Assembly: GCA_039805985.1 (NCBI GenBank)
Contig: JBDLSY010000105.1
Span: 1-25,647, forward strand
DNA from: Pseudomonadota bacterium
Lineage (GTDB): Bacteria; Pseudomonadota; Gammaproteobacteria; Burkholderiales; Burkholderiaceae_C
Length of the DNA: 25,647 nucleotides
Direction: 5' to 3'
A model generated the notes under the pieces. That model had not been told where the DNA came from and made no database searches. It was given only the letters and a program-made list of their open reading frames with translations. Below are positions 1 through 25,647 of this stretch, one piece after another. Positions within the stretch are counted from its first letter, which is position 1; every line of letters starts with the position of its first letter. The translations under genes and the position numbers were made by a program.

Positions 1-419
1 ACATGGTCATTTGGGTGTAAAAATTCATACTCCCCTTTAGCATGCCCCATTAATTCTAAGCCACGGTTGGCAATAACTTCATTAGCGTTCATATTAGTAC
101 TAGTACCTGCCCCGCCTTGTATGACATCGACCACAAATTGTTCGTGTAAGTTACCTGCAATGAGTTCGTCACAGGCAGCAATAATCGCTTTGGCATGCAT
201 ACTATTTAAAGTGCCTAGCTCAAAATTTGCTTGTGTTGCTGCTTTTTTAACATGCGCTAAAGCGACGATTAAATCAGAGCAAGAGCCTATTTTTGAACCC
301 GTAATCGGGAAATTTTCTAAAGCACGTAATGTGTGTACACCCCAATAAGCTGCGCTAGGAATGTTGCGTTCACCTAAAAAATCATGTTCTAAACGGGTAT
401 TGGTTGTAGTGGTAATCAT
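1..419 (-). CDS. aspA: Aspartate ammonia-lyase (aspartase), N-terminal part; runs off the left edge
   Basis: Not in ORF track. Manual translation from ATG at 419: [41 protein letters not shown]...[47 protein letters not shown]; GGAGTSxNMNANE and HPNDHV are aspartase/fumarase-superfamily motifs and the 'EHDFLGE...[13 protein letters not shown]' start is aspartase-like; AAGGA SD upstream. Confidence 0.9.
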   Translation of the reverse strand, partial: [139 protein letters not shown]

Positions 420-430
420 ATTGATCCTTG

Positions 431-470
431 AAAAAAACTATAAAAAACTATAAAAAATTATAAAAAATAA
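431..470. repeat. 10-bp tandem array (T/A)AAAAAA(C/T)TA x4, phased A-tracts
   Basis: aaaaaaacta taaaaaacta taaaaaatta taaaaaataa read directly. Confidence 0.85.
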
Positions 471-563
471 AATGAATAAAGCAAAAAATTAAATAAAAGC
501 TAAATAAATATGAAAGTAAATATGAAACAGTGCTTTACTTAAAAAATGATTTTAAGGCTTAAT

Positions 564-593
564 AATAAAAATAGAATAAAAATAGAATAAAAA
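564..593. repeat. 11-bp tandem repeat AATAAAAATAG x2.7
   Basis: Copies at 564-574, 575-585, partial 586-593. Confidence 0.75.
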
Positions 594-688
594 GTATTCA
601 TTTATTCACAAAGTGTAATGCTTTAAATATATATTTATAGACTGTTTACATGGCTATAAGTAATGCCATGCTTTAAAATTGAAAAATT

Positions 689-2074
689 ATGACTTCTACA
701 GCGACCTCAACAGACGAATCAATCAATCAATTTAACAATACAAGTACTGTTTTGTTAGATAATCTGCCCCATACAACAGGGTTGTTGTATTATTTTAAAC
801 ACAAGCGTATTAGCGATTATATATTTGCCTTATTTGCCCTAAGTGCGGCATTTTATTGGCTTATTGTCAATACTAATATAAATATTTATGACCAATCTAT
901 TTTAGTGGGTGTGACATTAAGTAGTGTTGCACTGGGTTGGGCATGGCGACCTTTGCAAGTATTAATGGCTGCGGTGGCTCTATTGTCTGTATGGGCAGTT
1001 CATTTATATGCTGGGCAACTAAACAATGCCGAACAGGTTTTTTTACTTAAATATGTATTGAATAGCCAGCGTACAATTGCGTTTATGGGGATTAGCTTTG
1101 TATTGTCATTGTGTGCTTATTGGTTAGGGCTGCTGGCATATAAGCCCCGTGCATTGTGGACAGGGACAGCCTTATCGTGGATTGCGATAGGGTTTGGTTT
1201 TTTGGGTCTAATGATGCGCTGGCACGAAAGCCATTTATTGGGTGCAGATATTGGCCATATTCCAGTCAGTAATTTATATGAAGTATTTATATTGTTTGCC
1301 TTATTAACGGCAGCTTTTTATTTGTATTATGAGGATAAATATCAAACCCGTGCGTTGGGCGGTTTTGTGATGTTAGTCGTAGTCGCTGCAGTAGTGTTTT
1401 TGTTTTGGTACAGTATTGACCGTCAAGCACACGAAATAGCTCCTTTAGTACCTGCACTACAAAGTTGGTGGATGAAAATACACGTGCCTGCCAATTTTAT
1501 TGGTTATGGGACATTTAGTATGTCAGCGATGGTCGCATTTGCTTATTTAGTAAAATATTATGCCGAGCAAACGCAACATAAGTCATGGAATAGAGTTATA
1601 CCGTTATTTATTTTAGGGGTATTGTTGTTAATTGCACCCGTTATTTTTCGTAAAAATATAGATACTTTAGCTTTAGTATGGTGGTTAACTTATTTTGGTG
1701 TCAGTAGCTTGATTGTTGGTGGTATTTTATTAGCTCGCAGACGCATTGCCCAAGTATTGCCTGCTTTTGAAGTATTAGACGATATTATGTATAAATCAAT
1801 TGCGGTTGGTTTTGCATTTTTTACCGTTGCAACTATTTTAGGAGCCTTATGGGCTGCTGATGCGTGGGGTACTTATTGGCAATGGGATCCGAAAGAAACG
1901 TGGGCTTTAATTGTTTGGCTTAATTATGCGGCGTGGTTACATTTGCGTTTTATCAAAGGAATGCGTGGCGTTATTGCCAGTTACTGGGCATTAGTCGGTT
2001 TATTAATCACAAGTTTTGCTTTTTTAGGCGTTAATATGTGGCTAAGTGGCTTACACAGTTATGGTGCGTTATAA
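689..2074 (+). CDS. ccsA: Cytochrome c biogenesis system II heme-handling/cytochrome c synthase subunit CcsA (ResC)
   Basis: Multi-TM protein with PVSNLYE, WMKIHVP, WWD motif WGTYWQWDPKETW and C-terminal GLHSYG. Confidence 0.95.
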   Translation: MTSTATSTDESINQFNNTSTVLLDNLPHTTGLLYYFKHKRISDYIFALFALSAAFYWLIVNTNINIYDQSILVGVTLSSVALGWAWRPLQVLMAAVALLSVWAVHLYAGQLNNAEQVFLLKYVLNSQRTIAFMGISFVLSLCAYWLGLLAYKPRALWTGTALSWIAIGFGFLGLMMRWHESHLLGADIGHIPVSNLYEVFILFALLTAAFYLYYEDKYQTRALGGFVMLVVVAAVVFLFWYSIDRQAHEIAPLVPALQSWWMKIHVPANFIGYGTFSMSAMVAFAYLVKYYAEQTQHKSWNRVIPLFILGVLLLIAPVIFRKNIDTLALVWWLTYFGVSSLIVGGILLARRRIAQVLPAFEVLDDIMYKSIAVGFAFFTVATILGALWAADAWGTYWQWDPKETWALIVWLNYAAWLHLRFIKGMRGVIASYWALVGLLITSFAFLGVNMWLSGLHSYGAL

Positions 2075-2190
2075 ACTTTATTAAGTTTATTAAAAACGAC
2101 ATATTTTTTATATAATTTTATATTTATTTTTATATTTATTTTAAACTTTTCTGTTTTCTATTTCTTCTATCAATAATATAGGATATTACG

Positions 2191-3129
2191 ATGACTACTT
2201 TAAGTTTGCCGACTGCTTCGCGTGCTTTATCAATGGGTACAACCAGCTTAAACACTTTGATGTCAGGGCTTGTGTCTTCGGCACATGGCAGTATTGAAGC
2301 CTACATTAGTGCGGTGAATAAAACACCTTTGTTGTCCTTAGAAGAAGAGCAAATTTTAGCCAGACGCTTGCGTGACCAAGATGATTTAGAAGCGGCTCAA
2401 CGCTTAGTCATATCCCATTTACGGTTAGTCGTTAGTACGGCACGCAGTTATTTAGGCTATGGATTGCCGCATGCTGATTTAATACAAGAGGGCAATGTAG
2501 GCTTAATGAAAGCTGTACGTCGCTTTGATGCCGATCGTGGTGTTCGCTTGGTTAGCTTTGCTTTACACTGGATTCGTGCTGAAATTCATGAATATATTAT
2601 TAAAAACTGGCGTATGGTCAAAGTAGCCACTACTAAAGCCCAACGAAAGTTGTTTTTTAACTTACGTAGCTTAAAAGCTGCTACAGAAGCTAATCGTATT
2701 GGCGATGAGCAAGGCCGTATTGGCTTATTTGAGCACGATGTGCAGCACATCGCTAAATCTTTAAATGTTGCTGAATCAGATGTACGCGAAATGGATGTTC
2801 GCATGAACGGTGCTGATGTTTTACTTGACCCAGTCAATGAAGATGGTGAAGCAATCTTTGCGCCAATCACGTGGTTAGAAGATGAGCGTACCGAACCTAC
2901 ACAGGTTATGGCACGTAAAGAACGTGAAAATTTAGTGACAGTAGGTGTGCCCAATGCTTTAGTGCAGTTAGACAAGCGTAGTCAAAGAATTGTTAAAAGT
3001 CGCTGGTTAGCTGCAGAGGGTAAATCTTTAACACTACACGACTTAGCAGCCGAATTTAATGTCAGTGCTGAAAGAATTCGACAAATTGAAGCGGCTGCCT
3101 TAAAAAAAATGCGTCTATTAATGAGTTAA
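2191..3129 (+). CDS. rpoH: RNA polymerase sigma-32 factor RpoH
   Basis: Sigma70 region 2 (DLIQEGNVGLMKAV), RpoH box QRKLFFNLR, region 4 (TLHDLAAEFNVSAERIRQIE); AGGA SD upstream. Confidence 0.96.
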   Translation: MTTLSLPTASRALSMGTTSLNTLMSGLVSSAHGSIEAYISAVNKTPLLSLEEEQILARRLRDQDDLEAAQRLVISHLRLVVSTARSYLGYGLPHADLIQEGNVGLMKAVRRFDADRGVRLVSFALHWIRAEIHEYIIKNWRMVKVATTKAQRKLFFNLRSLKAATEANRIGDEQGRIGLFEHDVQHIAKSLNVAESDVREMDVRMNGADVLLDPVNEDGEAIFAPITWLEDERTEPTQVMARKERENLVTVGVPNALVQLDKRSQRIVKSRWLAAEGKSLTLHDLAAEFNVSAERIRQIEAAALKKMRLLMS

Positions 3130-3200
3130 ACCTAGGGCTTATACACAAACAAGTTGCTTGACTACTTTTGCGTGAGTTTTAAAACAAGCACGAACTAAAA

Positions 3201-4277
<1,077 letters not shown>

Positions 4278-4290
4278 TTATTAATCAAAT

Positions 4291-4923
4291 TCAATACGTT
4301 TTAATAATTGTTTGTGCAAGCGATCGTATTTTTGCATCAGGGCTGTGTTTTAAAACAAGTTCGGCATTGAGACGGGTCTGTTCTAGCGAATTTAAAAATG
4401 CTTGGTCTTGCGAGATTGTTGTAGGTATAACTGCAGAATATATGACAGGTGGCGTACGATCAACCCAGTGGAAAATAGCCAATGAAATGAAAGTCACTAA
4501 TACAGTGGTGATTATCGTGTAATAAGACAATAATTTGACTATGACACGGTTATCTTTAAGTTTCCAGCCTAATCCCGCAATGGTTAAAATAAGCCCTAAA
4601 GGGGTTACCCAACTGGCGATAGGCACTTTGGGGAAAGTAATGTGTTGTATTGCCCCTGTGAAAAATCCAATGCCTAGCGATAAAAAAATACTAATTAATA
4701 ATATATCTAATACAGATTCACTGGGAGCGTCACCTTGTGCAGCTAGATATTCATCAATAAAATTACCAATAATAAATAAACTAATACCGATTGTAGCGAC
4801 GATGAGCGAGCGTATATGACGGTCGAAAAAGCCATTATTAACTGAACCTGATATAAGCGAACCGCCTGTGCATTTGCATAATAAAGCGAGATGACGTAGT
4901 TGAAATGTGCTGATATGATACAT
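4291..4923 (-). CDS. Hypothetical 4-5 TM membrane protein with degenerate DUF305-like C-terminal helices
   Basis: 210-aa ORF with several hydrophobic segments; C-terminal DQAFLNSL...AELVLKHSPDAKIRSLAQTII resembles DUF305 (ferritin-like) helix pattern but lacks the HH motif. Confidence 0.6.
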   Translation of the reverse strand: MYHISTFQLRHLALLCKCTGGSLISGSVNNGFFDRHIRSLIVATIGISLFIIGNFIDEYLAAQGDAPSESVLDILLISIFLSLGIGFFTGAIQHITFPKVPIASWVTPLGLILTIAGLGWKLKDNRVIVKLLSYYTIITTVLVTFISLAIFHWVDRTPPVIYSAVIPTTISQDQAFLNSLEQTRLNAELVLKHSPDAKIRSLAQTIIKTY

Positions 4924-5023
4924 ATTAGATGATTTAGGTATGATTATTAATATTACCGCTAGTTACCAAAGCTATGGGTAATAATCAAACAATTGTTACG
5001 ATTTTTTTATTTAAAATGGCATT

Positions 5024-7273
5024 ATGAACACATTAACGACAATCCCTGTACCCTCTACATCTATTTTAAATAAAGACAGCATTCATCGCAATGAAGCAAT
5101 TAATAACGAAGCAATAAACGAAATAATAAATGGAACTATAAATAAAATTATAAATGAAACTGAATTAACGCCTTCTCCTAATACACTTGGTTTACGCTTA
5201 AAAACAAATAAAAATAGCCTAAATGAAGCTGTTGAGTTATTGTCCTCTATGCGATTTTCTATCGCCTTATTAATGTTGGTAGCCTCTGCCAGTGTGATAG
5301 GTACAGTCGTTGAGCAAAATAAACCATGGGTCAATTATGTGAATCAGTTTGGAGTATTTTGGGCAGAAATATTACAAAATCTAGGTGTATTTTCAGTCTA
5401 TAACGCGTGGTGGTTTTTATTAATAATGGCTTTTTTAGTGGTGTCTTTGGTATTATGTTTGTTACGAAATGTGCCTTCTATGTTGCGAGAAATGCGTAGT
5501 TTTAAGGAACGTATGGGGCGTGCTGGGGTGTTAGCACACCCTCATCGCGGTCAAAGTATTCAGCCTGCTAATTTATTAGACACACACAGTGCTGTCATCG
5601 CTCATTTAAAACAAGCGGGTTATCGTTTTAATAGTCAATTACGTGGCGATACACTCACTGAACAAATGATTGCCGCTAAAAAAGGTACGACTAATCGCTG
5701 GGGATATATTTTAGCCCACAGTGGAATGGTGATTGTTTTAGTCGGTGGGCTTTTAGACAGTGAATTACCGTTAAGATTAGTCGGTTTAGTTCGTGGGGCA
5801 GTCCCTGTACAAGACAATCAATTCATTTCGCAAGTTCAATCGGTGAGCCGTTTACCATTAAATAACCCTAGTTACCGAGCCAATGTTTTAATACCCGAAG
5901 GTGCGAGTACACGCAATGCGGTGGTTAATTATCAAGACGGTGTACTAGTTCAACCATTGCCATTTGAATTAACACTAAAAAAATTCAATGTTGAATATTA
6001 TTCAACAGGAATGCCAAAATTATTTACTAGTGATGTGATTGTTCGCGACCCTGATACCGGTGAAAGTTTTGAAAAAAGAATTATTGTCAATGAACCCTTA
6101 AACTACAAGGGTGTAACGGTTTATCAAAGTAGTTTTGATGACGGTGGCAGTCGCTTACAACTCAAAGCTTATCCATTAATAGGGCAAAAAAACGATACTT
6201 TTGCGTTAAAAGGCATTGTTGGCAACAATATTTTATTAGCCGATCGCTCTGCTTTAACTGTAGAATTGTCAGCGTATCGGCCTATTAATGTAGAAGATTT
6301 TTCTAACACAGCTTTAACTAAGTCTTCGACTGTATCCGATAATTTGAATACTGTATTAGGTGTGCCTGCCCCCCGCAATAAACATTTGCGTAACGTAGGA
6401 CCTTCCGTTATGTATAAATTACGCGACAGTGCAGGTCAAGCAAAAGAATACCATGCGTATCAATTACCGATTAAATTAGGTGATGATGGGCAAATTGATG
6501 AATCAGCACAAGCTATATTACTACTGGGTATGCGAAATACGCCCAGTGAAGCCTTTAAGTTTATACGTTTTCCAGCTGATGAAAATGGCACAGCATTAGA
6601 ATATATGCGCTTAAGAGCTGCGTTGGCTAACCCGACTATACAACAGCGTGCAGCAGCGGCCTTTGCTTTAAAAAGTGCTACTGGAGAAGGGCGAAGTATT
6701 GAATCAAGACAGCAACTACAAATGAGTGCTGAAAAAGCTTTAAGTATGTTTGCTGGCACAGCTCAATCAGGTGGTTTTACGGCAATTGCGGCATTTATTG
6801 ATAAAAATGTGCCTAAAGCACAAGCAGAAACTATGGCAATGGTTATTTTAAGAGTGTTGTCGGGCGTTACGTGGGACGTATGGCAGCAAGCAAGAGTTGA
6901 AGCAGGATTGCCTATTTTAAATAACACAGAAGCCAATCAATTGTTTTTACAAACTGCTTTAACGGCATACAGTGATAGTTTTTTACTAGGTTCGCCTTTT
7001 ATACTTCAACTAGAAGAGGCACAACATAAACAAGCTAGCGTATTTCAAGTCACCAAAAGTCCAGGTAAGTCAATTGTTTATTTAGGGGCTTTACTATTAG
7101 TAGCAGGTATATTTGCTATGTTTTATATCCGTGAGTGTCGTTTATGGGTATGGTTAAAAGTAATTGATGAAAATAATACTGATGTTGTATGGGCCTTATC
7201 TGCACCTAAGCGTGGTTTAGCTTTTAAAAATGAATATGTACATTGGCAGCGTATTTTAGGTAACAAAGCATAA
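5024..7273 (+). CDS. resB: Cytochrome c biogenesis system II protein ResB (CcsB/Ccs1)
   Basis: LLSSMRFSIALL...ASVIGTVVEQ, VYNAWWF, conserved His in YILAHSG, FxVEYYSTGMPKLFTSD, VNEPLNYKGVTVYQSSFDDGGS, SVFQVTKSPGKSIVYLG. Exact start uncertain (Asn/Ile-rich N-terminal extension). Confidence 0.95.
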   Translation: MNTLTTIPVPSTSILNKDSIHRNEAINNEAINEIINGTINKIINETELTPSPNTLGLRLKTNKNSLNEAVELLSSMRFSIALLMLVASASVIGTVVEQNKPWVNYVNQFGVFWAEILQNLGVFSVYNAWWFLLIMAFLVVSLVLCLLRNVPSMLREMRSFKERMGRAGVLAHPHRGQSIQPANLLDTHSAVIAHLKQAGYRFNSQLRGDTLTEQMIAAKKGTTNRWGYILAHSGMVIVLVGGLLDSELPLRLVGLVRGAVPVQDNQFISQVQSVSRLPLNNPSYRANVLIPEGASTRNAVVNYQDGVLVQPLPFELTLKKFNVEYYSTGMPKLFTSDVIVRDPDTGESFEKRIIVNEPLNYKGVTVYQSSFDDGGSRLQLKAYPLIGQKNDTFALKGIVGNNILLADRSALTVELSAYRPINVEDFSNTALTKSSTVSDNLNTVLGVPAPRNKHLRNVGPSVMYKLRDSAGQAKEYHAYQLPIKLGDDGQIDESAQAILLLGMRNTPSEAFKFIRFPADENGTALEYMRLRAALANPTIQQRAAAAFALKSATGEGRSIESRQQLQMSAEKALSMFAGTAQSGGFTAIAAFIDKNVPKAQAETMAMVILRVLSGVTWDVWQQARVEAGLPILNNTEANQLFLQTALTAYSDSFLLGSPFILQLEEAQHKQASVFQVTKSPGKSIVYLGALLLVAGIFAMFYIRECRLWVWLKVIDENNTDVVWALSAPKRGLAFKNEYVHWQRILGNKA

Positions 7274-7274
7274 T

Positions 7275-7856
7275 ATGAAGCCTACACTTAATCCGACATG
7301 GCTAGACGGTTTACCTCGTTGGGTCAGTCCAAATCACAATGCTAGACCCATCGGTAGTACCATAGACACAGTGGTAATACATAATATTTCTTTGCCACCT
7401 GAATCATTTGAACCGCGTTGGGTTAGGCGGTTATTTATGAATCAATTGCCACATTATCAGTTGCATCACCCTTATTTTTTTGAGATAGCTTATTTACGGG
7501 TATCTGCCCATTTTTATATATCACGGCGTGGACGAGTAATACAGTGTGTGGGTGTGCATCGCCGTGCTTGGCATGCAGGGCAATCATATTTGGTGACGCC
7601 GCAGGATACTCGTCATAATTTAAACGATACATCAATAGGCATTGAGTTAGCAGGTTCAGACTTTATTCCTTTCACCGAAGCACAATACGTGGCTTTATAC
7701 CGTTTGTTATTGCGTTTAAATAAATTACTGCCTCTACGTTACATCACAGGACACAGCAATATTGCACCATTACGAAAGACTGATCCTGGACCTTGTTTTG
7801 ATTGGATACGTATTCAAAAAAAACTCCCGATAAATTTGATAGCTTTGACTAAATAA
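7275..7856 (+). CDS. ampD: 1,6-anhydro-N-acetylmuramyl-L-alanine amidase AmpD
   Basis: VVIHNISLPP, VSAHF, RAWHAGQS, SIGIELAG, GHSNIAPLRKTDPGP: Zn ligands and catalytic Glu present. Confidence 0.95.
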   Translation: MKPTLNPTWLDGLPRWVSPNHNARPIGSTIDTVVIHNISLPPESFEPRWVRRLFMNQLPHYQLHHPYFFEIAYLRVSAHFYISRRGRVIQCVGVHRRAWHAGQSYLVTPQDTRHNLNDTSIGIELAGSDFIPFTEAQYVALYRLLLRLNKLLPLRYITGHSNIAPLRKTDPGPCFDWIRIQKKLPINLIALTK

Positions 7857-7873
7857 AAATAGTCGTTTATAAT
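7845..7873 (+). promoter_or_regulatory. Sigma70 promoter of the tRNA operon, overlapping the ampD stop codon
   Basis: TTGACT (7845-7850), 17-bp spacer, TATAAT (7868-7873), 30 bp upstream of tRNA-Ala. Confidence 0.8.
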
Positions 7874-7903
7874 ATGCACTATGATTAAAAAGTATAGATG
7901 TTA

Positions 7904-7979
<76 letters not shown>

Positions 7980-8051
7980 AGTACTTTTTAGATTACGGTT
8001 ATAGGTTATAATTATGTGGTAGATGGTAAATTGTTCAGTTTTTAAAGTTTG

Positions 8052-8127
8052 GTCCCCATCGTCTAGAGGCCTAGGACATCGCCCTTTCACGGCGGTAACC
8101 GGGGTTCGAATCCCCGTGGGGACGCCA
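8052..8127 (+). tRNA. tRNA-Glu(TTC)
   Basis: 76 nt GTCCCCATCGTCTAGAGGCCTAGGACATCGCCCTTTCACGGCGG...GGGGACGCCA. Confidence 0.97.
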
Positions 8128-8136
8128 TATAGATCA

Positions 8137-8213
8137 GGAGCGGTAGTTCAGTTGGTTAGAATACCGGCCTGTCACGCCGGGGGTCGCGGGTTCGAGTCCC
8201 GTCCGCTCCGCCA
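8137..8213 (+). tRNA. tRNA-Asp(GTC)
   Basis: 77 nt GGAGCGGTAGTTCAGTTGGTTAGAATACCGGCCTGTCACGCCGG...CCGCTCCGCCA. Confidence 0.97.
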
Positions 8214-8217
8214 AATG

Positions 8218-8260
8218 ATAAAAATCGTTACAAGTAATTTGCTTGTAACGATTTTTTATT
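8218..8260 (+). terminator. Intrinsic terminator after tRNA operon (A/T tracts both sides, possibly bidirectional)
   Basis: AAAAATCGTTACAAG-taatttg-CTTGTAACGATTTTT followed by T-rich run. Confidence 0.85.
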
Positions 8261-8361
8261 TTTTTCTATCTCTTTTTCGCTTCTTATTTTTTACCTGCAT
8301 TGTTTTACCAATAGAGAAAGTAATTTTTCTAAAAAAGCTTTATTTGAATTATTTTAGTGTT

Positions 8362-8398
8362 TAAAAAACCCCGCAATTTTTATTTGCGAGGCTTTTTA
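8362..8398 (-). terminator. Intrinsic terminator downstream of phasin gene
   Basis: AAAAAACCCCGCAA-ttttta-TTTGCGAGGCTTTTT imperfect hairpin; on minus strand followed by T6, ~18 bp after the stop. Confidence 0.7.
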
Positions 8399-8415
8399 GC
8401 GAAGCTTAATTTAAA

Positions 8416-8991
8416 TTAAGCAATTTTCTTTACGGTGGCAGTCGCTTTTGCTGCAACGTTAGCTACGGGTGTTGTAATTGCTGTCAAAGCATTGTCAAAC
8501 AATTTAGTAACTTGTGTTTCATAATTAGCTTGTGCGGTTTTGACATGATTCGCTACTTGTTCAAATACACTAACAATCGATTGCGAGGCATTTTTGGCCA
8601 TACCAACAAAGGGCTCACCTTCGTTAGACATTTTTTTAATGCTTGTATCAACCGCACTATTGGCTTCAGTAGCAAACGCTTGGTAGCTCTCTTGAACTTT
8701 AGCTGTTAATTCTTTTTGTGCTGCTAAAGTTAAATTAAATAATTGTTGTGCATGCTTAATCATTGATTCAGCGACAGGTTGTACGTTATTTTGGATAGAC
8801 TGTGCATTGGCTGCTAAATCTTTATTTGTTGTCAAATTTTCAAATTGAGTTTTAACTGTATCTGCTTGGCTTTGTAACCAATTTTGTTGTGCTGCCGCAA
8901 TTTTGGCTGTATGGGCTGTAAATACTTTAGCAAATTCATTTGATTGTTTTGATAAAGCTGCTTGAGCTTGTGTAAAATTAAATGTGTTCAT
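8416..8991 (-). CDS. phaP: Phasin (PHA granule-associated protein)
   Basis: 191 aa Ala/Gln-rich amphipathic helical protein with betaproteobacterial phasin pattern (QPVAESMIKHAQQLFNL, Ala/Lys/Thr-rich tail); own promoter, operator-like palindrome and terminator. Confidence 0.8.
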   Translation of the reverse strand: MNTFNFTQAQAALSKQSNEFAKVFTAHTAKIAAAQQNWLQSQADTVKTQFENLTTNKDLAANAQSIQNNVQPVAESMIKHAQQLFNLTLAAQKELTAKVQESYQAFATEANSAVDTSIKKMSNEGEPFVGMAKNASQSIVSVFEQVANHVKTAQANYETQVTKLFDNALTAITTPVANVAAKATATVKKIA

Positions 8992-9089
8992 GTTGATTAT
9001 TACCCTAGTGTTTTTGTAAAATTACAAATCATGAGTTGTACACCTATAGATTTGTAGCAGTACACATTGTGTTGTGTTTTGATTTTTAA

Positions 9090-9106
9090 ATGTTGCGGTG
9101 CAACAT
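9090..9106. promoter_or_regulatory. Putative PhaR-type operator, perfect inverted repeat ATGTTGC-GGT-GCAACAT
   Basis: 7-bp perfect arms with TGC-N3-GCA core at the predicted phasin transcription start. Confidence 0.6.
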
Positions 9107-9112
9107 AAGTAG

Positions 9113-9141
9113 ACTATAGCAACTTTTTTCAGTGTATGCAA
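9113..9141 (-). promoter_or_regulatory. Sigma70 promoter of phasin gene
   Basis: Minus strand TTGCAT (9141-9136), 17-bp spacer, TATAGT (9118-9113). Confidence 0.6.
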
Positions 9142-9258
9142 GTCACTTTATGAATGCACAATAATACGTATTAATATTGATTACCATTTAGGTTTAGTAT
9201 TCTTTATTTATAACAATAAATAATACTAAATATTACAGTAAAGTTAATAAAGGCTAAT

Positions 9259-9804
9259 ATGTCATTCAATTTGAATCGTGTGCAGTACTCAAGCCATACA
9301 CAGTACGATAGCTTATTACGGTTGTTACTCACACATGATGGTTCAACGACTCGGTTGTGTGGTGCTGTCAATAATAATGCTATGGTTATTTACTTACACG
9401 AACAATATGTTCTTAGCACGACTGAATCTGTTTTATCACCGTTAGCGAATGAATTAAATACTACTTTAGGTGGCACGCATTGGTTACAACGAATAACTAG
9501 CTTGCACAATGCTGATGGTGATGTGTTTATGGATAATCTTAGCTTTACAAGGCTTGATGCCGTACCTACTTGGTTTTTAAACGCACTTAATGAGGGAAAA
9601 ATGCCGATAGGCAAACTGTTAGACCAGCTATTTATTCAACGTAAACCCGTTGATACCAGTTCATCTTTACAGGCTTTGTTATGGAATACAGTAGGACTAA
9701 CTGACCAACGGGCAAGCCGTAGCTATAAAATCACAACACCAGACAACGCTTTTATGTTGATTTTTGAGGTGTTTCGTGATGCAGTACGGTTTAAATTGAC
9801 TTAA
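9259..9804 (+). CDS. Chorismate pyruvate-lyase (UbiC/DUF98-like) family protein
   Basis: LLLTHDGSTTRLC, LQRITSL, PIGKLL, RASRSYKI, LIFEVF match UbiC-like fold motifs; divergent so no symbol assigned. Confidence 0.6.
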   Translation: MSFNLNRVQYSSHTQYDSLLRLLLTHDGSTTRLCGAVNNNAMVIYLHEQYVLSTTESVLSPLANELNTTLGGTHWLQRITSLHNADGDVFMDNLSFTRLDAVPTWFLNALNEGKMPIGKLLDQLFIQRKPVDTSSSLQALLWNTVGLTDQRASRSYKITTPDNAFMLIFEVFRDAVRFKLT

Positions 9805-11082
9805 TTATGACCATTGATTAATAAATTGCCCAACGCCAATACCCGCAGCCCGCCCCGTTGCCCAACAAGCAGTCAGTAAATAACCGCCTGTTGGTGCTTC
9901 CCAGTCTAACATTTCACCCGTACAAAATACAGTGGGAATGTTATGTAACTGATAATCATGCCCTAAAGATTCCCATGCTACACCGCCTGCACTGCTAATG
10001 GCTTCGTCCAATGGACGAGTAGACAATAAAGAAATTGGTAAATTTTTAATAGCTTGTGCCAGCTTTATTGGATTATTGAGTATCTCAATCTGTAAACATT
10101 CTCGAAGCAAAGTAAACGCGGTATTATTTAACCTTAAACGGCTATTTAAATGCCCAGAAAGGCTACGCGATCCACGCGACTGACAAGCCAATAAAACCTC
10201 TGTATTGCTATGATGTGGTAGTAAATCAATATAAATAACATAAGGTATTTTAAGGTGTAGACCATCACGCCAAATACGGCTGTGTGCATAGACTATGCCA
10301 CCTTCAATACCGTTTTTTGTTAAGATTAATTCACCTATTTTTTGTGAGCCATTGTCATTAATCGCAATATTTTTTAAAACAGCCCCTGCTTGCTTAGCAA
10401 TAAAAAAATCACTCCACGACACGTTAAACCCACAATTAGCAGGCATTAAGGGATTTATTAACACGCCATAATGACTCAAAATAGACTGCCATGCACCGTC
10501 ACTACCTAACTTACGCCATGAACCACCGCCTAAAGCCAACACTGTTGCATCAGCATTAATCTGAATTATGCCATTAGGTGTTTCAAAATATAAATTTTTA
10601 TTTGTTTTATTTGTTTTATTTGTTTTATTTGTTTTATTATTAATATCAGTTTCAATGGTAGGACTAAACCCTAACCAACGATGACGGCTATGAAACTGTA
10701 TACCTTGTGCTTTTAAACGGGCTAACCAAGCCCTCAATAAAGGAGCGGCTTTCATTTGTTCAGGAAATACCCTGCCACTGCTGCCTACAAATGTTTCAAC
10801 ACCTAAATTAGTACACCATTGACGTAAAGCTTGACCATCAAAAGCACATAGTGTGCCTAATAATAGGTGAGACTGTGATTGATAACGCTTAAAAAATAAG
10901 TCGTTGGGTTCACTGTGCGTTAAATTTAAGCCGCCAATGCCTGCTAATAATAATTTTCTACCTACGCTAGGCATCGCATCAAACACATGAATATTACGAA
11001 CGCCCATATTTGCGGCGGTTTCTGCAGCCATTAGCCCTGCTGGACCTGCACCAATAATTGCCAATGTAATTGTTGTATTCAT
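9805..11082 (-). CDS. HI0933/BaiN-like FAD/NAD(P)-dependent flavoprotein (TIGR03862-type)
   Basis: IIGAGPAGLMAA, GRKLLLAGIGGLNLTHSE, GSSGRVFP, LALGGGSW, EAISSAGGV, GEMLDWEAPTGGYLLTACWATG. Confidence 0.9.
   Translation of the reverse strand: MNTTITLAIIGAGPAGLMAAETAANMGVRNIHVFDAMPSVGRKLLLAGIGGLNLTHSEPNDLFFKRYQSQSHLLLGTLCAFDGQALRQWCTNLGVETFVGSSGRVFPEQMKAAPLLRAWLARLKAQGIQFHSRHRWLGFSPTIETDINNKTNKTNKTNKTNKNLYFETPNGIIQINADATVLALGGGSWRKLGSDGAWQSILSHYGVLINPLMPANCGFNVSWSDFFIAKQAGAVLKNIAINDNGSQKIGELILTKNGIEGGIVYAHSRIWRDGLHLKIPYVIYIDLLPHHSNTEVLLACQSRGSRSLSGHLNSRLRLNNTAFTLLRECLQIEILNNPIKLAQAIKNLPISLLSTRPLDEAISSAGGVAWESLGHDYQLHNIPTVFCTGEMLDWEAPTGGYLLTACWATGRAAGIGVGQFINQWS
10598..10636 (-). repeat. In-frame 9-bp tandem repeat (NKT)x4 inside the flavoprotein gene
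   Basis: Plus strand TTATTTGTT x4 (10598-10633) plus partial; protein reads INNKTNKTNKTNKTNKNLYF. Confidence 0.9.
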
Positions 11083-11116
11083 AATAGTTTTAAATATAAA
11101 GTTTATATTAAATATT

Positions 11117-11189
11117 AAGTTTAAATACTAAGTTTAAATACTACGTTTAAATACTAAGTTTAAATAATAGGTTTAAATACTAAGTTTAA
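11117..11189. repeat. 13-bp tandem array AAGTTTAAATACT x5.5 spanning the bioF stop codon
   Basis: Units at 11117, 11130, 11143 (ACG..), 11156 (..AAT), 11169 (AGG..), partial 11182. Confidence 0.9.
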
Positions 11190-12417
11190 GATGAGTTTTA
11201 ATATGGGTTAAAGCCTCTATTAAACAGTCTACATCGGCTATGGTATGTAAACAAGACAGAGTAATACGTAACCGTGCTGTACCTACGGGTACTGTTGGTG
11301 GACGAATCGCAGCCACCCAAAAACCTTGCTGCCATAATGCTTGCATCACCGCTAAAGCAGCACTGTTACTGCCTATTAATAACGGCTGAATCGGCGTGTT
11401 AGAAGGTAATAACTGCCATGTATTAGGCTTTAATGCTAAAAAACTCAACATACTGTGTTTAAAGTAAGCAATTAAATCTCGTAAATACGCTTGTCGCAAT
11501 GTTTCTTGTGTCATTACACGTAAACTTGCACGTACACTACTGGCCAGCAGTGCTGGCGGAGCAGTTGCAAAGATATAACTGCGTGTTGATTGCATCAACC
11601 ATTCAATTAATGTGCTATCACCCGCCACAAAAGCCCCTGCAACACCGGCTGCTTTACCTAAAGTTGCCATATACAGAATACGGCGTTTAAAATACTGGTG
11701 TGTTAAGCCTACTTGCATCAGACTGCCTGCACCTTTTTCACCTAATACACCAAAGCCGTGGGCATCATCTAACAATAATAGTGCGTCATAGCGTTCAGAT
11801 AATTCATATAACGCTGTAATATTAGCAAGGCTACCGTCCATACTAAATACCGCGTCACTGATAATTAATTTACGTATAGCCGTACTGTTTTTTAAGCTAT
11901 TTTCTAACATCACTAAATCTTTATGGGCATAACGATGAATCACCGCTTTAGACAAACGTGCACCATCAATTAAACACGCGTGGTTTAGTTGGTCAGAAAA
12001 AATCGCATCACCTTCTCCGACTAAAGCAGGCACAATTCCCATATTTGCTGCATATCCCGCATAAAAATATAAAGCACGTGGTAAGCCTACAAAGGTAGCT
12101 AACTCTTCTTCTAAACATTGATTTTCAAAACTATGCCCAGAGACCAAAGGCGAAGCACCCGCCCCAACGCCAGTACTACATGCGGTCTGGCAAGCTGCCG
12201 CAATTAAGTCAGCATGACGTGATAAACCTAAATAATCATTGCTACAAAAAGCCAATACAGTTTCGTCTGTATGGTTTTGTGTGTCAATTACCCTAAGATT
12301 TGCCCCTTGTGCAGGCATCACTACGCGACGAGTTCGGCGTAAATGGGCATTGTCTAAATTTACAATCGCATCAGAAAAGTTGTCTAACCAAGAAGGGTGT
12401 ACTGACTTTAAGACCAT
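11173..12417 (-). CDS. bioF: 8-amino-7-oxononanoate synthase
   Basis: FCSNDYLGL, GAGASPLVSGH, FSDQLNHACLIDG, DAVFSMDG, LDDAHGFG, TLGKAAG (PLP Lys), AIRPPTVPVGTARLRITL. Confidence 0.96.
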   Translation of the reverse strand: MVLKSVHPSWLDNFSDAIVNLDNAHLRRTRRVVMPAQGANLRVIDTQNHTDETVLAFCSNDYLGLSRHADLIAAACQTACSTGVGAGASPLVSGHSFENQCLEEELATFVGLPRALYFYAGYAANMGIVPALVGEGDAIFSDQLNHACLIDGARLSKAVIHRYAHKDLVMLENSLKNSTAIRKLIISDAVFSMDGSLANITALYELSERYDALLLLDDAHGFGVLGEKGAGSLMQVGLTHQYFKRRILYMATLGKAAGVAGAFVAGDSTLIEWLMQSTRSYIFATAPPALLASSVRASLRVMTQETLRQAYLRDLIAYFKHSMLSFLALKPNTWQLLPSNTPIQPLLIGSNSAALAVMQALWQQGFWVAAIRPPTVPVGTARLRITLSCLHTIADVDCLIEALTHIKTHLKLSI

Positions 12418-13130
12418 ACAATATTACTGTTGATAATTACTTCGTCTAAACCTTGATAAGGAATATGAGCCAACAAAGGTGTATTTAAGATACCTTGTAA
12501 ATACTGTATATTGTCTTGTTGTACAGGCATATTGGGTTCTAATTCATTGGCTACCCAGCCGACTAATTGCAAACCTTCATGGCGAATGGCTTGTGCCGTT
12601 AGATGTGCATGGTTTAAACAACCTAAACGCAAGCCCACTACCAAAATAACAGGGATATTTAAGGCACGGGCTAAATCAGCCCCTGTTGTTGTGGGTGATA
12701 ACGGCACATAAAACCCGCCTGCACCTTCAACAATTACAATATCAGCGTTCTGCATTAGTGTTTGATGGCAAGCGACCAAATGCGGTATATCAATCATAAG
12801 CCCTGCAATAGCGGCTGCAATGTGGGGCGATACCGCTTCATGCAACAATACAGGGTTATCTAATTGTGGGGATACTGCCGTGTTAGACGCAGCCCGTAAC
12901 TGTATAACATCGTCGTTGTTTAGTACCCCGTTAATCAATGTTGTACCTGCCGCAACAGGCTTCATGCCCACTATTTTTAAATGTTGATACTGTGAATGAG
13001 CCGTTAAATATTTTAAAAGCAATGTTGCAAAATAAGTTTTACCTATACCTGTATCTGTCCCTGCAATAAAACAAGACCACGGCGTAGATATATTGAGTTG
13101 CTTTAAAGTGTGAGACGAGTGAGTATTCAT
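12408..13130 (-). CDS. bioD: Dethiobiotin synthetase
   Basis: FIAGTDTGIGKT P-loop, MKPVAAG, AVSPHIAA, VEGAGGF, LGCLNHA; overlaps bioF start by 10 nt. Confidence 0.96.
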   Translation of the reverse strand: MNTHSSHTLKQLNISTPWSCFIAGTDTGIGKTYFATLLLKYLTAHSQYQHLKIVGMKPVAAGTTLINGVLNNDDVIQLRAASNTAVSPQLDNPVLLHEAVSPHIAAAIAGLMIDIPHLVACHQTLMQNADIVIVEGAGGFYVPLSPTTTGADLARALNIPVILVVGLRLGCLNHAHLTAQAIRHEGLQLVGWVANELEPNMPVQQDNIQYLQGILNTPLLAHIPYQGLDEVIINSNIVWS

Positions 13131-13170
13131 CAAAAGATATTAATTAAAGATGGGTTCAATGTTATACATC

Positions 13171-13310
13171 GTAAGGGCAACCCTTGTGGTTGCCCTTCTT
13201 CGTTATCGCCGTCATTATTTGGGTATCCACAAGTATTGTCCTTACAAGTGGTATTCATATTATTTGGGTAACCACAAGGGTTACCCTTACAAGTGGTATT
13301 CGCATTATTT
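13171..13310. repeat. REP/BIME-like cluster: one forward palindromic unit plus two inverted units inside 45-bp tandem repeats
   Basis: GTAAGGGCAACC-CTTGT-GGTTGCCCTT (13171-13197, 10-bp perfect stem); 45-bp tandem copies 13214-13258 and 13259-13303 (38/45 identical) each carrying the reverse-complement unit. Confidence 0.8.
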
Positions 13311-13324
13311 TAGCTACATAGACA

Positions 13325-14644
13325 TTAACCTTCATCTAAGGTTGAATCTAAAGCAAGCAACGCCGCTGTGGCTAAAAACTGTGCTTCATCTAAACTGATG
13401 GTGTACGGTGGCATAAAATAAAGTGTACGTCCAATCGGACGCAATAAAACGCCTTGTTTTAACGCATTAGCATAATACCGTGCCGCAAAATGTGGCTTAT
13501 CCGTATCAATATCCCACGCCCAAATCATACCTAAATGCCGTGCATGCTTGACTTTAGGGTGTTGATTTAATACGCTAAATACACTATTTAATTGTGAGGC
13601 ATGAATAATATTATTAATCAGTACATTATTAGATTCAAATAATTCTAACGTTGCCAAAGCAGCACGACACGCCAGCGGATTACCTGTATAAGAATGGGAA
13701 TGTAAAAAGCCACGGGCAACGTCATCATGATAAAACGCCTGATAAACCTCATCAGTGGTGAGTACAACAGACAAAGGTAAAGTACCACCCGTTAGCCCTT
13801 TAGATAAACAAATAAAGTCGGGCAAAATATTAGCGTGTTGATGGGCAAACAATTTGCCTGTTCGCCCAAAACCTGTTGCAATTTCATCTACTACTAAATG
13901 AACTTTGTATTGTGTGCATAAAGCCCGTGCTAAACGCAAATACTCTGCATCAAAAAACACCATACCCGCCGCACATTGCACCATAGGTTCTAAAATAAAC
14001 GCTGCTGTACTGGCGTGGTGTTGCATTAACCAGACTTCTAGTAAGCCTGCCGCATGACGGGCAAGGTCTATTGATGATTCATTTGCGGTTGCATAACGAA
14101 TATCAGGGCTAGGAACTGTGTCTGCCAAGCGGACTAAAGACGCGTAGCTATCGCGAAACAATTGAATATCTGTAACCGCCAAAGCCCCCACAGTTTCGCC
14201 GTGGTAGCCGCCTGCTAAACCGACAAAGCCATTTTTATTAGGTAAGCCTTGATTACGCCAATAGTGTGCACTCATTTTTAAAGCAACTTCAGTAGCAGAT
14301 GCCCCATCACTGCCATAAAAAGCATGCCCTAAGCCTGTTAAATGGGCTAGTTTTTCAGACAAATCAACGACGGGTTGATGCGTTAAACCAGCCAACATAA
14401 TATGGTGCATGTGTCCTAACTGGTCAATCAATGCCGCTTGAATAGCGGGGTGATTATGCCCAAACAAATTCACCCACCATGAACTAATGCCATCTAAATA
14501 ACGCCGCCCTTCAAAATCATATAACCAAACTCCATTTGCTTTAGCAATGGCAATGAGTGGTTGATGTTCATGCCTTTTCATTTGTGTGCAAGGATGCCAA
14601 ACATAGCGCATACTGCGTTCAATTAAAGCCGTATTAGGTGTCAT
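13325..14644 (-). CDS. bioA: Adenosylmethionine-8-amino-7-oxononanoate (DAPA) aminotransferase
   Basis: VWHPCTQM, DGISSWWVNLFGH, GYHGETVGALAV, DEIATGFGRTG, CLSKGLTGG, FLHSHSYTGNPLAC. Confidence 0.96.
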   Translation of the reverse strand: MTPNTALIERSMRYVWHPCTQMKRHEHQPLIAIAKANGVWLYDFEGRRYLDGISSWWVNLFGHNHPAIQAALIDQLGHMHHIMLAGLTHQPVVDLSEKLAHLTGLGHAFYGSDGASATEVALKMSAHYWRNQGLPNKNGFVGLAGGYHGETVGALAVTDIQLFRDSYASLVRLADTVPSPDIRYATANESSIDLARHAAGLLEVWLMQHHASTAAFILEPMVQCAAGMVFFDAEYLRLARALCTQYKVHLVVDEIATGFGRTGKLFAHQHANILPDFICLSKGLTGGTLPLSVVLTTDEVYQAFYHDDVARGFLHSHSYTGNPLACRAALATLELFESNNVLINNIIHASQLNSVFSVLNQHPKVKHARHLGMIWAWDIDTDKPHFAARYYANALKQGVLLRPIGRTLYFMPPYTISLDEAQFLATAALLALDSTLDEG

Positions 14645-14673
14645 AAAAAAGTGTTATAAAAGCTAACTATATT

Positions 14674-16785
14674 TTAAATACTATTGATAATATTGCCGTT
14701 GTTATTAATATTAACGCTGTTATTAATATTGTTAGTGCTAGTATTATTAGTATTATTAATATTATCAGGATTAACTTCACTATCGTCTGGCAACGTTAGG
14801 GCTACAGTGAGTATTGAGGCGTCTTCAATGTCATCGACTAGCGTTTCAAAAGGTGCGGCATCACCCTCTTGAGTACCGCCTTCTCCCGCAAAACGGCCTT
14901 GTACACTTAAATCAAGTTCGTCCCAACTTAAAATATCTACAACGACAGGACGCCCACGTTGCCCATCTGGTAAACCACTTAAAGTAATAAATAAAGGCAC
15001 ATTACGCAAGCGTACTGTGTCTTGTCTTATGACTACAGCATCAAACCGACCTGTTCCTTCAGGGGCTTGTTGCATTAACCAACGCAAACACCAATACCGC
15101 TCCATGTTGTTCTGATGGGTAGAATATGCACTGTATTGTTCATCAAACGTATTGACAATAGCATATAAATCAACATCTTTCGGTTTATAGGGGGCTTGTA
15201 ACAAAGCTAAGTTACCATACTGTGTACAAGCCAATAGCTGCGTTTGATTAACTAAATCGCTATAACGGCGTAAAGGTGAAGTAAACCAACCATAATGTGC
15301 AACACCGATTGATTCGTGTGGCATGGGTGTGGTACTCATTTTTACTTTGCCAAAACGTTGCCCGCGAAATACACCAGGGACACCCAATTTAGCTAACCAG
15401 CCAGCCCAAGTTGAATTAGCAAAAATCATCATCTCTGCCACAATAGCATCAAGCGGTGCCCCGCGTTTACGGCTAGTAATATTTACAATGGCTTGATTGA
15501 TATTTTTATCTTCGCCCCAAGTTACTGCAAAGTTAAAATCAGCACGGTTTGTCCCTTCAGGCTTACCACGCATTTCATCACGCTTAGCTGACAGCACAGC
15601 TTTTAAAGCAAATAAATACGTAATTTCCGCTTGAAAAGGTACATGGTCAGGCAGTGTCCCCGCTTCTATATCGGCTTGTAAAATAAGAGGTTCTAAAACA
15701 TCAGTGCGTAAATTGGCCACTAATGGCACACGTTCAAGAACAGTACGAGTGGATAGTAAATTCTTTTTTGCGTCAAACAAAGCATATAAACTAACAGCAG
15801 GACAATTTTTTCCTTCATCTAAGCTAAACGCTGCAACCACTGAATCAGGTAGCATCGTAATTTTTTCACCAGGCATATACACGGTACTCATACGTGATTT
15901 AGCTAATTTATCTAAAGCAGACTCTCTTGGCATCATCAAAGAAGGGGCTGCGATATGAATACCAACTTCAGTATTGCCGTCTGGCTGTGCGGTCACTGAT
16001 AAAGCATCATCAATTTCTGTCGTACTGCTGTCATCAATTGAAAAAGCTTGCACGGCTGCCAGCGGCAAATCATTGATAGTCAAAGCAGGCAGTGTAGTGA
16101 TACGGTGTTCTGAACCTTGCGGAAAATATTCAGCAATAAACCGTGCCATGTGTAAATCATAATGGCTAGAAAAAGCCTCACGCTGCATTAACAAGCGTGT
16201 AGGATGAATGTCTAATTGTTTGGCTGCTAATACTAAAGCTTTCCAAGCCCAGCTATTTTTATCAGGTTTAAATGCAATCGTTGGGCAAGCAGCTTGTATT
16301 TCAATCGGTAAAGTGCCTGCAATTAATTCTGCAACCATAGCATCACAACGGGCTTGCTCACGGGCTTTTTTTAATAAAGATTCCTTAATAATTAATAGCA
16401 TTTCAGGCGTAGCAGGTTTATAAACGCCTTTGCCTTTACGGTTAAAAATAGCAGGCAAGGCGTGTAAAGCCATTAACAAAGCTGCTTTTTGTACGGCGGT
16501 TACTGAACTGGGTGTGCCACCAAAATAATCAGCAGCAAAGTCTATCGCAACAAATTCAGCTTGGGGCAATAGTTCCCATAAAAAATCAGTATCAATATTG
16601 TTTGATTCAGCAGAAGCTTGCAGCACTAAATTGGCAGGATCTGGTTGATTAAATGTAAATAAAATCTGATTGTTTTTTATTTTTATCCGTTTACCTGTTA
16701 TCAGCTCAACTTGGCTGGTAGCATCGGTTTGGGATAAAATAGTGGCCGCTTTATGGCTGGCATCGTCGTCAAGGTAAGCATACAT
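14674..16785 (-). CDS. rnb: RNB-domain exoribonuclease (RNase II, betaproteobacterial type)
   Basis: Catalytic SIDDSSTTEIDDALS, TVYMPGEKITML, IVAEMMIFAN, FTSPLRRYSDLVNQ, MERYWCLRWL; Asn-rich C-terminal tail. Confidence 0.9.
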   Translation of the reverse strand: MYAYLDDDASHKAATILSQTDATSQVELITGKRIKIKNNQILFTFNQPDPANLVLQASAESNNIDTDFLWELLPQAEFVAIDFAADYFGGTPSSVTAVQKAALLMALHALPAIFNRKGKGVYKPATPEMLLIIKESLLKKAREQARCDAMVAELIAGTLPIEIQAACPTIAFKPDKNSWAWKALVLAAKQLDIHPTRLLMQREAFSSHYDLHMARFIAEYFPQGSEHRITTLPALTINDLPLAAVQAFSIDDSSTTEIDDALSVTAQPDGNTEVGIHIAAPSLMMPRESALDKLAKSRMSTVYMPGEKITMLPDSVVAAFSLDEGKNCPAVSLYALFDAKKNLLSTRTVLERVPLVANLRTDVLEPLILQADIEAGTLPDHVPFQAEITYLFALKAVLSAKRDEMRGKPEGTNRADFNFAVTWGEDKNINQAIVNITSRKRGAPLDAIVAEMMIFANSTWAGWLAKLGVPGVFRGQRFGKVKMSTTPMPHESIGVAHYGWFTSPLRRYSDLVNQTQLLACTQYGNLALLQAPYKPKDVDLYAIVNTFDEQYSAYSTHQNNMERYWCLRWLMQQAPEGTGRFDAVVIRQDTVRLRNVPLFITLSGLPDGQRGRPVVVDILSWDELDLSVQGRFAGEGGTQEGDAAPFETLVDDIEDASILTVALTLPDDSEVNPDNINNTNNTSTNNINNSVNINNNGNIINSI

Positions 16786-17024
16786 TTTATTATTTTAGGC
16801 GAATATAGTATTTTGTGCAGATGGTATGTTGTTGATGTTGTTATGTTGTTGTTTATATTAACTATATTATTTGTCTATATTATTTATTATCTACATTGTT
16901 TATATTAATACTGATTGCATTTTTATCGTATTTTTATAGCATTATTTTATACACTCACTTCAATATTTAAACATAAAATAAAGTTTTCCGCTTAAAATCA
17001 CGTTTTAACTTAAGGAGTACTGCC

Positions 17025-17588
17025 ATAGCTACTAGCAATTACCGTGACCCTCGCGATAACCGCGAGCCTCGCGACAAACGTGAACACCGAATTAACGGTG
17101 AAATCCTCGCACCAGAAGTCCGCTTAGTCGGTCAAGAAGGTGAGCAACTGGGCATTGTTGATGTTCGTGAAGCTTTACGTTTAGCCGCTGAATCTGATAT
17201 AGACTTAGTTGAAATTGCACCAACTGCTGTACCACCCGTTGCTAAACTGATGGATTATGGTAAATTTCGTTATGCTGAACAAAAACGTTTACATGAAGCC
17301 AAGCTAAAGCAAAAAGTAGTGGAATTAAAAGAAATTAAGTTTCGGCCACAAACTGATGAAAATGATTACCAAATTAAAATGCGTAACGTTAAAAAGTTTT
17401 TGGAAGAAGGCGATAAAGTCAAAATCACGGTTCGCTTTCGTGGGCGTGAGATGGCTCACCAAGAATTTGGTATGCAATTGGTTCAACGTGTACGCGATGA
17501 AGTCGCTGATATTAGCCAAGTGGAATCATTCCCTAAATTTGAAGGCCGCCAAATGATTATGGTGTTGTCTGCCAAGAAGAAAAAATAA
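17025..17588 (+). CDS. infC: Translation initiation factor IF-3 with non-canonical ATA start (ORF track only shows the C-terminal half from 17250)
   Basis: AAGGAG at 17012-17017, then ATA GCT ACT...; frame open to 17588 and encodes HRINGEI.APEVRLV...DLVEIAP...[12 protein letters not shown]...KEIKFRP...[13 protein letters not shown]-type IF3 motifs. Confidence 0.95.
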
Positions 17589-17603
17589 AAAATAAAAGAA
17601 CAT

Positions 17604-18548
17604 TTATTGTGGCATTGGTACATCATAATGCTTGTGCCACAACATCTGTAAGTCGTTTAACGATACTACATAACCTTGAGCACCAGCCCGCTGAACTTTA
17701 TAAGCACCCATTAAATTACCTAAGCGTAAGCCGTCAAACATAGACCACCCTCGGCTTAAAGCATATAACCAAGCACCCCGTAAGCTGTCGCCGCAACCTG
17801 TAGCATCAACAGCCGCAATATCTTTTACCGCCTCTAATGTATGCGCCAAGCCTTTGTCCCAAAAGCATAAACCCTTGTCGCCCAAAGTAATGACAACAGG
17901 TGTTTTGTGACTCAACTCTTGTGCATTTTGTTTTAAGGTATGTTCTAAAATAACGGCTTCAGCTTCATTGATAGCGATTACCGATGCACCTTGCATTAAT
18001 ATAAGTAACTCATTTTTATCCATAATGGGTGTAGCTTGTCCTGGGTCAGCAATAAAAGGTACTTTGGCTTGTGCTAACTCAATACTACGATTAATCATAG
18101 CTTGCTTGCCATCTGGAGACACAATCGCCCAAGTGGGTTGATACTTAGTGAGTGCAATGTCTGCTTTTTGTACGTGTGCCTCATTCATTGCACCCGCATA
18201 AAACCCAGTAATTTGTTGTCCTAGGCTATCACTAAAAATAGTGGCTTTAGCAGTGAGATAGTGTGGTATAGATTTAATATATTCAATTGAGATGCCTTGT
18301 TGTTGAAAGTATTTTAAATACTCACCAGCATCACTACCCACTGTTGCCATAACAATAGGGGTAGCACCTAATTGACGAGCTGCGTAAGCAATATTGGCTG
18401 CACAACCACCCCATACATGTTGCATGTTAGAAACATAATAAGAAGCCGTTAATCGTTGTTTAGACACTTGTTCAGCATCTAATAAAAATGGAGCTGGACA
18501 TGACATTACGGTGTCAATTGCAATAGAGCCTGAAATAAAAATAGTCAT
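17604..18548 (-). CDS. PfkB-family carbohydrate/nucleoside (adenosine-like) kinase
   Basis: ISGSIAIDTVM, WGGCAANIAY, FIADPGQ, ITLGDKG, DATGCGDSLRG anion-hole motif. Confidence 0.9.
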   Translation of the reverse strand: MTIFISGSIAIDTVMSCPAPFLLDAEQVSKQRLTASYYVSNMQHVWGGCAANIAYAARQLGATPIVMATVGSDAGEYLKYFQQQGISIEYIKSIPHYLTAKATIFSDSLGQQITGFYAGAMNEAHVQKADIALTKYQPTWAIVSPDGKQAMINRSIELAQAKVPFIADPGQATPIMDKNELLILMQGASVIAINEAEAVILEHTLKQNAQELSHKTPVVITLGDKGLCFWDKGLAHTLEAVKDIAAVDATGCGDSLRGAWLYALSRGWSMFDGLRLGNLMGAYKVQRAGAQGYVVSLNDLQMLWHKHYDVPMPQ

Positions 18549-18595
18549 AATATTATTAAGTATTTAAGTTATTTATTAAATGATGATTCGCTAAG

Positions 18596-18625
18596 TTATT
18601 GATTCTTATTGATTCTTATTGATTT
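18596..18625. repeat. 10-bp tandem repeat TTATTGATTC x3 containing the response-regulator stop codon
   Basis: ttattgattc ttattgattc ttattgattt; stop at 18616-18618. Confidence 0.8.
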
Positions 18626-19254
18626 TTTTTAATCAATTGAGACAATTCAACGCCACTTTTAACGGATAACTTTTCAAATAAACGTGCACGGTGTACCTCA
18701 ACAGTTCTGGCACTAATTAAAAGTGATTCAGCAATGTCTTTGTTGGTTTTACTATTTAATACATGGTGCATGACTTCGCGTTCACGGTCGGTTAAGGACG
18801 CTAATCGCACTTTTAACTGCGCGCCTAAGCGGACTGTTTTCATTGAGTTTCTGGCTTGTAACAAAGCTTCTTCAATACGGTCTACTAATTTATTGTCGTT
18901 AAACGGTTTTTCAAAAAAATCAAAAGCCCCGTGTTTAAGTGCTTCTACTGCCATAGGTACATCGCCGTGACCTGTTAAAAAAATGACAGGCATAGTGGTG
19001 TGTAAATTACGTTCACGCAATTTATCAAACACCTGTAATCCTGATAATTGCTGCATACGTACATCTAATAAAATAACGCGTACATAAGCAGTAATAGGTG
19101 GTTGCTGATTTAACCAATCTAAAAATAACTCTCCGCTAGAAAACATCGCACAAGGCAATTGACGTGAACGTAATAGCCAAGACAGTGCGTCTAACACTTC
19201 GTTATCATCATCAACAATACATACTTGAACGTCGGTTTGATTATTATGAATCAT
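18616..19254 (-). CDS. FixJ/DctR-type response regulator (REC + LuxR HTH)
   Basis: IVDDD, LLDVRM phospho-Asp, FLTGHGDV, EKPF, LTDREREV...SARTVEVHRARLFEKL. Confidence 0.92.
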   Translation of the reverse strand: MIHNNQTDVQVCIVDDDNEVLDALSWLLRSRQLPCAMFSSGELFLDWLNQQPPITAYVRVILLDVRMQQLSGLQVFDKLRERNLHTTMPVIFLTGHGDVPMAVEALKHGAFDFFEKPFNDNKLVDRIEEALLQARNSMKTVRLGAQLKVRLASLTDREREVMHHVLNSKTNKDIAESLLISARTVEVHRARLFEKLSVKSGVELSQLIKKNQ

Positions 19255-19301
19255 GTGGATTATGTGATTTATAACTAATAGATAGTTAAATAAATAAATA
19301 G

Positions 19302-19859
19302 TTAATCAACATTACTAGGTTGCCAACTTTTAGCCTTTAATGTTTGTGATTGTAAAAATTGTGTGGGTGTATAGTAATCTACTTGTGCATCATTATTCCA
19401 AGTACCCGCATAGCTTTCGCCATTAGGCCAATCAAAGATACCTTTGCCATGGCGAGTACCTTGTTTAAACTGTCCCGTATATTGATGCCCCCTTAAATTT
19501 GATGCATCACCCCATACATATACGCCTAAGCCTTCACGCAAATCATGGCTAAACTGTCCTACATAGCGATCACCTGTTTCTAGCCATTGTTGCGTTCCAT
19601 TACCGTGCTTTTCACCCTGTAAAAAATGACCTGTATAAATACTAGTCTTCCCTTTAGCAGTACCCAAACCCTGTGCCAAGCCACTGGCATCACATTCACC
19701 TACATAACGATCTTGTAGTTCAGGGTCTTTGACACTACATTGCGGTACTTTAACGCCCGCCGTACTAGCCATTTGTGCATAAGCTGTAAAACTGCTCAAA
19801 CTTATTAAGGCAGTACATAATAAATTTATGGAAAAGCGGGAAGAAAATAATGTATTCAT
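19302..19859 (-). CDS. Secreted MORN-repeat protein
   Basis: Signal peptide ending AYA; repeats YTGHFLQGEKHGNG, YVGQFSHDLREGLG, YTGQFKQGTRHGKG, YAGTWNND; N-terminal Cys pair. Confidence 0.85.
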   Translation of the reverse strand: MNTLFSSRFSINLLCTALISLSSFTAYAQMASTAGVKVPQCSVKDPELQDRYVGECDASGLAQGLGTAKGKTSIYTGHFLQGEKHGNGTQQWLETGDRYVGQFSHDLREGLGVYVWGDASNLRGHQYTGQFKQGTRHGKGIFDWPNGESYAGTWNNDAQVDYYTPTQFLQSQTLKAKSWQPSNVD

Positions 19860-19861
19860 AA

Positions 19862-19969
19862 TGTTTTATTTATATTATTGATATCGTTTATATTGTTTAT
19901 ATTGTTTATTTTATTGATATTGTTTATTTTATTTATTTTGCTTATTTTATTGATATTGTTTATTTTGTT
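19862..19969. repeat. 9-bp-period array (about 12 units, 18-bp higher-order structure) filling the whole spacer
   Basis: Plus strand units tgttttatt tatattatt gatatcgtt tatattgtt tatattgtt tattttatt gatattgtt tattttatt tattttgct tattttatt gatattgtt tattttgtt. Confidence 0.8.
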
Positions 19970-22902
19970 GGAATCGTAATTGACAAAGCATTAGTCGTTG
20001 CATTAAATAAAATTGGACTACGTTGTTTAGCCATTTGGGTCGTGTGTGCGTTATAAAACAAATTTCCCAGTGCATAGCCCATCGCTCCCCCTACGGCAAC
20101 ATCACTAAACCAATGCTGGCGAGTACCCATGCGTCCCACAGCGGTTAATAGCGGTAAAGTATATAAAATAGGTGCATCATAATGCAACGCATACGGCGTA
20201 ACCAAGGCAGTTGCCATGGCCATGTGCCTTGATGGAAAGCTACTATCACTGCGATTTTTTGTACCAAAGCTAGTATTACTTAAACCAGATAAAGGTCTCG
20301 CCCGATTCGTCAAGTATTTCAAGCTAGTCGCTGCTAGTACTGCAGCGGCTGACGATTCTAAACTGGCCAAAGCAACATGGCTACGGGCATAATTACTGCC
20401 ATCATAAGCCCATAAAGCTGATGCACCCATACCCAAAAATGTAAGACCGCTACTGATATCGTCTACTTGTTTAAAACGGCGCTGCATTGCCGAATTTTTT
20501 AATAAATGAACAACATTGCGGTTCATAGCACGGTCTGATGACGCAGTCAGTGCAGTAAAAACAGCCCCCGTTGCAAGCATATTAGGCCAGTTTACGTGTT
20601 GTATACCTTGTTGAAATGAACGAATTGCATTGTTAATTGGAGGAATAATTCCGTCGTTAATGGCAAGTGCACCTAAATGAACCTGACCATCATAATCAGC
20701 TACACCCGCAAACCGCTCTAAACCACTTTGTACACGGTTATTACGCCAATCTTCTTCTAATAAATTATATAAGTCAGCAGGATTACTAACCATTTGAGCA
20801 ATATCACGCGTCCACGGCGACAAAGCGATACTTGCTTTTTGCCTACTGTAGTTAGGCAACATACCATCAAAAGGTAAACTAATTAATAGCCCTTTATCAC
20901 GATAATTACTTGCACCTACCCCATAGTCTTTAGCATTTGTGACCGACATCCACGCACCTAATTCAGTACCCCCCCAAAAACGCCGTTTAAATTCCGCACG
21001 AACGCCTATATCTTTTGCCAAAAAACGTCCCGCACGTACAGTAAGGTTGGTTTCCATGGGCAAACGGTAATGTAATGCTGCTAAGGCAGTGGTTGTACGA
21101 TAACCGTTTAAACCAAACATAGTCTGTTCATCACGCTGTGCGACTGTATCTATACTTAAATCAACTGCCCAAGGTGATTGAGCAGGTGCATACAAAACTT
21201 GTCCACCAATACCTGCATAAGCACGTTCAAAAATACCTGCATTGACACGGCCATATACATTTTTACCTAAATGCTTAAAATGATTAACAACCGCCAAATC
21301 TAATTTAGCTTGTTTACCTATTTCATAAAATGCACTGCGCGAGCGAACTTTGTTTTGAGTGCTATTTGAAGCACCAATCCCTAATTTACTAATATTTTCG
21401 GTTAAAGTTTTATTAAAAACTACACTAGCATAAGTATTTTTATTCAGTTTAGCCTCTAACTGGGCTTCTGCTTTTACCGCATATTGTAGACCACCAGGGC
21501 CATTTAAATAACTAGATATTTTTGGAGAAAAGCTAGCATGATAACGTTTTTCACCGCCACTATCCCAAGTCAAACCTAGCGGCGTGAGTTGAAAATACGG
21601 GTCTTCTCTCCGTGGTGTTAATCCTAATTGCGGCAAAGTATATCCTCCCAATACAGCGATTTTATCGGCGGCATTAAAGGGTATTGGTTGCTCTACCGAT
21701 GTAATTGCCGCGTCAATACTATGCGGTGTAGGTGTATTTAGCTTAAAAGAAGACAATAAATTTTGTTGAGAAGATTGCCCTTCTAAATAGCTATTTAAAG
21801 CGACTAAGTCAGTAAATAGATATTCCGCTGTGGCTATATTTGTTTCGTCATTGATATAAGTAACTGCAATAGACTTAGTTTCTTGAGGGGTCGTTTTTAA
21901 TGCAATATGCACAGCATCACCGACGGCACTGCTGGCATACAGCTGGGTTGCATGGCTCAGTATTAATTGTAAACGATTAGACGCCGTGTATTTAATAGCA
22001 ATATTTTTGAAACCATAACTGTGTAATAGTCGGCGCATCGCTTCTAAATGAGCAGCGTTACTATTCCATTGTGCTGCAGTCGGCTGCTTTAAAGGAATTC
22101 TAAAACGTGGCTTTTCGTTATTTTTAGCAATAGTATCGCGTACATTATTATCAACAGTATGTTGCACTTGTATTTCTGTTGCGCCCATACGGCGAGCAAG
22201 ACGCATACTCCAAGCACTATTGTGCGGTGTGTATTCCAAACCGTAATTAATAGTACGTTGGCTACGACTTAATTTATCAAGTCCCGTTTCTTGAGCAAAT
22301 TTATCACTTAAATAATGATTAGCATCTTTTTCTAGCATTATTTTTAAGCCTGATACACTGGGTACTGTTGCTTTAATACCACCAAAAACCCCTTTGATTC
22401 GTCCCGTGCCATAGCCTACTGTGGTATCAATGGGAATATTATTCACTATAAACCGTTTACTGGCAGCCACTGCAGTACTTTTAAATAAACTAGTACCTAT
22501 TGGGTCTTGCACGATTAAAGCGGTCGCTGGTATTTGCTTAGTTTCATCAGTAAGTTTAATCCGTCCAAATAAAGTTTTATCTTTATAATCACCGTAGTTT
22601 TTCTTAAAGTCTGTGTAATTACTAGCTAAGCTATTTGGAAATCCATCTACACCCATCACCCGTATAATACCTAAACCACCTTGTAACCAAGGTAAAATAG
22701 TCGCCTGCGTTCTAAAAGTAGGGTACGGCTTTACAAATGAAAAATCATTACGCCAAGTACCGTCTTGGTCTAGTCGCCCGGTAGGCATGGCAATTAACTC
22801 GCTCTCTGCAGCAGTGCTTTTGGTACTAAATAAAAAAATTAAACTAAGTGTACAAATACTACGTGCAAATAAAAGCATAGGTGTGATGTGAAAAATAGTC
22901 AT
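19960..22902 (-). CDS. YjbH/GfcD-family outer-membrane beta-barrel fused to a C-terminal PAP2 phosphatase domain
   Basis: N-part MPTGR...PY...LPWLQ...YKDK...PIGTSLF...DTTVGYGTG and C-part FERAYAGIGGQVLY, RFLAKDIG, DKGLLISLPFD are YjbH-like; tail has K-x6-RP (KYLTNRARP), FPSRH and GRMGTRQHWFSD. ATG 22902 preferred (GCAGGT SD; 22932 lies inside a terminator hairpin). Confidence 0.85.
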   Translation of the reverse strand: MTIFHITPMLLFARSICTLSLIFLFSTKSTAAESELIAMPTGRLDQDGTWRNDFSFVKPYPTFRTQATILPWLQGGLGIIRVMGVDGFPNSLASNYTDFKKNYGDYKDKTLFGRIKLTDETKQIPATALIVQDPIGTSLFKSTAVAASKRFIVNNIPIDTTVGYGTGRIKGVFGGIKATVPSVSGLKIMLEKDANHYLSDKFAQETGLDKLSRSQRTINYGLEYTPHNSAWSMRLARRMGATEIQVQHTVDNNVRDTIAKNNEKPRFRIPLKQPTAAQWNSNAAHLEAMRRLLHSYGFKNIAIKYTASNRLQLILSHATQLYASSAVGDAVHIALKTTPQETKSIAVTYINDETNIATAEYLFTDLVALNSYLEGQSSQQNLLSSFKLNTPTPHSIDAAITSVEQPIPFNAADKIAVLGGYTLPQLGLTPRREDPYFQLTPLGLTWDSGGEKRYHASFSPKISSYLNGPGGLQYAVKAEAQLEAKLNKNTYASVVFNKTLTENISKLGIGASNSTQNKVRSRSAFYEIGKQAKLDLAVVNHFKHLGKNVYGRVNAGIFERAYAGIGGQVLYAPAQSPWAVDLSIDTVAQRDEQTMFGLNGYRTTTALAALHYRLPMETNLTVRAGRFLAKDIGVRAEFKRRFWGGTELGAWMSVTNAKDYGVGASNYRDKGLLISLPFDGMLPNYSRQKASIALSPWTRDIAQMVSNPADLYNLLEEDWRNNRVQSGLERFAGVADYDGQVHLGALAINDGIIPPINNAIRSFQQGIQHVNWPNMLATGAVFTALTASSDRAMNRNVVHLLKNSAMQRRFKQVDDISSGLTFLGMGASALWAYDGSNYARSHVALASLESSAAAVLAATSLKYLTNRARPLSGLSNTSFGTKNRSDSSFPSRHMAMATALVTPYALHYDAPILYTLPLLTAVGRMGTRQHWFSDVAVGGAMGYALGNLFYNAHTTQMAKQRSPILFNATTNALSITIPTK

Positions 22903-22916
22903 GAAATACCTGCAAA

Positions 22917-22949
22917 AAAAGAGCCTTATCATTAGATTAAGGCTCTTTT
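22917..22949 (-). terminator. Intrinsic terminator between repeat-protein gene and YjbH-PAP2 gene
   Basis: AAAAGAGCCTTA-tcattagat-TAAGGCTCTTTT; on the minus strand followed by T7. Confidence 0.8.
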
Positions 22950-23020
22950 AACAAAAATTAGTAATGTTTTATTGATAGCTATATAAATTAGTTTACCAAA
23001 CTATCATTAATCAATATTGA

Positions 23021-23530
23021 TTAATGGTTACTAGCAGTATGACTACTAGTAGTCTTAGTGGCAGTTATAATTGCACCCGTAATTACAGCACCGACAATAC
23101 CGTAACCTACCCATTTAGCAGCAGGTGATACTGCTGAAATAGTCGGTAATGAAGCCATTGAATTTACAGCATTATAACCACGTGATACAGTGCTAAAAGT
23201 TTGTTGGGGGATATTTTGAACCGCAACGTTATTACCTATCATGTTTTGACCCATCATATTTTGACCTGTCATGTTTTGACCCATCATATTTTGACCTGTC
23301 ATGTTTTGACCCATCATATTTTGACCTGTCATGTTTTGACCTGTCATGTTTTGACCTGTCATGTTTTGACCTGTCATGTTTTGACCTGTCATGTTTTGAC
23401 CTGTTGTATTTTGACCAAACATATTTTGTGATGTACCTGATCTTGATTTATTAGAATGATTATCAGCAGATACATAAACTGGACTAGCAACGATAGCGGT
23501 GGCTAAAATAGTGGCGACGATTTTTTTCAT
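23021..23530 (-). CDS. Small secreted protein with GQNM(T/M) pentapeptide repeats, YjbE/GfcA-like position and architecture
   Basis: AGGAG SD; signal peptide MKKIVATILATAIVASPVYVSA; 12 GQNxx units; C-terminal hydrophobic segment WVGYGIVGAVITGAIITAT then Thr/Ser tail. Confidence 0.85.
   Translation of the reverse strand: MKKIVATILATAIVASPVYVSADNHSNKSRSGTSQNMFGQNTTGQNMTGQNMTGQNMTGQNMTGQNMTGQNMMGQNMTGQNMMGQNMTGQNMMGQNMIGNNVAVQNIPQQTFSTVSRGYNAVNSMASLPTISAVSPAAKWVGYGIVGAVITGAIITATKTTSSHTASNH
23237..23431 (-). repeat. 15-bp tandem array, 12 GQN units plus one degenerate unit
   Basis: Plus strand TGTCATGTTTTGACC / CATCATATTTTGACC units from 23237 to 23416; SQNMF unit 23417-23431. Confidence 0.95.
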
Positions 23531-23593
23531 GAATAGCTCCTAGGATTAAAGATATACTTATTAAGTGATTGGTTGTTGATTATTAAACTATTA

Positions 23594-23622
23594 AGTATGA
23601 ACGGTAATAATTTATCGCACAA
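23594..23622 (-). promoter_or_regulatory. Possible sigma70 promoter of the repeat-protein gene
   Basis: Minus strand TTGTGC (23622-23617), 17-bp spacer, CATACT (23599-23594); weak match in AT-rich DNA. Confidence 0.3.
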
Positions 23623-23669
23623 ACTCTTAATATTTTACACGTTTAAGCCCTAAATTACGAATAAATTTA

Positions 23670-24845
23670 TTACTGTAACCATTGTTTGCGTGTTTTTAAC
23701 AACACTATAGCTATAGCAAACAATAAACTGAATAAACTACCCGCTAATATTAAAAGTGTACGGTTCGGGCGTGACGGTAACTCTGGCACAATAGCCTCAT
23801 CAATCAGCTGTAGGCTGGCTGTATCACGCGATTCATCTAAACGGGCAAACTCAAATTGTTTAGCCAGTAATTCAAATACAGTTTCAGCATATTTTAAATC
23901 GCGTAAACGCCGCGCATAGTCCATACCTGAATCAGTTAATTTTTTATTATTGCCTAAATGCGTGGTTTGGTTAGCATCACCTGTTTGCGAACGCTCTAGT
24001 TTATTGGATTCATTACGTAATGCTGTCATTTCAATGACTTTACGTTGATAGTCTGGATTTTCGGTGGTTGCATATTGTCGTAAAGAAGCCAGTTCAACTT
24101 CTTTTGCAGAAATAGCTGCACGTATTTTTGCTATGGCTTCAATGGCAACCTTTCCTTGAGTATCTAATTGTAAAAGACCCGTTGTTTGCTGCATCATTTT
24201 AAATGCTTCTTCAGCGTCTGTTAATTGATTTTTAGCTTGTTTTAATTGCGTTTCAAAAAAGAAACGCCGTTGTCCTGCTTCAGTTATCGCCATACGTTGC
24301 ATCATACCTTGCAGTGCATAAAAATATTCATTGGCTATAGCTGCCGCCAATCTAGGGTCTTGGTCTTCTACGTCAATGTTGATAATGCCATCTTTCCCTG
24401 CAACTACCTTTGTTAAGCTGGCAAGTTGCAGTCTAGTATTTTGTGCTGTCTTAATTTTATAAGCTTCTTTTAATGAAAATTTAGCAATCACGTGGTCACT
24501 AATAGAGCGGCTTTTTAATAAACCTACATACAAATCACCTGGCGTTTTAATTCCCAGCATAGTAGCTGCACCGCCAGCCCCCCCTAATGCCCCCAGTATG
24601 GCAGCTTGTCCAGAACCTGAACCACTGGTAGGCGGCATAACGCGTATTTGTGCATTAAAATACTTGGGCTGTAAAAAAGCGACAATGACTGCGGCAACAA
24701 TGCCTATTGTTGAAATAATCAGTAACCAAAGTTTGTGCGTCAGTAATGCGGTAATAATGGCTGATATATTAATCGGCATCTCATCATCATAAGCAGTTGA
24801 ATGTGTATTTAACGCATTATTCAAGTTAGGATTGATAGTTTGCAT
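23670..24845 (-). CDS. Polysaccharide co-polymerase / chain-length determinant (Wzz/Wzc-N-like, no kinase domain)
   Basis: Two TM helices flanking a coiled-coil periplasmic region; LLKSRSI, QFEFARLDE, IDEAIVPELPSRPNR before TM2. Confidence 0.88.
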   Translation of the reverse strand: MQTINPNLNNALNTHSTAYDDEMPINISAIITALLTHKLWLLIISTIGIVAAVIVAFLQPKYFNAQIRVMPPTSGSGSGQAAILGALGGAGGAATMLGIKTPGDLYVGLLKSRSISDHVIAKFSLKEAYKIKTAQNTRLQLASLTKVVAGKDGIINIDVEDQDPRLAAAIANEYFYALQGMMQRMAITEAGQRRFFFETQLKQAKNQLTDAEEAFKMMQQTTGLLQLDTQGKVAIEAIAKIRAAISAKEVELASLRQYATTENPDYQRKVIEMTALRNESNKLERSQTGDANQTTHLGNNKKLTDSGMDYARRLRDLKYAETVFELLAKQFEFARLDESRDTASLQLIDEAIVPELPSRPNRTLLILAGSLFSLLFAIAIVLLKTRKQWLQ

Positions 24846-25647
24846 CAGTAAATTCCCAATACTTTTAAGCTAGCGACACCCAAAGAAAACTGTGAAAATA
24901 TACTAGCCCAGTTTTTATAGTTATTTAGTGTGTCAAAACGACGAATGTTTTCTGGTACGATAATCGCATCACCAGGATGTAATACAACTTCAGAACCCAA
25001 CCAACCTAACCAACCATTAGTTTTACGAGTGATACTGCCATTGGCACGCAATACATAAATATTGTCAGCATCAGCACTGGCTGTTAAATCACCGGCTTGA
25101 GATAAGTATTGCTTTAGAGACTTATTAGCGACATGCAGTACCGTATTTTCATTATGAACCGCTCCCACAATTGACACGGTAGCTTGTTGTGGTGGAATGT
25201 ATAACGTGTCACCATCTTCAACCGCAATATCAGGCACATCACTCAAATAAGCAGTCGGTGGTATATCCATCGCAATACGACCCGAAGCTTTGACGCTTTT
25301 TAATTGGTTTAAAAACTGTTGCGATGCTTGGACAGACTGTGCTTGTTGCGCTGCATTTTCCGAGCTAGTTGCCCGGGTAAGTGACTGTAAATTCAAATCG
25401 CGCTCTAGTTTTTCTAAAGTAGAATCCATCGCTTTTTGCTGATTAGATTGCACCGTTTTTCGCGTTAATACAGCACCGTATACATAGGCTTTGTCAGTTA
25501 ATCCGCCTACACGTTGTACCAACTGTAACAGTGTTTCATTGGGCAATGCTTGATAAACACCGCCCGCATTAAATTCACCTTCCAATTTAACGGTACGCGT
25601 TAGTTTTGATTGTGCAATGCGTAAATCACGGTTACTAAACACACTAA
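24845..25647 (-). CDS. SLBB-domain polysaccharide export protein (Wza/OtnA/KpsD-like), C-terminal part; starts beyond the right edge
   Basis: VKLEGEFNAGGVY...TLLQLVQRVGGLT, VEDGDTLYIP, VSIVGAV, YLSQAGD, IYVLRANG, LHPGDAIIVP; frame open to window end; TGATG overlap with the Wzz-like gene. Confidence 0.88.
   Translation of the reverse strand, partial: SVFSNRDLRIAQSKLTRTVKLEGEFNAGGVYQALPNETLLQLVQRVGGLTDKAYVYGAVLTRKTVQSNQQKAMDSTLEKLERDLNLQSLTRATSSENAAQQAQSVQASQQFLNQLKSVKASGRIAMDIPPTAYLSDVPDIAVEDGDTLYIPPQQATVSIVGAVHNENTVLHVANKSLKQYLSQAGDLTASADADNIYVLRANGSITRKTNGWLGWLGSEVVLHPGDAIIVPENIRRFDTLNNYKNWASIFSQFSLGVASLKVLGIY

Follow-up and report, generated by a model that had tools for sequence, protein, structure and literature searches.

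A conserved fusion of a YjbH/GfcD outer-membrane barrel to a PAP2 phosphatase module suggests a phosphate-lipid step of capsule assembly at the outer membrane

The GfcD/YjbH family is among the most widespread of outer-membrane proteins, and to our knowledge the job of its members is known from models only. The architecture of GfcD, with its C-terminal plug, has been described (PMC11494523); the middle domain is periplasmic in the published models (PMC11494523, PMC8346858), and the C-terminal barrel (GfcD-C) has been proposed to conduct lipid-anchored polysaccharide as a channel with a lateral gate and modelled as a lipid A channel (PMC11494523). Enzymes of the PAP2 family are recognised by the reference motifs KX6RP, PSGH and SRX5HX3D with catalytic His and Asp. 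Fusions that follow the same design logic, with a lipid enzyme attached to an exporter or barrel of the outer membrane, are on record for other enzyme families: in the PagP-LptD multibarrel fusion a lipid-modifying enzyme is joined to an exporter barrel (PMC8346858), and YfiM-type lipocone domains, alpha-helical lipid-head-group enzymes with predicted outer-membrane action, are fused to OMP barrels (PMC12419801). Neither of these two papers describes a PAP2 domain fused to GfcD/YjbH or Wzi. In Klebsiella the cps order is galF-cpsACP(orf2, PAP2 family)-wzi-wza-wzb-wzc, with the PAP2 gene beside wzi across 79 K types (PMC4616057), and cpsACP was scored as capsule-affecting in density-TraDISort (PMC6247091).

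The window analysed here (the whole stretch of 25,647 nucleotides, from an incomplete metagenome-assembled genome, 58% complete) carries a gene in which a YjbH/GfcD protein continues into a PAP2 module. Its features, with the basis of each in parentheses, are as follows.

19302..19859, minus strand: secreted MORN-repeat protein, often encoded downstream of YjbH-PAP2 genes (Pfam and locus comparison)
19960..22902, minus strand: yjbH/gfcD::PAP2 fusion gene (980 aa counted from the preferred start)
19963..20022, minus strand: C-terminal beta-hairpin tail of the PAP2 module (AF2 models, clade C-termini)
20023..20592, minus strand: PAP2 domain, six core helices (Pfam; AF2 domain model, pLDDT 92)
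20101..20136, minus strand: PAP2 motif C3, GRMGTRQHWFSD, with R934, H940 and D944 (motif reading and alignment)
20224..20238, minus strand: PAP2 motif C2, FPSRH, with S901 and H903 (motif reading and alignment)
20293..20319, minus strand: PAP2 motif C1, KYLTNRARP, with K872, R879 and P880 (motif reading and alignment)
20593..20754, minus strand: linker between plug and PAP2, one helix and an extended stretch (AF2 model)
20755..20817, minus strand: conserved SPWTRDxxQMV segment, equivalent of the E. coli GfcD C-terminal plug (end of Pfam YjbH)
20818..21615, minus strand: C-terminal barrel of GfcD-C type, 13 predicted long strands (DSSP, Pfam positions 393-657)
21733..22086, minus strand: middle globular domain of GfcD-M type (AF2 model; PMC11494523, PMC8346858)
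22138..22800, minus strand: N-terminal barrel of GfcD-N type, 12 predicted strands (DSSP of the AF2 model, Pfam YjbH, PMC11494523)
22804..22902, minus strand: Sec-type signal peptide, MTIFHITPMLLFARSICTLSLIFLFSTKSTA/AE (sequence reading)
22914..22949, minus strand: terminator-like hairpin and U-run, separating the small repeat-protein gene from the fusion gene
23021..23530, minus strand: small secreted Q/N-rich pentapeptide-repeat protein with hydrophobic C-terminus (GfcA/YjbE position)
23670..24845, minus strand: polysaccharide co-polymerase (PCP) with Wzz and GNVR domains, without kinase domain (Pfam/profile)
24845..25647, minus strand: C-terminal part of an OPX polysaccharide-export protein with SLBB domains (clipped by the contig end)

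The fusion frame is open on the minus strand over 19960-22932 without a stop (990 aa in the ORF table), and Pfam matches to both YjbH and PAP2 lie above their cut-offs within it, in agreement with the preliminary description, which had read a single uninterrupted frame with a signal peptide. The start at 22902 given there is preferred over the first ATG of the frame (22932) because the latter falls within the terminator-like hairpin (-18.9 kcal/mol, z -4.0) and because a 93% identical relative (P0002) starts at the Met equivalent to 22902; the Sec signal peptide is read from this start. The AF2 pLDDT is below 50 for residues 1-42.

Analysis of the YjbH part revealed a match to Pfam PF06082 at E 3.3e-104 (350.5 bits, cut-off 24) that covers profile positions about 10-657 in three stretches and extends to residue 726. 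The full-length AF2 model (pLDDT 77.9, pTM 0.74), with strands counted by DSSP as secondary structure only, has 12 strands in residues 59-261, a mixed alpha/beta region in 286-411 and 13 long strands in 464-704, followed by SPWTRD. The predicted layout is that of GfcD, namely barrel, middle domain, barrel and plug, and the likeness to E. coli GfcD (YmcA)/YjbH extends from the 350-bit family match to this 12-strand/middle/13-strand/plug order. The E. coli proteins, however, stop at the plug, whereas the fusion adds about 265 residues comprising the linker, the PAP2 module and the beta hairpin. A Foldseek search with the full-length model returned generic outer-membrane barrels at very low TM-scores and one PAP2 row.

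The added module matched Pfam PAP2 (PF01569) at residues 858-966 with E 3.6e-14 (53.1 bits, cut-off 27.2). All three motifs claimed in the preliminary description were found at the positions it gave and are conserved in relatives: the complete K/R/P, S/H and R/H/D set is present in 21 of 23 fusion proteins, and across the clade H940 is conserved in 139 and D944 in all of 140 sequences. The catalytic residues are lost in one relative, P0016. The Arg in place of Gly at motif C2, also pointed out earlier, was confirmed and is accompanied by Gly in place of Ser at C3; both positions are replaced in most of the clade, and the C2 Gly position is occupied by R in 15 and N in six of the 23 fusion proteins. 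The preliminary description had named an inactive, eroding PAP2 part as a refuting finding; the full catalytic set in 21 of 23 proteins argues against it, and the module appears from its conserved residues to be catalytically competent. Since the six-helix core and all three catalytic motifs are retained, the fusion PAP2 probably uses the same phospho-histidine chemistry on lipid phosphate as LpxE and PgpB.

Among solved structures, the PAP2 domain model scored highest against membrane lipid phosphatases (Aquifex aeolicus LpxE, 6ebu, Z 16.4, rmsd 2.5 A over 148 residues; Bacillus subtilis PgpB, 5jki, Z 15.9), followed by soluble class A acid phosphatases (Z about 11). LpxE was also the best match in the profile search (E 5e-9; class A acid phosphatases E 1e-5 to 4e-8). 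Homology points to no particular substrate, as all of these are distant from the fusion PAP2, with identities of at most 19%; phmmer with the PAP2 part alone found nothing significant among PDB sequences, none of the NCBIfam equivalogs, LpxE and LpxF family models included, matched the PAP2 part at cut-off, and the undecaprenyl-diphosphatase model SepP (NF047884) scored 23.2 bits against a cut-off of 250. The fusion module shares the six-helix core and the three catalytic motifs with 6ebu, 5jki and E. coli PgpB, and it differs from the LpxE/PgpB enzymes in being the C-terminal part of a Sec-exported barrel protein, in carrying a beta hairpin and in having far less hydrophobic helices.

Against the usual transmembrane threshold of 1.6 for a 19-residue Kyte-Doolittle window, the maximum in the fusion PAP2 part is 1.15, without a transmembrane-grade segment, compared with 2.42 and five segments above 1.6 in the other PAP2 protein of the same genome. 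The clade median is 1.45, and 110 of 140 members have no segment above 1.6. Judged by hydropathy, the fusion PAP2 lacks the six hydrophobic inner-membrane helices of LpxE and PgpB. Charged residues (DEKR) make up 12.6% of the module and 8.9% of its six core helices, catalytic ones included. Hydrophobicity and charge are intermediate, and a soluble periplasmic domain would fit them too. The C-terminal hairpin is modelled at low confidence in the full-length protein (pLDDT 42-44), and the solved LpxE/PgpB-type enzymes were not seen to match it, the aligned ranges ending at model residue 218-227. Clade C-termini end in F, Y or W in 65 of 140 cases against a background of 10%, with alternating hydrophobic residues at -1, -3, -5 and -7 in an OMP-like manner; the tail of the fusion studied here ends in K, not in an aromatic residue.

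Searches for relatives, along the lines suggested in the preliminary description, showed that the YjbH-PAP2 architecture extends over at least 22 protein clusters, the most distant at 32% identity; fusion loci were matched in 203 species genomes, mostly of Betaproteobacteria (locus search, 18-row alignment). A betaproteobacterial label is attached to 64 of the best 80 loci, cultured isolates among them, and cultured carriers include Massilia, Herbaspirillum sp. SJZ107 and Pseudogulbenkiania subflava DSM 22618. Matching clusters are present in the ESM Atlas, and the fusion occurs in eight of 150 sampled genomes of the same order. Three close relatives (G007, G068 and G119) have the same YjbH without PAP2, and the module therefore appears dispensable for the basic job of the barrel. 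The earlier statement that no characterised example was known still holds, as our literature search found no paper treating YjbH/GfcD and PAP2 together in a relevant sense.

Among the best 150 PAP2 domains (of 1.84 billion representatives) the domain is C-terminal in all, and the fusion partners include YjbH (35 full-length), GfcC-YjbH (15) and Wzi (eight, Pfam-confirmed). A FastTree tree does not gather the Wzi-fused domains in one group; they branch from among the YjbH-fused ones at two or more points. By sequence comparison, the fusion PAP2 domains are a distinct clade, found C-terminal to YjbH, GfcC-YjbH and Wzi, the last being an unrelated capsule barrel. Stand-alone secreted PAP2 genes adjoin wzi or yjbH at two loci (L072 and L074), and the L072 order, PAP2 then wzi, parallels by gene order, as do the Wzi-PAP2 fusions, the Klebsiella cps locus, in which cpsACP and wzi are separate genes. 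Long forms carry a second GfcD-M-like domain inserted between barrel and PAP2 (E 1e-25 to 1e-30), and in one relative (P0024) a MORN domain takes the C-terminal position of PAP2. Many 'PAP2-only' matches among the nearest domains are fragments of fusions, and the search for shorter relatives of the PAP2 part found contig-end fragments only. One locus considered as a two-gene form (L039) was rejected; its downstream 290-aa PAP2 ORF has no signal peptide, begins inside an M-like domain and looks like a broken fusion.

The genes around the fusion support the polysaccharide-export context that the preliminary description had assumed, with OPX, PCP and fusion genes in one operon. We propose that the operon opx, pcp, small repeat protein, yjbH::PAP2 and morn serves Wzx/Wzy-type polysaccharide export. 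The same five-gene cassette is present in a 92% identical relative; the OPX protein of a close relative is 791 aa long with Poly_export, and a further genome has glycosyltransferase genes immediately upstream of the fusion and the MORN gene that goes with it. As in E. coli, the fusion gene stands beside OPX and PCP genes. A candidate counterpart of GfcA/YjbE lies in the corresponding position; this small protein has 169 aa, a signal peptide, GQNMT repeats and a hydrophobic C-terminus, and profile searches gave no family match. The operon differs from gfcABCDE-etp-etk and yjbEFGH in having neither Etk/Etp nor GfcB/YjbF, with the MORN protein as usual neighbour instead. The GfcB/YjbF lipoprotein (PF11102) was absent from the source genome (58% complete) and from four fusion carriers that are 92-100% complete, the E. 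coli control being positive. GfcC_N and GfcC_C matched the SLBB region of the OPX gene weakly, with scores below their cut-offs; other lineages have a GfcC-like region in the same protein, N-terminal to YjbH-PAP2. In roughly half of the loci the fusion is followed by a gene for a secreted MORN protein; this free partner carries a signal peptide and pairs of conserved Cys residues. A complex prediction for the mature MORN protein with the C-barrel and PAP2 (residues 440-990) scored 0.00 and is uninformative on binding.

We infer the membrane side, substrate and reaction of the PAP2 module as follows. The chances are about even that PAP2 lies on the periplasmic face of the outer membrane and works on the phosphorylated lipid terminus of the exported polymer or of its carrier. 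The whole protein would be exported by Sec and both barrels inserted into the outer membrane, with the PAP2 module added after the plug of the C-terminal barrel. The module would be a membrane-type fold whose hydrophobicity has been lowered to avoid stopping in the inner membrane, and it would sit on the periplasmic face of the outer membrane, or be partly sunk into it, beside the mouth of the C-terminal barrel. There it may remove phosphate or pyrophosphate-linked lipid, or it may transfer glycan-phosphate to an outer-membrane acceptor as the polymer reaches the surface. The periplasmic side is favoured because a GfcD-M-like insert precedes PAP2 in the long forms and because the MORN domain takes the same position in P0024; the signal peptide and Cys pairs of the free MORN partner fit this side as well. 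The preliminary description had suggested lipid-anchor dephosphorylation or phosphotransfer coupled to export; its outer-membrane version is retained here as the best reading and its envelope-spanning version is not. A further-reaching proposal, which we hold to be rather doubtful, is that the clade is the first PAP2 class in the outer membrane, a Sec-delivered, low-hydrophobicity alpha-helical enzyme docked or inserted by means of its C-terminal beta-signal-like hairpin and carrying out the missing last chemical step of Wzy-dependent assembly, in which polymer would be cleaved from its pyrophosphate-lipid carrier or glycan-phosphate moved to an outer-membrane anchor. If true, this would explain the fusion to both GfcD and Wzi as well as the Klebsiella PAP2 gene beside wzi.

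Local LPS remodelling, in which the module would be an LpxE/LpxF-like lipid A phosphatase at the outer membrane, is unlikely. It would remove the 1- or 4'-phosphate from the lipid A of polymer passing GfcD-C or of neighbouring LPS, a change that, in this equally unlikely scheme, would alter surface charge and capsule retention. In its favour, A. aeolicus LpxE ranks first among the structural and profile neighbours, the published GfcD-C model is a laterally gated lipid A channel (PMC11494523), and the PagP-LptD fusion already links an exporter with an enzyme acting on lipid A (PMC8346858). However, the similarity to LpxE (19% identity) is barely above that to PgpB, the LpxE/LpxF family models found no match, Wzi, the other partner in these fusions, does not export lipid A, and mature LPS in the outer leaflet would be out of reach of a periplasmic PAP2.

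We judge quite unlikely a tethered soluble phosphatase of class A type at the export site, acting on a non-lipid substrate such as a reducing-end sugar-1-phosphate or a phosphorylated side group. The helices are not of transmembrane grade, the PAP2 family has given rise to soluble forms (PMC12419801), and the class A enzymes (PhoN, PhoC and that of E. blattae), clear relatives by both structure and profile, are likewise Sec-exported PAP2 proteins without transmembrane anchors and with the same motifs. Yet the fold is 4-5 Z units nearer to the compact membrane enzymes, the charge of the six core helices is low for a soluble surface, and a soluble enzyme would have no use for the amphipathic, OMP-like terminal strand; the fusion to a capsule barrel also sets the module apart from class A enzymes.

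In autotransporters, a lumen-filling plug followed by a passenger gives a topology that the order of plug and PAP2 resembles, and this would place PAP2 at the surface, acting on LPS or surface polymer, if the segment after strand 13 were not returned or were threaded out as in inverse autotransporters. Wzi has an even strand number and a periplasmic C-terminus, and the Wzi fusions speak against such exposure, as do the GfcD-M-like and MORN domains found in the same position. The odd count of 13 strands does end the last strand on the outer side (PMC11494523), and only the plug brings the chain back, but no other sequence sign of a threaded-out passenger was seen, and we consider surface exposure very unlikely.

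Highly improbable is an envelope-spanning protein with PAP2 helices in the inner membrane, as in PgpB and LpxE, and barrels in the outer membrane. The fold is of membrane type and lipid carriers such as Und-PP reside in the inner membrane; nevertheless, neither this protein nor most of its clade reaches transmembrane-grade hydrophobicity, the linker between plug and PAP2 has about 55 residues only, helix included, the same module with an OMP-like last strand stands C-terminal to Wzi, and a periplasmic GfcD-M-type domain directly precedes PAP2 in the long forms. An artefact or decay product, whether frameshift, assembly chimera or inactive remnant, is scarcely credible despite the incomplete source assembly and the loss of catalytic residues in P0016, because the architecture is shared by proteins as little as 32% identical, by 203 species genomes and by hundreds of independently made assemblies, isolates included, with no stops in the frame and the catalytic residues kept in nearly all fusion proteins.

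The preferred reading, a periplasmic PAP2 at the outer membrane, bears on how Wzy-dependent capsules of groups 1 and 4 leave their lipid carrier and stay on the surface. That a conserved, apparently active lipid-phosphate enzyme has been joined both to GfcD/YjbH and, in independent fusions, to Wzi hints, in Rosetta-stone fashion, at phosphate-lipid chemistry at the outer membrane while the surface polymer is assembled. The idea is directly testable, given cultured carriers, obvious active-site residues and natural relatives with and without the module. It may also help to make sense of cpsACP/orf2, the unexplained PAP2 gene in the capsule loci of Klebsiella, and should PAP2 prove to be embedded in the outer membrane, the very few enzymes known from that membrane would be joined by one of a new kind. 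Overall, this conserved fusion suggests that a phosphate-lipid step of capsule assembly takes place at the outer membrane.

Analysis of the minus strand revealed a frame that stays open without interruption from 19960 to 22932. The preliminary description had read YjbH and PAP2 in a single frame, and both Pfam families were matched in its product: YjbH (PF06082; E 3.3e-104, 350 bits) up to residue 726 and PAP2 (PF01569; E 3.6e-14, 53 bits) at residues 858-966, with residues numbered from 22932. The three catalytic motifs were found in the sequence exactly as that description had written them.

20293-20319, minus strand: PAP2 motif C1, KYLTNRARP
20224-20238, minus strand: PAP2 motif C2, FPSRH
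20101-20136, minus strand: PAP2 motif C3, GRMGTRQHWFSD
22914-22949, minus strand: strong terminator-like hairpin with U-run (-18.9 kcal/mol, z -4.0), between the gene of a small repeat protein and the fusion gene

Position 22902 was taken as the start of the fusion gene because the long ORF's earliest ATG in frame (22932) sits within the hairpin and because P0002, a 93% identical relative, starts at the corresponding Met; the same start had been proposed earlier. The N-terminus from this position reads as a Sec signal peptide. The hairpin may allow the small repeat protein to be made in excess over the barrel. The source genome is metagenome-assembled (1.08 Mb, 58% complete), and the window is one entire contig of that assembly. 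The fusion gene is the sole YjbH gene found in this incomplete assembly, which carries one further PAP2 gene, of the ordinary hydrophobic type.

The full-length AlphaFold2 model (pLDDT 77.9, pTM 0.74) places the following elements along the chain.

Residues 59-261: N barrel of 12 strands
Residues 286-411: mixed domain
Residues 464-704: C barrel of 13 long strands
After the 13 strands: conserved SPWTRDxxQMV segment, the end of the Pfam model
Between this segment and the PAP2 helices: linker of a helix and an extended stretch
Residues 782-969: PAP2 part with six long helices
Residues 975-986: short beta hairpin

In published models, E. coli GfcD has a barrel of 12 strands, a middle domain in the periplasm, a second barrel of 13 strands with a lateral gate, and a C-terminal plug (PMC11494523, PMC8346858). 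The first four elements of the fusion protein (barrel, middle domain, barrel and plug) are predicted to be the same; however, E. coli GfcD stops at the plug, whereas the fusion protein continues for about 265 residues. The barrel part is assigned to the YjbH/GfcD family, and the protein is a Sec-exported GfcD-type double barrel. When the PAP2 part was modelled alone with 140 relatives, pLDDT was 92 and pTM 0.86, with values of 77-88 in the hairpin blocks. This enzyme part is assigned to the PAP2 superfamily, outside all characterised subfamilies.

A word-index search found 26 proteins with identities from 93% down to 32%, and 23 of them contain both Pfam domains. The complete catalytic set is present in 21 of these 23 aligned fusion proteins; it is lost in one relative (P0016), and another carries K872A only. 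The active site is intact and under selection. When one genome per species was scanned, relatives of the PAP2 part turned up in 203 genomes. A betaproteobacterial label is carried by 64 of the best 80 loci, whose carriers include cultured Massilia, Herbaspirillum sp. SJZ107 and Pseudogulbenkiania subflava DSM 22618. Among 150 sampled genomes of the window's own order, the fusion occurs in eight (five of about 950-1030 aa and three long forms), and YjbH without PAP2 in about six. The latter include three genomes of one genus (G007, G068 and G119) that encode a close YjbH relative (about 800 bits over the YjbH part) terminating just past the plug; nowhere in these three genomes was a gene of the PAP2 clade detected. 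The fusion recurs across relatives, species genomes and cultured isolates, which rules out an assembly error; together with the relatives that have YjbH without PAP2, this recurrence identifies the PAP2 module as an accessory that is gained or lost.

Residues 770-990 were compared with 1.84 billion representatives, and 160 proteins reached E<=1e-10. In the best 150 of these 160, the PAP2 domain is always C-terminal. Its partner is the three-part YjbH in 35 of the 150, GfcC-YjbH in 15 (1170-1460 aa) and Wzi, a different capsule-assembly barrel (PF14052, Pfam-confirmed), in eight; fragments of the fusions and signal-peptide-bearing stand-alone proteins (210-300 aa) also occur. Proteins with Wzi N-terminal to a clade PAP2 domain are P0052 and P0069 and those at loci L033, L041, L042, L047, L058, L066 and L080. 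Matching ESM Atlas clusters hold 54 Wzi+PAP2 and 59 YjbH+PAP2 members. In a FastTree analysis, which is rapid and left many forks unresolved, the barrel-fused PAP2 domains all cluster together (support 98) and exclude a set of secreted stand-alone proteins; domains attached to Wzi are nested at two or more positions among those attached to YjbH. True two-gene forms also exist: locus L072 has a secreted 372-aa PAP2 gene directly upstream of wzi, and locus L074 a 339-aa PAP2 gene close to yjbH and opx. The separate PAP2 and wzi genes of L072 (6071-9481) are reminiscent of the Klebsiella cpsACP-wzi pair.

Two further architectures were observed. Long forms of 1330-1460 aa (P0032, P0034, P0035, P0042 and P0062; for example L011:792-4934) comprise a GfcC-like region, N barrel, C barrel, second GfcD-M-like domain and PAP2, and so carry up to three normally separate gfc-type functions and a phosphatase on one chain. 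Many of the proteins P0113-P0175 (210-300 aa) are stand-alone PAP2 domains with a signal peptide and a terminal beta hairpin that in most cases closes with Phe (…GLVINF, …LNYRF), an outer-membrane-protein-like C-terminus on a helical enzyme. ESM Atlas clusters shaped like this stand-alone PAP2 with hairpin are mainly from Bacteroidota.

The window carries, in order, an opx gene truncated at the contig edge, pcp (Wzz+GNVR, without kinase), the gene of a GQNMT-repeat protein, the hairpin, the fusion gene, a MORN gene and a LuxR-type response regulator. The five-gene cassette recurs in a relative with 92% identity, where OPX is complete (791 aa; Poly_export + SLBB) and housekeeping genes lie on either side. 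In another genome, genes for GT4, a methyltransferase, GT2, DUF218, GT4 and two FecR-domain proteins are followed directly by the fusion and MORN genes. Overall, the module is fused repeatedly to two unrelated capsule-assembly barrels, and the window's fusion gene lies in an export-operon setting. One OPX class depends on a separate barrel (PMC9603273), and the window's OPX may be of this class because Pfam reported no Wza_C domain on its C-terminus. GfcB/YjbF was not found in the 58%-complete source genome or in four complete carriers. The neighbours on either side of the fusion gene are the following.

19302-19859, minus strand: member of a secreted MORN-repeat gene family, also found in loci L006-L085, with about 40% identity between members
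23021-23530, minus strand: small secreted repeat protein of 169 aa, mostly GQNMT pentapeptides with a hydrophobic C-terminal segment

The MORN gene is directly downstream in 31 of 65 evaluable non-Wzi loci (YjbH-fused, GfcC-YjbH-fused or PAP2-only) and in none of seven Wzi-PAP2 loci, and its start frequently overlaps the stop of the PAP2-bearing ORF. Free MORN proteins carry a signal peptide and conserved pairs of cysteines; most members possess an additional domain of about 70 aa at the C-terminus that closes with W-x-P-C and is absent from the window's copy. No family match was found for the 169-aa protein. Its gene contains a tandem repeat at 23234-23416 (15-nt unit, 12.2 copies, 88% matches), and the repeat number varies, since the equivalent gene in the 92%-related genome encodes only 109 aa. 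GfcD-N, the N barrel of GfcD, has been published as similar to the amyloid exporter FapF and speculated to export an amyloid-like peptide; the Q/N-rich repeats and the position before the barrel fit this speculation. Two side observations concern other genes. At L088:5299-5964 (plus strand), a DUF218 gene (ElyC/YdcF domain family) lies amid glycosyltransferase genes directly upstream of a YjbH-PAP2 and MORN pair in another genome. In the window, the ORF listed at 17250-17588 (plus strand) spans only the IF-3 C-terminal domain plus the tail end of the N-terminal one and is too short; infC, which in many bacteria starts at a non-standard codon, probably starts further upstream at such a codon.

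Hydrophobicity, fold and partner domains were used to place the PAP2 domain. Its top 19-residue Kyte-Doolittle value is 1.15; the clade median of this maximum is 1.45, with nothing above 1.6 in 110 of 140 members, and the source genome's other PAP2 protein has five segments above 1.6 and a maximum of 2.42. With such low hydrophobicity the domain should cross via Sec and should not be retained in the inner membrane. The six helices are 8.9% charged, catalytic residues counted, and 43% A/G/S/T, a composition intermediate between a soluble and an embedded domain. The nearest solved fold to the model is A. aeolicus LpxE (Z 16.4, 2.5 A over 148 residues), followed by B. subtilis PgpB (Z 15.9), with soluble class A acid phosphatases at Z about 11; sequence profiles also ranked LpxE first (E 5e-9), with acid phosphatase and PgpB close behind. 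The nearest solved structures to the predicted model are compact membrane lipid phosphatases, and the predicted fold is of the membrane type with lowered hydrophobicity. A C-terminal F/Y/W occurs in 65 of 140 clade members versus a background of 10%, and clade tails are hydrophobic at -1, -3, -5 and -7 and polar in between, the pattern that the final strand of barrel proteins in the outer membrane shows. In the window's protein the tail (…NALSITIPTK) has this alternation but lacks the aromatic end.

The long forms have a second GfcD-M-type domain (E 1e-25 to 1e-30) inserted after the C barrel and ahead of PAP2, and in a 927-aa YjbH protein (P0024) MORN repeats from about residue 792 occupy PAP2's C-terminal position. 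Various periplasmic accessory domains seem to dock where the YjbH barrel ends. Wzi, in its published structure, has an even number of strands and ends in the periplasm. This topology, the second GfcD-M-type domain, the MORN replacement and the secreted, cysteine-paired MORN proteins point to a PAP2 domain on the periplasmic side of the outer membrane, next to the opening of the C barrel.

From this periplasmic side, the PAP2 module would act on a phosphorylated lipid terminus, either the polymer's own or that of the polymer's carrier, once the polymer arrives at GfcD-C, the C barrel. PAP2 enzymes operate via a phospho-histidine, and LpxT and the sphingomyelin/IPC synthases are members that pass a phosphoryl or phospho-head group to an acceptor and not to water; sphingomyelin/IPC synthases occur among the structural matches of the PAP2 model. 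The glycan could be freed from a pyrophosphate-linked lipid, or glycan-phosphate could be moved onto an outer-membrane acceptor; both outcomes are chemically plausible because of this chemistry and these acceptor-using members. We give about an even chance to the general reading, in which a lipid-phosphate enzyme located at the outer membrane works on the polymer's carrier or on its lipid end, and a much smaller one to any one particular substrate. The main rival, dephosphorylation of lipid A by the PAP2 module, agrees with the likeness to LpxE and with the lipid A model of GfcD-C but is a poorer fit to the Wzi fusions. Surface exposure of the PAP2 domain is an unlikely but real alternative, since a 13-strand barrel finishes on the outer side and the chain is returned by the plug only.

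The fusion is already visible in databases, under the JGI name 'membrane-associated phospholipid phosphatase' and as an ESM Atlas cluster, and a literature search found no paper describing or testing a YjbH/GfcD-PAP2 fusion. Conceptual precedents are the PagP-LptD fusion (PMC8346858) and helical lipocone domains fused to outer-membrane barrels (PMC12419801). Klebsiella capsule loci contain a conserved, unexplained PAP2 gene adjoining wzi (PMC4616057, PMC6247091), a possible relative in a well-studied organism. The three genomes with YjbH ending past the plug are natural controls for what the PAP2 module contributes. There is a small but real chance that the fusion represents a novel enzyme class of the outer membrane, linked to the final, unsolved step of capsule assembly.

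Follow-up and report, generated by a model that had tools for sequence, protein, structure and literature searches.

The small gene at positions 23021-23530, on the minus strand of the window (the whole 25,647-nucleotide stretch of DNA analysed here), probably encodes an exported envelope protein of the YjbE/GfcA kind which carries a dispensable, length-variable, disordered spacer; we put the probability of this account at roughly 0.6. The 169-residue product would be a small, strongly expressed, Sec-exported counterpart of YjbE and GfcA, the first-gene products of polysaccharide-export modules, with its signal peptide removed after VSA. Its C-terminal Gly-rich helix would either hold it in a membrane or dock onto the YjbH::PAP2 double barrel, its Ser/Thr tail would be the conserved functional end, and its uncharged Gln/Asn/Met/Gly/Thr middle would be a disordered, flexible stretch serving as passenger or spacer, either in the periplasm or at the surface. 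The GQNM[T/M] array within that middle would be a recent in-frame expansion of a motif present as 0-2 units in relatives, its 15-bp and 30-bp units having multiplied through replication slippage or unequal recombination; it would alter the length of the spacer without forming a folded solenoid, and would be dispensable for the core function of the family. A conserved terminator would leave the small protein in large excess over the barrel. From these features we infer an envelope location, a partnership with YjbH and a role in polysaccharide export or anchoring.

This account departs from the earlier note, which had proposed a functional amyloid or beta-solenoid and had named in advance, as the result that would count against such a structure, an array that is disordered, non-aggregating and absent from orthologues. 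That is largely what was found, since the array is predicted to be disordered (pLDDT about 40) and is nearly absent from the orthologues (0-2 units).

The small gene, its product and its transcript

The open reading frame, whose translation matches the earlier description, comes from a freshwater bacterium and is a real gene: synonymous changes prevail in it, its ribosome-binding site and terminator are conserved, and there is a transcript of a relative. Residues 1-25 are identical across all five homologues, with only 88-92% identity in the first 99 nt of DNA, and codons 1-33 differ from those of the most distant relative by nine synonymous and three non-synonymous changes. The Shine-Dalgarno sequence AGGAG, read off the sequence at 23537-23541 (minus strand) and 6 nt before the ATG, is the same in four genus members, within a spacer that otherwise averages 75% identity.

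The product begins with a Sec-type signal peptide (residues 1-22; 23465-23530, minus strand; MKKIVATILATAIVASPVYVSA), which was called by inspection, from a KK pair, a hydrophobic core and VSA followed by D, together with hydropathy, the Kyte-Doolittle mean of the h-region being 2.62. Cleavage is expected after VSA, and because the protein has no Cys it is not a lipoprotein. Three further segments, also on the minus strand, lie C-terminal to the array: a conserved non-repeat linker with many invariant columns among the five homologues (residues 104-139; 23114-23221; VQN..QQ...SRGY..VNSMASLP..VSP..K), a Gly-rich hydrophobic helix (residues 140-158; 23057-23113; WVGYGIVGAVITGAIITAT), and the Ser/Thr tail KTTSSHTASNH, which with the stop codon occupies 23021-23056. 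The 19-residue Kyte-Doolittle mean of the helix is 1.58, and since this hydrophobicity is only marginal, anchoring of the protein in a membrane by the helix is uncertain. In the AlphaFold2 model, which has a mean pLDDT of 44, helices form solely at the signal peptide (residues 5-14) and the C-terminus (residues 138-161), and residues 15-137 have a pLDDT of 37-43 and no secondary structure; the mature region is of low complexity (N/G/T/Q/M) and is predicted to be natively unstructured. The reading frame, the signal peptide, the uncharged repeat with its 15-bp and 30-bp DNA units, the hydrophobic C-terminal helix and the Thr/Ser tail had all been described in the earlier note, and each is confirmed from the sequence.

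Between the small gene and yjbH::PAP2 lies an intrinsic terminator, a AGAGCCUUA / UAAGGCUCU stem followed by U7 (22914-22949, minus strand). The RNA of 22895-23025 folds with -32.4 kcal/mol (z = -5.0), a value matched by none of 200 shuffles, and the stem is unchanged in four genus members, among which only a single loop base and the number of U residues in the run differ; a simple consensus terminator scanner did not call the hairpin at 22914-22949, although both the fold and the alignment show it. In a metatranscriptome, the contig of a relative with about 91% identity reaches a depth of 145 on the 5' part of the small gene and its upstream spacer, against a depth of 6, about 24-fold lower, on the yjbH part. 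Both depths come from the relative's contigs as assembled from a single run, and the former is an average over a contig which also extends across the spacer into the 3' end of wzz. Together with the conserved terminator, this difference bears out the abundance previously supposed for the product, at least for its transcript: the small gene appears to be abundantly transcribed.

The pentapeptide array

The array consists of 13-14 pentapeptide units (residues 34-103; 23222-23431, minus strand), as delimited by Tandem Repeats Finder, a table of the units and the counts in relatives, and its order is SQNMF-GQNTT-(GQNMT)5-(GQNMM-GQNMT)2-GQNMM-GQNMI-GNNVA. Tandem Repeats Finder reports 23234-23416 with a period of 15, 12.2 copies, 88% matches and a score of 275. 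Five identical 15-mers (GGTCAAAACATGACA) make up units 3-7, and a 30-bp higher-order unit recurs in 2.5 exact copies across units 8-12, so that the repetition of the DNA is far beyond chance and its exact copies imply a very recent origin of the array. The 75-residue tract 34-108 contains no D, E, K or R and is composed chiefly of N (16), M (15), Q (14), G (13) and T (9). The structure prediction of the monomer that had been called for yields no solenoid: AlphaFold2 models the array as coil, without strands, at a pLDDT of 37-41.

The number of units is given as assembled, and the k=31 contigs of the probable source run are interrupted within the array (23268 to 23375). In that run, unitigs of the repeat have a depth 1.4-2.0 times that expected from the assembled multiplicities, and the word depth corresponds to about 215 word positions in place of 136. 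This would make about 18 units where 13 were assembled, provided that the excess does not come from mixed strains. The repeat words occur in several freshwater samples.

Only four homologues of the small protein were found among 5.8 billion proteins, and a HMMER profile run against 1.84 billion representative proteins returned nothing beyond the genus cluster and one fragment. The homologues have about 7, 2, 2 and 0-1 units, compared with 13 here, and the number thus differs by whole repeat units between relatives, in keeping with the slippage that had been suggested. The survey of repeat number across relatives, also proposed earlier, therefore finds variation in place of conservation: the repeat is a length-variable in-frame expansion which is not conserved in the family, and because orthologues have only 0-2 units it cannot be the family's conserved function. 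Two members, with 13 and about 7 units whose orders differ, have expanded independently, and both have kept the reading frame and the uncharged composition. Met falls to a few residues in orthologues, many units of which carry Thr in its place (GQNTT). The ESM Atlas look-alikes of the small protein are clusters of small proteins without names; in one cluster, at rank 76, 16% of the members have PF11106, which is a weak lead.

The polysaccharide-export locus and small proteins beside YjbH

The small gene lies 142 nt upstream of, and on the same strand as, a YjbH::PAP2 fusion gene (19960-22878, minus strand; Pfam YjbH 3.3e-104, PAP2 3.6e-14), whose probable start at 22878 was placed from the indels of relatives, the longest open reading frame starting at 22932. 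Downstream of the fusion gene is a gene for a MORN-repeat protein with a signal peptide (19302-19859, minus strand; Pfam MORN 4.5e-17), which follows yjbH::PAP2 likewise in the genus relatives and in two other families. Ahead of the small gene are a gene for a Wzz/GNVR polysaccharide co-polymerase-like protein without a kinase domain (23670-24845, minus strand; Pfam Wzz 1.1e-8, GNVR 1.5e-8) and the 3' part of a gene for a Wza-type (SLBB) polysaccharide exporter (24845-25647, minus strand; Pfam SLBB and SLBB_2), which is cut by the end of the window and which in relatives has a full length of 815 aa and additionally Poly_export. The position beside YjbH::PAP2, like that of YjbE and GfcA, and the linkage to yjbH homologues elsewhere hold as previously described, with the barrel gene (988-989 aa) following the small gene in all four homologue contexts; wza and wzz/GNVR precede the pair, and the MORN gene follows it, wherever the contig reaches that far. 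YjbF and YjbG (PF11102, PF06251) were not found in the genus genomes G000 (58% complete), G001 (95%) and G002 (100%) in searches which were positive for E. coli among the control genomes. To describe the locus as an undescribed system is an overstatement, because it is the known but uncharacterised Yjb/Gfc module, although what is present here is a variant of it that lacks YjbF and YjbG.

Comparison of AlphaFold2 models by VIA-align likens the N-terminal barrel of YjbH::PAP2 to FapF and KdgM (Z 15.6-16.3), the C-terminal barrel to PelBC, PgaA and BcsC (Z 11.4-12.6), and the PAP2 domain to LpxE and PgpB (Z 9.7-10.9). FapF (5O65) is in the top three of 48,161 chains for the N-terminal barrel, and YjbH-type N-terminal barrels have been assigned to the FapF family (PMC8346858, PMC9603273), but KdgM and a COG4313 channel match equally well, so that the fold indicates only a 12-stranded barrel. 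Foldseek returned just generic large barrels with poor TM-scores for the whole model against the PDB, the YjbH profile had no match at E 1 or better among PDB sequences, and the complex predicted for the mature small protein with the two YjbH barrels scored 0.00, with a partner pLDDT of 24-25, which tells neither for nor against an association.

Small proteins of similar layout are found at distant YjbH loci (L027-L031 and L036-L044) in other Burkholderiales and gammaproteobacterial families, where they are unannotated. At 13 of these 14 loci, a protein encoded beside or near yjbH has a signal peptide, and its middle, which varies, is followed by a helix rich in Gly/Ala and by a Ser/Thr tail; 11 of the 13 genes are directly upstream of or overlap yjbH, and 10 of the proteins end in His. 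Many of the tails (..GGGSSTSNH, ..SSTTNH, ..TTTTTHH) are near the ..TATKTTSNH of this genus, several of the proteins likewise accompany YjbH::PAP2 fusions and MORN genes, and their passengers are Gly/Ala-rich, Ala/Pro-rich or Thr/Asp-rich, or have a FecR domain. Their C-terminal modules (..IGAG..GGGSSTxH) form a detectable sequence family, with HMM E-values of 1e-7 to 1e-17 on its own members, but the resemblance of the small protein to them is limited to the layout and the terminal [ST][ST]NH: the HMM of the modules gave it 2.1 bits (E 27, rank 50 of 3052 ORFs), and hhalign of the genus family against the modules gave a probability of 2%. Pfam and NCBIfam searches up to E 10 with the small protein, its non-repeat C-terminal part and six distant analogues found neither YjbE nor a C-terminal sorting-domain family, and detected FecR domains in two of the six analogues. 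The YjbE model PF11106 matched nothing in the small protein even at E 10, but this model is narrow, matching E. coli YjbE at 5e-33 and leaving its accepted paralogue GfcA without a match. There is thus no statistically supported sequence homology of the small protein to YjbE, to GfcA or to the distant YjbH-linked proteins.

What travels with YjbH-type barrels at this locus and the 13 distant ones is the signal peptide, the Gly-rich helix and the Ser/Thr tail, while the body can be almost anything, even a repeat which differs in length between close strains. With ends that are shared and a body that varies, the C-terminal module, and not the low-complexity body, is the target for experiment. 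It is an improbable but more far-reaching proposal that the small proteins adjacent to YjbH or GfcD form one cargo class, defined by a C-terminal Gly-zipper helix and a Ser/Thr tail, which serves group-4-type capsules as their protein anchor or primer. The tail could receive glycan, perhaps by phosphotransfer from undecaprenyl-diphosphate-linked sugar through the fused PAP2 domain, the polypeptide could be threaded outward via the FapF-like N-terminal barrel, and the exposed passenger could in this genus be a slippage-variable, possibly self-associating Gln/Asn/Met fibre. In these betaproteobacteria the tail that defines the class would end in His.

Alternative readings and comparison with known systems

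If the protein were the subunit of a functional amyloid or beta-solenoid, with a cross-beta or quadrilateral beta-helix fibre exported by way of the N-terminal, FapF-like barrel of YjbH, then a roughly 70-residue uncharged tract with about 40% Gln/Asn would be explained, as would expression like that of a major structural subunit, with a terminator after the gene and RNA about 24-fold deeper; the modelled barrel, moreover, matches FapF at Z 15.6. This is nevertheless doubtful, because the same barrel is equally matched by KdgM and the COG4313 channel, the locus contains no csg, fap, nucleator or chaperone genes, orthologues have only 0-2 units, and the model of the array is a coil with a pLDDT of about 40 and no strands. 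No Pfam family matched at E 0.01 or better, and hence no curlin, Fap or pentapeptide-repeat model, so that membership in such a family was not borne out. The weak NCBIfam matches to PipB and PipB2, in their pentapeptide-repeat regions (E 4.5e-6), lie at 26 and 22 bits far below the respective cut-offs of 274 and 354 and reflect the 5-residue periodicity only, and the inward-facing i-2 position is occupied by Gln and not by a small residue.

A somewhat stronger candidate, though still an unlikely one, is that the expansion is functionless, a neutral product of slippage, possibly mis-assembled in length, within an ordinary small envelope gene. The exact DNA copies with their recent origin, the close relatives that function with 0-2 units, and the breaks in the k=31 contigs, with a depth that points to another copy number, are all consistent with it; the retention of frame and uncharged composition in two independent expansions (13 and about 7 units) and the presence of the repeat words in several freshwater samples argue against it. 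It overlaps with the preferred account of an exported YjbE/GfcA-like protein, in which the array is already a dispensable spacer. The suggestion that the Met tract is a periplasmic binder of Cu(I)/Ag(I) or a scavenger of oxidants, for which 15 Met in 75 residues and the regular M-x4-M and MM spacing might speak, is the least probable, since the Met content drops to a few residues in orthologues, with Thr for Met in many units, and the gene context gives it no support: no cop, cus or msr genes adjoin the small gene, in the window or in the loci of relatives, and the conserved neighbours are polysaccharide-export genes. The copper-binding reading was rejected as having neither conservation nor genomic context.

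The finding itself is modest. The stripped-down locus, without YjbF and YjbG, with a PAP2-fused barrel and with an excess of small protein that would be set by the terminator, offers a simpler test of cargo against anchor against tether. Like FapC, whose exporter is FapF, and curli CsgA, the small protein has secreted Gln/Asn/Gly-rich imperfect repeats, and as in the Fap system the N-terminal domain of the neighbouring barrel has, in the model, a FapF-like 12-stranded fold (PMC8346858). Its units, however, are of 5 residues compared with about 20-40 in FapC and CsgA, and unlike these proteins it has 0-13 copies among orthologues, is predicted to be coil, and matches no Pfam or NCBIfam amyloid model. 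With pentapeptide-repeat proteins (PF00805 clan; PipB2, Qnr, MfpA) it shares the 5-residue period, with Asn at i-1, Met at i and Gly at i+2, but in contrast to those A(D/N)LXX proteins the few units of its relatives would not suffice for a single coil. Envelope proteins can also carry low-complexity repeats of variable length, such as the AAEAP pentapeptides of Neisseria H.8/Lip and Laz, to which the array can be likened in its short in-frame DNA repeats, its disordered spacer in a putative exported envelope protein and its strain-variable copy number; it differs from them in its uncharged Gln/Asn/Met composition and in having a C-terminal helix as possible anchor where they have an N-terminal lipid.

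The closest comparison is with E. coli GfcA (YmcD, 101 aa) and YjbE (80 aa, PF11106), the products of the first genes of gfcABCDE-etp-etk and yjbEFGH. GfcA is short, natively unstructured and uncharacterised, and the capsule needs all gfc genes (PMC8346858, PMC11494523, PMC8592465, PMC13621845); production of group 4 capsule and exopolysaccharide requires GfcA and YjbE, both uncharacterised, and the anchor of the group 4 capsule is unidentified (PMC11494523, PMC13621845). The present locus differs from the E. coli operons: the genus lacks YjbF/GfcB and YjbG/GfcC, the barrel is fused to a PAP2 domain, and a MORN protein comes after it. The bodies differ as well, being Thr/Gly/Ala/Ser-rich in YjbE and GfcA and a Gln/Asn/Met pentapeptide repeat here, and the tail ends in Asn-His here; the E. 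coli tails are Thr-rich. All three genes precede a YjbH/GfcD double-barrel gene of the same strand within a polysaccharide-export locus, and common to their products is the layout of signal peptide, predicted-disordered low-complexity body, Gly/Ala/Val-rich hydrophobic stretch and Ser/Thr-rich tail. By position and architecture, the small protein is thus probably a variant of the poorly understood YjbE/GfcA class.

The small gene and its expression

The open reading frame at 23021-23530 on the minus strand encodes 169 residues, which run from a typical Sec signal peptide (MKKIVATILATAIVASPVYVSA) through a short polar stretch, the repeat array SQNMF-GQNTT-(GQNMT)5-(GQNMM-GQNMT)2-GQNMM-GQNMI-GNNVA, a non-repetitive linker and a Gly-rich hydrophobic stretch (WVGYGIVGAVITGAIITAT) to the tail KTTSSHTASNH. 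Tandem Repeats Finder places the array at 23234-23416 (period 15, 12.2 copies, score 275); in the DNA the same 15-mer occurs five times in a row, and the five units after it form 2.5 exact copies of a 30-bp unit. Residues 34-108 contain no charged residue by composition count, and the Gly-rich helix has marginal Kyte-Doolittle hydrophobicity. Translation and repeat analysis recovered every element that an earlier note had listed, each where that note had placed it.

Only four homologues occur among 5.8 billion clustered proteins, and searching 1.84 billion representative proteins with a profile added only a fragment to these. All five proteins have the same residues 1-25, the first 99 nt of DNA are 88-92% identical, and codons 1-33 differ from those of the most distant relative by nine synonymous and three non-synonymous changes. 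The spacer ahead of the gene is 75% identical apart from an AGGAG site, 6 nt from the ATG, that does not vary. The stop codon and yjbH are separated by a strong hairpin with U7 behind it. For the 131-nt spacer the folding energy is -32.4 kcal/mol (z = -5.0); four genus members have an identical stem and differ only at a single loop base and in how long the U-run is. In a freshwater metatranscriptome, a relative with about 91% identity contributes a 597-nt contig that spans 23273-23786 with a depth of 145, repeat unitigs reach 266-652, and the adjoining part of yjbH has a depth of 6. The small gene is therefore real and well expressed. The ratio of about 24-fold between small gene and yjbH is indicative only, since it comes from contigs of a relative that were assembled from a single run, and the 597-nt contig, whose depth is an average, also takes in the 3' end of wzz and the spacer. 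It does fit a terminator that allows the small protein to be made in excess over the barrel, and to that extent favours the abundance proposed earlier.

The locus and the YjbH::PAP2 protein

Along the minus strand the order is a Wza-type exporter gene truncated at the edge of the window, a Wzz/GNVR co-polymerase-like gene lacking a kinase domain, the small gene, the YjbH::PAP2 fusion gene and a MORN-repeat protein gene; the genes around the small one are annotated with Pfam. YjbH::PAP2 directly follows the small gene in every homologue contig, which upholds the linkage to yjbH on which the earlier note had staked its proposal; Wza, Wzz and MORN keep the same flanking order wherever a contig reaches, and the longest contig carries an initiating sugar-phosphate transferase and a Polysacc_synt_2 dehydratase farther upstream. 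Searches of three genus genomes, of which two are 95-100% complete, detected neither the YjbF nor the GfcC family. Genus genomes are about 1.7 Mb, the window has 39% G+C, the best matches of BioA are in Comamonadaceae (about 70% identity), and the sequencing runs holding this DNA are freshwater metagenomes.

An AlphaFold2 model of YjbH::PAP2 (pLDDT 62) was compared against 48,161 solved chains. The predicted N-terminal 12-stranded barrel resembles a COG4313 channel, KdgM and FapF (Z 16.3, 15.9, 15.6), and the N-terminal barrel of YjbH/GfcD has been placed in the FapF family (PMC8346858, PMC9603273); the modelled C-terminal barrel resembles the exopolysaccharide porins PelBC, PgaA and BcsC (Z 12.6, 11.8, 11.4). 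The predicted PAP2 domain resembles the integral-membrane lipid phosphatases LpxE and PgpB (Z 10.9, 9.7), as well as G6PC1 and LPP1, and not soluble acid phosphatases. A helical membrane domain behind two outer-membrane beta-barrels poses a question of topology; model confidence in the PAP2 part is low (pLDDT 23-67). In three other families there are YjbH::PAP2 proteins of 940-960 aa with 34-35% identity to the one in the window (L027 6729-9548, L029 1660-4512, L038 2270-5149), so the fusion is old or recurrent and not peculiar to the genus.

The longest-ORF start of yjbH::PAP2, ATG 22932, falls in the loop of the conserved terminator hairpin. Just downstream of it, within 22878-22949, relatives carry 2-nt and 1-nt indels, so that the stretch there is non-coding; the likely start, judged from these alignments, is ATG 22878 (MLLFARSICTL..., a signal peptide). 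A secreted MORN-repeat protein lies 3' of yjbH in the window (19302-19859) and in the distant loci L027 (9556-10314) and L031 (4267-4986), and the motif C-x-V-x-DP-E-L/I-Q-x-x-Y-x-G-x-C is present in this genus and two other families; the protein may be a partner of YjbH-type barrels that has so far been overlooked.

The pentapeptide array and its interpretation

The homologues have about seven units (145 aa), two units (two proteins, 109 aa) or none to one (99 aa), and both flanks of the array align well despite these differences, which bear out the earlier expectation of a variable length. Unit types in the seven-unit relative follow a different order, so its array arose or was reshuffled independently. 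By sequence comparison, the array is a young, variable expansion. Its copy number in this genome is uncertain: k=31 contigs of the probable source run end at 23268 and restart at 23375. In that run repeat unitigs have 2.0-6.9 times the depth of the flanks, against multiplicities of 1-4 predicted from the assembly, and word positions summed from depth come to about 215 against 136 assembled, or roughly 18 units unless co-occurring strains add depth. Over 23234-23416, repeat-word depth is about 1.6 times that predicted from the assembled array, and there is a minor variant unitig (depth 3.6, two mismatches); the excess and the variant hint at assembly collapse or population heterogeneity in unit number.

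AlphaFold2, limited by a shallow five-sequence alignment, models the small protein with a mean pLDDT of 44, with helices at 5-14 and 138-161 only and the repeat as coil (37-41). Pfam gives no match, and NCBIfam only sub-threshold PipB/PipB2 pentapeptide-repeat matches (26 bits where the cut-off is 274, and 22 where it is 354). The functional amyloid or solenoid proposed in the earlier note would suit the amino-acid make-up, an expression pattern like that of a subunit, and a YjbH::PAP2 barrel resembling FapF. It is improbable, because the repeat is neither conserved nor predicted to be ordered, two of the grounds that the note itself had named for its refutation. Metal binding, to which the gene context lends no support, seems very improbable indeed. 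A purely neutral expansion of the repeat is rather unlikely as a separate account, and it overlaps the best-supported reading, to which we assign a probability of roughly 0.6: that the product is a small envelope protein of the YjbE/GfcA type made in excess. On this reading the signal peptide, linker, Gly-rich helix and Ser/Thr tail are its conserved parts, and the middle would be a disordered, uncharged spacer recently expanded by slippage of 15-bp and 30-bp units. Because its hydrophobicity is marginal, the helix may either anchor the protein in the inner membrane or dock it at the barrel, and the protein may serve as a tether, a cargo or a glycan acceptor.

Comparison with YjbE, GfcA and distant YjbH loci

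The comparison covered 14 YjbH loci in other families that belong to the same order and class. In 13 of them a protein lies beside or near yjbH (directly upstream or overlapping in 11) that has a signal peptide, then a variable body (rich in Gly/Ala, Ala/Pro, Thr/Asp or Glu/Pro, or with a FecR domain), then a hydrophobic helix rich in Gly/Ala (Kyte-Doolittle 1.56-2.5), and at the end a short Ser/Thr/Gly tail. All are unannotated, and ten end in His (..SSTSNH, ..SSTTNH, ..TTTTTHH); the genus of the window has ..KTTSNH. Some of the distant loci again have YjbH::PAP2 fusions and, downstream, MORN genes. PF11106 matches E. coli YjbE only, neither GfcA nor the window protein; hhalign against the distant modules gives a probability of 2%, and an HMM of those modules scores the window protein at 2.1 bits. 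Homology to YjbE/GfcA or to the distant proteins therefore has no sequence support, and the proposed assignment is made by position and architecture.

The same kind of Gly/Ala helix and Ser/Thr-His tail stands behind a folded passenger in the YjbH-linked proteins of L028 (6256-7068), L029 (4603-5367), L041 (4853-5461), L039 (3575-4267) and L042 (77-670); a Pfam scan of the first four finds FecR domains in L028 (E 4e-14) and L029 (E 2e-11), and in L041 and L039 no more than weak DUF7354 matches. Helix and tail together look like a C-terminal anchoring or sorting module with interchangeable passengers. The YjbH-adjacent protein at L037 3790-4392 has a helix, an acidic patch, Thr/Pro/Val repeats (TPTVTP-type), a 13-Thr run and the end ..SGTR; the length and acidity of this tail speak against its being a simple cytoplasmic one in this protein.

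Group 4 capsule needs all gfc genes, and its anchor is unidentified in the literature; GfcA is described as short, natively unstructured, possibly inner-membrane or secreted, and "entirely uncharacterized", and Larson et al. raise the speculative idea that O-antigen might modify its Ser/Thr residues and that its export might run through GfcD (PMC8592465, PMC8346858, PMC11494523, PMC13621845). What is new here is the Gln/Asn/Met pentapeptide repeat, the conserved terminator with the implied excess of the small protein, and, from the comparison of loci, the tracking of YjbH by the C-terminal helix-plus-tail module and not by the body. The small protein would belong to a known but unexplained kind, that of E. 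coli YjbE and GfcA, which share its layout of signal peptide, body, Gly/Ala-rich helix and Ser/Thr tail.
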